Positions 1-64,000 of a DNA stretch of 64,000 bases are shown piece by piece. The stretch is from NCBI GenBank assembly GCA_963662465.1, contig OY759599.1, positions 6,368,001-6,432,000 on the forward strand. The letters run 5' to 3'. The translations under genes were made by a program, and so were the position numbers. How positions within the stretch are numbered: position 1 is the stretch's first letter; each line of letters starts with the position of its first letter. The notes under the pieces are model-generated. The model searched no databases. It had not been told where the DNA came from and saw only the letters and a list, made by a program, of their open reading frames with translations. This DNA comes from Desulfatiglandales bacterium (GTDB lineage: Bacteria; Desulfobacterota; DSM-4660; Desulfatiglandales; Desulfatiglandaceae).

Positions 1-356
1 TGTCGGCCGTGAACGATGCCTTCAATCCGGCCCGGATAATTCGCATGGCCCTTTACGGCATGAAAGAGGAGATCCTCAAGAGCCCTTTTATCTGGCTCTG
101 CTCCAGTTGTTACACTTGTCAGGAGCGTTGCCCTCAAGGGGTCAGGATCACGGACTTTATGACGCTGTTGAAAAACATGGCCGTCAAGGAAGGCCATGCG
201 CCGTCAGGTATCAGGGCGCAGATGGATTTGACAAAAGGGCAGGGGAGAATCTATCCATTGGACGATTTTGACAACAAAAAGCGGAAAAAAGCCGGACTGC
301 CGCAGCTGCCCACTTCCTGCGGCGTGATCAAGGAACTGTTTCCGGAGCAGGTATAA
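1..356 (+). CDS. hdrC: Heterodisulfide reductase subunit C-like 4Fe-4S protein (5'-partial)
   Basis: WLCSSCYTCQERCP ferredoxin motif; directly upstream of an hdrB-like gene; frame begins before the window. Confidence 0.85.
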   Translation, partial: SAVNDAFNPARIIRMALYGMKEEILKSPFIWLCSSCYTCQERCPQGVRITDFMTLLKNMAVKEGHAPSGIRAQMDLTKGQGRIYPLDDFDNKKRKKAGLPQLPTSCGVIKELFPEQV

Positions 357-368
357 GTTTAAGCAAAA

Positions 369-402
369 AAAACTTAAAACTTAAAACTTAAAACTTAAAA
401 CT
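369..402. repeat. AAAACTT heptamer tandem repeat (4 full copies + 1 partial)
   Basis: Read directly; related units at ~19248-19260 and ~52607-52637. Confidence 0.9.
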
Positions 403-429
403 GCGGCTTGCCGCCTTAGGAACGACGCT

Positions 430-1302
430 ATGAAATACGCACTTTTTTTAGGCTGTACCATTCCCGCAAGGGCACGAAACTATGAGCTTTCCGCGAGACG
501 GGTGGCGGAAAAGCTGGGGATCGAACTGGTGGATATGGAAAATTTCATCTGTTGCGGTTTCCCCACAAAAGCCGGCGATATGGATGCTTCTCTGCTGATG
601 GCCGCCTATAACCTGGCGCTGGCTCAGAAGGAAAAACTGGATATATGCGCTCTGTGCAGTTCCTGCACTTCCGCTTTGGCGGAGGCTGCGCATCATTTAT
701 CGGAGAGTGAAGAAGATCGTGCGCGGGTCAATGAAAGATTGTCCCATGTGGGGCTGCAATATGAGGGTTCTCCCCGAATTCGGCATTTTGCTCGCGTCCT
801 GTTTGAAGAGGTGGGGGCTGAGAAGATTCAGGCGCACCTTGAAAAGGATTTGAGCGGCTTGAATATTGCGGTGCATTATGGTTGCCACTATCTGAAGCCC
901 TCTAATATCCATGACGGTTTTGATGATCCGGAAAATCCCGCCTCACTGGAAGCCCTGGTGGCGCTTACCGGCGCAAAGGTGGTGGATTATGCCGGTAAGA
1001 AAACCTGTTGCGGCGGACCGGTGCTTCCCGTGGATGAAAAAGCGGCCATGAGCGTCACCAAGGGAAAACTGGACAATTTGAAGACGGCCGGCGCCGATGC
1101 CCTCTGTCTGGTGTGCCCATTTTGTTCCGTCATGTACGACGGAAACCAGAAAGGCATTGAGGCCGAATATGAAACCGAATATCATATTCCGGTTTTGTAT
1201 TTAACCCAGATCCTGGGGTTGGCCATGGGCTTTGATCGAAAGGCCCTCGGGCTCAATATGAATGTGGTGAAAACCAAGGACCTGCTCAAACCGTATTTTT
1301 AA
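430..1302 (+). CDS. hdrB: Heterodisulfide reductase subunit B-like (two CCG domains)
   Basis: FLGC, CCG, HYGCH, CCGG and CPFC motifs. Confidence 0.9.
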   Translation: MKYALFLGCTIPARARNYELSARRVAEKLGIELVDMENFICCGFPTKAGDMDASLLMAAYNLALAQKEKLDICALCSSCTSALAEAAHHLSESEEDRARVNERLSHVGLQYEGSPRIRHFARVLFEEVGAEKIQAHLEKDLSGLNIAVHYGCHYLKPSNIHDGFDDPENPASLEALVALTGAKVVDYAGKKTCCGGPVLPVDEKAAMSVTKGKLDNLKTAGADALCLVCPFCSVMYDGNQKGIEAEYETEYHIPVLYLTQILGLAMGFDRKALGLNMNVVKTKDLLKPYF

Positions 1303-1321
1303 CCGCCACAACAGGAGGCTT

Positions 1322-1786
1322 ATGATGTCTGTTTTTCTGGTGCAGCACGGGCTGAGTCTGCCGAAAGAACAGGACCCCGAGCGGGGTTTATCGGAAGCGG
1401 GAATTGCGGATGTCAGTCGCATCGCGGAGGTGGCAAAGGGCTACGGCGTACCGGTGGCCGCTATTGTCCACAGCGGTAAGAAGCGGGCGCGCCGGACCGC
1501 TGAAATTTTTGCCTCGGCCCTGAATCCCGAGGGCGGCGTTATGGAAATGCCCGGTCTCAACCCCATGGATGATGTGCGGGCCTTTTCCCAAAACCTGACG
1601 CCGGAGGACAACCGGATGTTTGTAGGCCATCTCCCCTTTATGGAAAAATTGACGACCTTTCTGGTCACGGGGGATACAAAGGGCCCGGTTTTTCAGTTTC
1701 AGAACGGGGGTATCGTCTGCCTGGGTCCATATGGGGATGAAAACGGCTGGGTGATCAAGTGGACGCTTATGCCGCACATTCGTTGA
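1322..1786 (+). CDS. sixA: Phosphohistidine phosphatase SixA
   Basis: LVQHG, HSGKKRA and VGHLPF motifs; AGGAGG SD. Confidence 0.85.
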   Translation: MMSVFLVQHGLSLPKEQDPERGLSEAGIADVSRIAEVAKGYGVPVAAIVHSGKKRARRTAEIFASALNPEGGVMEMPGLNPMDDVRAFSQNLTPEDNRMFVGHLPFMEKLTTFLVTGDTKGPVFQFQNGGIVCLGPYGDENGWVIKWTLMPHIR

Positions 1787-1954
1787 TTGTTCAGAACCGG
1801 ACGAATATGGAAATACCCATGTCAAAAACAGGGGAAAATAAAACATTTGGATCAAGCCGTCTCTCTATACGGTTTCCCGTTGCCGATTCTTTGAAACTAA
1901 CGATATTCTGTCAAATTCGTATTTTGATAGCCTTTCAAGGAAGGTAAAAAAGAA

Positions 1955-2368
1955 ATGACCGAACAGACCATAACTGTGACTTTGCCGGATTCGGTCTATG
2001 ACCGAATAAAAACGACAGCGCAGGCAACCTCTCTCTCTTTGGAGGAAGTTATAAAGCAGTTTGTTATTCTTTTATTGCCGGCTTTTGAATCCGATATCCC
2101 TGCAAATCTTCGTTCAAGCCTGACAAAACTTTCATTGTTGAACGATATTCATCTTTGGAAAACGGCAAATTCGGTAATGAAAAATGCTCACCAGTTGCGC
2201 TTGGAAGAATTGGCGGAAATCCAAAAACATCGTTCTCTTACAGATGATGAACACTCAGAACTGAACAGCCTGATGGATGAGGCTCAGCAGATCATGTTAT
2301 GTAAGGCGGAAGCACGGCGTCTTCTGGCGCAACGGGGCCATATTATTTTCAAATCGGTTGTGCATTAG
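1955..2368 (+). CDS. Hypothetical protein with RHH-like N-terminus (antitoxin-like partner of HNH)
   Basis: ITVTLPDSVY N-terminus; stop 1 nt before the HNH start. Confidence 0.6.
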   Translation: MTEQTITVTLPDSVYDRIKTTAQATSLSLEEVIKQFVILLLPAFESDIPANLRSSLTKLSLLNDIHLWKTANSVMKNAHQLRLEELAEIQKHRSLTDDEHSELNSLMDEAQQIMLCKAEARRLLAQRGHIIFKSVVH

Positions 2369-2369
2369 G

Positions 2370-2786
2370 ATGGCGGTATCTTCCGGATTACGAACACGGC
2401 TTGAAAAACGGGATAAAAAGCGCTGTCGGTATTGTCTTACAAGTGAGGATAACTGTGGGCTCCGGATGCATGTTGACCACATTCTACCCGAATCGGCCGG
2501 AGGCGGTACGACTTTCGATAATTTATGTTTGGCGTGTTTTTCATGCAATGTTTACAAAGGGGCAAAACAGACATGGCGTGATCCACAAACTCGGGATATG
2601 GTTCATCTGTTTCATCCTCTTCGCCATAGTTGGAATGATCATTTTCGGTGGGATGAAAGTAAAACAATGATATCGGGGCTGACATCCCGCGGTCGAGCGA
2701 CAATCGAAGCTTTAAACATGAACAATCCCACAGTTGTAAATGCACGAAGGCGCTGGGTCAGTGCGGGTTGGCATCCTCCTGAATAA
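2370..2786 (+). CDS. HNH endonuclease
   Basis: CRYC...VDHILPES.GG...NL..AC..CN motif; ATG at 2370. Confidence 0.85.
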   Translation: MAVSSGLRTRLEKRDKKRCRYCLTSEDNCGLRMHVDHILPESAGGGTTFDNLCLACFSCNVYKGAKQTWRDPQTRDMVHLFHPLRHSWNDHFRWDESKTMISGLTSRGRATIEALNMNNPTVVNARRRWVSAGWHPPE

Positions 2787-2913
2787 TCAGCCCTGAAACA
2801 CGTATTGAAAATGCTTGAACAAAATGACCCTGCGGTAATGGGGCTTTTAGAACGGGAGGCGATATGAATTCCATGATGATGGGGGCCGGGACCGGATTGA
2901 CCTGGGGCCGTCC

Positions 2914-3126
2914 ATGTCGGTGGCGAAGATAACCGCCGAAAGACTGGAAAAAGACGGCTTCAGCCGGGTGGATGAAAAGCCGGGTGCTGTTCTTCTGACG
3001 GGAAAAGATGATGATACGGGACGCCCCATTATGGTGAGCGTTTCGGAAGAAGCGGGCCTTACCACGGTGGTGACGTTGGAAAAGGAGTTCTACGATAAGT
3101 CCGGGGACAAGAAAGAGAATCGGTGA
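2914..3126 (+). CDS. Short hypothetical protein or gene fragment
   Basis: 70-aa ORF; no recognisable motif. Confidence 0.3.
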   Translation: MSVAKITAERLEKDGFSRVDEKPGAVLLTGKDDDTGRPIMVSVSEEAGLTTVVTLEKEFYDKSGDKKENR

Positions 3127-3752
3127 TCCCTGTCGGTTGTATTTGGGAAAGGCGGAAATCATTCCGATAAAAATTTTTCCGGGGTGATAATTCGGAAATC
3201 ATCTTGTCAGATCCCTGATGTTTCAGGTGATGATAAACTTCGCTTGACTAGGAACAGCCAGTTCGACCAAATGGTTGTCAGCCTCATCTCGTAAATTTGG
3301 GTGCCAACGGTAATAGATGTTGACCCTTTATGGCTCAACGCGGATTAACGTGAAAAAATGTTTCGCCACCAAGAAAAACCTCGGTGCATTCGTCATAAAG
3401 AATCGTATGTATTTGGAATCCGACGATCCCATGGTTATTTTTCCCACGCGGTAGGTCAGGGTGCGGCGCGTCCCGTTTTTTCCTCTGACGCTCTTGAATC
3501 CCAAATGGGTTGAAATCCATCAAACGACCGAAAAAACCCCAACGCGCCGTTCCCTGACATTCTCACCATTCCAACGTCGCCAATGGGATTATCGGTTTAT
3601 GCCGAATCAATGTCAGGTAATCCCGCGTGTGGACATGTGGAATTTTATACGTTCATGGGGGTTGGCATGAAAATCGAAATTTCGAGGTAAAAATGTGAAC
3701 GCGGGACAACCTGACCTACGGACTATACACCTTTTCCCCTCCGGGAATGTTT

Positions 3753-3997
3753 TCACGTCAATCCGCGATGAGCCCTTTTTATTACCCCGAGCTCGACACG
3801 TTCAAACATTTCCCCGAGTTTTACACCATCAACCAGTTCAACTTGCGGTGCTCCCTCGCGGTTGGCTTCCTGAACCGCAGCGTTGGTGAAGGACGAGGTC
3901 GTTATAATAATGCCCTTTTCAGCTCGGCCAATCATGGCATTCCGGAAATCACCAACTTGGGCACGTGACACCAAATTGCCTTTGACGTACCGTTTGT
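3753..3997 (-). pseudogene. mrr: Mrr-family restriction endonuclease, C-terminal fragment
   Basis: KRY...QVGDFRNAM...KGIIITTSSFT..A..EA...VELVDG. Confidence 0.85.
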
Positions 3998-4139
3998 CAG
4001 AGTTCCTGGTAAATGACCTTTACGCAACTTAACTGTTTGAAATCGTTATACTGGATCTTCTCATAATTTCGTGTGCATTTCAGATTTTAGTGCAGCGTAA
4101 CTAGCTGAAAATATTAGGTGGGGCAAAATATTTTTTTTA

Positions 4140-4168
4140 TTGACAAATGAAAACTGAAAAATTATCTT
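4140..4168 (+). promoter_or_regulatory. Sigma70-type promoter of the transposase
   Basis: TTGACA (4140-4145), 17-bp spacer, TATCTT (4163-4168). Confidence 0.65.
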
Positions 4169-4174
4169 CAGACC

Positions 4175-6442
4175 ATGATTGTCAAAACAGAAAAAATTAG
4201 CGACCTATCCATATGGACCGAGCGGGATTGGAAGGAAAAAATCACTGTTACGGTTTATCATGAGTATCGTCCTGTCGTCAGTTTCGATCCTGGGAAGATA
4301 AATGATAGGAGACTCGCTGCCGTACAACTTGTCGAGCTTGGTTATTGTAAAAACCGGGTTGCCGGTAAAATCTGTGGGTTTCACCGCAATACGGTTGGCA
4401 AACTGCTTCGCACCAAAAGACTTTTAGGTGTTGAGGCCATATTTGAGGACAACCGTGGTCCCAAGGCTCCCTGGAAATATATTGGCAGCATTCGCAAAAC
4501 CATCAAAAAACTTATCCGCGAGAATCCTGACTGGACTGACCAGCAGATTGCAAATGCCGCGGAAAAGCAAACTGAAACGACTATTTCGAGAAGTGCTGTA
4601 GCTCGTATCAGAACCGCGGACCAAGATGCAGAAACTGAAAAGCCTACAAAGCATGACTTGGAGCAACTGGCTAAAATTGCGGATAGTATTGATTTGAAGC
4701 AACACGACGAGCGACAGCTTTCTTTCAACTTTGAGGCTGATTCTGAGTTCAAAAAGAAGGTAGATGAATTTGCTGATGAGGATACACCCAAGCCACAAAC
4801 CGATACAGATAAAGTATTCCTGGATTATCTTCAACAGGGACAACGCAATGTCTTTGCCGGCATGCTTCTTCACCATCTGTTTTTAGATCATATCAACTTC
4901 CCAAATGCCTTTGATTTGCCTTCTTATTCCAATAATATGTATGATAATTATGAAGTGATGGAAACTGTCCTTTTCGGGTTGAACATCGGGTTGCCATCTA
5001 TCGAATCCCATAAGCTGGTCAACAGTAGGGACATGGGGCTTTTGCTGGGACGAACCAGTTCCCCCGATGAGACCACTATTCGGTTGCGTTTAAAACAGAT
5101 GGCCGAGTTCAAGCCCTCAGAGAGCCTGATAGATTATTTCGCAAACCTGTTTCTATCGTTGGGGTTCATCAACCCAGAGGTGTTTTTTATCGATGGGCAC
5201 TTCCTTCCCTATTATGGACTGAAAGTTCTATCCAAAGGCTACCATACCGTGAGACGAATTGTCATGAAAGGAAACGAGATTTATGTTGTCAGCGACCTTG
5301 ACGGGAAGCCTTTCTTTTCAATTACCGAAGGGTGTGATATCGATTTCAGGCCGATCATCATAAGAGCGGCCGACAAGATAATCAGCCTGGGTGTCGACCG
5401 CCCCATTGTGGTTTTTGATCGCGGTGGTTATGGTGTTCACTTTTTCAGTCAATTATCGAAAAGGGCTGACTTTATTACGTGGGCCAGGTATGTGAAAAAA
5501 GATGAATTGAAAGACTTGGAATATACGAGCTGCTTGATGTTTAATGGGAAAAGATATCTCATTGCCGAGAAAACAAAACTGATTCGTGAATCGATTTCTA
5601 CAGCTGCCAAAGAAGGCCGAACAGAGGCAACTTCGACAGAAGTACGTATGGTTGTTTTCAAGGAATTGGACAAGGATAGACCTGTGGCAATATATACCAG
5701 CAATCATCAAAAGCCTGCTCCTGATATTGCCGCATATATGCTTTCACGATGGGGAGAGTCTGAAAACTTTTTCAAAGAGATGATGTCCCTGTACAACTTC
5801 AATTATCATCCCGGTTATGATCTTAAAGAACTTGAAGAACAGCCTCTTGTAGATAATCCTGAGGTAAAAACAATCAAAAAAACGATCAAGGGAATTAAAC
5901 AAAAGATGGGGCAATTGGCGCTTGCAAAACAACAAACAGAGTCCAAAATAGAAGCACGAAAAGATCTTCGTCTTAAAAAAAAGCTAAACACGCTCCAGGA
6001 AGAGATAGAGAAATACGACAAAGAGCTTGACGGTTTTCAGGCAGCCTTAAAAGAAATGCCTGACAAAGTATCGATAATTGAAGTGCTGAAAGGCAGACCA
6101 ATGAACAAGGCAGATCTGGAGAAAAAGAAGCTCTACGACCTGATACAAATGATTGCCTTTCACTCACGCGAGCATCTGGTTGGCCTGTTCCGTTCATGTT
6201 ATGATGATCCGCGGGATGTGAAACAGATCCTGACAAAGGTCACAAAACTCCCTGGTTATGTGAAATTAGTCGGGAAAACACTTGTTGTGCTTTTAGATTG
6301 GATAGAGGACAAAAAGCATCGGAAGGCAGCAACAAGATTTTGCCATCTGATAAACACTATGTCGCCCAAATTGAGAGGTCGCATGGAGTTCGACCTTTAT
6401 TTTCGCATCTCCTCAATCCCTCAAGTGGGTTATTGCTGTTAA
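4175..6442 (+). CDS. Large DDE transposase (N-terminal HTH; IS1634/IS4-like catalytic motifs; coiled-coil insertion)
   Basis: FFIDGH, VVFDRGG and RWGESENFFK motifs; single ORF between the TIRs. Confidence 0.8.
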   Translation: MIVKTEKISDLSIWTERDWKEKITVTVYHEYRPVVSFDPGKINDRRLAAVQLVELGYCKNRVAGKICGFHRNTVGKLLRTKRLLGVEAIFEDNRGPKAPWKYIGSIRKTIKKLIRENPDWTDQQIANAAEKQTETTISRSAVARIRTADQDAETEKPTKHDLEQLAKIADSIDLKQHDERQLSFNFEADSEFKKKVDEFADEDTPKPQTDTDKVFLDYLQQGQRNVFAGMLLHHLFLDHINFPNAFDLPSYSNNMYDNYEVMETVLFGLNIGLPSIESHKLVNSRDMGLLLGRTSSPDETTIRLRLKQMAEFKPSESLIDYFANLFLSLGFINPEVFFIDGHFLPYYGLKVLSKGYHTVRRIVMKGNEIYVVSDLDGKPFFSITEGCDIDFRPIIIRAADKIISLGVDRPIVVFDRGGYGVHFFSQLSKRADFITWARYVKKDELKDLEYTSCLMFNGKRYLIAEKTKLIRESISTAAKEGRTEATSTEVRMVVFKELDKDRPVAIYTSNHQKPAPDIAAYMLSRWGESENFFKEMMSLYNFNYHPGYDLKELEEQPLVDNPEVKTIKKTIKGIKQKMGQLALAKQQTESKIEARKDLRLKKKLNTLQEEIEKYDKELDGFQAALKEMPDKVSIIEVLKGRPMNKADLEKKKLYDLIQMIAFHSREHLVGLFRSCYDDPRDVKQILTKVTKLPGYVKLVGKTLVVLLDWIEDKKHRKAATRFCHLINTMSPKLRGRMEFDLYFRISSIPQVGYCC

Positions 6443-6496
6443 AGCCTTGCTCATCGTTTCAGCCATCCTACGCAGGGTATCGTGTTTCGACCACAT

Positions 6497-6521
6497 GTAG
6501 GGGCGAAAAATCTTTCGCCCT
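6497..6521. repeat. GTAG-type REP-like hairpin
   Basis: GTAGGGGCGAAAAATCTTTCGCCCT. Confidence 0.6.
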
Positions 6522-6605
6522 AATGGCCGAAACAATGATCAAGGCCGCTGTTGAACTAAATGCACAATTTGAATTGAGAAAAAACGTCATTTACTATGAT
6601 GTCTG

Positions 6606-6786
6606 GTTTGTGCTGAAAGAGAACTTTGAAACTGACAAAGGGATTTATTTCAAGTGTTCCGTGCCCATCAATTCCAGCATCCGCCGAACCTCCAGTTCCC
6701 TCGACGTTTCCAAACCAGGACTCTCGCAAAAGTTCCCGGCATATCTCTTCGAAGCCAACCGGGCTTAATGACCGAAGCGTGCTGAG
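6606..6786 (-). pseudogene. mrr: Mrr-family restriction endonuclease, middle fragment (not in the ORF track)
   Basis: Manual translation LSTLRSLSPVGFEEICRELLRESWFGNVEGTGGSADAGIDGHGTLEINPFVSFKVLFQHK. Confidence 0.85.
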
Positions 6787-7430
6787 GTTGGCTCGTGTTT
6801 ATCCAGCCCTGCATTTCCAGCACGAGTTTCCTTTGTGGGCTATGTCCTTCCGTCAGGTCCTTCCCCTTGTGGCCGGCTTTCCCAACTGCTGACAATGCCT
6901 GATAAGACACCCCGCTGGCATATAGCCGCCTTACGACGACCCACCTGGTTCTTGCCAGGAGCACAACGGGGCTTCCCGAGTTCTACGGCGTATCTCTTCC
7001 TGCATGCCACGGCCTGAGGACTTCGGCGGACCTCCACATCCTCGCCATAAACGGATGCTTCTGTGTTGTCTTCGGTGAACGCTAAAACCCTCGACGTCCG
7101 CAATTGCTATTTCGAAGCTGTACCAGCACTTCAGGGTGCGCAATCACCCCTGCGGCCTACAGGATACTCTGCCTACGCTTAACCCATCTTGTTTGCTGTT
7201 CATGCCGTTAGGTGGGGTGAGTCCATCCACCTATTTGCTCCATCCCTGAAGCGCGCTCGTTTCCAACCGACATGTTTATGCCGATGTCCTACACCTTACA
7301 GGCAGAACAACTTCGCCATGGGTCCAAAGCTCGATACGGGTGGGTAGCTAACCCTTACAGAAAGCCATTACTGGTTTTCCTCCCGACAGGGATTTTCATC
7401 CTGCAAGATACGCCGAGCTTTCCTCGGCGC
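6783..7430 (-). mobile_element. Group II intron A, 5' part only (DI-DIII; RT ORF and DV/DVI deleted)
   Basis: 5' end (TC)GCGCCGAGGAAAGCTCGGCG...GAAAATCCCTGTCGGG and internal GGGAAAGCC...GGGGAAGG elements resemble bacterial group II introns; breaks off into mrr. Confidence 0.7.
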
Positions 7431-7477
7431 GCCGGGTAGCCGGGGGATGTTACCACCCCCGAGCCCCCTCAGAACCA

Positions 7478-7867
7478 CTATATAATGCCCATCAAAACCA
7501 GTTTATAACTCGGGTATATTACCCCTTTCACCCAAGAACCGGTGAAGAAATTTATGTGGTAGGTACCAGAAACCATCGTGGAGAAACTTGTTTTGTAACA
7601 AAGAAACCTGATGGTCGCCATGAATTGATACCTGCGTGGATGACCAATCCAAAGTATGAAAAGATATCCCTCGGCTCAAAACCCGCTATCGAAATCAGGG
7701 CGCTTAAGAATTTATATTGCTTAATAGTGAATAGAAAAATACCGTTTCCTCCTGATGAAGTCAATTCGAAAACAAGGAGGAAAGATGACGAAACAAAAAT
7801 ATCATCAACTTCGGCTTTGGGATTATTTACCATCACCGATCGAAATTCCAAGAGAAACACGAAATAG
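7478..7867 (+). CDS. DUF5372/Y4bD-like accessory ORF lacking a start codon upstream of its conserved motif in the integrated state
   Basis: YPFHP..G...IPAWMT motif; frame is open from the direct repeat and the first possible start (GTG 7556) lies after the YPFHP motif. Confidence 0.65.
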   Translation, partial: LYNAHQNQFITRVYYPFHPRTGEEIYVVGTRNHRGETCFVTKKPDGRHELIPAWMTNPKYEKISLGSKPAIEIRALKNLYCLIVNRKIPFPPDEVNSKTRRKDDETKISSTSALGLFTITDRNSKRNTK

Positions 7868-7946
7868 ATTGATTGATTTCCTTGCAGAGCTTCTGTCAGG
7901 TTTCTGGCAAAATTCTGAGGGTAACAGAAATAGAAAAGAGAAGTAG
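7785..7946 (+). CDS. Small accessory protein of the LSR element
   Basis: AAGGAGG SD; QLRLW...IPRETRNRLIDFLAELL, similar to small ORFs preceding this recombinase type. Confidence 0.55.
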   Translation: MTKQKYHQLRLWDYLPSPIEIPRETRNRLIDFLAELLSGFWQNSEGNRNRKEK

Positions 7947-8145
7947 TTTCACTAACGTAAAATCGCGGTCTGATATTGGAAGCAGTCAAGAGACTGGAGT
8001 TGTTGAAGCAAGCAGCTTAATCCGACTCAGAAAAATCGTAACGATAAATCATAAATAGCTTATTTTCCGATAGAAATAGGTGTTTAACTGAAAAACGTAC
8101 ACGGTATTCAAAAATATTGGACGAATTTGAAGGTGAAAAGGAGCG

Positions 8146-8352
8146 ATGAAAATGAGAGGTGGGAGTCGAAAAGGCGCTGGTCGAAAAAGGAGTCCTGAAC
8201 ATCTGAGGCGTATCCCCGTCACGATTCGGTTACGGAAGTGGATGGTTTCACAGATCAAAATGAAAGGCGAGATAGGGTATTTGATTGAACTCGAATTAGC
8301 GACGAAAAAGGGTTTTCTCGACTTACCAGATGATTATCTGGTCGGAAGCTGA
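8146..8352 (+). CDS. Small basic DNA-binding protein (RHH-like)
   Basis: AAGGAG SD; GGSRKGAGRK...PVTIRLRKW. Confidence 0.55.
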   Translation: MKMRGGSRKGAGRKRSPEHLRRIPVTIRLRKWMVSQIKMKGEIGYLIELELATKKGFLDLPDDYLVGS

Positions 8353-8445
8353 CTAAGGTGCGGTTATGGTCGCTCTTTTAATGGATATTTCGGCAGGAGC
8401 CACCGGAGCCTTCTATGACCTCGTCGCAGCTTACAATTACTCATA

Positions 8446-8490
8446 TGGGGGTCAAAATTCGGTTGTCGCAAGAGGTCAATTTTCGGTTGA
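8446..8490. repeat. IS21-like terminal sequence remnant
   Basis: Tandem GGTCAAAATTCGGTTG / GGTCAATTTTCGGTTG ending in TGACA. Confidence 0.5.
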
Positions 8491-8520
8491 CATTTCGAGA
8501 AAAGAAAGGTGGAAATGAGC

Positions 8521-10602
8521 ATGAGCAATAAAATCAATGCTGAACATATTAGTCGGGAAGCATGTATATATATCCGTCAGTCAACACCGGGCCAAGTTCT
8601 ACAGCATCGTGAAAGCCAACTTTTACAATATGGCTTGGTAGAAAGGGCAAAAGAATTAGGATGGAACGAGAAAAACATATGGATGATAGATAGTGATTTG
8701 GGAATAACTGCATCGGGATGCGTTGACAGAAAAGGATTCCAGAATCTTCTTTCATCTGTGTGTGAAGGAAGAATAGGGGGTATTTTCTCGATTGAATCAT
8801 CGAGGTTGGCCCGCAACGGTCGAGAGTGGCATACGTTGCTTGAGATCTGTGCACTTAAAAAAACGGTTCTTGTAGATCAAGGAGCTGTTTATGACCTAAA
8901 CGTGTCAAATGATCGTTTGCTCCTGGGCTTAAAGGGAGAAATGAGTGCAATGGAATTGAGCCTATTAAAGGAGCGTTCTCAGGCGGCAATACAACAAAAA
9001 GCGAAGCGGGGAGAATTATATCTTACTGTACCGGCAGCCTATATAAAGACTAGGGATAATAAGCTGAAAAAGAATCCTGACAAACGAATTCAAGAAGTCA
9101 TTGATTTGGTATTCACGAAATTCAAGGAATATGGTACTCTTCGTCGGGTGTATCATTGGTTTTTAGATGAACAGATTGAGATTGCTGTTGTTTCCAGCGG
9201 TAAAGGGGAACGTAGGATAGAGTGGAAACTACCGTCTGCTCATACCTTGTCGCATATAGTGAACAACCCAATTTACGCCGGCGCCTACGTCTATGGCCGG
9301 ACTAAAACAGAGGTAACTTTTGAAAATGGGCGCAAGCGACTGAGGAAGGGTATTCGTAAGGAACAAAAGGATTGGGACGTTTTAATATTGGATCACCATG
9401 AAGGTTACATCACATGGGAAGAGTACCAGTATAACATGGAGATACTAACTCAAAATACAAATAAGAAAAGGCCGGTGGTGAGAGGAGCTGTTCGCGGAGG
9501 AAAGGCATTGCTTGGAGGTTTGTTAAGATGCGGTCATTGCGGTAGAAAGTTAATTGTACGATACCAAGGCCGTAATGGAACTCATAAACGTTATGAGTGT
9601 AGCCGCAAACGAGGTAACGAGACAGGAAAGGCGTGTATATCATTTGGTGGATTCCGTGTTGGCCGGGCTGTTACGGATTTTCTTTTGAAAGTATTATCAC
9701 CGATAGGATTAGAAGCTTCTTTAGAGGCGATAAAGAAAATCAACCATGAATCGGATTCAGTGAAACGGCAACGGGAACTGGAGTTGGAACAAGCGCGTTA
9801 TGAAGCTTTACGGGCAAAACGTCAATACAATGCAGTAGACCCTGATAATCGTTTGGTAGCATCTACATTGGAGAAGGATTGGAATGACGCTCTTGTTAAG
9901 GTAGCAAGATTGGAGAATGAGGTTGACGCCATGGGATCGAACACCCCTTCGCTTTCCCCTGAGGAGGAGACTGAGATCAGAGATCTATCAAAAGATTTAC
10001 CTCGTGTATGGAATGATCCGTTTTGCTCTTTGGATTTAAAGAAGCGTATAATCCGGACGGTTATCAAAGAGATCGTTGTTTATTTGGAAGATCAAAAGAT
10101 CAAATTAATCATTCACTGGGAAGGGGGTGAGCATACGGAATTGGAGGTATTGAAGAATAAGTCTTCCAGTTACCCATTGAAAACCGATGTTGATACAAAA
10201 AAGATAATATCCGATTTGGCTAGAATTATGCCTGATAAACACATCGTGGCCTTTCTCAACCGTGTGGGTACAAAGACTACAAAGGGATATACCTGGAATC
10301 CGGTAAGGTTGCGTTCATTTCGAAATAGGCATAATATCCCTGTATATCATGAAGGAGAGAGGCAGCGACGAGAAGAATATACGGTAGCTGAAGCAAGCGA
10401 AAGGCTGGGTATTGGCAGCACCAAAGTTTGGAGACTTATACAACATGAGATTCTACCCGCCAAGCGAGTATGTTCCGGTGCTCCATGGATCATTTCAAAA
10501 AAGGACCTTGAATCTGAAGTGATAAAAAAGGCAGCTCATTCCGGGCTTCCAAAGAGCCCGCTTTCAAGAAACTCAAAACAACAAGTCTTTAATTTTCAAT
10601 AA
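8521..10602 (+). CDS. Large serine recombinase (resolvase, recombinase, Zn ribbon, coiled coil, C-terminal HTH)
   Basis: YIRQST catalytic Ser, SRLARN, NPIYAG, LLRCGHCG, TVAEASERLGIG. Confidence 0.92.
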   Translation: MSNKINAEHISREACIYIRQSTPGQVLQHRESQLLQYGLVERAKELGWNEKNIWMIDSDLGITASGCVDRKGFQNLLSSVCEGRIGGIFSIESSRLARNGREWHTLLEICALKKTVLVDQGAVYDLNVSNDRLLLGLKGEMSAMELSLLKERSQAAIQQKAKRGELYLTVPAAYIKTRDNKLKKNPDKRIQEVIDLVFTKFKEYGTLRRVYHWFLDEQIEIAVVSSGKGERRIEWKLPSAHTLSHIVNNPIYAGAYVYGRTKTEVTFENGRKRLRKGIRKEQKDWDVLILDHHEGYITWEEYQYNMEILTQNTNKKRPVVRGAVRGGKALLGGLLRCGHCGRKLIVRYQGRNGTHKRYECSRKRGNETGKACISFGGFRVGRAVTDFLLKVLSPIGLEASLEAIKKINHESDSVKRQRELELEQARYEALRAKRQYNAVDPDNRLVASTLEKDWNDALVKVARLENEVDAMGSNTPSLSPEEETEIRDLSKDLPRVWNDPFCSLDLKKRIIRTVIKEIVVYLEDQKIKLIIHWEGGEHTELEVLKNKSSSYPLKTDVDTKKIISDLARIMPDKHIVAFLNRVGTKTTKGYTWNPVRLRSFRNRHNIPVYHEGERQRREEYTVAEASERLGIGSTKVWRLIQHEILPAKRVCSGAPWIISKKDLESEVIKKAAHSGLPKSPLSRNSKQQVFNFQ

Positions 10603-11417
10603 CGTACGGAGGTGTGTATTATGCCGCTATTACCCTCAGAACCACGCATGAGACTTTCACCTCACGTGGCTCAAGCCCCCGAAAAGGTTTCCCTGGTTGG
10701 GATTCCCGCGGATTTGCATCTGCTTCACGTTACAAGCCGGCTGTCAGAGTAGCCAAAGGCGCGCGGGGCGCACCAGCCTCAAGGGCCGTCATTCGCCCGT
10801 TTCACTGGCTGCTTTCCCCGCTTTCATCTGATTCCTCCGGTGTTCACGTGATCGGGCACCGCGCTGAACGTCTGCCTCCTTACGGAGCCGGGAATATTTC
10901 ACCCGGTATCCGGACCATTACAGCCCGGCATTCGCTTTTTTCAGCCTCCTACTCCGGCCCGCCAACAGCATGCCTTACGGTTAGCCTGCCCCCAAAGGGG
11001 GCGACGGGACCGGGTTTCCACGTTCCGCATAGTTGATCCTGTGGATGACTTAGGTGCGCCCTGTACGCCGGTGGTACGACAGTTCCGTGCAGGCAGTTAG
11101 CAGACCTGCAACTTGACCACATCCGCTGACACTGGGCAGCGGCATAAGACCTGTTAATCCTCGTAGGCCCTTCGCTTGTAATCGACGCTGTAGACATTCA
11201 GATATCTTCACCATATCATCCGACCCTGGCCCTTAACCGGGGAGGATTCCCGGAGGGGTTCTCCTGTCGCCATTTGAACCCGATTCGGTACGTTGTCCGC
11301 AGGGCTTCACACCCCGTCATCAGCGCAACGGCAGCATGCCTGCGTAGGGTCCGGTAGGAACATGCCGGGTATTATAACTACTTGAATACACTCAAACTAT
11401 GCGACATCGTGTCGCAA

Positions 11418-11444
11418 GAGAACGACAAGCTCACCAGCGCCTCC
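11418..11444 (-). other. Half attC site (R' side only), duplicate of part of the attC at 12025
   Basis: GAGAACGACAAGCTCACCAGCGCCTCC repeats 12026-12054 apart from a 2-nt indel. Confidence 0.6.
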
Positions 11445-11445
11445 T

Positions 11446-11694
11446 CTAGCATGCCTCAACCCCCGATTGCCGAACAGCGTGCAATGCGTGTTCCACTTCC
11501 TGTGGAAAGGCCACTACTATGAAGCAGCTGTTATGATATAGATAATCCTCTCCACTTTCATCGACAACCCTTAAGAGATCGTCTTTATTACCCATCTCAT
11601 CCGGAATGATTTCATATATCTTTCTCAAGATCAGAGAGGCTTCATAATCCGTGTTGTCGACGCAGATTGCAAAATGCTTTTTGTACTCATTCAT
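11446..11694 (-). CDS. Hypothetical protein, putative antitoxin of a two-gene module
   Basis: FAICVDNTDYEASL...LRVVDESGEDYLY; ATG at 11694. Confidence 0.65.
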   Translation of the reverse strand: MNEYKKHFAICVDNTDYEASLILRKIYEIIPDEMGNKDDLLRVVDESGEDYLYHNSCFIVVAFPQEVEHALHAVRQSGVEAC

Positions 11695-11698
11695 TTTC

Positions 11699-11932
11699 TC
11701 ATTCCAAATAACGTTTGATTTTAATGTCTTTGCGGCCAACCCCATGAGCTTCGCACCAGTGTAACTCAACCCATCTGATGTTTTCATTGGGAAGTCTAAT
11801 ATGGGCTTTCCCCTTGAGTTTCCTCCATCGCCCAGAACCATAGATCTTTTTAAGATATGCTAAATCACGAATGCTGGTTCCGACCGCGATAATTTTGATT
11901 TCATCGATTTGGCCAATAATCTCAAATTTCAA
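11699..11932 (-). CDS. Hypothetical basic protein, putative toxin of a two-gene module
   Basis: IAVGTSIR...YGSGRWRKLKG...ELHW.EAHG.G. Confidence 0.65.
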   Translation of the reverse strand: MKFEIIGQIDEIKIIAVGTSIRDLAYLKKIYGSGRWRKLKGKAHIRLPNENIRWVELHWCEAHGVGRKDIKIKRYLE

Positions 11933-12024
11933 TCTATTCCTCCCTGGGAACCTCCTTGTTCCTAGATGGAAACGTCATTCCTGGTGCGGTTTGCTACCCA
12001 TAATTGACTGTTTTTTCAGGGGCG

Positions 12025-12112
12025 CGAGAACACGACAAGCTCACCAGCGCCTCCACCGGTCCCCGCCAGGACCGCAGGATTTTCAGGCGTCTGGTGCAAC
12101 GTTTGGTTGGCA
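12025..12112 (-). other. attC site
   Basis: Top strand TGCCAAC...CACCAGACGCCT...AGGCGCTGGTG...GTTCTCG; follows the vapC stop. Confidence 0.75.
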
Positions 12113-12118
12113 TTATTC

Positions 12119-12541
12119 CTACTTCAATAATCGTACAAATCCAGCTTGCTCAAAATGATGATCCGTCGTGAATCCATGACTGAGTTGGCGCTCTTTTATG
12201 ACTACAAAGCTTGAGCAGTCAACCAAACTCCACATTTTATCATCTCGTTCCTTTAGAAATTGCCAAGTTTTATCATCTAACTTCTTGTCAATATGGATGA
12301 TTTCGATCCAATCAACAGCCTTGATTGTCTCAATCGCTTGGATTTGCTTCGGACGTGGTATTCTGAGCGGACTTATGAACAAAGCGACAAGCTCCGAAAG
12401 AATATAATTTGTTGTGATGACACGGATTTGATCTTTATACCATTGCTGCATCAACCCCTTGGCATCTTGATGAAACGGCTCAGTTCGGACAAAATAATTG
12501 GCCCAACCGGAAGTATCAGCGAAAATCTCATTCATGTGCAT
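12119..12541 (-). CDS. vapC: PIN-domain VapC toxin
   Basis: IFADTSGW, TTNYILSE, SLVDCSSF, TTDHHFEQAGF. Confidence 0.9.
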   Translation of the reverse strand: MHMNEIFADTSGWANYFVRTEPFHQDAKGLMQQWYKDQIRVITTNYILSELVALFISPLRIPRPKQIQAIETIKAVDWIEIIHIDKKLDDKTWQFLKERDDKMWSLVDCSSFVVIKERQLSHGFTTDHHFEQAGFVRLLK

Positions 12542-12767
12542 TTCTCAATTCTTGTCCAAGATAAAAGTCATGATTTGAGCTAATATCTTTGATATCAGAA
12601 GAAAAAGCCCCTGCCAATTTTAATAAAGGATCATCCCGCTCATCCTTTACTACATCTCCCAGCCATTCAATTAATATCTGGTCGAGAGTTTTTCCACACT
12701 TATCAGCCTTTTTTAGTAAAGGTCGATAAATTTGATCGGGAATTTCTAACGTTAATGTGGTTGACAT
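12528..12767 (-). CDS. Antitoxin (RHH-like) upstream of vapC
   Basis: LTLEIPD...DPLLKLAG...HDFYLG; overlaps vapC. Confidence 0.75.
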   Translation of the reverse strand: MSTTLTLEIPDQIYRPLLKKADKCGKTLDQILIEWLGDVVKDERDDPLLKLAGAFSSDIKDISSNHDFYLGQELRNAHE

Positions 12768-12904
12768 TTCAGCCTCCTATTTACCGGATTAAAACCATCT
12801 TCTTAGTTTCGATCTGATCTCCAACATTCAGTTGATAGAAGTAGACCCCGCTGCCGACGTTTACTTCCCTTACTATCTTTACCTTCCATGAGATGGTATG
12901 TTTG

Positions 12905-12966
12905 TGCTAATGTCCTGCTAATCAGCCGCGCGGCTTTTTGCGTCGGCTGCATTAGCCTTGTTGGGC
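12905..12966 (-). other. attC site (R' degenerate)
   Basis: Top strand GCCCAACAAGGCTAATGCAGCCGACGCAAAAAGCCGCGCGGCTGATTAGCAGGACATTAGCA. Confidence 0.75.
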
Positions 12967-13017
12967 TTTTTTGTTCATTAGAGTCAATTGCGAGTATTTT
13001 CCTGATTAAGAATATTA

Positions 13018-13470
13018 TCACTTACATTGAATAAGATCTTGGTATTTATCGAAATGTAAAAGATGGTAAGTTCCTGTAGCTTTTGAGCATACATTACCCT
13101 CACTGTTTGTGAGTATTGCTTGCATATGTATTTTGGGCCCTTCCTTTGATGTTACCCGACATGTAACATTTAATTTATTTCTATTTATATATGTTGGGTG
13201 TAAAAAATCGATGTTAAGATTAGATGTGACTGCCATTTCTTGTGTAAAAACATAGCTTGTCCACCCCATTATTTCATCAAGGAGACCCATTTGAATTGCC
13301 CCATGGAGTATGTCGCCTTGGCCAACGAAATGCTGAGCAGGTAAATATTCTGTATATGTTTCTTCCTTTTCTTTATCCCAATAAAATTTAAGCTTTAGCC
13401 CCTCATTGTTTTCGCTTCCACAAAAGAAACAATTATTGTCAGAATAGGGATTCTGTATTTCTTCTTTCAT
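13018..13470 (-). CDS. PaaI-family hotdog thioesterase (cassette)
   Basis: CFFCG..N..GLKL, HGAI..GLLDEIMG. Confidence 0.85.
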   Translation of the reverse strand: MKEEIQNPYSDNNCFFCGSENNEGLKLKFYWDKEKEETYTEYLPAQHFVGQGDILHGAIQMGLLDEIMGWTSYVFTQEMAVTSNLNIDFLHPTYINRNKLNVTCRVTSKEGPKIHMQAILTNSEGNVCSKATGTYHLLHFDKYQDLIQCK

Positions 13471-13511
13471 TAAATGGTCTCCATATAGTGAGTAATGGGC
13501 TGTTTACTGAA

Positions 13512-13560
13512 GCCCAACGTGAAAATCACCGGTTTTATCCGGTGCATTTTCTGGTTAGAA
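13512..13560 (-). other. Short attC site
   Basis: Top strand TTCTAACCAGAAAATGCACCGGATAAAACCGGTGATTTTCACGTTGGGC. Confidence 0.75.
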
Positions 13561-13830
13561 ATTTAGTTTCGTGTTCAAAAATTTCTATATCGATCTTTTT
13601 AGCCCCAAAAATGTGAATATAGACCCGTTTTTAGGCCCTTCTTCGCTTTAACCATCTTGATTTATGGCGTTTTGCTTGGCCCGACCCCAGTTCCCACACC
13701 GATACGTGCCCACGACTTGTTCGGAGGGGACCACAGATCCGCAATTTCCTTCGCCTGATAGTCCCATTCGGACTCAATTTGCTCATCGTCTGTGGCTTCC
13801 GGCACTCGGCCGCTTTCCTTTCTCTATCCG

Positions 13831-14172
13831 CTACTTTACCAGACAGACGACGTAACCAGTCAACAGAATGAGGGGGATTATCCAGCAAAGCACCACCGGA
13901 CGTCTTCGTGCTGAGATGATTCCGCTGATAATGGATGTGAAAAGGAAAACAATGGTCACAAGTACGCACAGCCCCCCAATCGTTGCATAGGGCTCATCGA
14001 AAGTGAACGCGATCCACGAATCACGACAACCAGCGCATAGCGAAGCTATGCCCGTGAGAAGGAACAGAAGGGTCGCGAGAAATGACCAAAGCGAGATTCG
14101 CGCAGATCGTTCCCACTTCGGGCTGTTAGAAGACTCAACTCCCATATCGGCGATGTCTATGCTCTCTTTCAT
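13831..14172 (-). CDS. Small membrane protein (cassette)
   Basis: Three hydrophobic segments; starts just after an attC R'. Confidence 0.6.
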   Translation of the reverse strand: MKESIDIADMGVESSNSPKWERSARISLWSFLATLLFLLTGIASLCAGCRDSWIAFTFDEPYATIGGLCVLVTIVFLFTSIISGIISARRRPVVLCWIIPLILLTGYVVCLVK

Positions 14173-14190
14173 GCTCTTGCTTCGTCTCCA

Positions 14191-14246
14191 GCAGAACGTT
14201 TGAGTCAGGGGCGGAGGTTGTTTGCCGTCGCCTGCACTGGCTTGTT
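14191..14246 (-). other. attC site, with R'' interrupted by intron C
   Basis: After intron removal: GGCCAAC AAGCCAGTGCAGGCGACGGCAAACAACCTCCGCCCCTGACTCAAAC GTTCTGC. Confidence 0.75.
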
Positions 14247-14658
14247 GTGTGCCGGGCACGGCACGTGTTCTTAAGGATGCGCCTAATATATCATAGTTCC
14301 GATATGTTAGGCAAGTCCCAGACCCAGCCAGGTAGTGGCGAAGGGTATAGCGGTATCACAACCGGGTATCCGGTAACGGTGCCTGGGAAGGCAGTGACCT
14401 TGCTTCGGCAGGGTACCGCGAACGCACGGGGCGACAACAGAAATCGGGTTAGGCGGGTCTGGTGGGACGAGTCCGTAACACAGGACAAAGTCCTAATATG
14501 GGAGTAGCTGAAAGGTCGATAACGTCGCATTCTGGAAAACCCGGTAGGGCGGAACCTGTTTTATCCGTGCCTGCGCTGACCAGCCGAATCGTCGTATACG
14601 GACCCATATGTACGGTGGTGTGGGAGGGGGGAGCTGTGAGGCTCCTCCCTATCCCTAT
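14247..14658 (+). mobile_element. ORF-less group IIC (attC-targeting) intron C, 412 nt
   Basis: 5' GTGTGCCGGGCACGGC after TTGTT; IIC-type DV GAATCGTCGTATACGGACCCATATGTACGGTGGTG; DVI ending CTATCCCTAT. Confidence 0.8.
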
Positions 14659-14830
14659 GGCCGTATATAATTCCGTTAATCGCACTGAATTAAAGAGCAT
14701 ATGGCGTGGCGCCTTGAACCATAGGGAAAAATAGTTTTGCACAACTCCTCTTTGAAAATGATTTTTTCCTTATTAGTTTTTTCATTACTAAAGAAATACA
14801 CTGAAGGTCTGGTTTCCAATTCAAATATTT

Positions 14831-14950
14831 TCACGAAATGTCAAATATTGTGAGGTTTTCTATTCGCTCAAAATGCTTTACATTCAACTTCTTTTTCCGA
14901 AGAAAATCAATAATGATAGAAGTATCTGCTAAAATTCTTGTATCGGCCAT
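14831..14950 (-). pseudogene. VapC PIN toxin with internal deletion (39 aa)
   Basis: ILADTSIIIDFLRKK joined directly to LNVKHFERIENL; degraded antitoxin-like sequence upstream. Confidence 0.65.
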
Positions 14951-15182
14951 GACTTCATCCTAATGTCTTCTTCTGAAATTTTCCATTGAGAAACAGATAA
15001 GAAATCGTTCTTCCAATCATCATTTTTGTCTATAGGGGGTATTTCTTTATATGGAATTACAATGACTTCAACTTCTTTTGCATAGAAACTGTCTGTAAGA
15101 TCAATCTTGCACTATACAAGTCCAAATTTATAGCCAAAGTTTTGATTGCCTGAACAGGGAACCTTAATGCGCTGCTTTCATC

Positions 15183-15251
15183 AAGAAACGATAAGATCCG
15201 GAGCAGTAATCGCGGAGCAATTAAGTGGTTTCCTGCATTGTTTTGTTACCC
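15183..15251 (-). other. Degenerate attC site
   Basis: GGGTAAC AAAACAATGCAGG...CCGGATCTTATC GTTTCTT after the stop at 15258. Confidence 0.45.
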
Positions 15252-15257
15252 ATCCTT

Positions 15258-15524
15258 CTACATCAGACGAAAACTATTGCCTTTGGCGAAAGAAATAAAC
15301 CCCTTAATTTGCTTTAAGATTTCCCATGGATCAAATTCCGGCATAGAATGAACCGAAAATACCTCCTGCAAGTCACTTTGGAGCGGGAGATAAACATCTT
15401 CCACTCGGTATTCATAGGCTTTGTCATTTATGGCATCGCATAAGGCTTCAATTAGAGATTTTGCATCTTGCTCAGATTGATATAATCCCGTCACCAGGCG
15501 GCTAACGGATAGTGCTTCATCCAT
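15258..15524 (-). CDS. Hypothetical cassette protein
   Basis: 88-aa ORF followed by an attC-like site. Confidence 0.5.
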   Translation of the reverse strand: MDEALSVSRLVTGLYQSEQDAKSLIEALCDAINDKAYEYRVEDVYLPLQSDLQEVFSVHSMPEFDPWEILKQIKGFISFAKGNSFRLM

Positions 15525-15951
15525 CGCTCCGTCGATGTAAAAAGGGCCGAGTTTGTTTAATCACAACATCTTGCGGTTGGCCCATCCGGCCGCATAAGAA
15601 GTTTGCTTGCATCAATCCGCACCTCAACGGCGCCACAATCGTGCGAAGCTGACGGATTAATCATCCACTATTTACCCCGTAAAATCCAGTGAATATTCCA
15701 TAAAGTATTCTTGTGCGCAGCTTCCACTCTCTTTATTCCAATCTATTGACAATATAGAAACAATTCCAGAAAAACTTCAACCAAAAAAGACCAATTGCCG
15801 TAATCCTCACTTCAATCCCGTGGAAGATATTTGCATCCGAGACTCAAATAAATTACAATTAAAACATATGTTGATAAAAATCACCCACCACCAGCACTGG
15901 TGGTTTAATGCAACGCAATTATTTGGTTAGCCAAAACGGAAAATTATTTAA

Positions 15952-17481
15952 ATGGAAACACAAGACTACGATCACGTTCTTGAAATCAGAAACCTGGAGA
16001 TCAAAGACTATGGGGATATCCAAATTATCATGGACCAGGCCTACAAGGGTATGGGCGGGGCCTGGACCCTGGATGAATTCAAAACCCTTTTGGCCCTTTT
16101 TCCCGAAGGTCAGATTTGTATTGAGGACAAAGGCCGAGTGGTGGCCGGCGCCTTGGTATTGATTATCGATTACAGCAATTTGGAGCATGACCATTCCTAC
16201 GAGGACATCGTGTCGAAGGGCAGTTTCGAGGGTCATGATCCGGACGGGGATTATCTCTACGGCATCGATCTGTTTGTTGATCAAGATTACCGCGCCATGC
16301 GTCTGGGCCGCCGTCTTTATGATGCCAGAAAAAACCTATGTGAGGAATTGAATCTTAAAGGCATGATTGTGGGGGGCCGCATTCCCAATTACGCACAGTA
16401 TGCCAAGGATCTGACCCCCATGGAATACATCCATAGAGTTGGGAAACGGGAAATCGTCGACCAGGTTCTGACTTTTCAACTGGCCAATGACTTTCATCCC
16501 AAACGGGCGATTCGGAACTATAACCCTGAAGACCGTAAATCCAGAAGCTATGCTGTATGGCTGGAGTGGAATAATATTTTTTACCAGGCCAAGAAAAAAT
16601 TCATATGGGGCCGAAAATCTAATGTGCGCTTAGGAGCCGTTCAATGGCAGATGCGTATTTTTGAGTCTTTTGAGGATCTGCTGCAGCAAGTGGAGTTTTT
16701 TGTGGATACCGTGGCCGGTTATAAAGCAGATCTGGTATTGTTCCCGGAACTTTTCAACGCCCCACTCTTATCCCAATTTGATCAACAAGACCCGCCTAAG
16801 GCGATGCGGTCTCTGGCGGAGTACACAGATCAGCTGAGAGACGAAATGCTGCAGATGGCGGTCAGATACAACATCAACATCGTTGCCGGCAGCCTGCCCC
16901 TTTATGAGAACCAACAGCTCTATAATATCTCCGTCTTATGCCGTCGAGACGGAACCTGGGATATGCAGTATAAACTGCATGTCACACCGGATGAGAAAGA
17001 ATGCTGGGGGTTGCAGGGCGGCCGAGACCTCAAGGTTTTTGACACGGATATCGGTAAAATCGGCATTTTGATCTGCTATGATGTAGAATTTCCTGAACTG
17101 TCCCGTATCTTGGCGGAAAAAGGCATGAAAATACTGCTGGTGCCATTTTGGACGGATACCAAAAACGGGTATTTGCGGATTCGGCGATGCGCCCAGGCCA
17201 GGGCCATCGAAAACGAATGTTATGTGGCCATATCCGGCAGCGTGGGCAACCTGCCCAAGGTAGAGAACATGGATATTCAATATTCTCAGTCCGCCATTTT
17301 TACACCGTCTGATTTTGCTTTTCCTCATGACGCTATCGCCGCGGAAACCACCCCCAACACGGAAATGACGCTAATCGCGGATATTGATCTGAATCTACTA
17401 AAAGAACTTCGAAAACACGGCACCGTCCGCAACCTGGAAAACCGTCGTAAGGATCTGTATCAAATCACCTGGTTGGCTTGA
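15952..17481 (+). CDS. Bifunctional GNAT acetyltransferase / carbon-nitrogen hydrolase
   Basis: YRAMRLGRRLY GNAT motif; FPELF, QYKLH, ICYDVEFPE nitrilase triad. Confidence 0.9.
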   Translation: METQDYDHVLEIRNLEIKDYGDIQIIMDQAYKGMGGAWTLDEFKTLLALFPEGQICIEDKGRVVAGALVLIIDYSNLEHDHSYEDIVSKGSFEGHDPDGDYLYGIDLFVDQDYRAMRLGRRLYDARKNLCEELNLKGMIVGGRIPNYAQYAKDLTPMEYIHRVGKREIVDQVLTFQLANDFHPKRAIRNYNPEDRKSRSYAVWLEWNNIFYQAKKKFIWGRKSNVRLGAVQWQMRIFESFEDLLQQVEFFVDTVAGYKADLVLFPELFNAPLLSQFDQQDPPKAMRSLAEYTDQLRDEMLQMAVRYNINIVAGSLPLYENQQLYNISVLCRRDGTWDMQYKLHVTPDEKECWGLQGGRDLKVFDTDIGKIGILICYDVEFPELSRILAEKGMKILLVPFWTDTKNGYLRIRRCAQARAIENECYVAISGSVGNLPKVENMDIQYSQSAIFTPSDFAFPHDAIAAETTPNTEMTLIADIDLNLLKELRKHGTVRNLENRRKDLYQITWLA

Positions 17482-17662
17482 AATACATCCATTATTGAAC
17501 GTTTTTAGGCGATACTCTTCCATCTTTCGGTCAATGGTTTTGAGGGATTCCGGATCATAACCCAAATCGTGAAGGGAGCGATCTTCGGAATTGCTTTACT
17601 AATTTTTCAGAATCCTATAATTTCCAACCCAATCAACGGCAAATCCATCAGGAGGTTGAACA

Positions 17663-19108
17663 ATGGCGATCAAGACGGAGCAGGAATATCGTGCGCGTAT
17701 GGACAAACTCAGGCCGAAACTCTTTTTCGGTGGAAAACGAGTCGAAAATTTGAACGATCACCCCATCAGTCGTGGGGTCATCGATGCCACGGCCCGGGTT
17801 TATGAATTGACCACGGACCCTGAATATACAGATATCATGACGGCCACATCCCATTTGACGGGGGAGGCCATCAGTCGCGCCCTGCATATTCATCAAAGCA
17901 GGGAAGATCTCTTTAAACGCCTGGAGATGGCGCGTTTGGGCAGTCAGAAACTGGGAACCTGCAATTATCGTTGCCCCGGCAATGAGATGCTCCCTTCCCT
18001 GGCGGCCACCACCTGGGAAATGGACCGGGATAAGGGCACTGAATATCACCAGCGCTTTAACGCCTATATGCGTTATGCTCAGGAAAATGACCTGGTGGTG
18101 AGCGGATCGGTGACGGACCCGAAGGGGGACCGCAGCAAAAGGCCCCTTGAACAGGACCCCGATTTTTATGTCCACGTGGTGGAAAAAAAGGCCGACGGCA
18201 TTGTGGTCAACGGCGCCAAACAGCATGCCACGGGGGCCTATGCCGCCGACGAAACCCTGGTGTTGCCCGGCATTTCCTCAAAACCCGGGGAGGAAGACTA
18301 TGCTCTGGCATTTGTCATTCCCAACGGGAGTCCCGGCATCACCTATATCGGGCAGTACAATCCCTTCAGCGTGGAACGGGAATATGAAACAAACCCCAAG
18401 GTTCTGGGAAATCCCATCTACGGCCAGCGGGAAACCTGCCTCATTGTGTTTGATCATGTGTTTGTTCCATGGGACCGGGTGTTCATGTGCGGAGAAACCG
18501 AGTACACCCAGAAATTTATCACCCGTTTTGCCAAAACCCATCGCATGAACTGCGGGGGGGCCTGCAAGGTGGGGTTTATGGATTTGATTATCGGCGCCAC
18601 AAAGTTGATGGCCGAGTACAATGGTTTGTCGGAAGCCTCCCATGTGGCGCAGAAAATCACGCGCATGCTCCAATTGAACGACACGTCCCTGGCCTGCGCC
18701 ACCGCCGCGGCCTACTTTGGCAAGGAAGAGCCCGAGGGCTCCGGCGTTTTCATGCCCGATGAAACCATGGGCAACATCGCCAAATTGAACACCAATGACG
18801 GCTTCTGGGAAGTCATGGCTCTTGCGGGGGATATTGCCGGCGGCATTCCTGCCACCATGCCCAGTGAAAAGGAATTGGAAAATCCCGAAACCATGGATTA
18901 TGTGGCCAAATATCTCAAGGCGGCGGCTCCTGCCCGTGAGAGGATGCGCATTGCACGATTCCTGCAGAACTGGGTGGCTGGGCTTCACGGTCTCGGCACC
19001 TACCAGGGGTCGGGTCCGAGCCAGAGCCAGTATGTGGCTTTGTACCGGATCGCTGATCTGGAAGGGAAAAAGCAGATGGCTTTGGATTTGGCAAACGCCG
19101 TTTCGTAG
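17663..19108 (+). CDS. 4-hydroxybutyryl-CoA dehydratase-like (HpaB/AbfD family)
   Basis: CNYRC, TDPKGDRS, GAKQH, HRMNCGGACK. Confidence 0.8.
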   Translation: MAIKTEQEYRARMDKLRPKLFFGGKRVENLNDHPISRGVIDATARVYELTTDPEYTDIMTATSHLTGEAISRALHIHQSREDLFKRLEMARLGSQKLGTCNYRCPGNEMLPSLAATTWEMDRDKGTEYHQRFNAYMRYAQENDLVVSGSVTDPKGDRSKRPLEQDPDFYVHVVEKKADGIVVNGAKQHATGAYAADETLVLPGISSKPGEEDYALAFVIPNGSPGITYIGQYNPFSVEREYETNPKVLGNPIYGQRETCLIVFDHVFVPWDRVFMCGETEYTQKFITRFAKTHRMNCGGACKVGFMDLIIGATKLMAEYNGLSEASHVAQKITRMLQLNDTSLACATAAAYFGKEEPEGSGVFMPDETMGNIAKLNTNDGFWEVMALAGDIAGGIPATMPSEKELENPETMDYVAKYLKAAAPARERMRIARFLQNWVAGLHGLGTYQGSGPSQSQYVALYRIADLEGKKQMALDLANAVS

Positions 19109-19285
19109 GCTGTCAGACCGATGGTACAGTTTAAAAAAAATTGAAAAATCGAGCCGGCAATGTTATGAAAATACAGGCGTAAAGCGTCGATTTTAAAAGA
19201 GCATCAAAACCTTGAAGTTTTAAGTAAAAAAACGAAACCAGATCATCAAACTTAAAACTTTCTTTTAAATAAAAGGAAACCCATT

Positions 19286-19762
19286 ATGACTGAAAAGGCC
19301 TTTCAAGATCACTATCCGGATGATTTCTCCCATTGTTATGGCTGCGGCAGGCTTAATAAGGAGGGATTGCAACTCAAAAGTTACTGGGACGGGGATGAGA
19401 CCGTATGCCGCTACCAGCCACGACCCTATCACACGGGAGGTTTCCCGGGTTTTGGATACGGGGGCCTGGTGGCATCCTTGTTGGATTGTCACGGAACCGC
19501 TTCGGCATCTGCCGCAAAATACCGTGAAGAAGGGCGAGATATGGGAACCGAGCCCGCTCTGCGGTTTGTGACGGCATCGCTGAAGGTGGATTTTATCGCC
19601 CCCACGCCCATTGACGGGGTTCTGGAGGTGCGTGGAAAAATAAAGGAGGTTAAGGGTCGCAAGGTGACCGTTACCGAGACCCTTTCGGCCGGGGATAAAA
19701 TCGTGGCCAGGGGAGAACTTATTGCGGTACTGATCCCTGAAAATTTTATGGATGGAAAATAG
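19286..19762 (+). CDS. PaaI-family thioesterase
   Basis: HCYGCG..N..GL, YGGLVASLLDCHG, FVTASLKVD. Confidence 0.85.
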   Translation: MTEKAFQDHYPDDFSHCYGCGRLNKEGLQLKSYWDGDETVCRYQPRPYHTGGFPGFGYGGLVASLLDCHGTASASAAKYREEGRDMGTEPALRFVTASLKVDFIAPTPIDGVLEVRGKIKEVKGRKVTVTETLSAGDKIVARGELIAVLIPENFMDGK

Positions 19763-19781
19763 TCGTATAAAGGGGGAAACC

Positions 19782-20993
19782 ATGAAAACAAAATGTTTCT
19801 GTCCGCGGAAATGGGTGGTGGGGGTCTTGGTGCTGCTGTTGGTGGCTCCACCTCATCTCATGGCTCAGGACGACGGGGAAGCGAACAAGAGCAACTTTAC
19901 CCAGGAGCAACTGTCTCAAATGGTAGCCCCCATTGCGCTCTATCCGGATTCACTGTTGGCGCAAATCTTCATGGCTTCCACCTATCCCCTGGAGGTGGTT
20001 GAAGCCGACCGGTTTGTGAAGGCCAATGGGAAGTTAACGGGAGATGCCCTGGATGCGGCACTGAAAGCGAAATCCTGGGATGTCAGCGTGAAGTCCTTGT
20101 GCCATTTTCCGGATGTTCTGGGGTCCATGAGTGAAAAGCTGGACCAGACCACCCAATTGGGGGATGCCTTTCTGGGGCAGCAGAAAGAGGTCATGGATAC
20201 GGTCCAGGAACTTCGCGCCAAGGCCCATGCCCAGGGAAATCTGGAGACCACCAAACAACAGACCGTGGTGGTTGAAAATAAAGTGATCCAGATTGAGACC
20301 CCGGATCCCCAGGTCATTTACGTGCCCACCTATAACCCTACCGTTGTTTACGGTCCGTGGCCCTACCCGGCCTATCCTCCATATGCCTGGCGTTATCCGC
20401 CGGGCTTTGGCCTCATGACATTCGGTGTGGGGATTGCCGTGGGCATCGGGGTTTCAAACTGGTGTGGATGCAACTGGCGAAACCGCAGCGTCAATGTTAA
20501 CATCAACCGCACGGCTAATTTCAATCGGAACGTCAACATCCACGGGGGGAAACACGGCGGCGGAACCTGGAAACACAATCCCCAACATAGGAGAGGGGTT
20601 TCCTACCGCAATCAAAATCTTAACCGGCACTACGGACAATCTTCCCGACAGGCCGCTCGCGTAAAAGCCAAAGACCGCGGATACGGCGGCCACTCATTTG
20701 ATGGGAAGGGCCGTAGCAATATGACAGGCAAGGGGAACCGGAGCGGCCATGTGGGCGATCGGACGAACTTTGACCGTGGAAAGGGGCGCGACATGGGTAA
20801 AGGGCGGGATCAGAACCTGAATCGCGCAGCCGGGAGTCATTCCAATCGAAACCAGGGTGGTTCCGCTTTCAGTGGGTCCCGCCAGGGCAGGGATGCGCGT
20901 ATGTCCAGCCAGCGTGGACAAGCCAGTCGGCAGAGATCCGGCGGTGGGGGCTTTCAAAGAGGAGGCCGCGGCGGCGGACATGGCCGGCGGTAG
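19782..20993 (+). CDS. DUF3300-family exported protein
   Basis: VAPIALYPDSLL, YVPTYNP, WKHNPQHRRGV; Gly/Arg-rich tail. Confidence 0.85.
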   Translation: MKTKCFCPRKWVVGVLVLLLVAPPHLMAQDDGEANKSNFTQEQLSQMVAPIALYPDSLLAQIFMASTYPLEVVEADRFVKANGKLTGDALDAALKAKSWDVSVKSLCHFPDVLGSMSEKLDQTTQLGDAFLGQQKEVMDTVQELRAKAHAQGNLETTKQQTVVVENKVIQIETPDPQVIYVPTYNPTVVYGPWPYPAYPPYAWRYPPGFGLMTFGVGIAVGIGVSNWCGCNWRNRSVNVNINRTANFNRNVNIHGGKHGGGTWKHNPQHRRGVSYRNQNLNRHYGQSSRQAARVKAKDRGYGGHSFDGKGRSNMTGKGNRSGHVGDRTNFDRGKGRDMGKGRDQNLNRAAGSHSNRNQGGSAFSGSRQGRDARMSSQRGQASRQRSGGGGFQRGGRGGGHGRR

Positions 20994-21044
20994 GGGGGCG
21001 GCGCGCCCTTACGGTTCAAAACCAATCGTGTGGAGGAAACAGCA

Positions 21045-22022
21045 ATGGTTTTTTTTGAAAATAACAAATTTAGGATTTTGAAGCGTTTGCTGAATGCGGG
21101 CCTTCTCATACTGACCCTCGTCGGTCTTTCGGGTTGGGTATCGGCGGAAGAGAAAAATACCAAGGGAGAAACCTTTAATTCTCCACAGCAAGCAATTGAA
21201 GCCCTGGTTAATGCGGTCAAAAAGGATGATGTACCGGCATTAATTTCCATTTTTGGCCCGGATGGGAAAGATTTGATTCTATCGGGCGACCCTGTGGCCG
21301 ATCAGTCGGACCGCGCAAGCTTTCTCGATATTTTTAAAGAGGGCCATGGTCTTGAGGGGAAGGGGCCGGAAAAAGCATTTCTTGTTTTGGGAAAGGAAAA
21401 ATGGCCCTTTCCCATCCCCCTGGTGAAGCAGGGAAATCAGTGGCGTTTTGACGTGTCGGAGGGAAAACAGGAAATCCTGGATCGTCGTATCGGGCAAAAT
21501 GAATTGAATGTCATTAACGTCATGACCGCCTATGTGGATGCCCAGAACGAGTATGTCGCCAAGGACCTTGACGGAGACGGCGTTCGTGCATTCGCGTCCC
21601 GAATCAGGAGCGATCCGGGCAAGAAAAATGGTCTGTACTGGCCTGTAAAGGAGGGTGAGCCCATGAGTCCCATGGGCCCCCTGGTGGCGGAGGCGGTTCA
21701 AGGGGGATACGCCCCAAAAGAGGGGAAACCGATCCCCTACCATGGATATTACTATAAAATTCTCCTGGGTCAGGGAAAGCATGCCCACGGCGGGGCCTAT
21801 GATTACCGGACGTGCGGCAAAATGATTCTCGGCCATGCATTGCTGGCTTATCCCGCCAAATATGGCGTCTCCGGAATCATGACCTTTATGGTGAATCAGC
21901 AGGGTGTACTTTATGAAAAGGATCTTGGACCGGACGCCGCAGTGGCGGCGGCAATCGTAAAATTTGACCCCGATAGGTGGGATGAAACGGATATGGGTGA
22001 TGTGTCCGAACCCAAAAAATGA
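21045..22022 (+). CDS. DUF2950-family protein
   Basis: WPFPIPLVK, RRIGQNE, GLYWP, YHGYYYKIL, YG.SGIMTF. Confidence 0.85.
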   Translation: MVFFENNKFRILKRLLNAGLLILTLVGLSGWVSAEEKNTKGETFNSPQQAIEALVNAVKKDDVPALISIFGPDGKDLILSGDPVADQSDRASFLDIFKEGHGLEGKGPEKAFLVLGKEKWPFPIPLVKQGNQWRFDVSEGKQEILDRRIGQNELNVINVMTAYVDAQNEYVAKDLDGDGVRAFASRIRSDPGKKNGLYWPVKEGEPMSPMGPLVAEAVQGGYAPKEGKPIPYHGYYYKILLGQGKHAHGGAYDYRTCGKMILGHALLAYPAKYGVSGIMTFMVNQQGVLYEKDLGPDAAVAAAIVKFDPDRWDETDMGDVSEPKK

Positions 22023-22060
22023 CGATCGTTGACAATCATCAACAGGGAGGAAGCCGCTTG

Positions 22061-23041
22061 ATGGATATTAAGGAAATTACGGAACGGGTAGAGCAGGAAA
22101 GTGTGGTGATCCGGCAGATCATGGCCAATATGGAAAAGGTGATCGTGGGGCAGCGATATCTCATTGAGCGGATGATTATCGGCCTTTTGTGTGAGGGGCA
22201 TCTGTTGCTGGAAGGCCTTCCGGGCCTGGCCAAAACCACTGCGGTGAAGGCCATGGCCACCACCATCCATACCACTTTCCAGCGCATCCAGTTCACCCCG
22301 GACCTGTTGCCCGCCGACATCCTGGGAACCCAGTTCTATCGCCCGGACACCGCCACCTTTGAAATCAAAAAGGGGCCTGTTTTTCACAACATTATCCTGG
22401 CTGATGAAATTAACCGGGCCCCGGCCAAGGTGCAGAGTGCTCTTCTGGAAGCCATGCAGGAACTCCAGATTACCATCGGCGAGACCACTTTTACGCTAAA
22501 CAGGCCCTTTCTGGTGCTGGCCACCCAGAACCCCATTGAACAGGAAGGCACCTACCCCCTGCCCGAGGCCCAGATCGATCGATTCATGATGAAGATCAAG
22601 GTGGATTACCCCTCGGCGGAAGAGGAGCGGGAGATCATGACCCGGGTCTATGGTGGTATGGAAGCCCAGATGACCGGTGTTGTCGATTCTGCTCAAATCA
22701 GACGGGCCGGTGAAACCATGCGGGCCATCCATATGGAAGACCGGATTATGGACTACGTGGTGCGTCTGGTGCGCGCCACCCGTGAGCCCGGGGCTTTTGG
22801 CCTGGATCTGGCTCCCATGATTCAGTACGGCGCCTCCCCCCGGGCATCCATCTGGCTGGGCATGGCGGCCCGGGCCCACGCCTTTGTGAGCGGACGCGGT
22901 TACGTGACGCCCCAGGACGTGAAAACCATGGCCCCCGACATTCTGCGCCACCGCATTATTCTGAGCTATGAGGCGGAGGCCGAGGAAAAGACCACAGACG
23001 ACCTGATCGGCGTGTTGCTGGAACGGATCGAGGTGCCGTAA
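22061..23041 (+). CDS. moxR: MoxR-family AAA+ ATPase
   Basis: GLPGLAKT, RIQFTPDLLP, DEINRAP, ATQNPIEQEGTYPLPEAQ. Confidence 0.93.
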   Translation: MDIKEITERVEQESVVIRQIMANMEKVIVGQRYLIERMIIGLLCEGHLLLEGLPGLAKTTAVKAMATTIHTTFQRIQFTPDLLPADILGTQFYRPDTATFEIKKGPVFHNIILADEINRAPAKVQSALLEAMQELQITIGETTFTLNRPFLVLATQNPIEQEGTYPLPEAQIDRFMMKIKVDYPSAEEEREIMTRVYGGMEAQMTGVVDSAQIRRAGETMRAIHMEDRIMDYVVRLVRATREPGAFGLDLAPMIQYGASPRASIWLGMAARAHAFVSGRGYVTPQDVKTMAPDILRHRIILSYEAEAEEKTTDDLIGVLLERIEVP

Positions 23042-23042
23042 G

Positions 23043-23921
23043 ATGCTCCCTGAGGCATTGCTCAAAAAGATCCAGAAGTTTCATTTTACCACCAAACGCA
23101 TGGCCAATGATATGTTTGCGGGTCAGTACGAAAGCGCTTTTAAAGGCCGGGGCATGGAATTTGCCGAGGTGCGGGAATACCAGATCGGAGACGATATTCG
23201 CACCATCGACTGGAATGTTTCGGCCCGTTTCGGTCATCCCTATGTGAAGGTGTTTCACGAGGAGCGGGAGTTGACCGTCATGCTGTTGCTGGACATCTCC
23301 GGCAGCCATCTGTTCGGCGCCCGAAAAAAATTCAAACGGGAACTCCTGGCGGAAGTGGCCGGCATGCTGGCGTTTCTGGCCATTCGCACCAATGACAAGG
23401 TGGGCGCCATCCTGTTCAGCAGCAAAGTGGAAAAATACATCCCGCCCAAAAAGGGCGCCTCCCACGTGTGGCGTCTCATCAAGGAAGTGTTCACCTATGA
23501 GCCTTTAGACCTGAACACCGATCTGGACGGCGCCCTGACCTTTTTAAACCGGGTGGTCAGGCGGCATGCCATCGTATTTCTCATTTCCGACTGCATGGAC
23601 ACGGGATTTGAGAAATCCCTCCGATTGACGTCCAAAAAACACGACCTTACGGTGATTCGTATCTCCGATCCGGCGGAAGAAGCCCTCCCCAATGTGGGCT
23701 TTGTGAACTTGCGGGATCCGGAAACCGGAAAAACCGTTCTGGTGAACAGCGGCAGTCGAAACCTTCAAAAAAAATGGCGGCGTTACCGGGAAAACCAAAA
23801 CGCCTATCTCTCTGAAATTTTCAAAAAAGCCGGTATTGATCAGGCGGAACTGTTTACGGACGGGCCGGTGGTGGGACCGTTGACACGCCTCTTTGAGAGC
23901 CGGAAGAGACGGTTATGTTAA
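23043..23921 (+). CDS. DUF58-family protein
   Basis: GRGMEFAEVREY..GDD.R.IDWN. Confidence 0.9.
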   Translation: MLPEALLKKIQKFHFTTKRMANDMFAGQYESAFKGRGMEFAEVREYQIGDDIRTIDWNVSARFGHPYVKVFHEERELTVMLLLDISGSHLFGARKKFKRELLAEVAGMLAFLAIRTNDKVGAILFSSKVEKYIPPKKGASHVWRLIKEVFTYEPLDLNTDLDGALTFLNRVVRRHAIVFLISDCMDTGFEKSLRLTSKKHDLTVIRISDPAEEALPNVGFVNLRDPETGKTVLVNSGSRNLQKKWRRYRENQNAYLSEIFKKAGIDQAELFTDGPVVGPLTRLFESRKRRLC

Positions 23922-24957
23922 AATGTTAAAAGGGCTCAAAAGGCGCGTTTTCTTTTGCTTTATCGGCTGCTTTTTGTTGGGAGCCTGTCCTGTCTTGGCG
24001 GTATCCGGCCCTAATCCTGTTGCACAGGGGACGCCGGCAATGACGGCGACGCTCTCTCCCCACCAGGCCAGGGTCGGGGAGATTGTGAATTTAACCTTTG
24101 GCTTTCACCTTCCCCATGGATCGCGTTTTTCTCCGGAACCGGAGATTCAAGGTCTCGAAGGGTTTCAAGTTCTGGATCGGAAAATAATATTCAGTCGACC
24201 CATAAAACAAAGTCCCGTTCCCCCTCCCGAAACATCTCTTTCGGGGGAATGCCGAATGCGACTTATGGTGGATCGTCTGGATTCAGGAGAGGTGGGTCCC
24301 ATCTCCCTTTCTTATATGGATGCCGGCGGAGAAAAAAAGTTTTTGAAGTCGGCCCCGGTTGTTTTGACCGTATTGTCAAACCTGGGGGATAAGCCTGAAG
24401 AGGCCGGCCTCAAACCCATCTACGGCATCATTCCCACGGGATCCCGCTGGATCAAATACCGCCCGTGGATTTTAGGGGGGGCGGCGCTTCTGCTGCTGGG
24501 GGCGGTATGCTGGTGGTGGATTCGAAAAAAACGAGGGAAAGGGACTGCCGTTCTACAGACGCCTCCCCACGAGTCGGCCATCCAGGCCCTTAAAGATCTC
24601 GATGCGCAGCGCCTGTTTGAAAAGGGCCGGATCAAGGATTTCTATTTCGGTTTTTCCGAGATTCTGCGGCGCTATGTGGAAGCCATCCGGGGATTTCCAG
24701 CGGCGGAATACACCATCGAGGAGATTGCCAGAGCCATCAAAGAGAAGGAAGACCAGTTGGTGCTGCCATTGCTCCGCCAGGTGGATATGGTAAAGTTTGC
24801 TGATTTTACCGCCCCCAGCGCTCGAAAAGATGAAGATATGGAAACTGCCTTTGCCTATATCCGCAACACCCGTGAAGCGTTGATGAAAGACGCAATGGCC
24901 GAAAGCCGGGGGGGTGTTCCCGGCAAGCAAATCGAACAGGAGGGTTTGCCATCATGA
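23917..24957 (+). CDS. Bat-operon membrane protein
   Basis: Signal-like N-terminus, single TM segment, DMVKFA; operon position; start uncertain. Confidence 0.65.
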   Translation, partial: VKMLKGLKRRVFFCFIGCFLLGACPVLAVSGPNPVAQGTPAMTATLSPHQARVGEIVNLTFGFHLPHGSRFSPEPEIQGLEGFQVLDRKIIFSRPIKQSPVPPPETSLSGECRMRLMVDRLDSGEVGPISLSYMDAGGEKKFLKSAPVVLTVLSNLGDKPEEAGLKPIYGIIPTGSRWIKYRPWILGGAALLLLGAVCWWWIRKKRGKGTAVLQTPPHESAIQALKDLDAQRLFEKGRIKDFYFGFSEILRRYVEAIRGFPAAEYTIEEIARAIKEKEDQLVLPLLRQVDMVKFADFTAPSARKDEDMETAFAYIRNTREALMKDAMAESRGGVPGKQIEQEGLPS

Positions 24958-25952
24958 TGTTTCGGTTTGCCTATCCCATCCTGTTTCTGCTGATTCCCGT
25001 GGTATTGGGCTGGCTGGCCTTTGCCCTGTTCAAAAAGCCTACCAGCATCACCTATTCCATGACCGCCGGAATGGCGGCCGTGGCGGGCGGCGGCAGTAGT
25101 TCTCTGGTGGCTCGTATTCCCACGATTCTTCGCACCTGTTGTTTGTTGCTGCTGGTTCTGGTGGCGGCAAGACCCCAGTTATATAATGTCAGCCGGGATG
25201 TGCGTTCCCCCGGGGTGGACATCATGCTTTGCCTGGACACATCGGGCTCCATGCAGGCCCTGGATTTCAAGGTGGGGGGAGATGCGGTCACGCGCCTTGA
25301 GGCGGTCAAGAAGGTGGTGGCCGATTTCATCAAAAAAAGAGAGACAGACCGCATTGGCCTTGTGGTTTTTGGTGAAGAGGCCTTTACCCAGTCCCCATTG
25401 ACCGTTGACAAGGGGCTTTTGCTGGAACTGGTGGATCGTATGACCATCGGCATGGCCGGGGACCGCACGGCTATCGGTTCCGCCATTGCCATTGGCGGTA
25501 AGCGCTTAAAAGATCTGAAAGCCAAATCAAAGATCTTGATTCTGTTGACCGACGGTCGGAACAACGCGGGCGAGATCAGTCCTCAGGTTGCGGCTGAGGC
25601 GGTGCGGGAGTTCGGCATCAAGCTTTATACCATCGGTGTCGGCGGAGAAGGACCGGCGCCCTTTCGAGTGAAGACCCTTTTTGGGACTCGGTTGGTGCCT
25701 CAGCAGGTGGACCTGGATGAGGCGACATTAAAAAAGGTGGCGGAAACCGGCGGCGGGAAATATTTTCGGGCGGCTAACAGCCGGGAGCTTCAGGAGATCT
25801 ACGATATCATCGACCGTGAGGAAAAGACCGATGTGAAGGTCAAGGAGTTCTTTCATTTCAAGGAACTGTACCCCTGGTTTCTGGTTCCCGCCATTTTATT
25901 TTTTCTGTTGGAGATGCTGCTCAAAACCTGGGTATTGAGGGTGATACCATGA
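24954..25952 (+). CDS. batA: BatA-like VWA protein
   Basis: ARPQ, DTSGSM MIDAS motif, LTDGRNN. Confidence 0.85.
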   Translation: MMFRFAYPILFLLIPVVLGWLAFALFKKPTSITYSMTAGMAAVAGGGSSSLVARIPTILRTCCLLLLVLVAARPQLYNVSRDVRSPGVDIMLCLDTSGSMQALDFKVGGDAVTRLEAVKKVVADFIKKRETDRIGLVVFGEEAFTQSPLTVDKGLLLELVDRMTIGMAGDRTAIGSAIAIGGKRLKDLKAKSKILILLTDGRNNAGEISPQVAAEAVREFGIKLYTIGVGGEGPAPFRVKTLFGTRLVPQQVDLDEATLKKVAETGGGKYFRAANSRELQEIYDIIDREEKTDVKVKEFFHFKELYPWFLVPAILFFLLEMLLKTWVLRVIP

Positions 25953-27784
25953 CGTTGTTACATCCCTGGATCCTTCATTTTCTCTGGCTTTTGCCCCTTG
26001 CGGCCGTGACGTTCGTCATTGTGAACCGGAAAAGGCGTCAGGCCCTGTTGCGGTTTGCGGACCCGGCGCTCCTCAAACGGTTGATGCCGGAGGATTCCCG
26101 GGGCAGACGGGTTCTCAAGGCCGTTTTGTCCCTGCTGGCCCTGGGGTTCATGCTGCTGGCGTTGGCTGGTCCCCGATGGGGCAGCCATTACCAGGAGGTC
26201 ACCCGGAAGGGTGTGGATATTATCATCGCCCTGGATGTATCCCCCAGCATGCTGGTGGCGGATATCAAACCGGACCGGCTGGAACGGGCCAAGCGGGAAA
26301 TTACCGATTTTTTGAAGGTGGTCCAGGGGGATCGGGTGGGCTTGGTGGCTTTTTCGGGGGCCGCTTATACCCAATGCCCGTTGACGCTGGATTACGGCGC
26401 GTTGATGATGTTTTTAAATATCCTACATCCCGACCATATTCCCATTCCAGGTACGAATCTGGGGGCGGCCATTGAGGGGGCCATCTCCGCTTTTGATCCC
26501 AAAAGCGAGACCGACAAGGTGATCCTGCTCATTACCGATGGGGAGGACAATGAAAACCGGGGGATTGAGGCGGCGCGCGAGGCCGCTAAAAAGGGGATCA
26601 AAATCTTCGTGTTCGGCATGGGAGATCCGGCCGGCGGACCCATCCCCGCTTCCCGGGGGCAGGGCGGATTTAAGAAGGACGATAAAGGCGAGCTGGTCCT
26701 TAGCAAACTTAACGAGGCTGGGCTTCAGGAAATAGCTGCCATTACCGGCGGCGATTATGTTCGAAGTCTGGCCGGCGATCTGGATCTGGATCTGCTCTAT
26801 TTCGACGGCATCAAGAGCAAAACCGACGACGCCGTTCTCAAAAGCGGCAAGATCAAGGTCTATGAAGAGCGTTTTTTCATCTTTGCCCTGGCGGCATTTT
26901 TATTGCTCTTGCTGGAAGGGCTCATTGGCAATGCCAAACGAAAAATGCCGGGTCTTCCGGCGGTTTTAATCCTGCTGATGTTTTCTTCAGAGGGCGTGTG
27001 TGGGGAAGAACCGGATATCCTCTATGAACAGGGTCGGTTTGCTGAGGCGGGTCAGCTCTATTCCAGCCGGGACATGGATAATCCCAAGGATATCCGATAC
27101 CGTTACAACCGGGGATGCGCCGATTACCAGACCTCCGATTACAAGGGGGCCATGGCGGCGTTTGCAAGCGTATTGAAGCGCACCGATGATCCCGGCACGC
27201 AGTTCAAGGCGGCTTTCAATCTGGGCAACGCCGCTTTTAAACAGGGGGATTTGGCATCGGCCAGGAGCTACTATAAACAGGCCATCGGGTTGGATCCCCA
27301 AAACGAAAACGCACGTTTTAACCTGGAGCTGACCCTCAAGGCATTGGAAAAGAAGAAAAAGCAGGAAGAGGAGCAGAAAAAGAAGGATCAGCAACAGGAT
27401 CAGCAACAGAATCAGAAGAAAGAAAATAAAGAGGGCGAGAACTCAGAAAGCCAAAAGAAGCCTTCGGATGATCCTTCACCGGAAAAACAGCCGTCGCAAA
27501 ACAACCCTCCCCAGGAAAAGGAACCGGACCCACAGAAAAGCCCGGAGCCGAAAAAGGAGGGGGATTCCAAAAAAGAAGCCCAATCGCAGGATGTGGGTTC
27601 TCAGGAACCCCAACAGAAGACTGCGCCCGAGGCTCAGGAACCGCAGCAAATCCCCGTTTCCCAAATTCAGAAACAGAAGGCCGAGGCCCTGCTGGACAAT
27701 ATTCAAGAGGATCGCGCACGATTTATGAAATTCCAGGTTCCGGAAGGTAACGTCAGGGGAAATCTGTCGGGAAAGGACTGGTGA
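25949..27784 (+). CDS. BatB/BatC-like VWA + TPR fusion
   Basis: DVSPSM, ITDGED, TPRs, Q/E/K-rich linker, C-terminal KDW. Confidence 0.85.
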   Translation: MTLLHPWILHFLWLLPLAAVTFVIVNRKRRQALLRFADPALLKRLMPEDSRGRRVLKAVLSLLALGFMLLALAGPRWGSHYQEVTRKGVDIIIALDVSPSMLVADIKPDRLERAKREITDFLKVVQGDRVGLVAFSGAAYTQCPLTLDYGALMMFLNILHPDHIPIPGTNLGAAIEGAISAFDPKSETDKVILLITDGEDNENRGIEAAREAAKKGIKIFVFGMGDPAGGPIPASRGQGGFKKDDKGELVLSKLNEAGLQEIAAITGGDYVRSLAGDLDLDLLYFDGIKSKTDDAVLKSGKIKVYEERFFIFALAAFLLLLLEGLIGNAKRKMPGLPAVLILLMFSSEGVCGEEPDILYEQGRFAEAGQLYSSRDMDNPKDIRYRYNRGCADYQTSDYKGAMAAFASVLKRTDDPGTQFKAAFNLGNAAFKQGDLASARSYYKQAIGLDPQNENARFNLELTLKALEKKKKQEEEQKKKDQQQDQQQNQKKENKEGENSESQKKPSDDPSPEKQPSQNNPPQEKEPDPQKSPEPKKEGDSKKEAQSQDVGSQEPQQKTAPEAQEPQQIPVSQIQKQKAEALLDNIQEDRARFMKFQVPEGNVRGNLSGKDW

Positions 27785-27785
27785 C

Positions 27786-29555
27786 ATGAAAAAGACGGCG
27801 TGTTTCCTGCTTATCCTGTTTGCTTTTCTGTCGAGCGCCTGGCCGGTATGGGCTCAGGTTTCGGTGACCCTCACCCTGGATCGCCGGGAAGCCACTCTTA
27901 CGGATGCCATTCGTCTTGAAGTCAGCGTATCCGGGACCCGGCGAAGCGATGCCCCCCCCGTTATTGCCGGATTAGAGCCTTTTCATGTGACAGGCGGCGG
28001 CAGCGCCAGCCGGGTCGAGATCATTAATGGTCGATATAATTCCAGCGTGGACTATACCTATTATCTTCAGCCTAGGGAAGAAGGGGTGTTTTCGGTGGGG
28101 CCTGCGAGGGTTAAGGTGGATGGAAAACCGGCCCAAAGCAATCTTGCCACCCTGAAGGTGGTGCGGGGCGGCGACGTATCTGGAGATGACCGAGGGCCAG
28201 TCTTTCTGACGGCGACCTTGTCCGGTCAAAAGGTTTATGTGGAAGAGCAGGCGCCCTATACCCTGAAGTTGTACCTGCGTGCCAATGTCAGCGATATTTC
28301 TCTGGATCTGCCTGAGACCGATGACCTTACTTTCCGGCAGCTGGAAAAACCGAAGGAGTACCAGGGGGTTTACCATGGCGTCTCCTATCGAATTCTGGAG
28401 GTGCGTTATGCGGTAATGCCCCTTAAAACCGGGAGTTTTCATATTCCGCCGGCGCGCATGGGGTTGACGGTTTACAGCGCCCAACAGAAATCTCCCCGGA
28501 GCCTGTTTGACGATCCGTTTTTTGGCGGTGCTTTGAGGACCGGGCGACCCATGACCGTTTCCAGCGAGCCCCTTGCGCTCGATGTCTTGCCTTTTCCCGA
28601 AAAAGGAAGGCCCATGGATTTTAGCGGACTGGTGGGTGTTTTCACCATTCGAGCAGACCTCTCCGCATCCAAAATTTGCGTGGGAGAATCGACGACCCTC
28701 ACCGTTCATGTCAGTGGCAAGGGGAATGTGAATCGGTTGCCGGACATGGAAATGCCCTTATTGGAACATCTGAAAGTGTATGCGGATGAGCCGGTTTTTG
28801 AAACCAATGCCGGGGCTGATGGGTTGACGGGCTCAAAGACTATGAAGTGGGCGCTGGTGCCGGGCAAAGAAGGGATGTACCGGATTCCAGCCTTTACGGT
28901 CAGCTATTTTGATCCCAAGGCCTGTGTTTACTTGACCGAAAAGACGCAACCTCTGATGCTGGAGGTTCTTCAGGGAGAAGCGAAACCGGGCGAGGGGAAC
29001 CCCCAAAGTGTGAAACCGAAAGAACAGGCACCTCCTTCCAAGCAGACGGTCAAAGAGATTGGCCATGATATTCTGCCTATTTACACGGCAGTGTCGGGAA
29101 TCAAGGGTGGGTCGTGGCTTAAAACCGATGAGATTGGGTACGGAAATCTGTTTGTCTGGATCATTCTCTTGGGTCCGTTTCTGATTTATGTGAGCATCTT
29201 ATTGGGGTTGCGGGCACAAAAGAAGTCCGAGGCCGCCATTGGCATACAGAGGGCCAGAAAGGCTGCCGGCGTTTTCCTGAAGGCGTGCCGTCATGAAGAA
29301 AAAGACGCCAATGGGATGACGATGGCCATCCGGGATTACATCAATGATCGGTTTCAATTATCCCTGGGGTCAGTGACCCCTGCCGATGTACCCGGCCTGT
29401 TAACGGCAAGAGGGGTCCGCGAACAGACCGCCGCCAGGCTTCAGAAGGTGCTGGCGCAGCTTGAAGGACGGATCTACACAGGCCGGGAATCGGCATGCGG
29501 ACCCGTACACCAGGATATCCTGGAAATCATCAAACAGATTGAAAAGGAGATTTAG
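27786..29555 (+). CDS. batD: BatD-family protein
   Basis: IINGRY.SS, FSGLVG.F, G.GN; operon position. Confidence 0.8.
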   Translation: MKKTACFLLILFAFLSSAWPVWAQVSVTLTLDRREATLTDAIRLEVSVSGTRRSDAPPVIAGLEPFHVTGGGSASRVEIINGRYNSSVDYTYYLQPREEGVFSVGPARVKVDGKPAQSNLATLKVVRGGDVSGDDRGPVFLTATLSGQKVYVEEQAPYTLKLYLRANVSDISLDLPETDDLTFRQLEKPKEYQGVYHGVSYRILEVRYAVMPLKTGSFHIPPARMGLTVYSAQQKSPRSLFDDPFFGGALRTGRPMTVSSEPLALDVLPFPEKGRPMDFSGLVGVFTIRADLSASKICVGESTTLTVHVSGKGNVNRLPDMEMPLLEHLKVYADEPVFETNAGADGLTGSKTMKWALVPGKEGMYRIPAFTVSYFDPKACVYLTEKTQPLMLEVLQGEAKPGEGNPQSVKPKEQAPPSKQTVKEIGHDILPIYTAVSGIKGGSWLKTDEIGYGNLFVWIILLGPFLIYVSILLGLRAQKKSEAAIGIQRARKAAGVFLKACRHEEKDANGMTMAIRDYINDRFQLSLGSVTPADVPGLLTARGVREQTAARLQKVLAQLEGRIYTGRESACGPVHQDILEIIKQIEKEI

Positions 29556-30347
29556 GTGAAAAATCGTTCGCTGTTGCCTATCCTGCTCTTTTTGGTTTCC
29601 GTTTTGTTGGGGCCGGCGGTCTCCCTTGCCGATAACTTGGGGGATGGGCGCGACAGTGGGTGGGAGGAAACTTTCTTCAAGGCCAATGAGGCTTACCGGG
29701 AAGGCCGGTTTCAAGCGGCGGTTGATGGTTATTTACGGGTGATTCGCCAGGGCCACGATGGGCCCCGGATCCAGTACAATCTGGGAAACGCCTATTTCAG
29801 GATAAATCAGGTGGGTCGGGCCATTCTGGCCTATGAGCGGGCCCATGTCTCCATACCCCGGGACGCCGATCTCAACTTTAACCTGGCCCATGCGCGGGAC
29901 CAGGTGATGGATGCGATCCCGCCATCCAGGGGGTTTTTCAATATGGCGTTGTTCTGGTTGCCGTCCGTCAGCCTGGTGGAGCTGTTCTGGTGTTTTGCCT
30001 TCCTGAATCTGGTGTTTTGGGCGGCGCTTTTGATTCGGCTGTTTCATCGATCCGAATGGCTTTTCTATGTGTTGCTTCTGGTGTTGACCCTCTGGTCCCT
30101 GACGGGCCTCTCACTTGGAATGAAATGGGCACAAATTTATCATGACGATCGAATCGTCGTTTTGCAGAAAGAAGTGGATGTCCTGGCGGGTCCCCATGAG
30201 GGCGATACCCTCCTTTTTAAACTCCACGAAGGGGCTATTGTGGCCCAGGAGCGGGCAGAAGATGGATGGTGCCTCATTCGCCTGCCGGACAAGAAGCGGG
30301 GTTGGCTGCGTTCGGAAGCTGTGGAACTGATTGATTCCAAAATATAG
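29556..30347 (+). CDS. BatE-like TPR/SH3 protein
   Basis: YNLGNAYF...AILAYERA, LFKLHEG...GW. Confidence 0.8.
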   Translation: MKNRSLLPILLFLVSVLLGPAVSLADNLGDGRDSGWEETFFKANEAYREGRFQAAVDGYLRVIRQGHDGPRIQYNLGNAYFRINQVGRAILAYERAHVSIPRDADLNFNLAHARDQVMDAIPPSRGFFNMALFWLPSVSLVELFWCFAFLNLVFWAALLIRLFHRSEWLFYVLLLVLTLWSLTGLSLGMKWAQIYHDDRIVVLQKEVDVLAGPHEGDTLLFKLHEGAIVAQERAEDGWCLIRLPDKKRGWLRSEAVELIDSKI

Positions 30348-30364
30348 AAAGGAGCGTAAACAAT

Positions 30365-30613
30365 ATGGAAAATAGCGTAGATTCAATCTCGAAAGATATG
30401 ACTATTGAAGAAGCCTCAGAATTTTGGGAAACCCATAGCGTTGCTGATTATCCTTCTCGTGTTGTTCAATTTAAGTTCAAACAGGAAGGGGATGTGAATT
30501 TTATCGCTGTTGCCAACGATCTTATGCGTCAGTTGGAAAAACGAGCAAAAAAAACCGGCGTATCAATAGAAACATTGGTCAATTTGTGGATTCAGGAAAG
30601 GCTTGCGGCTTGA
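30365..30613 (+). CDS. Orphan CopG/BrnA-like antitoxin
   Basis: EEASEFWETHSVADY...GVSIETLVNLWIQE; no toxin upstream. Confidence 0.75.
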   Translation: MENSVDSISKDMTIEEASEFWETHSVADYPSRVVQFKFKQEGDVNFIAVANDLMRQLEKRAKKTGVSIETLVNLWIQERLAA

Positions 30614-30681
30614 AATTCAACATTATTGCCCTCACCTAAAACCTAGCCAAAGATATTTAAAATTTTTAAAAACAAATATCC

Positions 30682-30748
30682 AATATCGAACAAGGAATAT
30701 CGAATTATGAAGTTTTCCTTCGACATTCATTATTCCTTGTTCGACATT
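30682..30748. repeat. Intergenic palindrome between convergent genes
   Basis: AATATCGAACAAGGAATA ... TATTCCTTGTTCGACATT. Confidence 0.75.
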
Positions 30749-30834
30749 CCGCAGTCCAAAAAAGTCCTCGAATACAAAGTGTCACAAATGCGAGAGATAA
30801 ATTCTCAGAATGAAATTGTAAGAATCTAATCTTT

Positions 30835-31905
30835 TTAAAACCGTTCAACCCATCCATATGGATCAGGTTTTTGACCGTACTGGATCGCCACGATTTCGTC
30901 ATAGAGCTTCTGGCTCAACTCTCCCATTTTGCCGCCGGCCACCACGTAATCTTTGCCTTTGAAGGTGATCTGGCCCACCGGAGAAATCACGGCTGCCGTA
31001 CCGGTGCCGAATGCCTCTTGAAGTCTGCCGTCTTCGGCCGCTTTAATCACTTCATCAATGGCAAGCGACCTTTCCGTTACTTTGAGGCCCCATTCTTTTA
31101 CAATTCGGATGACGGAATCCCTTGTAACGCCGGGCAGAATGCTGCCGTTCAACGGCGCGGTGATCACTTCATCGTCAATGCGGAAAAACATATTCATGGT
31201 GCCCACTTCTTCAACGTATTTTCGTTCCGCTGCATCCAGCCAAAGCACCTGGGTGAACCCCTTTTTCTTGGCTTCTTCGGCTGCCAGAAGACTGGCCGCA
31301 TAATTGGCTGCCGTCTTGGCTTCGCCCGTGCCGCCGATTGCCGCCCGAACAAAAAAGTCCTCCACATAGATTTTAACCGGGTTCAGACCTTCTTTATAAT
31401 AGGCGCCGACCGGTCCGATGATAATGAAGAATAGATAGGTGTTGGATGGGCGAACGCCCAGATGCGGTTCAGTGGCAATCATGGTGGGTCGAATGTACAA
31501 TGAGGTTCCGGGGCTCCTTGGAATCCAATTTTTATCCAGAAGGATCAATTGTTTCATGCCTTCCATGACCGTGGGGATATCCACCCGGGGCATGCAGAGC
31601 CGGTCAGCAGACCGATTGAGACGATCAAAATTTTCCTTGGCCCTGAAAAGTCCGATACTGCCGCCTTCCATGGCGTAGGCTTTAAGCCCTTCAAATATTT
31701 CCTGACCATAATGGAGGCTCATGGCGGCCGGATCAATGGCCAGAGGGCCATAAGGTTCAATTCGAGGATTAAACCATCCTTTTGAGGCTTCATAATTTAT
31801 CAAGAGCATGTGATCCGTTGTGATATCCCCGAACCCGAGTTGGGATTCATCAACCGGTTTTGTTTTTAGCCGGTCAGGCGTTGCCGCCGTAATTTTTATG
31901 TTCAT
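30835..31905 (-). CDS. ilvE: Branched-chain amino acid aminotransferase
   Basis: LHYGQEIFEGLKAY, YIRP, EEVGTMN, ILPGVTR, GTAAVISP. Confidence 0.95.
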   Translation of the reverse strand: MNIKITAATPDRLKTKPVDESQLGFGDITTDHMLLINYEASKGWFNPRIEPYGPLAIDPAAMSLHYGQEIFEGLKAYAMEGGSIGLFRAKENFDRLNRSADRLCMPRVDIPTVMEGMKQLILLDKNWIPRSPGTSLYIRPTMIATEPHLGVRPSNTYLFFIIIGPVGAYYKEGLNPVKIYVEDFFVRAAIGGTGEAKTAANYAASLLAAEEAKKKGFTQVLWLDAAERKYVEEVGTMNMFFRIDDEVITAPLNGSILPGVTRDSVIRIVKEWGLKVTERSLAIDEVIKAAEDGRLQEAFGTGTAAVISPVGQITFKGKDYVVAGGKMGELSQKLYDEIVAIQYGQKPDPYGWVERF

Positions 31906-32003
31906 CTTTCTCTCCTTTTGATCTCAAATCGCGGAACGGATGACTCATAACACATGCCGCGGACAAACACAAGCCGACCTAGGCCAAAAAAAACTGATAA
32001 CAG

Positions 32004-32089
32004 TTCACAGGGTGCAGTTGTCAGGGTGCAGAAAAATCAGCTTCGAATTATATCCTGCCCCCTGACAACTGTCCTCTGCCCCCTGTGAA
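32004..32089. repeat. Inverted repeat built of heptamer units
   Basis: TTCACAGGG..CAGTTGTCAGGG ... CCCTGACAACTG..CCCTGTGAA. Confidence 0.7.
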
Positions 32090-32103
32090 GATAACGCCTT
32101 GAA

Positions 32104-33213
32104 TTAAATTTTAATCAACTCATATTTTCGACTGCCAAGTCCGATATGTTCGCCGTGATCCAGTTGAATGGTCCAGTCAATTTTGGGATATACCGCACGG
32201 AATTTATCTTCCCCCGATTTTAGACCTTCCTTGAGGCAGCTTCCCACGACCGCGACCTGATGGTTGACCAGATCCGCGGAAGCCTGATCAATGGCGATGG
32301 GATCTTTTGAGGCCACAATTCCCACATCATGGACAATGGCTGCATCGCTGTGTCCGTAACAGTCACAGGCCGGAGAAATATTCGTCAGGAAATTCAGAAA
32401 AAAGGCTTTTTGATCTTTCCCCTGGAGGACGGCCAGGGTGTATTCCGCCATCTTTTTTTGAAAAAGCGGAATATCCGCATTCCAATTGACATCAATGGCG
32501 CCGTTAGGGCAAATGAGAATGCATTCGCCGCATCCCACGCATTTTTTGGGATCGATGAATGCTTTTTCTTCCTTCAAGGAGATGGCCTTGCTGGCGCAAT
32601 GCTGAACGCATTCACCACACCCCACGCATTTTTTCTTTTTAACCTTTGGGGATAAATCAGAGTGCTGGGCCATTTTCCCCTTTCTCGACGCACATCCCAT
32701 GCCCAGATTCTTGAGGGTTCCGCCAAATCCGGTAAGTTCGTGTCCTTTGAAGTGGGCCACGCTGATCAAAGCATCCGCTTCTACGATGTCCTTTGCAATA
32801 AAGGCTGTTTTGATATACTCTTGATCAATTTTAACCCTCTTAAAGGAAGCGCCCCGGATCCCGTCCGCGATAATGATGGGCGCGTTTACCACCGAGTAGG
32901 CGAACCCGTTTAAAACGGCGGTATGCAGGTGTGAAACGCTGTCGCTTCTTGTTCCCGCATAGAGTGTGTTGGCGTCGGTTAAGAAAGGGATTGCCCCAAG
33001 TCCTTCAACTCGATCCACGATCGTCCTGAGGAAGTTGGGGCGAACAAAAGCGGCATTCCCCTTTTCGCCGAAATGCAATTTAATGGCTGTAAGGTTCCTT
33101 TCAGCCACCACATCGTCCATGCCCGCTGTTTCCATAAGCCTGTTTAACTTCATAAAGATATTCTCTTTAAAAGAAGTTCTGAGGTCCGAAAAATATACTT
33201 TGCTCATTGCCAT
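32104..33213 (-). CDS. DUF362 domain protein with 2x[4Fe-4S] ferredoxin
   Basis: IKLHFGE.GN, HFKGH..GFGG..KN, two CxxCxxC motifs, SPACDC. Confidence 0.85.
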   Translation of the reverse strand: MAMSKVYFSDLRTSFKENIFMKLNRLMETAGMDDVVAERNLTAIKLHFGEKGNAAFVRPNFLRTIVDRVEGLGAIPFLTDANTLYAGTRSDSVSHLHTAVLNGFAYSVVNAPIIIADGIRGASFKRVKIDQEYIKTAFIAKDIVEADALISVAHFKGHELTGFGGTLKNLGMGCASRKGKMAQHSDLSPKVKKKKCVGCGECVQHCASKAISLKEEKAFIDPKKCVGCGECILICPNGAIDVNWNADIPLFQKKMAEYTLAVLQGKDQKAFFLNFLTNISPACDCYGHSDAAIVHDVGIVASKDPIAIDQASADLVNHQVAVVGSCLKEGLKSGEDKFRAVYPKIDWTIQLDHGEHIGLGSRKYELIKI

Positions 33214-33373
33214 TTCTTTTCCTCCCGTTGGAATATTTGGCTTAAACCACCCATAACCGGAGACCGGATTTTTCATTGACAAAGGTACGGTACTGGATTA
33301 TTTGTTTATACTCAAGTTTTATAGTGAGTCTATTTTTTTGATGGATGGCATACACATCCGAGAAGATAACAGA

Positions 33374-33994
33374 ATGAACGGAAAAGCTTTTTTTGCCGGT
33401 TTTGTGGTTGTGGCGCTCCTGTTAGCTTCCTTTGTGGACGGTTTTGCTGAGGAGCCCAAGAGCATATTGAGCATCGAAGCTTATGATATGCTGAATACGG
33501 TTCCCGACACTTACCTCATTGATGTGAGGACAAGGGCGGAGTACCAGCTTGTGGGTCACCCCATCAACGCCTATTTGTTCCCGTATGTGTTCTGGGCCGC
33601 CAAACTCGACAAAGCGGGCGATCGGTACGAATATGGCATGGATAGGAAGAACAGAGCGTTTCTAAAGGAGGTTGGCAAGGTATTCAAGAAGACGGACAAT
33701 TTATTGATTCTGTCGAGGGATGGGACGATAGGCGCGCTTGCGGCAAAAGAACTCTTGGATGCCGGGTTCAAAAAGGTTTATGAAGTTGAAGATGGCTTTG
33801 AAGGTTCCGAATTTCCGGTTTTTAAGGATAGCCATAAGAACAAGTTTTACCGTCAGCTTGCAAAAAGAAATAAAATTTACAGTTTTAACCACCGACGACA
33901 CTATGGGTGGCAATGGTGGGGGCTCCCCTGGACCTATGATATAGATCCGAAGTTTGTATATCCTCCGGATCTGGCGCCATCTGAAAGGAATTAG
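33374..33994 (+). CDS. Exported rhodanese-like protein
   Basis: Signal peptide, LIDVRT.AEY..GH, GFEG, GW...GLPW. Confidence 0.75.
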   Translation: MNGKAFFAGFVVVALLLASFVDGFAEEPKSILSIEAYDMLNTVPDTYLIDVRTRAEYQLVGHPINAYLFPYVFWAAKLDKAGDRYEYGMDRKNRAFLKEVGKVFKKTDNLLILSRDGTIGALAAKELLDAGFKKVYEVEDGFEGSEFPVFKDSHKNKFYRQLAKRNKIYSFNHRRHYGWQWWGLPWTYDIDPKFVYPPDLAPSERN

Positions 33995-34059
33995 GGAGGC
34001 AAAAATGGATTCTCAAGCGCTGGTTGATTTGATGAACCAGGTAGAAGAAAAGGAGGCGA

Positions 34060-34386
34060 ATGATGGTGGATATATTGCACGTTACGGATGCGGATTTTGA
34101 GCAGGAAATAATCAAGTCGGAAATCCCGGTGATGGTTGATTTCTGGGCGGAATGGTGTGGTCCCTGTAAAATAGTTGGGCCAACGGTGGAAGAATTGGCA
34201 AAGGACTACGCAGGCAAGGTGAAGATTGCCAAAATGGATGTGGATAAAAACCGTGAGACCCCGACGCGTTTCGGTATCCGGAATATTCCTACCCTCATTC
34301 TTTTCAAAAACGGCGAAGTGGTGGAAACCATTGTGGGGGCACATCCCAAGAGCCACCTGGAAGAGGAATTAAATAAGCTCCTCTAA
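34060..34386 (+). CDS. trxA: Thioredoxin
   Basis: WCGPC. Confidence 0.95.
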
Positions 34387-34417
34387 GAAATGATCGGACA
34401 AGGAGTCGGAAGATACA

Positions 34418-35332
34418 ATGGAAGATCTTATTATCATCGGTGCCGGACCGGCGGGTCTCACGGCGGGTTTATATGCGGCAAGGGCTCGTCTTAAAACTGT
34501 TTTGCTTGAAAAACTGGCGCCCGGAGGCCAGATTCTGACCACGGACTGGGTTGAAAATTACCCCGGTTTTCCCGAGGGTCTCTCCGGCTATGACTTGGTG
34601 GACCGAATGAAGCGTCAGGCTGAACATTTTGACCTGAAAATTCAGGGAGACGAGGTCGTCCGGTTGGAATTGACGCCTGAAAAAAAAAGGGTTGTCACGA
34701 ATAAAGGGGTCCTGGAAACAAAGGCCTTGATCCTGGCCACCGGTGCATCGCCCAGAAAACTGGGGATCGAAGGTGAAGGCCTTCTCACGGGAAAAGGCGT
34801 CTCTTATTGTGCTACCTGCGATGGACCTTTTTACAGGGATCAGGCGGTTGCGGTGATCGGCGGCGGTGATACCGCCGTGGAAGAGGCGCTGTTTCTCACC
34901 AAATTCGCCAGCCGGATTCACCTGGTACACCGACGGGATGCGCTGAGGGCTACAAAATTGCTTCAGGAGCGTGCCGCGGCCGCTGAAAAGGTGGCCTTCG
35001 TATGGGACTCAGTGCCGACCCGAATTCTGGGGCAGGCAGGCGTCGAAGGGGTTGAACTCAAAAATGTGAAAACCGGGGAATTGTCCATCCTTCCCGTTGA
35101 AGGGGTTTTTGTATTTATCGGTTATAATCCCAGCAATGATCTGGTTGTGGACCTCCCGCTTAATTTTGATACTTTAGGTTTCATAGAAACGGACCCCAAC
35201 ATGGAAACATCTATGCCGGGTGTGTTTGCGGCGGGCGATATTCGATCAAAACTGCTGCGGCAGGTCAGCACGGCGGTAGGCGATGGCGCCACGGCCGCTT
35301 TTGCCGCTGAAAGGTATATTGAAGGTCTTTAG
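34418..35332 (+). CDS. trxB: Thioredoxin reductase
   Basis: GAGPAG, CATCDG, GGGDTA. Confidence 0.95.
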   Translation: MEDLIIIGAGPAGLTAGLYAARARLKTVLLEKLAPGGQILTTDWVENYPGFPEGLSGYDLVDRMKRQAEHFDLKIQGDEVVRLELTPEKKRVVTNKGVLETKALILATGASPRKLGIEGEGLLTGKGVSYCATCDGPFYRDQAVAVIGGGDTAVEEALFLTKFASRIHLVHRRDALRATKLLQERAAAAEKVAFVWDSVPTRILGQAGVEGVELKNVKTGELSILPVEGVFVFIGYNPSNDLVVDLPLNFDTLGFIETDPNMETSMPGVFAAGDIRSKLLRQVSTAVGDGATAAFAAERYIEGL

Positions 35333-35344
35333 ACCTGGATTGTG

Positions 35345-36064
35345 ATGATGAGAATCAAGCGGTTAAAATGGGTGTTGTTGATCATTTGCGGGCTTTTTCT
35401 TCTGAGCGGCTGTTCTCTGTGGCATAGTTTGTTCGGGTCGGAGGATGAACCGACCCCCGCCGAGATTATGAGCGAGGCCATGGAGGATTTTAATGAGGGT
35501 CGATTCGAAAAAGCCGTTGAGACGTTTCAAAAAATCAAGGACCGCTATCCTTACAGCACCTTCGCCATCACCGCGGAGCTGAAAATGGCCGATGCCCTTT
35601 ACGAGCGGGGGCAGTATGACGAAGCCCGTGATGAATACGCCGAATTTGAAAAAATGCATCCCAGAAATAAAAATGTCCCCTATGTCCTCTATCAGCAGGG
35701 GATGTGTTATTTCAACAAATCATCGTCCATTGACAGGGATCAGTCCAATACGCTCAAGGCCAGGGAAGAGTTCGAGCGGCTGATTAAACGGTTCCGCAAA
35801 AGCGACTATACGGAGCAGGCTCGCAGAAAGGTCCGGGAGTGCTATGTCAAGCTGGCGGAACATGAACTTTATGTGGGGGATTTCTACTTTAAAAAAGGCA
35901 AATACAAAACCGCCATGGACAGGTATCTTTACCTGATTGCCCATTATCCCGATGTGGGCCAATATTACCAGGCCCTTGAATCCGTTAAAAAATGCAAGGA
36001 CAAAATCAAGGCATTAAACGGGTCTGAAGAAACCTCCTGGCTGGATGGTTTCCTATACGAGTAG
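35345..36064 (+). CDS. bamD: Outer membrane assembly lipoprotein BamD
   Basis: LSGC lipobox, RYPYS, DRDQ, LAEHE.YV..FY. Confidence 0.85.
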   Translation: MMRIKRLKWVLLIICGLFLLSGCSLWHSLFGSEDEPTPAEIMSEAMEDFNEGRFEKAVETFQKIKDRYPYSTFAITAELKMADALYERGQYDEARDEYAEFEKMHPRNKNVPYVLYQQGMCYFNKSSSIDRDQSNTLKAREEFERLIKRFRKSDYTEQARRKVRECYVKLAEHELYVGDFYFKKGKYKTAMDRYLYLIAHYPDVGQYYQALESVKKCKDKIKALNGSEETSWLDGFLYE

Positions 36065-38686
36065 GTTGTAAAGAGCTTCAAGGGCTTCCGCCAGTTTTTC
36101 CGGTTTGTTGCCCCCGCCCTGGGCCATGTCCGGTCGTCCGCCGCCTTTTCCGCCAACGATGCCGGACAATTCCCTGATAATCCGACCGGCATTAAATTGA
36201 CCCGTCAAATCTTTCGTCACGGCACATATGAGCATGACCTTGTCCTGGGCCTTGGCCCCCAGCAGGACAATGCCGGAACCGATTTTGTCTTTGATTCGAT
36301 CCACGGCCTCCCGAAGTTCTTTGGGCGTATCGGCTTCCAGTTCTCTTGCAACCACTGAAATCCCTTGTATTTTTTTGATGCCCTGAACCAGGTCCTCCGA
36401 CTTTTCCGTAAAAAGACGACCTTTCAAGGATTCAATTTCTCGCTCCTTTTCCCTGGTTTCATCCAGCAGTCGTTTAAGCCTATGGAGCAGCTGGTCTGGA
36501 GAAACTTTCAGCAGTGCGGCTGCATTTTTCAGGGTTTCATCTCGTTGTTGGTCGTATCGAAGCGCTGCTTCTCCCGTGAGCGCTTCAATGCGGCGGACAT
36601 TGGCGGCAACAGCGCTCTCACCGAGGATGCGAAAAGTACCGATATCGCCTGTTCGTTCGGCATGGGTGCCGCCGCACAATTCCAGGCTTACGTCGTTCCC
36701 AATGCCGACGAGTCTGACCTCGTCCCCGTATTTCTCTTCAAAGATGGCCATGGCCCCGGTTTTCATGGCGTCCTGCTTGCTCATGATCCGGGTGTTGAGC
36801 GCCAGATTTTCGCGGATACGGTCATTGACCCACCGTTCCACTTCCAACAGGGTCTCCGCGGAAACCTGGGTGAAATGGCTGAAGTCAAACCGAAGCCTGT
36901 CGGAAGCCACACGACTTCCTGCCTGTTTGACGTGATCCCCCAGAATTTCTCTCAGGGCCGCATGAAGCAGGTGGGTGGCGGAATGGTTGCCGGCGACCCT
37001 TATCCGCTGTTTCCGGTCCACGGCAGTCTTGACTGTGTCCCCAATCGCCAGGGCGCCTTCTTCAACCTGGCCCCGGTGGACAATAAGATCCTGGCCGTAT
37101 TTGAAGGTTTTTTCGACCCTAAATCTCGCCGTCTCCCTTGAGAGCAGGCCCATATCTCCCACCTGTCCTCCGGATTCCGCGTAAAAGGGCGTTTGATCCA
37201 GTATGACTTCCACCCAGTTGCCTGTTCCAGCCGAGGTGATCTCTTGTTGTTCGGCCACCATCGCAATGATCTTTGACTCGGTTTCAAGGGTTTCATAGCC
37301 GAGAAAGCGGCTTTTAAGACCGCGAGACAGAAAATTGCGAAAGGTCTCCGGCACCGCAGCTTCGCCGCTTCCTTTCCAGGATTCCTGGGAGAGCAAGCGT
37401 TGTTTGCCCATGGCTTTTTTGTACCCGATCAAGTCCACCTCAAGATTTTCATCCCGGGCCACATCTTCCACCAGGTCCACGGCCAGGCCGTAAGTGTCAT
37501 ACAGCTTGAAGGCAACGTCACCGGGTATGGTCCGTTCCCCTTTGTCCCGCAGCCTCCGGATTTCTTCTTCCAGAACCCTCATACTGTATTTGAGGGTGTC
37601 GGCGAACCGCCGTTCTTCGTTTTCCACAACGCCCAGGATAAAGCTCCTGGCGCCAAGGAGTTCCCCATAATCCCGGCCCATCAAATCAATCACATGGTTG
37701 CAAACGGAGCGGAGGAAAGTGTCTTCAAGGTTCAGGCCCTGGCCAAATCGGCCGGCGCGTCTGATAATGCGTCTCAACACGTATCCGCGGCCCTCGTTGG
37801 ACGGCATGATGCCATCGCCGATGAGAAAGGAAACCGCGCGTGCATGATCGGCGATGACGCGGAACGCCACATCCATTCGGTTATCGGCGCCGTAGTTTTT
37901 TTGCGACAGGGTCTCAATATGTCCGATGATGTCCCTGAATAGATCGGTGTCATAATTGCTTTTAACCCCCTGAATGACCGCTGCCAGTCGTTCCAGGCCC
38001 ATTCCCGTGTCGATATTGGGCTTTGGCAGCGGCGTGAGGGTGCCGTCAGGACTTCGGTCAAACTGCGTGAAGACCAGATTCCAGATTTCCAGGTAGCGGT
38101 CGCAGTCGCATCCCGGCGCGCAACCGGGCTGTCCGCATCCCACCGACGGTCCTTGATCAATATGAATTTCAGAACAGGGGCCGCAGGGTCCGGTGTCCCC
38201 CATGGCCCAGAAATTGTCCTTCTCCCCCAACCTTACGATTCTTTCCGCCGGCAGACCGATTTCTTTTTCCCAGATCTTATGGGCTTCGTCGTCATCCTGA
38301 TAAACGGAGACATGCAGAAGATCGGCCGGAAGTTTAAAGCCTTCCGTCAGCAGTTCCCAAGCCCAGAGAATGGCCTCTTCCTTGAAGTAATCCCCAAATG
38401 AAAAGTTTCCCAGCATTTCAAAAAACGTATGGTGCCTCGGGGTGTAACCGACGTTTTCCAGGTCGTTATGTTTTCCGCCGGCCCGCACGCATTTTTGGGC
38501 CGTGGTCGCTCTGGTGTAACCGGGCTTGTCTTCACCTAAGAAGGCGCCTTTGAACTGGACCATGCCGGCATTGGTAAAGAGCAGGGTTGGATCATCCCTG
38601 GGGATTAGGGATGAACTTTCTACAATTTGGTGGCCGTGTTTGCTGAAATAATCCAGAAACTGTTTCCTGATTTCCCTGAAATTCAT
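36053..38686 (-). CDS. alaS: Alanine--tRNA ligase
   Basis: FTNAGM, HHTFFEMLGN, DTGMGLER, ELCGGTH, GGKGGG. Confidence 0.97.
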   Translation of the reverse strand: MNFREIRKQFLDYFSKHGHQIVESSSLIPRDDPTLLFTNAGMVQFKGAFLGEDKPGYTRATTAQKCVRAGGKHNDLENVGYTPRHHTFFEMLGNFSFGDYFKEEAILWAWELLTEGFKLPADLLHVSVYQDDDEAHKIWEKEIGLPAERIVRLGEKDNFWAMGDTGPCGPCSEIHIDQGPSVGCGQPGCAPGCDCDRYLEIWNLVFTQFDRSPDGTLTPLPKPNIDTGMGLERLAAVIQGVKSNYDTDLFRDIIGHIETLSQKNYGADNRMDVAFRVIADHARAVSFLIGDGIMPSNEGRGYVLRRIIRRAGRFGQGLNLEDTFLRSVCNHVIDLMGRDYGELLGARSFILGVVENEERRFADTLKYSMRVLEEEIRRLRDKGERTIPGDVAFKLYDTYGLAVDLVEDVARDENLEVDLIGYKKAMGKQRLLSQESWKGSGEAAVPETFRNFLSRGLKSRFLGYETLETESKIIAMVAEQQEITSAGTGNWVEVILDQTPFYAESGGQVGDMGLLSRETARFRVEKTFKYGQDLIVHRGQVEEGALAIGDTVKTAVDRKQRIRVAGNHSATHLLHAALREILGDHVKQAGSRVASDRLRFDFSHFTQVSAETLLEVERWVNDRIRENLALNTRIMSKQDAMKTGAMAIFEEKYGDEVRLVGIGNDVSLELCGGTHAERTGDIGTFRILGESAVAANVRRIEALTGEAALRYDQQRDETLKNAAALLKVSPDQLLHRLKRLLDETREKEREIESLKGRLFTEKSEDLVQGIKKIQGISVVARELEADTPKELREAVDRIKDKIGSGIVLLGAKAQDKVMLICAVTKDLTGQFNAGRIIRELSGIVGGKGGGRPDMAQGGGNKPEKLAEALEALYNLLV

Positions 38687-39759
38687 TATGTCTCCTGTGT
38701 TTTTTCTTCGACCGTTTCGCCCGATTTTTTATCGGTTTCTTCCGGGTCTTTTTTAAGCCCCGTTTTACGAAGAATCAGATCCTTAATTTTGTCTCTGATA
38801 TCCGTGTTTTCCGCCAGAAAGCGTTTTACATTTTGCCGGCCCTGGCCGATACGGTCGTCCTGAAAGGAATACCATGCGCCGCTTTTCTCCACGATCTCTA
38901 AAGATACGCCCAGATCGAGAATATCCCCTTCTTTTGAAATGCCTTCTCCATAAATGATGTCAAATTCCGCTTCCTTGAAGGGCGGGGCCACCTTGTTTTT
39001 CACCACCTTAACCCGGGTACGGTTTCCCACTACCTGATCGCCGTCTTTCAAGGCGCCGATCCGCCTGATGTCAAGGCGTTGGCTGGCATAGAATTTCAGT
39101 GCGTTGCCGCCCGTGGTGGTTTCGGGATTTCCAAACATGACGCCGATTTTCATGCGGATTTGGTTGATAAAAATGACGGAGGTTCTGGATTTGCTGATGG
39201 TTCCGGTGAGTTTTCGAAGGGCCTGGCTCATGAGCCTGGCTTGAAGACCCACATGGTGGTCGCCCATTTCCCCTTCAATCTCGGCTTTTGGCACCAGGGC
39301 GGCCACTGAATCGATAATGAGTACATCAATGGCGCCGCTCCGTACCAGGATTTCCGTGATATCCAATGCTTGTTCTCCCGTGTCCGGTTGGGAAACCAGC
39401 AGATTGTCCACATCCACCCCAAGCTTCCTGGCATACACCACGTCGAGAGCGTGTTCCGCATCCACAAAGGCCACCATGCCGCCCTTGGCCTGGGCTTCCG
39501 CCGCGACATGGAGCGCCAGGGTGGTTTTGCCGGAGGATTCCGGTCCATAAATCTCAATGACTCTGCCCCTGGGCACCCCGCCGACCCCAAGGGCCAGATC
39601 CAGGGTTAGAGATCCCGTGGATATCGCGGGGATATCGATGGCTTTACTGTCCCCCATCTTCATGATAGATCCCCGACCAAACTGTTTTTCTATTTGGGAA
39701 ATGGCTTGATCAACCGCTTTTTCTCTATCCATTTGTCTCCCCTCTGTTACCTTTGGCAA
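38686..39759 (-). CDS. recA: Recombinase RecA
   Basis: [29 protein letters not shown]. Confidence 0.97.
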
Positions 39760-39772
39760 TGGTTCACTCCCT

Positions 39773-40363
39773 TTACAGGTTTAAAGATTTCCCAAACTCT
39801 CCCAGAGGCCAGGCATCCAACTTTGTGTAGATGGCGCCTCGGGGTGTGAGATCGCTCTTAAAAAGTACCAGCCCCCCCAGGGGGCAGGTTGGACCCTCCA
39901 GGTCTGCATATTCCGAGATCATATGATCCAAATGGGGCCAGGGCCGGGCATCCCTTTTGAATCGCCCCAGGGTCAAATGCGGCTTGAAAGACCTTTTTTC
40001 AGTTTTGATCCCAAAGGGTTTCAGGGTTTTTTGGAGTGCGTCCCTGAAACGCTCCATCCGATGAACATCCCCGCCAAGACCCATCCAGAGAACCCGTGGA
40101 TTGCGTCGATTGCCAAAAAACCCCAATTTTTCGATGGTTACAGTGAACCCTTCGTACTTGGCACAGACCTTTTTGACCGCTTTTCCAATGGGCGCTATCT
40201 GTTCCTCGGAAATATTCCCCATAAAAATTATGGTCAGGTGAATATTAGCCGGTTTCACCCATCGCACGTCCAGGGGCAACTCTTTTCCTGCTCGTGAAAC
40301 CTTTGAAATGATCGTTTTGATGTCAGGGGGCAGTTCAAATGCCAGGAATGAACGGATCTCCAT
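39773..40363 (-). CDS. thpR: RNA 2',3'-cyclic phosphodiesterase
   Basis: Two HLT motifs. Confidence 0.9.
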
Positions 40364-41591
40364 TAAGATACCTGCGAACCCAGTCCAGGGCCATCATGGC
40401 GCTGTTCAACTTCACCTGTTTCCTTTTTCCCCAGAACCGGTATTTTTCCGTAAAAGTCTCTTTTTCGCAACAAAGGCCCACATGAACCGTCCCGACGGGT
40501 TTGTCCCTGCTTCCCCCGTCAGGCCCGGCAATTCCGGTTACGGCCAGACCCAGGTCCGTATGCATGCATGCCCGCACCCCTATTGCCATTTCACGGGCCG
40601 TTTCAGCGCTGACCGCGCCATGGGTTTCAATGGTTTTGGGCGAAACTCCCAGTAAATCCACTTTTGCCTCATTGCTGTAAGAGATCACGCCGCCTTGAAA
40701 ATACCCTGAACTGCCCGCAACATCCGTCAATCGGTTTCCGATGAGCCCGCCAGTACAGGATTCCGCGACACCGAGGGTTTTGCCGGTTTTCAACAGCATT
40801 TTGCTCACAACTTCTTCCATTTCACGGCTGTCATTGGTGAAAATATAAGGGCCGACCATTTCGCTAATGGTTTTTTCGACCTGATCCAGCGTTTTTGAAA
40901 TGGTGGGCTCGTCTTTACCCCGTAAGCTGATGGTAATGTGGTTTTCAGGAAAATGGGGGTAGAATCCCAGAACCACTTCACCGATCTGTTCCTGCAAAGA
41001 TCTGAATATTTCAGCAATGCGTGGCTCATTAAGACCGTACAGCTTCATGATCCGCTGTCTCATGACCGGAAGCGTCTCATAGCGGCCCAGGATATCGGGT
41101 AGAACAAACGTGTTGATAAGGTAGCGCGTCTGGTCGGGAACGCCGGGGAGAAAATAGAAATTAACGCCCCGTTCCACAAGGGAAAAGCCGCAGGTCGCCC
41201 CCTTTGGATTAATCATCCTGGCCCCCTCAGGCATTAGCGCCATCTTTTTGAGGGGGTCCGTCATCTCAATTTTGCGTACCCGTGCGTATTGCTCGATTTT
41301 TTCCAACATCTGATCATCGAGACAAAGGGGGCGGTCAAGGGCATCGGCGGCAATCTCACAGGTCATGTCATCGGTCGTGGACCCCAATCCCCCGGTGACG
41401 ATGACAAAGCGGGAAGATGCCAGTGCGTTTTTGAGCGCATCGGCGGTTCTTTGTTTATCATCGCCCACGGATGTGACGCGAATCACTTTCAGGCCGGATG
41501 CGGTTAATCTGCCCGCGGCATACCAGGAATTCAGGTCCTGAGTCCTTCCGGAAACCAGTTCGTTTCCGATGGTGATGATTTCTCCGTGCAT
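40335..41591 (-). CDS. cinA: CinA (MoCF domain + PncC)
   Basis: IGNEL..G, TGGLG, AESCTGG, HGAVS, TGIAGP. Confidence 0.92.
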   Translation of the reverse strand: MHGEIITIGNELVSGRTQDLNSWYAAGRLTASGLKVIRVTSVGDDKQRTADALKNALASSRFVIVTGGLGSTTDDMTCEIAADALDRPLCLDDQMLEKIEQYARVRKIEMTDPLKKMALMPEGARMINPKGATCGFSLVERGVNFYFLPGVPDQTRYLINTFVLPDILGRYETLPVMRQRIMKLYGLNEPRIAEIFRSLQEQIGEVVLGFYPHFPENHITISLRGKDEPTISKTLDQVEKTISEMVGPYIFTNDSREMEEVVSKMLLKTGKTLGVAESCTGGLIGNRLTDVAGSSGYFQGGVISYSNEAKVDLLGVSPKTIETHGAVSAETAREMAIGVRACMHTDLGLAVTGIAGPDGGSRDKPVGTVHVGLCCEKETFTEKYRFWGKRKQVKLNSAMMALDWVRRYLNGDPFIPGI

Positions 41592-41603
41592 TGTTTTCCT
41601 ATT

Positions 41604-41636
41604 TTAGCTATTAGCTTTTAGCCATTAGCTATTAGC
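41604..41636. repeat. Degenerate TTAGCYW heptamer repeats
   Basis: tttagctattagcttttagccattagctattagc. Confidence 0.7.
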
Positions 41637-41649
41637 AAAAAACAAAAAG

Positions 41650-42138
41650 TCAAAAAGAGGCAAAGCAAAGGATAAATCTTAAACTCAAATTCGCATACAG
41701 CCCGGCCACCAGATCGTCCAGCACAATTCCCAGTCCCCCGTGGAGTCTTTCCGCCGCTTTTGCGGGCCATGGCTTCCAGATGTCAAAAATTCGAAACAGA
41801 ACAAAACCCACGGTCAGCGTTCCCCATGAAAGGGGAATCAGCAGCATGGTTAGCAGAAAACCTGCCACCTCATCAATCACCACTTCCGACGGGTCCACTC
41901 TTTCCAGAAGGTTCTGAACAACCTGTGACGCCCAAATGGCCACAAGGGTGATGATGATCAGGAGCAGGGCCCTGGCCAAGGGGGAGAGAATCGCCGACAG
42001 TGCCGCCAGAGGCACGGCCGCCAGGGTGCCGAAAGTTCCGGGCGCCATCGGGGATAGTCCGGCGCCAAACCATATGCCCAGAAGCAAGGCTGTTTTTCCG
42101 TAAACGCCGGCCTTCCTGAAAACCATCAGTGGCGTCAT
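41650..42138 (-). CDS. pgpA: Phosphatidylglycerophosphatase A
   Basis: APGTFGT, DPSEVVIDE, FRIFDIWKPWP, GGLGIVLDD. Confidence 0.92.
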   Translation of the reverse strand: MTPLMVFRKAGVYGKTALLLGIWFGAGLSPMAPGTFGTLAAVPLAALSAILSPLARALLLIIITLVAIWASQVVQNLLERVDPSEVVIDEVAGFLLTMLLIPLSWGTLTVGFVLFRIFDIWKPWPAKAAERLHGGLGIVLDDLVAGLYANLSLRFILCFASF

Positions 42139-42176
42139 TTGTTCAGATCCGGTCTTTTGCAAACCCAAACCCTCTT

Positions 42177-43370
42177 TCACCCTTTCCGGTTCAGGGCGGT
42201 TATCCACTGATAGACGTCACGTAATGGAATCCGGTTTTTCAAGGCGATTTCCCGGCAAACGTCATATTCCGGTATCAGTCGGGGCGATTCACCCTGAATT
42301 TCCACGCGCTTGACGCGTATATTTCCCCAGGGACTTTCTACCTCTTCAGGGTTCCGGTCAAGGACCATCCTCCGGCTGTAACGAAAACGGATGCCTAGTG
42401 TGGTGGTTTCCCGAACCATGATGTCCATCAGCAGGTCTTTTTGATCCGGCCTTCCCATCACCTGAACCTGCACCCCGGGGCGATTTTTCTTCATCTGGAT
42501 GGGTGCGAAAACCACATCCAGGGCGCCCGCATCGAACAAACGCTCCATGAGGTAGCCTAAGCATTCCGGGTGCATGTCATCCAGGTTTGTTTCAAGGAGA
42601 ACCACCGTATCCGTTTTCTTTTCATGGCCATGGCCATGGCCATGGCCAATGATAATGCGAAGCAGATTGGGGCGATCCGGCAATTCCCGCGAGCCGACGC
42701 CGTAGCCGACGGTTTGGACCACCATGGACGGCATGGGGCCAAAGGCTTCAGCCAGTCCGGTTGCCAGGGCCGCGCCGGTGGGAGTTACCATCTCCTGCCG
42801 AACGCCTGAATTCAATACCGGGACGCCCTTTAGCAACGCCAGGGTGGCCGGCGCGGGAACGGGAATCCTGCCATGGGCGGTGTTGACAAATCCCGATCCC
42901 AGGGGAAGGGCTGAAACCAGCAGACGTTTGATCTCCAGGCATTCAAGGGCGTACACCGTGCCGACAATGTCAATGATAGAATCAACGGCCCCGACTTCAT
43001 GGAAATGGACCTGCTCCGGCGGCAGGCCATGGATGTGGCCTTCGATCCGGGCCAGAGATTCAAAAATCGCCATTGATTTTTGTTTGACCGAATCGGACAA
43101 GTCTCCCTGGCCTATGATTTTACGTATGTCTTCCAGTCCTCTTTTTTTGTGCCCACCTTTTTTGTCATGATGCTCCCGCAAATGAACCTGAAACCGTGAT
43201 CCGGAGATTAGATTCCTTGATTCTCGCTTTAATCCAAGTTCATACCCATGAAAGGGCAAGGTATGCAGGCATTCTTTCAATCGATCGAAGGAGAGCCCCG
43301 CGTCCAGCAAAGCCCCCAGGAACATGTCCCCGCTCAGGCCGGAAAAGCAATCCAGATAGGCTGTTTTCAT
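42177..43370 (-). CDS. larC: Nickel pincer cofactor biosynthesis protein LarC
   Basis: SGDMFLGAL, HFHEVGA.DS, PAPAT, TPTGAA, ETNLDD, MKKNRP. Confidence 0.9.
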   Translation of the reverse strand: MKTAYLDCFSGLSGDMFLGALLDAGLSFDRLKECLHTLPFHGYELGLKRESRNLISGSRFQVHLREHHDKKGGHKKRGLEDIRKIIGQGDLSDSVKQKSMAIFESLARIEGHIHGLPPEQVHFHEVGAVDSIIDIVGTVYALECLEIKRLLVSALPLGSGFVNTAHGRIPVPAPATLALLKGVPVLNSGVRQEMVTPTGAALATGLAEAFGPMPSMVVQTVGYGVGSRELPDRPNLLRIIIGHGHGHGHEKKTDTVVLLETNLDDMHPECLGYLMERLFDAGALDVVFAPIQMKKNRPGVQVQVMGRPDQKDLLMDIMVRETTTLGIRFRYSRRMVLDRNPEEVESPWGNIRVKRVEIQGESPRLIPEYDVCREIALKNRIPLRDVYQWITALNRKG

Positions 43371-43402
43371 AAAACACTCAAAAAAAGAAGGACCAGAACC
43401 AC

Positions 43403-43432
43403 AAAAAGCCCTGCCGGCAGGGCAGGGCTTTT
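43403..43432 (-). terminator. Rho-independent terminator
   Basis: AAAAGCCCTGCC / GGCAGGGCTTTT stem downstream of the Fe-S gene. Confidence 0.7.
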
Positions 43433-43451
43433 GATCTCAAAAAACGGATGG

Positions 43452-44600
43452 CTACAGCGCCTCGGCAATGAGTTCGGAGATGTCCTTGATTTCGATCTCA
43501 TCTTCCTTGTTGACGGTTTTGCGGCTATCCTCCAGCATGGAGATGCAGTAGGGGCATGCCGTGGCCAAGATGGTGGCGCCCGTTTCAATGGCCTCGTGTA
43601 TTCTCAGGTCGGAAAAACGCCATTCAGTGGGCGTTTCCATCCAAAGGCGCCCACCGCCGGCGCCGCAGCACAGGCTCTTGCTTCGATTTCGTTTCATTTC
43701 CACCAGGTTTCCGCCCGTGGCGGCATTGATCAATGCACGGGGCTCGTCATACACCTCGCTGTGCCGGCCCAGATAGCAGGGATCATGGTAGGTGACTTTT
43801 TTATCAATGGTTCCTGACAGGGTCAACGTTCCATTTTCAATGAGTTCCGCCAGGAGTTGGGTATAATGAACCACCTCGAATTCTCCGCCGAACTCCGGAT
43901 ATTCCTGGGTATAGGTGTAATAACAATGGGGTGAAGTGGTGATAATTTTTTTGACGCCTTTGCCCTGATACAGTTTGATGTTTTTCTGCGCCATGTTCAT
44001 GAAGAGGTCTTCATCGCCGATTTTTCGAACCGATTCCGCACAGCAGCTCTCTTCTTCCCCGATGACCCCGAAACTGACGCCGGCGGCTTTGAGTGCCTTG
44101 ACCATGGCTTGGGCAATTTTCTGACTTCTGGGATCATAGGCGGAGGTGCAGCAGACAAACAGCAGATACTCCGTGTTTTCATCAAATACCGGTACATCCA
44201 GACCTTCCATCCAGGCGGTCCTTTTTTCCCTGGGCTCGGACCAGGGGTTTCCATTGCTGCGCACGCTTCCCGTGGCGGTCTTCAATACCCCGGGAATGGT
44301 GCCCGCCTCAGCCATCATGCCTCGCATGGCTTTGACCACATCGATGATGTTGACGCCCCTGGGGCATTTTAAAACGCAGGTGTTGCAAGTGGTGCATCCG
44401 TAAAGAATGTCATCCGATTCATACCCTTCAACGCCCAATTGGGCCATGCGGATCAACTTTCGAATATTAAAAGGACCGTCAACAATACGCCAGGGGCACG
44501 ATCCCGCGCACATGCCGCACTGCATGCAAAGGTTCAGGTTTTCCGCGCCCATGGCGACGAGGGCCTCGTTAACTTCATAAAATGGGGTTAGCGCTTCCAT
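43452..44600 (-). CDS. HdrD/GlpC-like Fe-S oxidoreductase
   Basis: Two CxxCxxCxxxCP motifs, YHDPCYLGR, CCGAGGG, TACPYC. Confidence 0.85.
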   Translation of the reverse strand: MEALTPFYEVNEALVAMGAENLNLCMQCGMCAGSCPWRIVDGPFNIRKLIRMAQLGVEGYESDDILYGCTTCNTCVLKCPRGVNIIDVVKAMRGMMAEAGTIPGVLKTATGSVRSNGNPWSEPREKRTAWMEGLDVPVFDENTEYLLFVCCTSAYDPRSQKIAQAMVKALKAAGVSFGVIGEEESCCAESVRKIGDEDLFMNMAQKNIKLYQGKGVKKIITTSPHCYYTYTQEYPEFGGEFEVVHYTQLLAELIENGTLTLSGTIDKKVTYHDPCYLGRHSEVYDEPRALINAATGGNLVEMKRNRSKSLCCGAGGGRLWMETPTEWRFSDLRIHEAIETGATILATACPYCISMLEDSRKTVNKEDEIEIKDISELIAEAL

Positions 44601-44932
44601 TATAAGGTACTCCTTTCACCAAGAAATTATAGCATTCAACTCTTCAAGAAAGAATGGGATCAAAACAATCGGATTTTTTTAGCAAATGCAAGTATTGATG
44701 TCAACAGGGGAATGACTTCCATTGTAAATGTTTATGGTTTACGGTTGTTGGTTCGCGGTTGAAAAAACGGTGAACCTTGACATGTCTCTTTATGAAGCTT
44801 AACGTAGTGAATGTTTACGCAAATTGTTTTAAAATCCCCTTAAAAAGGATTGTTGAAACGATTTATATGAATTATAAATAACATTGTAAAGAAAAATTAC
44901 CCTTTTCAAAATCTTTCCAAGGGAGGAATTTG

Positions 44933-47518
44933 ATGATGAGATTTGATAAATTTACGTTGAAAGCACAGGAAACCATCCAAAATGCGCAGCAGTTGGCTGA
45001 GCGATTCGGGCATCAGCAGATGGAACCCGAACATATTGTCAGGGCCATTCTGGACCAGAAGGAAGGGGTTATTCCCCCCTTGCTGGGAAAAATCGGCGCG
45101 GATCGGAATCAATTGGCAAGCGCTTTTGAGGCGGCACTCGAAAAACTGCCCAAGGTATCGGGTGGCGGCTATGGTCAGGCTTACCTTTCTCAACGGGCCA
45201 AGGCCATGCTGGACCGTGCGTTTGCGGAAGCGGAGCAGGTCAAGGATAAGTTCGTGAGCCTTGAGCATATTCTGCTGGCGGCTTTGGAGGAAAAACAGGG
45301 TGAGGCAGCCCGTCTGCTGGCGGCCGCGGGGGTAACCCGCGATGCTGTTTTGAAGGCGCTGGTGGACATTCGAGGCGGGCAAAGCATTACGGATCAGAAC
45401 CCTGAAGATAAATATCAGGCTCTTGAACGGTTCTGCACGGACCTGACGGATATTGCTTCAAAGGGAAAGCTGGACCCGGTCATCGGCAGGGATGATGAAA
45501 TTCGAAGGATTATACAGGTCTTGAGCCGAAGGACCAAGAACAATCCCGTGCTGATCGGAGAACCCGGAGTGGGAAAGACCGCCATCGTGGAAGGGCTTGC
45601 CCAGCGCATCATTCAGGGTGATGTCCCTGAAACCCTGAAGGACAAAAGGGTGGTGGCCCTGGATATGGGCGCCCTCATCGCCGGGGCCAAGTATCGGGGG
45701 GAATTCGAGGACCGCCTCAAAGCCGTCCTCAAGGAAGTGACCGATGCCGAGGGACAGATTGTTCTTTTCATCGACGAAATGCACACCCTGGTGGGTGCGG
45801 GCGCCGCCGAAGGGGCCGTGGATGCCTCCAACATGTTGAAACCGGCCTTGGCCCGGGGGGAACTGAGATGCGTGGGCGCCACCACCATCAAGGAATACCG
45901 GAAATATATTGAAAAGGATGCGGCATTTGAACGGCGGTTCCAGCCGATTATGGTCGAAGAACCCACCGTGGAAGATACCATCAGCATCCTTCGGGGGTTG
46001 AAAGAAAAATATGAAGTCCATCACGGGGTTCGGATCAAGGATTCCGCTTTGGTTGCGGCGGCAACCCTTAGCAATCGGTATATTACGGACCGTTTTCTTC
46101 CGGATAAGGCCATTGATTTGATTGATGAGGCCACCAGTCGGCTGCGCATTGAAATTGACAGCATGCCTGCCGAGATCGATAACATTTCGCGAAAAATTAC
46201 GCAGCTCGAAATTGAAAAGGAGGCGCTGAAAAAAGAGCGGGACCAGGCTTCCAAGGATCGGTTGAGCAAGATAAAGGATGAGCTGAAAGATTTGAAATCC
46301 CAGACCGGGGAGATGACAAAGCACTGGAAAAAAGAGAAAGAAGCCATCCACAAAATCCGGAGCATCAAGGAGCAGATGGAAAAAACAAGGTCCGAGGCCC
46401 AGATTGCGGAACGGGAAGGGGACCTCGCCCGGGCAGCCCAATTGAAATATGGAAGTCTCACGGAGCTGGAGAAGACCCTGGAAGAAGAGAATAAAAATTT
46501 TGAGGTGCTTCAGAGCGGGCAAAAAATGCTTAAGGAAGAAGTGGACAGTGAAGATATTGCCGAGGTAGTGGCGAAATGGACCGGAATCCCCATATCGCGA
46601 ATGATGGAGGGAGAAAAGGAAAAACTGCTGAAGATGGAGGAAAGGCTTTCAAGGCGGGTCGTTGGTCAGCAAAAAGCCATCGATGCCGTGGCCAATGCGG
46701 TGCGTCGTGCCCGTTCCGGGCTTCAGGACCCCAATCGACCCATTGGATCCTTCATTTTTCTGGGACCCACCGGTGTGGGCAAAACGGAACTGGCGCGAAC
46801 CCTGGCGCAGTTTCTCTTTGACGACGAACAGTACATGGTTCGCGTGGATATGAGCGAATACATGGAAAAGCACTCGGTGGCGAGATTGATCGGAGCGCCT
46901 CCAGGTTATGTGGGGTATGAAGAGGGGGGGTATCTGACTGAGGCCATTCGAAGGCATCCCTACTCAGTGGTCCTGTTTGATGAAATCGAAAAGGCCCATC
47001 CGGATGTGTTTAACGCCCTGCTTCAGATCTTAGACGATGGGCGTATGACTGACGGCAAGGGCCGGACCGTGGACTTCAAAAACACCGTGCTGATTATGAC
47101 TTCCAACGTAGGCAGTCAGATCATTCAGGAGATGCAGGGAAAAAGCGGCCAGGATATGGAAAAGGCGGTTCTGGAAGTCCTGCGGGCCACTTTCAAGCCG
47201 GAGTTTTTAAACCGCATCGATGAAATCGTTACCTTTAATGCGCTGGGGCAAGCGGAGATCCGGAAAATCGTGGGGATCCAGATCGGTTTTCTGGATAAAC
47301 GCCTTGAAGGCAACAAAATTAAGCTGACGTTGACGGATGCGGCCGAAGCATTCCTGGCCGAAACCGGTTTTGACCCTGTTTACGGCGCAAGGCCATTGAA
47401 GCGGGCCATTCAACATTATATCCAGGATCCGCTGGCCATGAAAATTCTCGAAGGGTCGGTAAAAGAAGGGGATCATATCGCCGTGGATATGAAGGACGGA
47501 AAGATCGTTTTTGAGTAA
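44933..47518 (+). CDS. clpB: ATP-dependent chaperone ClpB
   Basis: Two Walker A motifs (GVGKT) and a long coiled-coil middle domain. Confidence 0.95.
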
Positions 47519-47536
47519 AGTCATAGGACTTAAGCC

Positions 47537-48931
47537 ATGAAATTTCTGGGAATGCGACAAACAAGCTGGAACCGTGGACTTTTGTTCATGGGGGATATCG
47601 CCTTTGTATTGATTGCCACCCAGCTTTCCGCATGGATCAGGTTCGATTCCGCCGATCCGTCCTATCACGTCTTTTCGGCCCATACCGGCGGCGCCACCTT
47701 TACCCTCCTGCTCTACTTGATGGCATTCTATGTGTTTGATCTTTATGATGTTTACCGTCCTGTTCTGTCCCGGGAAACGGCCATGCGAACCACTGCCGCG
47801 GTGAGCATGGCCGGGGTTTTCTTGGCCTTTTTGTTTTATTCATTACCCCATTGGGAATTTGGACGCGGTATTTTTCTCCTGCAGATGGCCTTCGTGTGGT
47901 GTTTTGCCTTTCTATGGCGAAACCTTCTTTCTCGTCTTTATCCATCTACTTCCGGGAAACAGAAGGTTTTGATTTTGGGGGCAGGGGACAGCGGCGTGGC
48001 CTTGCTTCGATTGCTGCGGATGTCCCATTCACCCTATGAGGCCGTGGGTTTTCTGGATGACGATCCTCAAAAAAAGGGCCGGGAGGTTGAGATGCTGCCG
48101 GTTTTGGGAAATACCTTGCAGTTAAAAGAAATCGGAAAAGAAACGGGGGCAACCACTGCATTCCTGGCCATTACCAAAGAAAGGTCCCATGCACTGATTA
48201 AATCCATTTTAACTGCAAGGCTGGATGGTATGACCATCAAAGACTTGCCGGCGGTTTTTGAAGATGTCACCGGAATTGTACCGGTAGAACATATCAGAGA
48301 CGATTGGCTGGTCTTTACGGAAGGTTTCAACCTTATTACAAAACCATACGTTCAAAAAATCAAACGGGTGATAGATTTCGGGATTTCGGGGATGCTGCTT
48401 CTGTTGTCCCTGCCGGTTATTCTGGCTACGATTCTGGCTATTCGGATGGATTCCTCGGGCCCCATTTTTTTCAGCCAGCAACGGGTTGGTAAGGGCGGAA
48501 AACCCTTTACGGCCTGGAAATTCCGTTCCATGAGTCAGGATGCGGAGCGTGACGGCGCCAAATGGGCCTCTAAGGAAGATCCCAGGACAACCCGGGTTGG
48601 TCGTATTATTCGCATTTTCCGCATCGATGAATTGCCCCAGATCTATAACGTATTCCGGGGCGATATGAGTCTCATCGGCCCCAGACCGGAACGCCCTGAA
48701 TTTGTACGGCAACTGGAGGCTGAGATCCCCTATTACGGCATTCGCCATGCCGTCTCTCCCGGCATTACCGGGTGGGCCCAAGTCAACTATCACTATGGCG
48801 CATCCGTCGAGGACTCATTGCGAAAGCTGGAATACGATATCTTTTACATTAAAAACATGAGCCTGCTCCTTGATGCCAAGATTGCGCTTAAAACCATGGG
48901 GGTTGTGGTATTCGGTGAAGGGGCGCGATAA
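47537..48931 (+). CDS. Polyprenyl-phosphate priming sugar transferase
   Basis: TM segments, ILGAG Rossmann motif, KFRSM, DELPQ, GPRPERP, PGITGWAQ. Confidence 0.9.
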   Translation: MKFLGMRQTSWNRGLLFMGDIAFVLIATQLSAWIRFDSADPSYHVFSAHTGGATFTLLLYLMAFYVFDLYDVYRPVLSRETAMRTTAAVSMAGVFLAFLFYSLPHWEFGRGIFLLQMAFVWCFAFLWRNLLSRLYPSTSGKQKVLILGAGDSGVALLRLLRMSHSPYEAVGFLDDDPQKKGREVEMLPVLGNTLQLKEIGKETGATTAFLAITKERSHALIKSILTARLDGMTIKDLPAVFEDVTGIVPVEHIRDDWLVFTEGFNLITKPYVQKIKRVIDFGISGMLLLLSLPVILATILAIRMDSSGPIFFSQQRVGKGGKPFTAWKFRSMSQDAERDGAKWASKEDPRTTRVGRIIRIFRIDELPQIYNVFRGDMSLIGPRPERPEFVRQLEAEIPYYGIRHAVSPGITGWAQVNYHYGASVEDSLRKLEYDIFYIKNMSLLLDAKIALKTMGVVVFGEGAR

Positions 48932-49009
48932 GGAGGGTGCCAAAAAAAAATGGCAGCGTGGGTTACCGCTGCCATCCGTACCATATTCACTAAAACGCCG
49001 GGAAGGGGA

Positions 49010-49447
49010 TCAATTCCGGGTTTGTGCCGCCACAACAAGTTCGAGGGCCTTTTCCTTGATTTCTTGTGCATCCACTCTTTTTTCAATTTCATGGGTGTCA
49101 AACATTCCCTCGAAAGCTTCAAGAGATGCCCGGTCCAGGGCAGCCTCGTAAGCATCTTCCAGCATTTCCATCAGCTCTACCGCTGATAAGTAGTACCCCC
49201 CGGATTTTCTGCGTTTATTGCTGCGCACGATGGCCCTGACGGCATTGCGTATGGAGACTTCCCAGGATCGAGTGGATCGGTTTTCAGCATTGATTTTGAT
49301 CAGGTGAAGGAGCAGGATTTCAAAGAAACTTTCGATTTTGTTGATCTTATCATCCCGGCTCATTTCCTCCATCTCCCCAATCAGGGTTAATGCTTCGGCG
49401 TATCTGCCCTGTTCCACATGGCTTTTTAATTCAAACAGCTCTTCCAT
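49010..49447 (-). CDS. DUF29-family protein
   Basis: EMEEMSR.D, LLLHLIK, TRSW..SI. Confidence 0.8.
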   Translation of the reverse strand: MEELFELKSHVEQGRYAEALTLIGEMEEMSRDDKINKIESFFEILLLHLIKINAENRSTRSWEVSIRNAVRAIVRSNKRRKSGGYYLSAVELMEMLEDAYEAALDRASLEAFEGMFDTHEIEKRVDAQEIKEKALELVVAAQTRN

Positions 49448-49470
49448 TCATGCCTCCCGGAAGTTTTTAA

Positions 49471-50133
49471 CTATAATCCCTCGGCTTTCATGAGTTTGAA
49501 CACCGATTTCCACATGATTCCCAGGTCGTATTTCAGAAGCCTTATGGGGCCGTATGACTGACATCGTTTTAAGTATTCCTCACTCAGGGGCATCAGGTTC
49601 TTGACTTTACCTTTGGATATCTGGGCCGGTCCGGTGATACCCCCTTTGAGATACTTCAGGGCAATATATCCTTCCGACAGGTCTTCATCATAGATGGGGG
49701 GAACATGGGGTCGGGGTCCTACAAAACTCATTTGTCCCAGATAAATGTTCAAAAGCTGTGGCATTTCATCCAGATAACACTGGATCAGGATTTTTCCCAT
49801 AATCGTTGTGTTCTTTTGATCAAACTGAATAAACCATACGGAGTCCTCCGTTACCGCCTTTTGAAGTGCTGAAGTCGTGAGGGTTCTGAATTTGAACAGA
49901 GTGAAGGGTTGTCCCCTGGATACTCTTTTTTCGCGATAGAAAACCGGTCCCCTGGCATTCGTGAAAAACAACCCTTCGATCCACATGCAGCAACCAATGA
50001 AAAAAAACAGCGGGCTTGCCAGCATTAACAATAACCAGGAAATGCACCTATCGACGGTAAATTTCAGATAGAGATTCCTGATAAATCCATTTTCAGCACT
50101 ATATGTTGAAATATTATAAGCGTTATTAGCCAT
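49471..50133 (-). CDS. Small bacterial sugar (phosphoglycosyl) transferase
   Basis: KFRT, LDEMPQ, VGPRP, GITG..Q. Confidence 0.85.
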   Translation of the reverse strand: MANNAYNISTYSAENGFIRNLYLKFTVDRCISWLLLMLASPLFFFIGCCMWIEGLFFTNARGPVFYREKRVSRGQPFTLFKFRTLTTSALQKAVTEDSVWFIQFDQKNTTIMGKILIQCYLDEMPQLLNIYLGQMSFVGPRPHVPPIYDEDLSEGYIALKYLKGGITGPAQISKGKVKNLMPLSEEYLKRCQSYGPIRLLKYDLGIMWKSVFKLMKAEGL

Positions 50134-50139
50134 TTATCA

Positions 50140-50247
50140 TTATCCTTTGGGTCTTGGTCTTCGCCCACTATCTGTCAGGCTGGAAAGCCGGTTATGGGTT
50201 TGATTGATCCACCATATCCAAATGTGTGTATCCAGAAGAAGCATCAC
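50140..50247 (-). pseudogene. Truncated VapC PIN toxin
   Basis: MMLLLDTHIWIWW, then unrelated sequence; stop after 35 aa. Confidence 0.7.
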
Positions 50248-50468
50248 GAAATACCCCAATCATCTTTCGTCGCGGAAGAAAAGATGTCACCTTTTTCAAT
50301 GATCATTCCTTTAAGTTGTTCAGGAGGGCTCCTTTTCCGTAACGGAGGAAGATTTTCCTGGTCCGGAAAAAGCAAGATCAATTCAACACGCTGCTTAGGT
50401 TGTAAAGTAGGCATATCCACAAGCCTACCGGATTCATCCGTAGAGGTAGTAATCCTTTGTGCATGCAT
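50244..50468 (-). CDS. Putative antitoxin
   Basis: 74-aa ORF overlapping the start of the PIN remnant. Confidence 0.6.
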   Translation of the reverse strand: MHAQRITTSTDESGRLVDMPTLQPKQRVELILLFPDQENLPPLRKRSPPEQLKGMIIEKGDIFSSATKDDWGIS

Positions 50469-50584
50469 AATTTAGCCTCCAAGAATTAGAAACTATATTG
50501 TAGAAAAATTAAAAGAAATTGACAGAATTTATAAGCTGTTCCTCTAAACCGGTCAATATGGATTCAATGACGTAAGGAAAAACC

Positions 50585-51691
50585 CTAAAGTTCATCGCAA
50601 AATGCTTTCAGGCCCAAAGCGACAATCGGGCCTTGAGGTTGGTATTCGCCCGTTACCGGATTGTAAGAAAAGAGGTTGTTTCGAACCAGGATTCCCAGTT
50701 CTTCCTTTAGTTTGGCACGATCAAATTTCCCCATGAGGTCTTTTTCATGAAAAAGCCCTGCATTTCGAAGGATTTCATGAATGGAAACAAAAAGGTCATA
50801 GTCGTAAGATTTTCCGAGATAGTCCTGAAACCGGTTCTTCCAGGCCGCAACTTCTTTTTGTGCTTCATTTTCCAGGAAAATATCCTCTATTCGGTTGCCC
50901 ACGGCACCAGCCATAAGTGTCGATAAAAAGCTGCTAACCTCCCAGACACTGCCGCCAAAATAGTGCCAGATCCTCTCAATTTGGGAGTCTGAGAGAACAA
51001 GATCCGTTATCCCGGACTCACGATACAAATTATTCAGCCAATAGAGCATATCGTCCTTCTTAAGATAGGCTATTTCGTAGAATTTGCTTGTTTTCGTTAG
51101 CTTACTGTCAGAATAAATACGTTCGATAAAATAACCATCAGAACTGGCAATGATTACATGGCATAAATGTGATTCTTTTGTTATGGCAACAAAAAAATTG
51201 AATAACTCTCTTATTAATTCCCTCTGACCATTCATGTATATCCCTTCGAGGGCTTGTAATTCATCAATCACGATTAAGGGCCTGATGTTTTTTGATGCCA
51301 GTTTTATAAGTTCTCTCTTCATAATGACAAAAGGATCCAGCTCTTTTTGTTTAAGGCCTTTTTGTACCTCCGTTGTTAGTTTGAAAACTTTCAGGTTATA
51401 CTCTCGCTTTTCTTTTATATCTTCTTTGCCCTTCGAATAGTCAATTTCAAAGAAAGTTTGGATAAAATCCTTATAGTTACAAATCAGAATTTCGCGGAGA
51501 TTGAAATGTTTTACGTCCCAATTTCCAGGGCTCAGGCTATTTTTTATAAACCGGTTAAGGAGGGTGGTTTTTCCACTGGATTTAGGACCGAAAAGAAAAA
51601 GAATGTTCTCGGGTTGTTCCTTAATCCATCGATTCAGGAATTTGAGTTCATCCTCGCGGTTAATAAATGCAGCTTTTTTCGTCCATTCCAT
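50585..51691 (-). CDS. Archaeal-type (STAND-like) P-loop ATPase
   Basis: FINREDEL, GPKSSGKTT, VIDELQ, YFGG. Confidence 0.8.
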   Translation of the reverse strand: MEWTKKAAFINREDELKFLNRWIKEQPENILFLFGPKSSGKTTLLNRFIKNSLSPGNWDVKHFNLREILICNYKDFIQTFFEIDYSKGKEDIKEKREYNLKVFKLTTEVQKGLKQKELDPFVIMKRELIKLASKNIRPLIVIDELQALEGIYMNGQRELIRELFNFFVAITKESHLCHVIIASSDGYFIERIYSDSKLTKTSKFYEIAYLKKDDMLYWLNNLYRESGITDLVLSDSQIERIWHYFGGSVWEVSSFLSTLMAGAVGNRIEDIFLENEAQKEVAAWKNRFQDYLGKSYDYDLFVSIHEILRNAGLFHEKDLMGKFDRAKLKEELGILVRNNLFSYNPVTGEYQPQGPIVALGLKAFCDEL

Positions 51692-51748
51692 ATTCTATTC
51701 GTATTGTGTTAATTTTTTTGACAGGATTTATAAAAATGACAGAAGGGT

Positions 51749-52195
51749 CTATTCATAAGGGAGGATCTCTTCATCCTTTACCGCCATTTTCAATGCTTGC
51801 TGAATGATTCGATCTTTTTGAATTTTCGCTGCAAGTTCCGATTCACTGATCATTCCTTCAAATACTTCGAAGGCGGCATTTTTTAGTGCCCTGTCATATG
51901 CATCCCGACATGCCTGCTCCAATTCTGTTTCGTTCAGATAATATCCTCCTGATTTTCTTCTTTTATTCGTCAATCGTATTCCTTCAACAGCGTTATAGAT
52001 CGATTGATTCCAGGACCGCGTTGTGCGGTTTTCGGCCTGTTGTTTGATTAGGTGCATCTGAAGGATTAGAAAATAGCGCAGTATTCTATTGATCTTATCG
52101 TCTTTGCTCATCTCCTCCATCTCTCCAATCAAATTCAAGGCATCGTCATAATGCCCCTGCTCGATATACGTTCGCAGTTCATGCAGCTCTTCCAT
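51749..52195 (-). CDS. DUF29-family protein (paralog of 49010-49447)
   Basis: MEEL.EL...LIGEMEEMSKDDKIN...NKRRKSGGYYL shared with the paralog. Confidence 0.8.
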   Translation of the reverse strand: MEELHELRTYIEQGHYDDALNLIGEMEEMSKDDKINRILRYFLILQMHLIKQQAENRTTRSWNQSIYNAVEGIRLTNKRRKSGGYYLNETELEQACRDAYDRALKNAAFEVFEGMISESELAAKIQKDRIIQQALKMAVKDEEILPYE

Positions 52196-52284
52196 TTAAG
52201 TACTCCTGTAACCTTTTTGATCCGCGGCCTTCGCGGATTTCCGGTGGGCCTTGGTCATCGTTTCGGCCAACGTCGATATTGCTT

Positions 52285-52343
52285 GTAGGGGCAGACCTGT
52301 GTGTCTGCCCAGGTAAAGGGCGAACACACAGGTTCGCCCCTAC
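52285..52343. repeat. Inverted pair of GTAG-type REP hairpins
   Basis: GTAGGGGCAGACCTGTGTGTCTGCCC ... GGGCGAACACACAGGTTCGCCCCTAC. Confidence 0.8.
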
Positions 52344-52369
52344 ATTTGGTGGCCGAAAGGATGATCAAG

Positions 52370-52518
52370 GCCATCATTTGCAACGTCCGTTCTACGATCC
52401 TCTGCGTCTTCCAGTCGTCTGCATAGGCTTGCACGGTTATAGACGCATATTCCCCGATCTGTTTCAGGTATTCGTCCAACGTGGACAGTTTTCTGAGTAT
52501 GAGGGTCTTATCAACCAT
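52370..52518 (-). pseudogene. hepT: Truncated HepT/DUF86 toxin
   Basis: MVDKTLILRKL...QRIVERTLQ, then unrelated sequence; no HEPN RxxxxH motif. Confidence 0.75.
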
Positions 52519-52525
52519 CTAAGTA

Positions 52526-52666
52526 GTGCCTTAAAGAAAACTCAAAAATATAGTTTTCCAATTTTGATTGGAGATTTACAAATAACTGAGCTTGTTCCTT
52601 GTTTTTAACTTAAAACTTAAAACCTAAAACTTAAAACCGTGTCTGAACGGCGTTTTCGTTCAGACA
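52526..52666. mobile_element. 141-bp MITE-like insertion flanked by 7-bp direct repeats
   Basis: CTAAGTA at 52519-52525 and 52667-52673; removal restores the mntA/hepT overlap. Confidence 0.6.
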
Positions 52667-53060
52667 CTAAGTACCGTTGCTCCAGAATTCGGTTTTCTAT
52701 TTTTGAGAAATCCATATAAGCCCGCATGGTTCTTGACTCGAAGATGTTGCGGACAAAAGGGAGATTGTCAGCCAGAATCACTCTGCTTCTGATGACCCTT
52801 GCCTTGAGGCCTTCCGAAGCGGTGTTCAAAATGACCAGGTCGATATCGTCCGTGCGCAGGATATCTATCAGATCACCCAGGATTTCCAGTCGTTTCTCTG
52901 AAAACGGTCCTTCTGTGAGATGAACGGCTATGTCCACGTCGCTGAACGGGGTGGGTACTCCCCTGGCCCGGCTTCCAAAGAGATAGGCAAAGGAAATATC
53001 ATCTCGTCCATTGAGGTAATTCTTGACAGCAAGCAAGTTTTCAGGAAGAGTTGCATTCAT
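52617..53060 (-). CDS. mntA: MntA-like minimal nucleotidyltransferase antitoxin
   Basis: YLFGSRARG...SDVDIAV, IDLVILN. Confidence 0.85.
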   Translation of the reverse strand: MNATLPENLLAVKNYLNGRDDISFAYLFGSRARGVPTPFSDVDIAVHLTEGPFSEKRLEILGDLIDILRTDDIDLVILNTASEGLKARVIRSRVILADNLPFVRNIFESRTMRAYMDFSKIENRILEQRYLVSERKRRSDTVLSFRF

Positions 53061-53237
53061 AGAGGGCGTTAAAGTACAGCTCCATCGCCTGATTTACATG
53101 GCGATGGAACGGTTTCTCCAAGGTACTACAAATACTTATGGTCGATTATGATGAAATAATGATCTTTACCGCATCATGGAGCTTGCCCTATGAATTGTCA
53201 AGGTCTTCCTGTTGAACGACCATGATGCACCTGACGG

Positions 53238-53621
53238 TCATGGAGACTGGGGGAGCAAGACATCAACAATATCTCTCTTGATGGGGCTCACATCGGCTGC
53301 GTAGATCAGCAGTCCTCTTCCAAAGCAGTGGGCAAGACGGCAGAGAATCCCTTTATACTCCTTCCCCTCAAAGACAAAGGTCACCTCGGTTTCACTGTGG
53401 TCCGTCAGCCATTTGGAAAGGGTTTCCCTATCGGCGCTGTTGGCGTGATGAAGGAGAAGATACCGAATCCCATTCAGTTTGGCCGAAGAACTCTTAAGGG
53501 AATCGGATGATTCCATGACTTCGCACGGGAGTCTCATTTCCTCTTGACAGAATCCCGAGGATGCAGCGAAAAAGGACATGAGCGTACATACTACCAAAAA
53601 TAGCCATTTTCTCACAAACAT
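53238..53621 (-). CDS. Exported hypothetical protein
   Basis: Signal-like N-terminus, GGAG SD. Confidence 0.6.
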   Translation of the reverse strand: MFVRKWLFLVVCTLMSFFAASSGFCQEEMRLPCEVMESSDSLKSSSAKLNGIRYLLLHHANSADRETLSKWLTDHSETEVTFVFEGKEYKGILCRLAHCFGRGLLIYAADVSPIKRDIVDVLLPQSP

Positions 53622-53770
53622 GATTCAACTCCTTTCTTATCTTTTTTCCCAGTCCCGCTAAAGACGGGGGCTTCGACTTCCCAGCATTTGTTGTTATCTC
53701 TCTTTGCGGCTTTGCGCCTTTGCGCGAGGATTTTTAGAATTTTAGGACGTCCCCTGCTTTACAAATAGAC

Positions 53771-54538
53771 TTACAACCTGAATATCTCATCCATTTTGTT
53801 GGCTGTGAGAATTTGTTTTCCCCATCTCAACAGAGTTTCACTGTCAGCCGATTGAACCCTTTTTCGATCTATCAGGCTCATTTGTCCAAATTTCATCTCA
53901 ATAAGCTTTAAAAGAATGTTCGCTTCACCCTCCTTCCGGCCTTCGTTCCGGCCTTTCTTCAGGCCTTTCTTCAGGCCTTCGTTCCGGCCTTTCTTCAGGC
54001 CTTCTTTCAGCCCATCCCTCTTCCATTCTTCTTTCCATTCCGCAACGGTTTCAGCCAGCATGGCACGTACCTCCGTCAGTTCTTCAAATTCAGGGGGTAT
54101 CATTTCCTTTCCTCGGGACGGAAAAAATACCCGATTAAACCATACCGTAAAGGCGCGTCTCAAACTCGCCTGTTCGGGCGCTGCCAGCCAATCTAACAGC
54201 GCTGTTACCACCTCCCTGATCCGTTCCGGGTCCCGGCTGTTTTCCAAACGGAACAGGGCCGAAACAAGATTCTTAAGCGGTTTCAGATCTTCATCCCGGT
54301 AAACACCTTCGTCATGGGAATTTGGGCTTTCTGCCCATGCCGGGTCTTTCACGATTACGGTCGTTATTTGCGCCTCAGGCTCAAAAGGTATTTCCATCGC
54401 AAGCATATCTTCAGCCCCAATTTTTAATGAGTCAACCAAGTCCTTTCGAGTCTTTTCTTGCGCATTTACACCTGGTAAATCAACTAGCCAACCAATCCAC
54501 CAGTCGCCTGATTTTTTAATGATCGCTCTAAATTTTAT
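53771..54538 (-). pseudogene. In-frame chimera of a HicB-like antitoxin (ATA start) and an Rpn/DUF4351-type C-terminal half
   Basis: IKFRAIIKKSGDWWIGWLVDLPGVNAQEKT...(HicB) reads into DEGVY...NLVSALFRLE...SLRRAFTVW...EG repeats...KFG. Confidence 0.65.
53931..54014. repeat. 12-bp coding tandem repeats (GLKK/GRNE)
   Basis: Repeating ccttcgttccgg / cctttcttcagg units. Confidence 0.8.
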
Positions 54539-54540
54539 GT

Positions 54541-54726
54541 CTACCTCACAAAAGGAATGTTCAGATCCTTACAGATTTTTCGAGCCAATTCATCCACCAC
54601 ATGCCTGTGTCTCGGGACTTCAGTTTTTAGTAGTCCTCTTTGGAATATGCTATGACGGCTACCCTCCCGCGCAAGAAATGCATCGTAGTTCTTGAGATGA
54701 GTTGATTTCTTTTCACGGTTATCCAT
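54541..54726 (-). CDS. hicA: HicA-like toxin (N-terminus possibly altered)
   Basis: REGSRHSIF...VPRH...LARKICKDL. Confidence 0.7.
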   Translation of the reverse strand: MDNREKKSTHLKNYDAFLAREGSRHSIFQRGLLKTEVPRHRHVVDELARKICKDLNIPFVR

Positions 54727-54909
54727 GTTTTCCGGGAAAGGTGAATTGTACTGGAAGGCTGTATAGAAGCACAGGGCTCGCAGGCTTAGGTGAAGAGTTT
54801 TCGGAACGCACCCTTTCGGTAAGTGCGTCCTCCAGGAATACCCCTCCCCATAGAACCGTTTAACGGGATGAAATGGGGGCAAATGAAGCAACTATTCACG
54901 TTTGTCTTC

Positions 54910-55128
54910 TCATTTTTCAAAAACATCTGCAGGCAGATCAAATTTCTTTATCAGGTCTTCAAGTGCGTATGGCAAGATTGTTGTTTTCTTGCCATGGGAT
55001 TTAACAGGGTAACTTCTATCTGTTTCAGGATCATAGAATTTGGGATGTCTGCCTTTTCCTGAAACATAGACTATGCCGTATCTCTTGAGTGAGTTAATTA
55101 CTTTTCTTAATTCCAGAGCTTTAGGCAT
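54910..55128 (-). CDS. HicA-like toxin
   Basis: GKGRHPKF...YPVKSHG. Confidence 0.65.
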   Translation of the reverse strand: MPKALELRKVINSLKRYGIVYVSGKGRHPKFYDPETDRSYPVKSHGKKTTILPYALEDLIKKFDLPADVFEK

Positions 55129-55501
55129 AATGTATTTCGGTTGAAAATTCAGACATATTCGCGCTCGAAACGGAGCTAAACGTCTTTTTTAGCGATTTTT
55201 TCAACTGCCGTTTTAACTGCCTTGATTCCAACTCATTATACATCCTCCAATACTTCCCATGCGCGGGGTCAAATATCTTATCAACCGCATTGTTCTCGAC
55301 TGCTGTCAGGACGTACTCTTTTATCGATTCGGCCAAGGCATATAGAGCCTTGCTCTCATTCTCTCCATGGGAAGAAATTGTAAAATCAAGACAACGAGCA
55401 ACAGTGACATCGTCCTCTCTTGTTATGAGAATGTGGAGTATCGGACTTTCCCATAAGTTGCCAACTTTGATCTTTATTCTATCTGCTCTTTCACCTTTCA
55501 T
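55121..55501 (-). CDS. HicB-like antitoxin
   Basis: VARCLDF.ISSHG.....AL..L.E; overlaps the toxin start. Confidence 0.6.
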   Translation of the reverse strand: MKGERADRIKIKVGNLWESPILHILITREDDVTVARCLDFTISSHGENESKALYALAESIKEYVLTAVENNAVDKIFDPAHGKYWRMYNELESRQLKRQLKKSLKKTFSSVSSANMSEFSTEIHYA

Positions 55502-55684
55502 GGTTCCCTCGTACTGTCGCAGCAATTTCCGCTGAACATATAACTCATTGAATCCTATAGCTTTTTACAAAGTCCGCTTCGAAAGCATTTTGACATCAAG
55601 TTAAGTTTTTTCAATAAGTTAGGTCGTTTTACTCCGGGAATTGCTGAACATTTCTGTAAAGGGTCTTTTGAGAATGATGTCAAG

Positions 55685-56836
55685 TCATTTTTTCCCTTTA
55701 TTCAGAACAGATATGACGGTTTCAGGTTCAAAAGTCAATCCTGTGGTTAAATTGCAACCATGGATGCAGCAGCACCTGCTAATGCGTTTTCGCATATTCG
55801 CGGCATCATCACACTTCCACAATCTTTTGAAATCATAATCAAATTGCCTAATATTCGCAAAAGGTTTTGACAATTCACAAAATGAAACATCTCCATCTGC
55901 AAACAGTACCGATTCCATAAAGCGGGCATAACAAGGAATTTCAGACTTGTGCTCCTCAAGCATCTTGATCGACAATTCCCAGATTCGTTGTTGACGGGAC
56001 GGCCAGAAATGGAAGTTGTTGTCGTCGCTCATTTTTTTTAGCAAAGTGTATACACCTTTAATACTTTCCAATGAAAGGAAGGCACTGTTTTGATCCTTGG
56101 GATCAAAACCGCTGTAAGTGCTTATTGGTAAATTGAAAACACCAAAGTTTCCTCCTCTGACAATATTGAACCGCAAAGGGATATTCAACGGCAAAAGATA
56201 TTCAACATACTCTTTAAGCTCCGGAAGATTACTCTTTTGAACCGCCAAAGCTGTCTTTAATTGAAGATGAGGGTGATGCTCACCAATCTTTTTCAGTTCC
56301 ATAATTGTAATCATTGCTTTTTGAAAAGAACCTTTCACTCCCCTGATGGCATCATGGGTTCCTTCCAGGCCATCTAACGAAACCTGAACACTGAGACTTG
56401 ACAAATTGCCGGCCTCAAGAACAGAACGAATTGTTTCAACGATATTTTCAGTCAGCGTACCGTTTGTTGCAATGCCCACTTCCCGTGTCCCACATCCTGC
56501 ATGAAAGGCCTCGATGATTTCCTTGAGATCCTTTCTAAGAAAAGGCTCTCCTCCCGTCAGAGACAGAGAAACGGGATGCATAAAGGATTGCGCAATTTTC
56601 CTGATTTCGTCAATGGATAATTCCGTGTCTGAAGCCGTATTGAGTTCTCGCCAATAGAAACAATGGCTGCAGCGAAGGTTGCATCGAGAGGTCACAAAAA
56701 AAATCAATGCGACCGGGGTTTCCAACTGTTGAACCCATTTCTTTTTGTGATTGCAATAGGCTCTGGCAATGGGAAGCTGAACAAAATGTGGCAGTTTGGA
56801 AAATATTTCTTTTTTGTTGGGGGGCGATGGAAGCAT
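55685..56836 (-). CDS. Radical SAM/SPASM-Twitch protein
   Basis: CNLRCSHC, TGGEPF, C-terminal Cys cluster. Confidence 0.88.
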   Translation of the reverse strand: MLPSPPNKKEIFSKLPHFVQLPIARAYCNHKKKWVQQLETPVALIFFVTSRCNLRCSHCFYWRELNTASDTELSIDEIRKIAQSFMHPVSLSLTGGEPFLRKDLKEIIEAFHAGCGTREVGIATNGTLTENIVETIRSVLEAGNLSSLSVQVSLDGLEGTHDAIRGVKGSFQKAMITIMELKKIGEHHPHLQLKTALAVQKSNLPELKEYVEYLLPLNIPLRFNIVRGGNFGVFNLPISTYSGFDPKDQNSAFLSLESIKGVYTLLKKMSDDNNFHFWPSRQQRIWELSIKMLEEHKSEIPCYARFMESVLFADGDVSFCELSKPFANIRQFDYDFKRLWKCDDAANMRKRISRCCCIHGCNLTTGLTFEPETVISVLNKGKK

Positions 56837-56839
56837 TTT

Positions 56840-57904
56840 TTATGACCTTTTGGTTAGCGATTTAATATCAATGGGCAAAACGTCGAGCGATGGATTACCT
56901 GAAAAAAAGATTTCATTTTCAAACCGTTCCATTTCCTGGTCACACAAAAAATCGACATTTCTGAGTTTTTTAAGTTCAGCATAGTTTGATATGTTCACCC
57001 CATATGCCTTCAATAGAAAATACCCTCCAAAATAGTTTTCAGGCACCAATTTGATATTATTACGCTTCTTGATAAATATTTTTGGCGCCAGAGCGAGATA
57101 AAATAAAACAAAGTTGGAGAAATCCATCATGAAAACAAAAAGGTTTCTTGGAAAGGAAAAATGTTTCAGATTGAACCGAACACGGGTCCGATGGTAACGA
57201 AGGGTTTCGTCCGCATACCTGCCCAGCGTTGATTTATGGTGATGAACGCCCAGTGGGAAGCTTACTCTGTTAACATATCCTTTTTTCAGAATTCGAAAGC
57301 CGAAATCCGTATCTTCCCCCCCGAATTTGTAGTAGGGGTCAAAACCGCCAACCTCAAAGGCCACTTCCTTTCTTACCATACAGTTGCAGGTGGCCAGATA
57401 GGTGCATTCCTTCATCTGATTTTCGGTCTTTTCATCCTTTCTTGAAATGACGTCATGATTTCGGCCGAAGAAATCTCTTCTTATGCCTTTCGCTACATCC
57501 ATCATGTTCCGATACACCGGAATTTCACCCCCGATTTCTCCAATGCTTCGGTCCTGGGATAAGGTTTCAACCATCCGTCGAACCATATCCTTTTTTGGAA
57601 GAATCACATCGCTGTCCAGAAAAAGGATGAATTCTCCCCGTGCTACCCTCAAACCCAGATTTCTAAGATGGGAAGGTCCGTAACGACGGGCACATGAGAT
57701 CAAACGAACATCCGGATAGTTTAGCCTGAGAAAGGCAATGGTATCATCTTCACTGCAATCGTCCACAACGATGATTTCAAGGGCGGCCGAAGTTTGGGCC
57801 AGTAAGGAATCGATGCACCGGCAGAGATCATATTTCCTGTTAAATGACGGGATGATAACGGAAACCAACGTTTTGGTTGTGTTTTCAGGCATGCGGTTTA
57901 TCAT
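56840..57904 (-). CDS. Glycosyltransferase family 2
   Basis: VSVIIPSFN, VVDDCS.D, FLDSD, GGFD...EDTD; start uncertain. Confidence 0.9.
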   Translation of the reverse strand: MINRMPENTTKTLVSVIIPSFNRKYDLCRCIDSLLAQTSAALEIIVVDDCSEDDTIAFLRLNYPDVRLISCARRYGPSHLRNLGLRVARGEFILFLDSDVILPKKDMVRRMVETLSQDRSIGEIGGEIPVYRNMMDVAKGIRRDFFGRNHDVISRKDEKTENQMKECTYLATCNCMVRKEVAFEVGGFDPYYKFGGEDTDFGFRILKKGYVNRVSFPLGVHHHKSTLGRYADETLRYHRTRVRFNLKHFSFPRNLFVFMMDFSNFVLFYLALAPKIFIKKRNNIKLVPENYFGGYFLLKAYGVNISNYAELKKLRNVDFLCDQEMERFENEIFFSGNPSLDVLPIDIKSLTKRS

Positions 57905-57932
57905 GACAATTGTTTCAAATACATTTCCTTGT

Positions 57933-58136
57933 TCAGCCGACAATCGTTTCAATTATTTCTTCAACGACGTCTCTCAGGTTTACAGGCCCGCTTTCAACAA
58001 CGCTATTGGAAAGATGTTTGTGATGAGGGAAGGTCGAAAGATCCGAATGATGTGGAACATTATTCGGATTGACGCTAAACCAGTCGGAAACTTGACAGGC
58101 AATTCTGATTCCCTTCAGCTCTTTTTCAACATTCAT
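57933..58136 (-). pseudogene. TumE/DUF6516-like toxin, internally deleted
   Basis: NVPHH..LSTFPHHKH C-terminal motif in only 67 aa. Confidence 0.65.
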
Positions 58137-58413
58137 ATTTTAGATTTTTAAGATCGTCTAATTTTTTTTTCAACAAAGTTATGACTGCCGCGACATGTTC
58201 CCACTCAACCCACTCTTTTCTATCACCGAGGTCTCCCCTATTAAACGACATCGTAAAAGTTTGGGTATCCATGCCGTTGGCGTGCTCAAATTTTGTGGCC
58301 TTCTTTTTATAAACCGATAGTTTCCTTTCCAAAACTGCCTTGCCGATATTGATACTCTCCTGCAAACTTGACAGGCTATTCTTTTCGATCAGGATCGTTG
58401 CATATTCGTCCAT
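58126..58413 (-). CDS. TumA-like antitoxin
   Basis: FE...GMD...F...F..G.LGD..EWVEW. Confidence 0.65.
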   Translation of the reverse strand: MDEYATILIEKNSLSSLQESINIGKAVLERKLSVYKKKATKFEHANGMDTQTFTMSFNRGDLGDRKEWVEWEHVAAVITLLKKKLDDLKNLKYEC

Positions 58414-58485
58414 TGATTCCCTCCTTTATCTGCGCTAATCGTATAGTATCCACATCTTTTCTCCTCCCCTGGTAAGCGCCGTCGA

Positions 58486-59064
58486 CTACCCCCAGACCTC
58501 GGATAAATCAATCTTCAATCCTTCAAGCGCATTGCTTTCAAGAATATCATTTTCGATCAGATATTCCGGTTTGCCGTATTCCGACCCCTTAAGGCGGTAT
58601 AATAAGACGTACTTTGCGTCGGGATTGAAAATCCAGTATTCTTTAACGCCGTATTTTTCATAGAGGAGCAGCTTCTCGGTCTGATCTTTATAGGACGTAG
58701 TGGGGGACAAAATCTCCACCGTAATATCGGGCACACCAAGACAACCCCTCTTATCAAGCCTGCTTTGGTCGCAAATAACCGTAAGATCCGGTTGCACGAC
58801 CGTTTCAATCTCTTCGTTTGCCTTGTCTTTATCAGCGGCAATCCGGACATCGAAAGGGGCGGCAAAGGCCTGACAGCGTTTGTCTTTCAGGAAAGCATAC
58901 AATATTCCCGATAACCTAAAAGAAACGCGCTGGTGCTCGGTACTCGGTGCAGGAGATATATCATAGACCACGCCTTCGATTATTTCCCACCGTTCATTTT
59001 CAGTCCAGGTAAGATAATCGGCGTAAGTGAAGGGTCTATTCAGTTTCTTGGCTAATGGGGGCAT
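58486..59064 (-). CDS. Uma2-family endonuclease
   Basis: FTYADY, ISPAP..EHQ, VQPD, VEILSP, YGVKEYW. Confidence 0.9.
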   Translation of the reverse strand: MPPLAKKLNRPFTYADYLTWTENERWEIIEGVVYDISPAPSTEHQRVSFRLSGILYAFLKDKRCQAFAAPFDVRIAADKDKANEEIETVVQPDLTVICDQSRLDKRGCLGVPDITVEILSPTTSYKDQTEKLLLYEKYGVKEYWIFNPDAKYVLLYRLKGSEYGKPEYLIENDILESNALEGLKIDLSEVWG

Positions 59065-59096
59065 TTTTTTCCTCGAGGATCGTATCGATAACAATA

Positions 59097-59330
59097 CTAT
59101 TCATCAGTTCTACCGCGGAGTTGATCCATCATACGATCCATGCTCGCTCTGCTTTGGCTCTCTCCGCGACCAAGCCATTTCATGAATTTATTTTCACCTC
59201 TGCTTTTCACAATAAGCGCCTTGTTACCCTCAACAAATATTTCAACATCCATTCCCGGCATGAAGCCAAATTTATTTCTTATAGTTTGAGGAATGGTTAT
59301 TTGTCCCTTGCTTGTTATCTTTGATATTAT
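59097..59330 (-). CDS. AbrB/MazE-family antitoxin with ATA start (missed by the ORF track)
   Basis: Manual translation IISKITSKGQITIPQTIRNKFGFMPGMDVEIF...; overlaps a MNSIVIDT VapC stub. Confidence 0.7.
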   Translation of the reverse strand: MISKITSKGQITIPQTIRNKFGFMPGMDVEIFVEGNKALIVKSRGENKFMKWLGRGESQSRASMDRMMDQLRGRTDE

Positions 59331-59678
59331 CCTAGTCCTTTTCGCGAAAAGTATTACATCCCCATCGCTGTAATACCAAGAAAACCGAACGTCAAGCTCA
59401 TTTTCAGCGTCGCCTTTGGCCGAAAAAAGGGTTAGGCAGATGATACAAAAACTTTGCTGATACCACGTCTTTGCAGGCTACACGTTGCATGTTTCGGGCA
59501 TTCACGAATGCACCCCCACGCTTCTTCTTTTACGAAGGATTGTTCCCACGAAGAATTCAGAAGTCTGAATTCTTCGTACAACAACAAAAAAAACCATGTA
59601 ATCCGTCAAATCCGCCTGCCCCGTTAAATTTGCTTTTTCTTTTATTTCGACATCGGTGCAATCTGTGAAATCTGTGGA

Positions 59679-61541
59679 CTATGAATAAATATCGAGCCAG
59701 TGATACAGAACCAGTAGAGAAAAGATCCGCCTGCTGTAATCTTCCTTTTTTTTGCTGTGCCTTTCAAACATGTTTTCAAGATATTTTCTCTGAAACCAAC
59801 CAGTTCCCAGCAGTTTTCCACTGAAAATGATATCTTTGGCCGGTCCCAGCAGATCCCCTGCAAACCAGTGCTGGGTGGGGACCGTGAAACCCTTCTTCTT
59901 TCGGTAAATGATCTCTTTTGGGAGAATGCCCTCCATTAGTTTTTTGAGGATGAATTTACCTTCCCCATTGCGGATCTTGTAATGGGAGGGCAGCGAAGAC
60001 GCAAATGAGACGATCTCGTGATCCAGAAAAGGAACACGGAGTTCGATGGAAGCGGCCATGGTCATCTTGTCCGCCTTCAGGAGGAGATCGTCTGGAAGCC
60101 ATGTCTTTGCATCAACGTACAGCAGTTGCGACAGGGTGTCGCGGTGCGCTACATCCCTGAACCATCCATGAAATGCATCATCCACATGGCGGCCTTCATG
60201 CACATAGGCTAGAAAGTCCGGTGAGTAGAAGGATTGCCTGATTCTGTGGGTCACATCAGCCGAGGTCCCCCGGTATCGATCGGACAGGGGGCTTGAAAAC
60301 CAGTCTATATATTTCTTGATTCGGTCCCCGGGCGTCAGGTTGTGGGGAAGGTGTTTGAGCGCCCTGAAGAGGGGAAAGTGCTTCTCTATCTGCAACATCT
60401 TTCGATAGAGACCGTAACCGCCGAATATTTCATCGCTTCCTTCCCCTGACAGCAGGACCGTGGCGTGGGGTTTTGCAGCTGTGGCGATCTGGTAAAGGGG
60501 AATGGCAGGTGTCTCTACCAGGGGTTCTTCTGCCATTTTTACCATCTGAGGGATGGAATCGAGAAAATCATAGGGTTTCAGAATGAACTCGTGGTGTTCG
60601 GTCCCGAACAGTTCCGCGATTTTCCGGGCATGAGGAAGTTCGTTTGCCGCATCGTCTCCCTCATAGCCCACTGAAAAGGTCTTGATCCGTTGATTGCTTA
60701 CACGGCACATGATGGCTGTGATGGCGCTGGAGTCCAGCCCCCCGCTCAGGAATACCCCCAACGGCACCTCGCTCATAAGCCGCATTTGGACGGACTCCCA
60801 CAGCAATTCCCGGAGTTTTTTAACGGCATCCGTAAATGTAAGGTTGGACGGCACAACCCGGTTGAATTTCCAGTAGGGGTATGTTTGTACGTTTCCATTT
60901 GCACTAACGGTCATCGTATGTCCCGGCATGAGTTTCAGGATGCCTTTGAACATGGTTCCGGGGCATGGCGTGTATCCCAGGGTCAGGAAGGCGTCAAGTG
61001 CGGTTTTTTCGAGATTGCTGCGGACTAGGGAAGAGGCCAGGATGGCCCTTATCTCGGAGGCAAACACAAAGTCCTTATGGCCCGGATAATAATAGAGGGG
61101 TTTGATGCCCATGCGATCCCGGGCAAGGAAAAGAACTTTGCAGGCCTCGTCCCAGATGGCAAAGGCGAACATGCCTCTCAAACGATCCACACACCGTTTA
61201 CCCCATTGACGGTAGGCTGCAAGGAGTACCTCCGTATCGGATGTGGTGCAGAAAGTGTGTCCCAGGCCTTTCAGTTCCCGGCGGAGCGTCAGGTAGTTAT
61301 AAATCTCTCCATTATAAACAATCACCTGTAAGGATTCAGGGCCACCGCTCTTCATGGGCTGATGTCCGCCCTCGATATCAATGATGCTCAGCCTGCGATG
61401 GCCGAGACCGATCCTACCGTTCACGTAAACGCCGGCGTCGTCGGGGCCCCGGTGGCCCAGGGTGGCCGACATACGGGCGATCAGCGATGGATCAACTTCG
61501 CCGTTCTTATCAAATCTCAGTATCCCGCAAAATCCGCACAT
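59679..61541 (-). CDS. asnB: Asparagine synthase-type amidotransferase
   Basis: MCG, HRGPD, GHRRLSIID, LSGGLDSS, SGEGSDE, RVPFLD. Confidence 0.92.
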   Translation of the reverse strand: MCGFCGILRFDKNGEVDPSLIARMSATLGHRGPDDAGVYVNGRIGLGHRRLSIIDIEGGHQPMKSGGPESLQVIVYNGEIYNYLTLRRELKGLGHTFCTTSDTEVLLAAYRQWGKRCVDRLRGMFAFAIWDEACKVLFLARDRMGIKPLYYYPGHKDFVFASEIRAILASSLVRSNLEKTALDAFLTLGYTPCPGTMFKGILKLMPGHTMTVSANGNVQTYPYWKFNRVVPSNLTFTDAVKKLRELLWESVQMRLMSEVPLGVFLSGGLDSSAITAIMCRVSNQRIKTFSVGYEGDDAANELPHARKIAELFGTEHHEFILKPYDFLDSIPQMVKMAEEPLVETPAIPLYQIATAAKPHATVLLSGEGSDEIFGGYGLYRKMLQIEKHFPLFRALKHLPHNLTPGDRIKKYIDWFSSPLSDRYRGTSADVTHRIRQSFYSPDFLAYVHEGRHVDDAFHGWFRDVAHRDTLSQLLYVDAKTWLPDDLLLKADKMTMAASIELRVPFLDHEIVSFASSLPSHYKIRNGEGKFILKKLMEGILPKEIIYRKKKGFTVPTQHWFAGDLLGPAKDIIFSGKLLGTGWFQRKYLENMFERHSKKKEDYSRRIFSLLVLYHWLDIYS

Positions 61542-61545
61542 GGGT

Positions 61546-64000
61546 TCAGATGTCTCTTACAAGGCGAAATCCAAGGTTGGCATAATGTTCACTTGGGTTA
61601 ATCCCACTTCTGTTACCGGAACGGCAGGCTTTTGCATAGCTGTTCCATCCGCCGCCGCGTATGACGCGAAATTCGCCGGATGGCGGTCCTGTGGGATCGG
61701 TGGCTGAATTATCGGAATATTTTCCAAGCAAATCCTGACACCATTCCCAGACGTTGCCATGCATCCCCATTAACCCCCACGGGTTTGGTGGAAAAGCTTT
61801 GGCGGAAATCGGCTTTTTTCGGTAAAGTCCCTTCTCACATTGAAGGTAAGGACGGTCACTGTCGTAGTTCGCTTCTTGAGAGGTCAAACAGTCTCCAAAG
61901 GAAAAAGGCGTTTGCGTCCCTGCTCTGCAGGCATATTCCCACTCGGCTTCAGTTGGTAATCTGTATTTTTTCGTTTTTTCGAGTTGATTCAGTCGTTTGA
62001 TGAATTGCTGAACGTCATCCCAGGATACCTGCTCTACGGGGCAATCATCTCCACATTTTTTGAAAAAGGAGGGATTTTTGTCCATGATTCTTTTCCAATG
62101 CCCCTGGGTGGCTTCTGTCTTCTGAATGTAGAAACTCTTGGTTAAAGTAACTTGATGTTGTGTCGTTTCCTGTTCGCCGGAGAGAATTCCCGTGGTAAAA
62201 GTACCTGGGTTTATCAGCACAAATTCCATTCCAAACTGGTTGGTAAATTGTTTTTCTGCTGTTTTTGGGTTTTCGACATTTCTTTCTTTTTGTGCTGGTA
62301 GGACAGCGGACTCTTTACCTGTGGACAGCTTCTCGGGTTTTCCAGGTGTCGCCCGAACTTTATAGGAAAGTCCGCTTTCTCCCTTTTCCTTATCAATTGC
62401 TGTAACAGCGAACTCATAGGCGCTGCCGTTTTGGAGCCCTGATATTGTTTTTGAACAATTTGTGTTTCCGGCGACGGTTCCGCCTACTAACATTTTGGTT
62501 TGGCCAACAAGTTTATAAACATTAAAACCCGTAATGGAATCAATGGCAATTTCAGCAGGGGGATCCCATTTCAGGGTGATCTTTCCGTTAGCGGGAATTG
62601 CTCTGACATTAAATGGTGGCACTGTGTTTCCAAAATATCCCCATATATAGTTTGTAAGCGACTGGCCGTCCCCACAGAATCCATAAATGCCGCTTACGCC
62701 GTCCACGGTTTTCCGCATCAGCTCTCTTATCTTTTTCTCATTGGGGAACGGCCAAAGGTTGTCATGTGTCACTTTGTTCCATCCTTGTTCTCCATAAAGT
62801 GTTTCCGATACGCCGATCTTTTTAAGAATTGTGGCCCCACAGACTGTTCCATTGCGCCCCATCGTGGTTAATTTAGAGCCGGGATCGATTTTGATCGGAT
62901 ATGTTAGTCCATTTTTATATGGGTTAACACTTTCAGAATTTCTAGTGTGCTTGTTACTGCCTACGTTGTAAGAAACGACATTCCTAATCACAACCGTCTC
63001 TGACTTTGAGCTTGGATTTATCCCTACGCTTTCATCATTAACATCGGCTAAAACACAATTCTCAACATGTTTTTCCCCTTTTTTCTTGAAATATATGCCA
63101 TCATATCCCTCAAGTTTAGCGCCGACTCCTGTGATATTAGAAATGTCAACATTTTGATTTTGTGCTAGCACGAATGCAGATAATGTTGTGGTATTTGGTC
63201 TCTTGTAGGCCATGTCTAATGCAACGCAATTCCTTATATTGGTTGATCCGGGATGTTTTTCATTGCCACAAATATAAAAGGCTATGATCATGTCTCTAAT
63301 TGACATACATCCATCTAAAATATGTCCTGTTGCCCCATACGAATCACCAGCCCAAAAGCCCCCTGTTTCAGGGTTTAACGGTTTTGGGTAATTCTGGATC
63401 CTATCCGAGTCAATACTAATGCAATTTTGATAAATCGTATCATCACATGCATATGCTCTAAAATTAAAAATTGCATATGCTCTAGACTTATAAATATTTT
63501 GTGGGTCGGACTGATCATGCCTTGCGACACATCTTCGGAATATATTGTATTTTCCGAACTTACAATAAAAAACATATCTTCCACTGCCCCAGGCAATGCA
63601 TTCCTCCATAAGATTAAATTGGTTTATTGCTCTTGAGCTGTCCGCGCTACCAAAACCACAGTTGTGATTGTTTCCTTTCAGTCCATGTGCCAAAAAACCA
63701 CAGCGAATAAATTTAGTATGATGCATATGGTAACAGATATGGTTTTTACCCAATCCAATATACTTATTGTCAAACACTATTCCACGGAATTCTAAAAAGC
63801 CTTGGGGGTGCTCCATTTTCGCTTGAATATGGATATAGGGTAGCTTTACCTTCCAGTCACTTTCAGCCTTTACGATGCTGAATTTCTCAGGTGTGCCGTC
63901 CGGCGGTGTATGTTTATTATCGATAAACATTTCGGGAGCTTGCCGCCAATCTCCATCGGCAATGATTACCTCATCACCTGGCGACATGACGCTCAAGGCT
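61546..64000 (-). CDS. Multidomain protein: beta-helix-like region + FN3 + FGE-sulfatase (CLec) domain; 5'-partial
   Basis: LKWDPP...GFNVY...GLQNGSAYEF (FN3); RLPTEAEWEYACR, MHGNVWEW, GFRLV. Confidence 0.8.
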   Translation of the reverse strand, partial: ALSVMSPGDEVIIADGDWRQAPEMFIDNKHTPPDGTPEKFSIVKAESDWKVKLPYIHIQAKMEHPQGFLEFRGIVFDNKYIGLGKNHICYHMHHTKFIRCGFLAHGLKGNNHNCGFGSADSSRAINQFNLMEECIAWGSGRYVFYCKFGKYNIFRRCVARHDQSDPQNIYKSRAYAIFNFRAYACDDTIYQNCISIDSDRIQNYPKPLNPETGGFWAGDSYGATGHILDGCMSIRDMIIAFYICGNEKHPGSTNIRNCVALDMAYKRPNTTTLSAFVLAQNQNVDISNITGVGAKLEGYDGIYFKKKGEKHVENCVLADVNDESVGINPSSKSETVVIRNVVSYNVGSNKHTRNSESVNPYKNGLTYPIKIDPGSKLTTMGRNGTVCGATILKKIGVSETLYGEQGWNKVTHDNLWPFPNEKKIRELMRKTVDGVSGIYGFCGDGQSLTNYIWGYFGNTVPPFNVRAIPANGKITLKWDPPAEIAIDSITGFNVYKLVGQTKMLVGGTVAGNTNCSKTISGLQNGSAYEFAVTAIDKEKGESGLSYKVRATPGKPEKLSTGKESAVLPAQKERNVENPKTAEKQFTNQFGMEFVLINPGTFTTGILSGEQETTQHQVTLTKSFYIQKTEATQGHWKRIMDKNPSFFKKCGDDCPVEQVSWDDVQQFIKRLNQLEKTKKYRLPTEAEWEYACRAGTQTPFSFGDCLTSQEANYDSDRPYLQCEKGLYRKKPISAKAFPPNPWGLMGMHGNVWEWCQDLLGKYSDNSATDPTGPPSGEFRVIRGGGWNSYAKACRSGNRSGINPSEHYANLGFRLVRDI

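Follow-up and report, generated by a model that had tools for sequence, protein, structure and literature searches.

A large-serine-recombinase element in which joining of the ends would complete a DUF5372-like gene for a candidate recombinase cofactor

In circle-junction promoter elements, of the Tn4451 and IS911 type, joining of the ends brings -35 and -10 boxes together. Tn4451 and Tn4453 (TnpX) are reportedly small large-serine-recombinase (LSR) elements with a circular intermediate, the joint of which forms a promoter for the recombinase gene. The element described here would resemble Tn4451/Tn4453 in three respects: (i) its LSR; (ii) its circle; and (iii) an expression signal formed only on that circle. 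But while in Tn4451/Tn4453 the joint supplies a recombinase promoter, here it would instead complete the coding sequence of an accessory protein, and no joint promoter stood out when the unjoined sequence was scanned.

Partial parallels have also been described in other types of elements. In the tyrosine-integrase ICEs ICEclc and ICEKp1, an end-located signal (Pcir and P3'end, respectively) drives int transcription after circularisation (PMC13023037). In the present element, too, a signal would have to wait for circularisation before it could serve a gene located at the opposite end, but what is split from the gene body is the translation start, and the element is a serine-recombinase element of 2.6-3.4 kb. 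In the case of the "suicidal" integrases of SSV1, pTN3 and pT26-2, integration splits the tyrosine integrase gene, an arrangement which a review places only in archaea (PMC8371274). The likeness lies in an attachment site within a gene of the element that is whole only in the free form; in contrast, the element is here bacterial, the serine recombinase gene (8509-10602) is left whole, and the break falls in an accessory gene, five codons after its start. Finally, phage LSRs work with directionality factors, as set out for SPbeta Int/RDF and phiC31 Int/gp3 in PMC11722253. Both systems have the same recombinase architecture and a small, family-specific protein, here predicted to sit on DBD2 and the base of the coiled coil. 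But while the phage factors are complete genes, expressed from the prophage, which drive excision, the candidate described here could not be made from the inserted copy. In the open literature, no description was found of a circle-completed gene of this kind, and none of DUF5372, nor of insertion of a serine-recombinase element into IS66 or IS21 transposase genes; among the papers listed for serine recombinases, group II introns and attB, none dealt with such an element, to judge by title or abstract.

The stretch of DNA analysed (the window) is 64,000 nucleotides long, and its features are collected in Table 1. A 3167-bp LSR element flanked by a 13-bp direct repeat occupies window positions 7466-10645. 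The first-pass annotation had claimed a serine-recombinase element at exactly this place, and all coordinates hold: it is a discrete insertion for which both further copies and empty sites exist. The genome contains seven element copies (98.7-100% identity, one of them interrupted), and at the empty sites the flanks meet at a single 13-mer. Exact matches to the 13-mer occur 13 times in the genome, corresponding to 6 attL, 5 attR and 2 uninterrupted sites. Contigs of sequencing runs X1 and X6 also skip the element, joining 7466-7468 to 10633-10636.

Table 1. Features of the element and of its host intron (window coordinates).
Feature	Position	Strand	Remarks
attL core, 13-bp repeat	7466..7478	+	Inferred crossover dinucleotide 7468-7469; empty sites have one copy
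attR core, 13-bp repeat	10633..10645	+	Inferred crossover 10635-10636
Headless DUF5372-like gene body	7466..7867 (stop 7865-7867)	+	First canonical in-frame start is GTG 7556
Small ORF, 63 aa	7755..7946	+	No family match
Small ORF, 68 aa	8146..8352	+	Homologue at 3' end of an IS21-like element that has 29 copies in this genome
Large serine recombinase	8509..10602 (stop 10600-10602)	+	Start ambiguous: 8509 or 8521
Detached gene head	10608..10623	+	Directly after LSR stop; Shine-Dalgarno (SD) GGAGGT 10608-10613, 7-nt spacer, ATG 10621-10623
Host intron domain VI and 3' end	7431..7465	-	Repeat unit starts at 7431; contiguous in empty sites; similar flanks in relatives
Host intron domain V hairpin	10640..10673	-	Rfam RF00029 at 10604-10674; 3' strand of hairpin within the 13-mer
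Host intron, segment of domains I-IV	11229..11369	-	Rfam RF02012, 71.7 bits

The insertion target is the junction between domains V and VI of a minus-strand group II intron, and the element separates domain VI from domain V. This intron target had not been recognised in the first-pass annotation. From relatives with unequal attL and attR, the exchange point can be placed at positions 2-4 of the 13-mer. In the joined form, two 10-nt inverted arms come to stand 24 nt apart, as had been proposed earlier, and their midpoint falls on positions 3-4 of the 13-mer. In 9 related elements, between 11 and 14 of the 26 arm positions of the dyad at the joined site are complementary, whereas 500 shuffles gave 6.4-6.9 on average and 13-15 at most; the inferred att centre has the best dyad score in 6 of the 9.

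The recombinase has the domains Resolvase (68.8 bits), Recombinase (49.7) and Zn_ribbon_recom (29.8), all above the Pfam cut-offs, and an additional C-terminal HTH_17 domain; its R-Q-S-T catalytic stretch is invariant in the 15 sequences compared. The 63-aa ORF belongs to some 0.55 kb of additional sequence between the DUF5372-like gene and the LSR gene. This sequence is absent from minimal relatives of 2.6 kb, which consist of the DUF5372-like gene and the recombinase only.

The attachment site lies inside the first gene of the element and cuts it behind the fifth codon. At the left end the frame is open beyond the repeat into the upstream flank, from position 7400 at least, and the first-pass claim that this ORF lacks a start before its conserved motif proved correct on inspection of the frame: no ATG, GTG or TTG precedes GTG 7556, which is itself downstream of the conserved YYPFHP motif. 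The right end holds the ribosome-binding site, the ATG and the first five codons of the gene, the SD and ATG being found precisely where they had been reported behind the recombinase stop. Joining the ends in silico with a script reproduces the 3167-bp circle and gives, as had also been claimed, a 137-aa ORF that begins at the right-end ATG.

As regards the identity of this ORF, its earlier description as DUF5372-like stands on shared core residues and gene neighbourhood, while the Pfam score itself falls short. The match to DUF5372 (PF17342) reaches 20.6 bits, below the cut-off of 25, and aligns residues 18-61 with profile positions 2-45 of 78; a whole-genome scan of its own genome gave no DUF5372 match. 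On the other hand, P20, H22, P23, R35, P56 and W58 are invariant in 22 sequences that include DUF5372 members scoring 55-88 bits, and in every case examined the DUF5372-like gene is located upstream of the LSR gene on the same strand.

The first-pass annotation had made its reading depend on whether the SD-ATG and the frame are conserved in homologous elements, and both turned out to be so in 13/13 close loci and 12/12 resolved distant ones. Among close relatives with a full recombinase gene (74-84% amino acid identity), GGAGG or AGAGG, a spacer and an ATG lie at equal distance from the crossover in all 14 right ends, and the joined ends yield an in-frame ORF of 114-137 aa from the right-end ATG in each of the 13 loci. 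These 13 loci are not 13 independent events, because several of them are the same element at different sites, and since the att site has a fixed geometry, close relatives are to some extent bound to keep the frame. One 95%-identical locus (L013) had no motif by script and no recombinase match. In the headless stretch beyond the att arm, the numbers of variable sites are 7, 2 and 19 of 23 for codon positions 1, 2 and 3, respectively.

Distant elements carrying DUF5372 and an LSR have recombinases that are 32-37% identical. Their LSR genes end in GGAGGTGC-N3-ATGA, or have GAGGTG and an ATG or GTG just after the stop, so that in several of them the start codon overlaps the LSR stop, and the distance from start to crossover is 14 nt, as in the window element. 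The 12 resolved elements span four phyla and were found in Desulfobacterota-type genomes, Burkholderiaceae, rhizobia and Rhodococcus, and with them the junction is in frame in 25/25 cases overall. The distance from crossover to motif is 17, 19, 20, 21, 23 or 24 codons, the indels being always frame-keeping. Checking of the boundaries showed that removal of the element restores an uninterrupted reading frame of the target in 8 of the 12; as to the other four, the target of L059 and L071 is readable only as a short motif across the join, that of L054 is also frameshifted, and for L070 the boundary check was not clean. The same design, as read from these sequences, appears to be applied by distant family members to conserved motifs of other mobile elements. 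Four loci (L060-L063) stand outside the junction count, having no usable right end. L066 is not among the resolved elements either: its left end matches those of IS66-type relatives, but the sole SD-ATG after the recombinase would call for a different centre, and there is a second recombinase gene further on. A generic pairing of any SD-start with any left-end dinucleotide was dropped as too noisy in high-GC loci.

The DUF5372-like protein was modelled in complex with the LSR. The model has an ipSAE of 0.66 (0.66, 0.66 and 0.64 in separate runs), against 0.00 for the best of three controls; this mark was reached in 116 of the 157 solved complexes and in 2 of the 215 pairs with mismatched partners. 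Agreement between runs covers at least 78% of contacts, and the partner has a pLDDT of 71. The modelled contacts involve residues 337-347, 395-408, 482-500 and 510-544 of the LSR and residues 21-24 (the FHP motif) and 67-88 of the cofactor, which places the invariant FHP motif within the interface. The predicted position of the protein is thus at the zinc-ribbon domain and the coiled-coil base, which is also where directionality factors dock; DBD2 and the coiled-coil base are what known factors bind, according to PMC11722253. The first-pass guess of a directionality factor gains support from this predicted placement. The AF2 model (pLDDT 72.9, core above 90) suggests a generic small SH3/Tudor/KOW-like barrel with a helix, the best hits being barrels of that kind (Foldseek E-value 0.045; VIA Z 4.9), a fold which gives no functional lead.

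These observations would fit the following mechanism. In the inserted state the gene body lies at the left end, and the SD, the ATG and five codons at the right end. From the conservation, we infer that a complete DUF5372-like gene exists, and is translated, only where the two ends have met, either on the excised circle or between the units of a head-to-tail tandem. On the circle it would be read directly after the recombinase gene, and the fact that the start codon overlaps the LSR stop or follows it closely suggests co-transcription behind the recombinase. In distant elements, the overlap of the start codon with the recombinase stop would lead to joint synthesis of the two proteins. The cofactor is predicted to bind the zinc-ribbon domain and coiled-coil base of the LSR. 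We consider it probable that the gene is split and whole only with joined ends, that its product is made with the recombinase, and that this cofactor binds the LSR and steers direction. As to its sense, the circle would always make both proteins and the inserted copy can make the recombinase alone; hence, the cofactor would most likely set the enzyme for attP x attB or block re-excision, a reading which we offer tentatively and under which the DNA state itself would choose the direction of recombination.

To our knowledge, there is no precedent for a pro-integration cofactor of a serine integrase. A still bolder proposal, which we put forward as a conjecture that may well fail, is that DUF5372 represents a new class of serine-recombinase cofactors, acting in the reverse sense to phage factors, matched one-for-one with the recombinase, made only from the circle and forming a family-wide toggle. 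The recombinase alone would act on the inserted ends, and integration would be the work of recombinase and cofactor in combination. With the gene cut by the attachment site after five codons, the protein would come from the excised circle only, and each recombination event would rewrite the gene that decides the next. As targets, the family would seek out the best-conserved catalytic-core sequences of other mobile elements, comprising group II intron domain V and reverse transcriptase, as well as IS21, IS3-like, IS66, IS91 and tyrosine recombinase genes.

Such a toggle would let a mobile element tell its inserted state from its free state by very economical means: codons 5-14 of the gene would at the same time be the recombination site and, therefore, recombination would toggle the gene without any regulator. 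If this is true, DUF5372, with thousands of clusters lacking an assigned function, gains a testable role as an LSR partner, and it becomes clear why annotation pipelines often skip the gene or give it arbitrary starts. LSRs are widely used in genome engineering, control of direction being their main limitation, and the family is a natural catalogue of recombinases with readable target sites. As their insertion sites are conserved cores of introns and insertion sequences, these elements are parasites of parasites.

It is unlikely that the circle-made protein is instead a canonical directionality factor which stimulates attL x attR and inhibits attP x attB, in which case a rare first excision would lead to a burst of trans excision of other copies, followed by integration after decay of the protein. 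The predicted contact surface is indeed that of known directionality factors, and the seven nearly identical genomic copies would be available to act on. Nevertheless, the first excision would need a factor not yet makeable, and the start-stop overlap implies co-production with every recombinase, which would block the circle's own integration.

Somewhat more doubtful is a protein that is circle-specific but has a role other than direction control, namely (i) repression of the recombinase; (ii) protection or maintenance of the circle; or (iii) binding of target DNA. The generic barrel says nothing specific, and larger relatives have a separate helix-turn-helix gene which could be the true directionality factor. 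But the complex model scores 0.66 with its three controls at 0.00, the invariant FHP lies in the modelled interface, and the minimal relatives make do with this gene and the recombinase alone.

The start codon of the gene also bears on whether the inserted copy could yield the protein by using an internal, GTG/TTG or near-cognate start. The right-end SD-ATG would then be kept for other reasons, for instance as the outer portion of the site bound by the recombinase or as the end of the recombinase gene. At distance 12-14 from the centre, the ATG exactly mirrors a CAT that is conserved in the opposite attP arm, so that binding of the recombinase could by itself account for its conservation. GTG or TTG codons precede the motif in L037/L038, L058, L059, L062, L063, L065, L066, L068, L070 and L071, and annotation uses such codons: in three plasmid records, the start chosen by NCBI is a GTG located 2-4 codons ahead of the motif. 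Among 135 representatives of the DUF5372 family, which has 2551 representative clusters, the part of the database N-terminus that precedes the motif is 2 to 128 residues long (median 30), a spread to be expected if gene callers guess the start, and 28 of 49 matches in annotated plasmids have no gene called on them. At most four residues precede the motif in 13 of the 135 representatives, and a minority of family members may have their own start. Six representatives, on contigs of 755-34537 nt, share a uniform 22-residue N-terminus which is native or possibly junction-derived.

The possibility of native starts in homologues, raised in the first-pass annotation, is thus retained for that minority, while no in-frame ATG was found between crossover and motif in any left end inspected, close or distant. 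Among 19 distinct close left ends, none has an in-frame ATG before the motif (one, L037/L038, has a GTG just before it), and 17 lack ATG, GTG and TTG in the first 31 codons. Translation in the inserted state is the least probable of these alternatives, a slim chance at best, since Met, Val and Leu codons are all absent between crossover and motif in L054 and L060, the SD, alone among the head signals, is not part of the symmetric att block and persists in elements with only 32-37% recombinase identity, ATGA overlaps are typical of coupled genes, third-position variation reaches upstream of every candidate start, and 25/25 junctions are in frame.

The absence of a junction from assembled contigs, which would also suit translation in the inserted state, was looked at in several collections. 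A regular expression for right-end motif, gap and left-end motif found no circle junction in the relatives' loci, and in the assembled genome no left end is preceded by a right end at a distance of up to 120 nt. The pattern was likewise absent from viral contigs and from 401 genomes of the phylum, and no plasmid record of about 3 kb resembling a captured circle was present among the 60 best plasmid matches. Contigs of runs X1, X6, X7 and X4 contained only forward joints (empty intron copies) and no right-to-left back-joint. All 22 sequencing runs listed consist of assembled contigs; rare forms are lost from contigs and, therefore, the missing back-joint does not count against circles. One of the runs, X7, is a metatranscriptome; it has contigs that cover the element, the presence of which does not by itself show transcription. 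A scan of the unjoined sequence for promoters and terminators did not rise above shuffles (5 promoter-like sites compared with 5.9 expected); one of these sites, at 10593-10622, overlaps the SD-ATG and lies wholly at the right end.

The 3167-bp element of the window encodes a large serine recombinase (LSR) and carries, at its left end, a DUF5372-like gene without a start codon (the headless gene). According to the first-pass annotation, excision builds this gene by joining it to a Shine-Dalgarno (SD) motif and an ATG located at the right end. The anatomy behind this claim, namely a 13-bp repeat (13-mer) at both ends, GGAGGT, 7 nt and ATG after the LSR gene, and a left-end frame lacking a start before its conserved motif, was borne out by sequence reading, coordinates included. 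The left-end frame, open upstream into the flank from position 7400 or earlier, continues through the conserved YYPFHP motif before its first ATG, GTG or TTG is reached; its Pfam match to DUF5372 (20.6 bits) is under the cut-off of 25. Compared with its ~2.6-kb relatives (DUF5372-like gene, ~85 nt, LSR gene), the window's copy has ~0.55 kb of additional sequence, with two small ORFs, between both genes.

Features of the element and its surroundings, in window coordinates
Feature	Position	Strand	Remarks
13-mer, left	7466-7478		sequence reading
13-mer, right	10633-10645		sequence reading
Inferred crossover dinucleotide	7468-7469 / 10635-10636		left / right end
First start codon of left-end frame	7556		GTG, past the motif
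68-aa ORF	8146-8352		
LSR gene, 697 aa	ends 10602		Resolvase, Recombinase and zinc-ribbon domains, plus extra C-terminal HTH_17
HTH_17 (excisionase-type)	10378-10512		LSR residues 624-668
GGAGGT	10608-10613		then 7 nt, then ATG at 10621; all behind LSR gene end
Group II intron around the element	7431-7465, 10646-11400	minus	
Domain V/VI	10604-10674	minus	Rfam
Domains I-IV	11229-11369	minus	Rfam
Domain V hairpin, 34 nt	10640-10673		reverse complement of this stretch
Second intron fragment	7011-7241	minus	Rfam RF02005
755-aa ORF	4175-6442		upstream neighbour; Transposase_29 and HTH_32 domains
Two small overlapping ORFs, 140 and 79 aa	12119-12767	minus	putative toxin-antitoxin-like arrangement

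The same genome (8.16 Mb, one contig) contains seven copies of the element with 98.7-100% identity, one of them interrupted, as well as empty sites in which the two flanks are joined at a single 13-mer; the element is real and looks active. Its target is the junction between domains V and VI of the group II intron: domain V is found at the right end and domain VI, by sequence reading, to the left of 7466, so that the two hairpins are separated by the element. The domain V/VI model has 49 matches in the genome (42 above the cut-off). The exact 13-mer occurs 13 times (6 left ends or attL, 5 right ends or attR, and 2 uninterrupted sites), that is, the intron copies which carry it are mostly occupied. 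One copy (c5) is inserted in a different intron variant, which places the exchange to the left of core position 12.

A protein search yielded 19 homologues (51-98% identity), all from metagenome or metagenome-assembled genome (MAG) sequences, whose N-termini diverge upstream of the conserved block. The loci fetched comprised 3 from genomes (Desulfatiglandales, Thermodesulfobacteriota and Desulfobacterales MAGs) and 27 from metagenomes. Most left flanks are antisense domain VI-like; of the 12 relatives with both ends that were scanned, 6 have their Rfam domain V/VI match directly at the right junction. In each of the 14 right ends that include a full LSR gene, GGAGG or AGAGG is followed by a spacer and an ATG, with a constant distance to the core. 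Scripted joining of the ends gave an ORF from the right-end ATG in 13/13 loci (137 aa in the window, 133 aa in nine, 114 aa in three), these loci not being independent, since several correspond to the same element at different sites. Comparison of attL with attR narrows the exchange to positions 2-4 of the 13-mer, the simplest choice for the crossover dinucleotide being positions 3-4 (CT or CA). Its second base differs between attL and attR (T vs A, or T vs C) in L019, L032, the distant L054 and genome copy c6; tolerance of a mismatch at this base is one way to read this.

In 19 distinct left ends, counting beyond the ~24 nt assigned to the att arm, 7, 2 and 19 of 23 sites are variable at codon positions 1, 2 and 3, respectively, and pairwise codon differences are synonymous in 792 cases and non-synonymous in 550. 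No ATG, GTG or TTG lies within the first 31 codons of 17 of them, the exceptions being GTG at codon 29 (window) and at codon 15 (L037/L038). At the level of aligned codons, third-position variation in start-less left ends shows that the headless stretch is under protein-level selection upstream of any possible start. As regards the ATG, the joined site has an imperfect dyad symmetry (11-14 of 26 positions complementary at the inferred centre vs a shuffle mean of 6.4-6.9), in which the ATG, at a distance of 12-14 from the centre, is mirrored by a conserved CAT (His codon) in the opposite att arm. Hence, LSR binding alone could preserve the ATG, and the frame shared by close relatives is also forced by the fixed att-site geometry. 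At a distance of 23-27, all but one position of the SD motif fall outside the symmetric block.

The real test of the junction design is provided by distant relatives. Few genomes of the lineage contain bona fide DUF5372 genes, scoring 55-88 bits (4 of 151 order genomes; 6 of 401 phylum genomes); such genes are present in 135 plasmid records from rhizobia, Burkholderiaceae, Streptomyces and Rhodococcus. Where downstream sequence sufficed to judge, an LSR 32-37% identical to that of the window follows the distant gene on the same strand, except in the Streptomyces locus L063. The stop-to-stop frame of the distant gene has no start before the HPFHP motif, and in L054 and L060 not a single Met, Val or Leu codon precedes it. 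The right ends differ as follows: (i) in L055, L056, L058, L059, L067, L070 and L071, the last bases of the LSR gene read GGAGGTGC-N3-ATGA or a similar sequence, whereby the SD motif falls within the LSR gene and the start codon overlaps the LSR stop; (ii) in L064 and L069, GTG replaces the overlapping ATG; and (iii) in L054, L065 and L068, GAGGTG and ATG stand directly behind the LSR stop. In every case 14 nt separate the start codon from the crossover, just as in the window, and the junction ORF (104-110 aa) is in frame in the 12 resolved distant elements out of 12, a count that leaves out L066 and, for want of a usable right end, L060-L063. From crossover to motif there are 17 codons in the window and 19, 20, 21, 23 or 24 elsewhere; given that this length varies and the frame is kept, indels have occurred and have always been frame-preserving. 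Close and resolved distant elements alike retain, when joined in silico, the SD motif, start codon and frame whose conservation the first-pass annotation had proposed to examine. At the sequence level, both the split-gene anatomy and its conservation are established.

The elements L054-L059 and L064-L071 are inserted in conserved motifs belonging to other mobile elements, the genes hit being those of intron reverse transcriptase, IS21 IstA, IS66 TnpB, IS91- and rve-type transposases, and tyrosine recombinase. As an independent check of the boundaries, in silico removal of the element restores an uninterrupted target frame in 8 of the 12 distant elements; L070 gave no clean result in this check.

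Target genes of distant elements after in silico removal of the element
Target	Site	Elements	Outcome
Group II intron reverse transcriptase	codons after G-I-P	L056 (same orientation), L058 (opposite)	frame restored
IS21 IstA	D-K / K-V-E motif	L055, L064, L067, L068, L069	frame restored, ORFs up to 467 aa
IS66 TnpB		L065	frame restored
IS91-type	zinc-finger region	L059	motif across join readable only; flanks too short for long frame
Tyrosine recombinase	just before T-T-x-x-Y-L-G	L054	motif across join readable only; upstream frameshift in gene
rve-type transposase	D / N-A-x-x-E-S	L071	motif across join readable only

The stretches hit are presumably catalytic motifs. Pfam confirmed Phage_integrase, Y2_Tnp with Zn_Tnp_IS91, RVT_1, and IstB with the Mu-transposase C-terminal domain; the rve match (26.6 bits) is under the cut-off of 32.6. 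Judging by its insertion sites, the DUF5372+LSR family overall seems to be parasitic on mobile elements.

A profile of 22 sequences matched, among 1.84 billion proteins, 2551 cluster representatives at E<=0.001 (720 at <=1e-10), and 147 of the best 150 were examined, leaving out two already included and one 946-aa protein. The motif is present in 135 of these 147, preceded by 2 to 128 residues (median 30) with no sharp peak, which is the pattern expected if start codons were assigned arbitrarily to a headless gene; in six, the motif is preceded by exactly 22 residues, which follow a common pattern. Some members may have a start of their own, since 13 representatives have <=4 residues before the motif (e.g. 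M-T-HPFHP). Regarding annotated plasmid rows (n=49), the match carries no gene in 28, a gene in 16 and a tnpB call in 5.

The DUF5372-like protein was modelled by AF2 (overall pLDDT 72.9) as a small barrel (residues 10-62, pLDDT >90) and a helix (77-89), for which fold searches returned weak SH3/Tudor/KOW-like matches only. It is predicted to bind the LSR: the complex with residues 1-95 passes, with an ipSAE of 0.66 (runs 0.66, 0.66 and 0.64) vs 0.00 for the best control, agreement of at least 78% of contacts among runs and a partner pLDDT of 71. Of 157 solved complexes, 116 attain the ipSAE mark, as against 2 of 215 mismatched pairs; since the prediction used our own alignments, these counts apply to it only roughly. 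On the LSR, predicted contacts fall in the zinc ribbon (337-347), in both the outgoing and the returning chain at the coiled-coil base (395-408, 482-500) and in residues 510-544; on the partner, they involve the invariant FHP motif and residues 67-88. Known directionality factors likewise bind DBD2 and the base of the coiled coil (PMC11722253).

We infer that this protein is translated solely from joined ends, coupled to the LSR. On the circle, each LSR molecule would be accompanied by the cofactor, and an inserted copy would be able to make LSR alone. Under such circle-only co-production, a canonical excision factor would be lacking when needed and present when harmful, a mistiming that favours a cofactor which sets the LSR for integration or blocks re-excision; reached by this logic, such a role is tentative, and we give it somewhat less than an even chance. 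Less probable are a role unrelated to recombination direction and a canonical directionality factor with a 'burst' model, against which the mistiming counts. The back-joint (right end to left end) was absent from the assembled contigs of public runs, in which the empty-site joint was present, and joined ends were absent from the genome, the fetched loci, viral contigs and 401 genomes.

The nearest analogues are elements with circle-specific promoters and archaeal suicidal integrases. Tn4451 reportedly has a circle-specific promoter, whereas here it is a translation start that is split from the body of an accessory gene. The same difference holds for ICEclc and ICEKp1, whose circle-specific promoters have been described (PMC13023037). 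In archaeal suicidal integrases, found only in archaea according to a review (PMC8371274), the att site splits the integrase gene; here, instead, an accessory gene is split, in a bacterial serine-recombinase element. None of the analogues is known to have such a split between start and body, and literature searches found no description of a split DUF5372/serine-recombinase gene design.

The region around the element is a mobile-element pile-up. The 68-aa ORF has a homologue behind istB, at the 3' end of a 3.46-kb IS21-like element with ~29 copies in the genome, and would hence be a small accessory gene common to unrelated elements. Large serine recombinases do not usually have a C-terminal HTH_17; the C-terminal part of the LSR is alignable in some distant relatives too. 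In copy c7 (C1:3315258-3321532, loci L007 and L008), the LSR gene is broken by ~2.85 kb of other DNA near window position 10208-10218. Copy c6 (C1:6823234-6826406, locus L006) is irregular at its junctions. A repeat with ~20 copies forms its right flank; two further occurrences of this repeat are found 2756 bp rightward of a domain VI-like sequence resembling the left flank of c6, and this suggests a deletion or rearrangement adjoining this copy.

Follow-up and report, generated by a model that had tools for sequence, protein, structure and literature searches.

The window, as we call the whole 64-kb stretch of DNA analysed here, contains exactly two occurrences of the 13-mer CCCTCAGAACCAC (minus-strand form GTGGTTCTGAGGG), at positions 7466–7478 and 10633–10645; two or more matches were found in none of 100 dinucleotide-preserving shuffles of the window. 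Between them lies the body of an element of 3154 bp (7479–10632, plus strand; 3167 bp including one core copy), delimited from seven copies in this genome, which carries a large serine recombinase (LSR) gene at 8509–10602 (plus strand; Pfam and PHROG). From repeat search and junction reading, we refer to the left-hand 13-bp copy as attL and to the right-hand copy as attR.

On the minus strand, attR is joined to the 5′ part of a group II intron, here called intron A, which spans domains I–V up to the att core (10633–11417; RF02012, RF00029 and an alignment of eight copies). The Rfam D1–D4 model RF02012 matches at 11369–11229 (71.7 bits against a gathering score of 34), the domain V/domain VI (DV/DVI) model RF00029 at 10674–10604 (45.8 bits against a gathering score of 40) and the DV-only model RF04357 at 10639–10672, all on the minus strand. 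The initial annotation had taken the duplicated 13-mer for the 3′ strand of DV plus the DV–DVI linker, with DV itself intact and with DVI and the 3′ splice site moved 3.2 kb away, and our data agree with it on each of these points. Both the RF04357 match and folding give an intact DV hairpin at 10639–10672, with the catalytic AGC present. The 13-mer is made up of the 7 nt that close the DV 3′ strand and of UGAGGG, and so covers the end of DV, J5/6 and the initial G's of DVI. The genuine DVI hairpin, with its bulged A, occupies 7465–7431 (minus strand) together with the 3′ end of the intron, 3.17 kb from DV, as placed by alignment to the other genome copies and by folding of the in-silico excised site. 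The ‘DVI’ that forms part of the RF00029 match (10604–10636) is spurious and consists of element sequence; interrupted copies score 45.3–45.8 bits and uninterrupted ones 52.6–67.5 bits.

In addition to the recombinase gene and a split gene described below, the element has two small plus-strand ORFs that are open in all seven copies. One encodes 68 aa with a basic N-terminus (8146–8352) and has no Pfam or NCBIfam family and one weak PHROG match of unknown function; the other encodes 63 aa, overlaps the end of the split gene (7755–7946) and gave no family match in Pfam, NCBIfam and PHROG searches. Domain searches found no transposase within the element.

The large serine recombinase

The LSR gene is antisense to the intron and its frame is intact in six of the seven copies. 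It encodes 697 aa from a GTG at 8509, while an ATG at 8515 agrees better with the N-termini of homologues. Pfam places a Resolvase domain (PF00239) at residues 19–169 (E 7.2e-19), a Recombinase domain (PF07508) at residues 195–315 (E 4.8e-13) and a Zn_ribbon_recom domain (PF13408) at residues 334–377 (E 7.8e-07). The Y-x-R-x-S-T motif with the serine nucleophile reads at residues 21–26, and a coiled coil is judged from sequence to span approximately residues 410–480. The protein matches PHROG 95, ‘integrase’, with an E-value of 1.9e-54; its best NCBIfam match is XisF (111.5 bits, far under the cut-off of 375), and its only sequence match in the PDB is a 169-aa catalytic-domain fragment (E 3e-4). 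At the C-terminus lies a helix-turn-helix (HTH) domain of the excisionase family (HTH_17, PF12728, residues 624–668; TIGR01764 below cut-off), which is conserved among close homologues. Such an excisionase-type HTH is an unusual addition to a serine integrase, and it might contribute to site recognition or directionality.

Host intron A and its surroundings

Once the insert is removed, intron A is approximately 820 nt long and ORF-less. A search with positions 10633–11420 returned eight near-full genome copies of 94–100% identity, and their alignment puts the 5′ end of the intron at approximately 11417, beginning TTGCGAC. On the other side of the element, the 48-nt stretch 7478–7431 has matches at nine further genome positions, in two of which (3334730–3334806 and 448698–448774) it directly adjoins DV; it is therefore DVI and the 3′ end of the same intron. 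Beyond 7431 the flanks diverge in all copies. Indeed, the site excised in silico folds (ViennaRNA) into a DV hairpin and a DVI hairpin with the bulged A six bases before the end. We found no intron-encoded reverse transcriptase, and no ORF with a family match, in the approximately 820 nt of intron A, and intron A would thus be an ORF-less member that relies on protein supplied in trans.

The 5′ exon of intron A is, in six of the eight copies, a conserved repeat of the type ..GGCGCTGGTGAGCTTGTCGTT.., and in the window this 21-nt repeat is found at 11421–11441 (minus strand) and again, with one mismatch, at 12031–12051 (minus strand). The repeat comes after two small minus-strand genes, a 131-aa ORF and a PIN-domain toxin-like gene (12119–12541), and intron A is inserted a few bases past its ..GTCGTT motif. 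Intron A is thus flanked by a cassette-like short repeat after a small gene on one side and by a second intron on the other; it lies outside coding sequence, and no host reading frame is interrupted by it at this locus.

The second group II intron (6640–7430, minus strand; RF02005 D1D4-6 match at 7241–7011) begins with the base that follows intron A's 3′ end (7431/7430). Other copies match it only as far as approximately query position 511–696, and a 755-aa Transposase_29/HTH_32 gene lies downstream at 4175–6442 (plus strand), so that the second intron appears to have been truncated by an IS. The same tandem arrangement of one intron inserted after another is seen elsewhere in the genome, at 3333905–3333981/3333981. 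A weak RF00029 match at 14587–14658 of the window (plus strand; 27.8 bits, below cut-off), of the AATCG.CGTATACGG family, may be the remnant of a further intron.

Copies of the element and occupancy of its target in the genome

The seven copies of the element in this genome are 98.8–99.8% alike, with 6–37 mismatches per 3154 bp, and we read the flanks of all of them (14 junctions). Five copies sit at the identical point of copies of intron A, each with a different 3′ exon. Counting both intron families concerned, six of the seven have a DV match at the right (DV) side, while the seventh has an intron DVI at the left side only.

The most informative copy is c4984, whose host belongs to another intron family with a DV ending ..CGTCTACGGTTCTGAGG. 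Here attR reads ..CCCTCAGAACCgt, on the intron side, and attL reads ..CCCTCAGAACCac, on the element side: attR consists of CCCTCAGAACC followed by the intron's GT, and attL of the same 11 bp followed by the element's AC, giving the termini ..AACCGT on the intron side and ..AACCAC on the element side. Since attL and attR differ in this way, the junctions show a conservative attP × attB exchange within the shared 11 bp and exclude a target-site duplication. They also limit the crossover to CCCTCAGAACC. Further hints come from the left junction of copy c6823 (CAG) and from two homologous loci in other genomes, L028 (common sequence CACAGA) and L034 (common CCCCA, just to the left). The crossover dinucleotides that these four sites suggest are not fully consistent, and neither L034, whose left end is the contig start, nor the irregular c6823 is reliable for placing the crossover. 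From the junctions taken together, we infer that the crossover lies at or within two bases of the DV/J5-6 boundary. Inspection of attP and attB by eye gave no clear dyad symmetry.

Two copies, c6823 and c3315, have special features. In the irregular c6823, attL is the DVI of a third intron type and attR adjoins a repeat of approximately 963 bp that has no DV; its attR has no dinucleotide in common with its attL. This right-flank repeat (6826403–6827370) occurs in more than 20 copies in the genome, including eight head-to-tail units with a 1609-bp period at 4413001–4425229. Copy c3315 is split by an insert of 2850 bp (3315896–3318745) that breaks its LSR gene; a full copy of this insert, 99.9% identical, lies at 2503313–2506162, and the insert forms a third layer of nesting.

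In the whole genome there are 52 RF00029 DV matches. Six of the nine DV sites within two mismatches of the 13-mer are occupied, as against 0 of the 43 with three or more mismatches. The suggestion that DV serves as a widespread attB therefore holds in part: it is the DV/DVI junction that is used, in six of the seven copies and at homologue junctions that carry DV or DVI, but the occupied sites are confined to DVs that closely resemble the core, and DV in general is not the target. Empty intron A sites are present at 3334730, 3354006 and 448698. Every empty near-match differs from the occupied sites in or just past the core (448698 reads CTGAAGGG where occupied sites read CTGAGGG), so the half-site on the DVI side seems to matter too.

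We also observed mixed DV/DVI combinations, at 3354006–3354082, 4984107–4987350 and 3307323–3307399, in which an intron A DV is found with a different DVI, or in which a second-family DV faces an A-like DVI on the far side of the element. If copies of the element in different introns recombined and were then excised, the 3′ ends of introns could be reshuffled.

Relatives in other genomes and metagenomes

Among 209 genomes of the same order, we found no close LSR homologue outside this genome (best 43% identity), so the spread of the clade has to be read from short metagenome contigs. Outside this genome, 12 loci on genome and metagenome contigs, mostly of 2.3–3.8 kb, encode an LSR that is 70–84% identical. 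The element ends are conserved in these homologues: the right end is a ribosome-binding site plus ATG and is nearly invariant, and the left end reads ..ATAATGCCCATCAA...

The right junction is readable in six homologues, and DV or DV-like sequence adjoins it in four. In L023 and L034, DV lies directly at the element end (RF00029, 46.3 and 46.8 bits, respectively). L028 has a clear hairpin and matches to the DV-only model (38.1 bits) and to RF00029 (32.4 bits) that are both below cut-off, and L031 has a 21-nt flank similar to that of L028. The other two are not at DV. In L029, the right junction lies approximately 200 nt beyond a D1D4-6 match and has no DV match; its flank has no similarity to the second intron of the window, and only 94 nt at 73% to the more distant locus L055. 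In L032, the right junction gave no intron signal. Thus, comparison of the homologues' insertion sites with Rfam, which the initial annotation had named as the check on DV as a target, favours DV at four of six junctions and leaves two elsewhere. Of the four readable left junctions, those of L022 and L033 clearly have a DVI-like hairpin with its bulged A, that of L024 plausibly has one and that of L028 is unclear.

The att cores differ among the homologues, each matching the local intron. As to whether the 13-mer is constant or varies with the target, the answer depends on the level of comparison: within this genome it behaves as a constant attP core, as c4984 demonstrates, and among homologues it differs along with the local intron.

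Loci with more distant LSRs served as a control, and none of 16 metagenome loci with LSRs of 33–40% identity had any intron match. At nine same-order loci with LSR homologues of 33–43% identity, D1–D4 matches were found nearby in three and DV in none. The loci L054, L055 and L057 (LSRs 35–41% identical) have a group II D1–D4 match within approximately 1 kb, on the opposite strand in L055, and no DV match; relatives this remote may insert at different positions within introns, or introns may simply be abundant in these genomes. A search for conserved element-end motifs in 25 distant-homologue loci gave nothing convincing.

A gene split between the two ends of the element

The right end of the element carries the head of a gene (10608–10632, plus strand), in which sequence reading gives GGAGG at 10608–10612, an ATG at 10621 and three more codons before the frame enters the core. 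The DUF5372-like body of the gene lies at the other end (7466–7867, plus strand) and comes into frame with the head only upon joining of the two ends. The joined ends give a 137-aa ORF that is open in all seven copies, and the gene is also open across the joined ends in L028, L034 and L021 (133–137 aa). When the element is integrated, the frame of the head runs into DV and ends at a stop after 46 codons, while that of the body is closed by a stop 36 codons upstream of the junction. Among 14 protein-database homologues of the split gene, 9 (11 with two weaker cases; by-eye reading) have an N-terminal extension that is the translated complement of a DVI, an independent line of support for insertion next to DVI.

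The split-gene product matches DUF5372 (PF17342) with an E-value of 4.7e-4 and 20.6 bits, below the cut-off of 25, and its nearest Atlas clusters have DUF5372 in 12–61% of their members. It has 19 homologues, on short contigs, and the only family matches in this genome are the seven element copies. An AlphaFold model has a mean pLDDT of 60.5 and a beta core at residues 10–60. Foldseek against the PDB gave nothing at E ≤ 0.001, the best hit being Tudor/SH3-like at E approximately 0.09, and neither sequence nor fold searches detected similarity to known recombination directionality factors (RDFs).

When the split-gene product was modelled together with LSR residues 170–697, the complex scored 0.69 and the best control 0.00; 116 of 157 solved complexes attain this mark, as do 2 of 215 mismatched pairs, counts that are only rough, with own alignments used. 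At least 62% of contacts are common to the runs, and the pLDDT of the partner is at least 60. On the LSR, the predicted interface comprises residues 337–345 in the zinc ribbon, 395–408, and 480–544 after the coiled coil. Known directionality factors bind serine integrases at the zinc-ribbon/coiled-coil region. The DUF5372-like product is thus predicted to bind the LSR at that region, and given the correspondence between the predicted interface and the known binding region of RDFs, we read it as a putative accessory or directionality factor specific to the circle, which might act in favour of integration, against re-excision or as a trigger for the excision of sibling copies.

Interpretation of the element and of its spread

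The element in the window is very probably an integrated LSR element of 3.17 kb, with the LSR as its sole recombinase and with the DNA for the end of DV, J5/6 and the start of DVI of group II introns as its attB. The use of this target is shown for two or three intron lineages in this genome and for others elsewhere. In mechanistic terms, attB would be the double-stranded DNA that runs from the terminal part of the DV 3′ strand through J5/6 into the beginning of DVI, and attP would hold the same 13 bp. The LSR would pair attP on the excised circle with attB, cut a central dinucleotide that lies in the shared 11 bp, at the DV/J5-6 boundary or beside it, rotate the ends and religate them. Integration would leave the element antisense to the intron and cut the ribozyme core off from DVI and from the 3′ splice site; the intron should thereby be inactivated, and excision would bring it back exactly. 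Since the ribosome-binding site and start codon of the DUF5372-like gene belong to one end of the element and its body to the opposite end, the gene would be whole only on the circle. A target that is conserved and multicopy, and whose use comes at no host cost, would provide many safe landing sites.

A single entry into one intron could also have produced the seven copies without the LSR choosing DV each time, if the composite intron then travelled as one piece, by retromobility or cassette movement, or if gene conversion carried the insert over into empty introns. The four occupied intron A copies of one cluster are mutual closest relatives (11–20 mismatches among them against 26–38 to the empty copies), approximately 785 nt of intron homology flanks one side of the element, and the element variants are mosaic among copies, which means that the copies recombine. 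The mosaic variants and the clustering of the occupied introns suggest that homology-driven copying may have contributed within this cluster. As an account of all the copies it is improbable, however, because the 3′ exons are different in all of them and because the divergence of the elements does not follow that of their hosts. Pairs of occupied host introns differ by 1.4–3.9% (mean 2.56%) and their elements by 0.22–1.17% (mean 0.69%), so that the elements are approximately four times less diverged, and the two divergences are uncorrelated (r = −0.36, 10 pairs). The element of c4984 is only 6 mismatches away from that of the window, even though its host intron is only 67–87% identical to intron A in the aligned parts, and the change from element to intron sequence falls inside the core; near-identity of the element in so divergent a host argues for repeated integration. 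Homologues elsewhere also sit at the same point of unrelated DVs, with matching and therefore different cores, and reverse-splicing of an RNA with 3.2 kb between DV and DVI would be unlikely.

Four public sequencing runs, searched as assembled contigs only, contained no circle junction (attP) and no empty site specific to the window locus. Four contigs, three in run X1 and one in X7, join DVI to DV and skip 3166–3181 nt, with a shorter side of only 29–33 nt; we rejected them as evidence for excision of the window copy, and they may represent empty paralogous introns. X7, a metatranscriptome run, also holds contigs of the element, which are uninformative on transcription.

The initial annotation had further proposed that excision restores a spliceable intron and that splicing is thereby gated by the recombinase. 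The first half is compatible with our folding results: in-silico excision yields the canonical DV–J5/6–DVI arrangement, with a fold energy of −40.3 kcal/mol against −21.6 for the occupied state. A reversible switch, in which excision by the LSR gates splicing, the expression of flanking genes or intron mobility to the benefit of host or intron, could build on this restoration, on the conservative nature of recombination of the LSR type and on the existence of both occupied and empty copies. Several observations nevertheless make such a switch highly improbable. Intron A is ORF-less, lies between a short repeat and the IS-cut second intron, and interrupts no host frame; the presence of seven nearly identical copies in different introns is suggestive of selfish spread; we found no regulatory link to a host signal; and no excision product specific to the window locus was present among the contigs of the public runs. 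Gating of splicing as a function of the element is therefore not borne out, the element being multicopy and near-identical between sites and its intron host lying outside any host gene. In our data it behaves like a recently spreading selfish element.

Lastly, the notion that the 13-bp repeat is a transposase target-site duplication or a chance repeat, with the LSR gene as unrelated cargo, has a negligible likelihood: direct repeats do flank the insert, but the element is without a transposase, the two repeat copies of c4984 differ as attL and attR should and as the copies of a duplication would not, the element ends are conserved along with the LSR across the 70–84% homologues, and chance is excluded by the shuffled windows.

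Comparison with known systems and implications

Tn4451/Tn4453 (TnpX) and Tn5397 (TndX) are clostridial transposons moved by large serine recombinases. The integrated LSR element described here resembles them in being small, in having the LSR as its sole recombinase and, as far as its mechanism can be read from the junctions, in excision as a circle and reinsertion without target duplication, the comparison at the sequence level resting on the shared Pfam domains. The joint of the circle rebuilds the tnpX promoter in the clostridial transposons and would rebuild the coding sequence of an accessory protein in the window element; the former use loosely defined sites and the latter the defined, structured DV/DVI. 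Unlike the clostridial transposons, the window element has no resistance cargo, and its LSR has a C-terminal excisionase-type HTH.

Phage-type serine integrases and their RDFs form pairs such as phiC31/gp3, Bxb1/gp47 and SPbeta SprA/SprB. With these the window element shares the Resolvase–Recombinase–zinc-ribbon layout, a short core common to attP and attB and a small partner at the zinc-ribbon/coiled-coil region, which for the window element is predicted only. It differs from them in not being a phage, in having a multicopy attB that lies inside another mobile element, and in that its partner gene straddles the att site and would be whole only after excision.

The fdxN element with XisF, the skin element and SPbeta in spsM are comparable in that precise excision by an LSR restores an interrupted sequence. 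They are single-copy and host-regulated and restore a host gene, whereas the window element is present in seven copies, interrupts a selfish ribozyme and shows no link to host development. Twintrons and IStrons, too, are mobile elements housed in another such element, which spares the host genes; what sets the window element apart from them is a DNA recombinase that targets the DNA of the most conserved ribozyme hairpins, with an att core that varies with the intron lineage. We found no description of an LSR integrating into DV/DVI in the full-text literature, with subscription journals and supplements outside its scope, and no paper on DUF5372 in the full-text literature, again with subscription journals outside its scope; a candidate paper on phage WO proved unrelated. 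We class the window element among serine-integrase elements, as one whose class of target is new and whose accessory gene is split.

A more far-reaching proposition is that one clade of serine recombinases has become specialised for DNA that encodes the catalytic core of group II introns, that att cores in this clade co-vary with intron lineages, giving natural matched attP/attB pairs, and that an accessory gene found intact only on the circle sets directionality. We hold this to be doubtful in its full form. If it were true, a single excision could yield a trans-acting factor for the six sibling copies, with either a burst of excision or a block to re-excision as the outcome, and the whole intron population of a cell could be switched off and on by DNA recombination.

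At the level of the family, the DUF5372-like product provides a candidate accessory protein for a protein family of unknown function, and the related integrases, with readable and differing attP/attB pairs, form a natural series that is of interest for integrase engineering. For the biology of the element itself, our data point to a DNA recombinase element that lives on the ribozyme core of a retroelement, a site that is conserved, has many copies, is spread horizontally and can be occupied without harm to the host. Such a way of life would widen the known range of serine-integrase targets and add a further layer to the conflicts between mobile elements.
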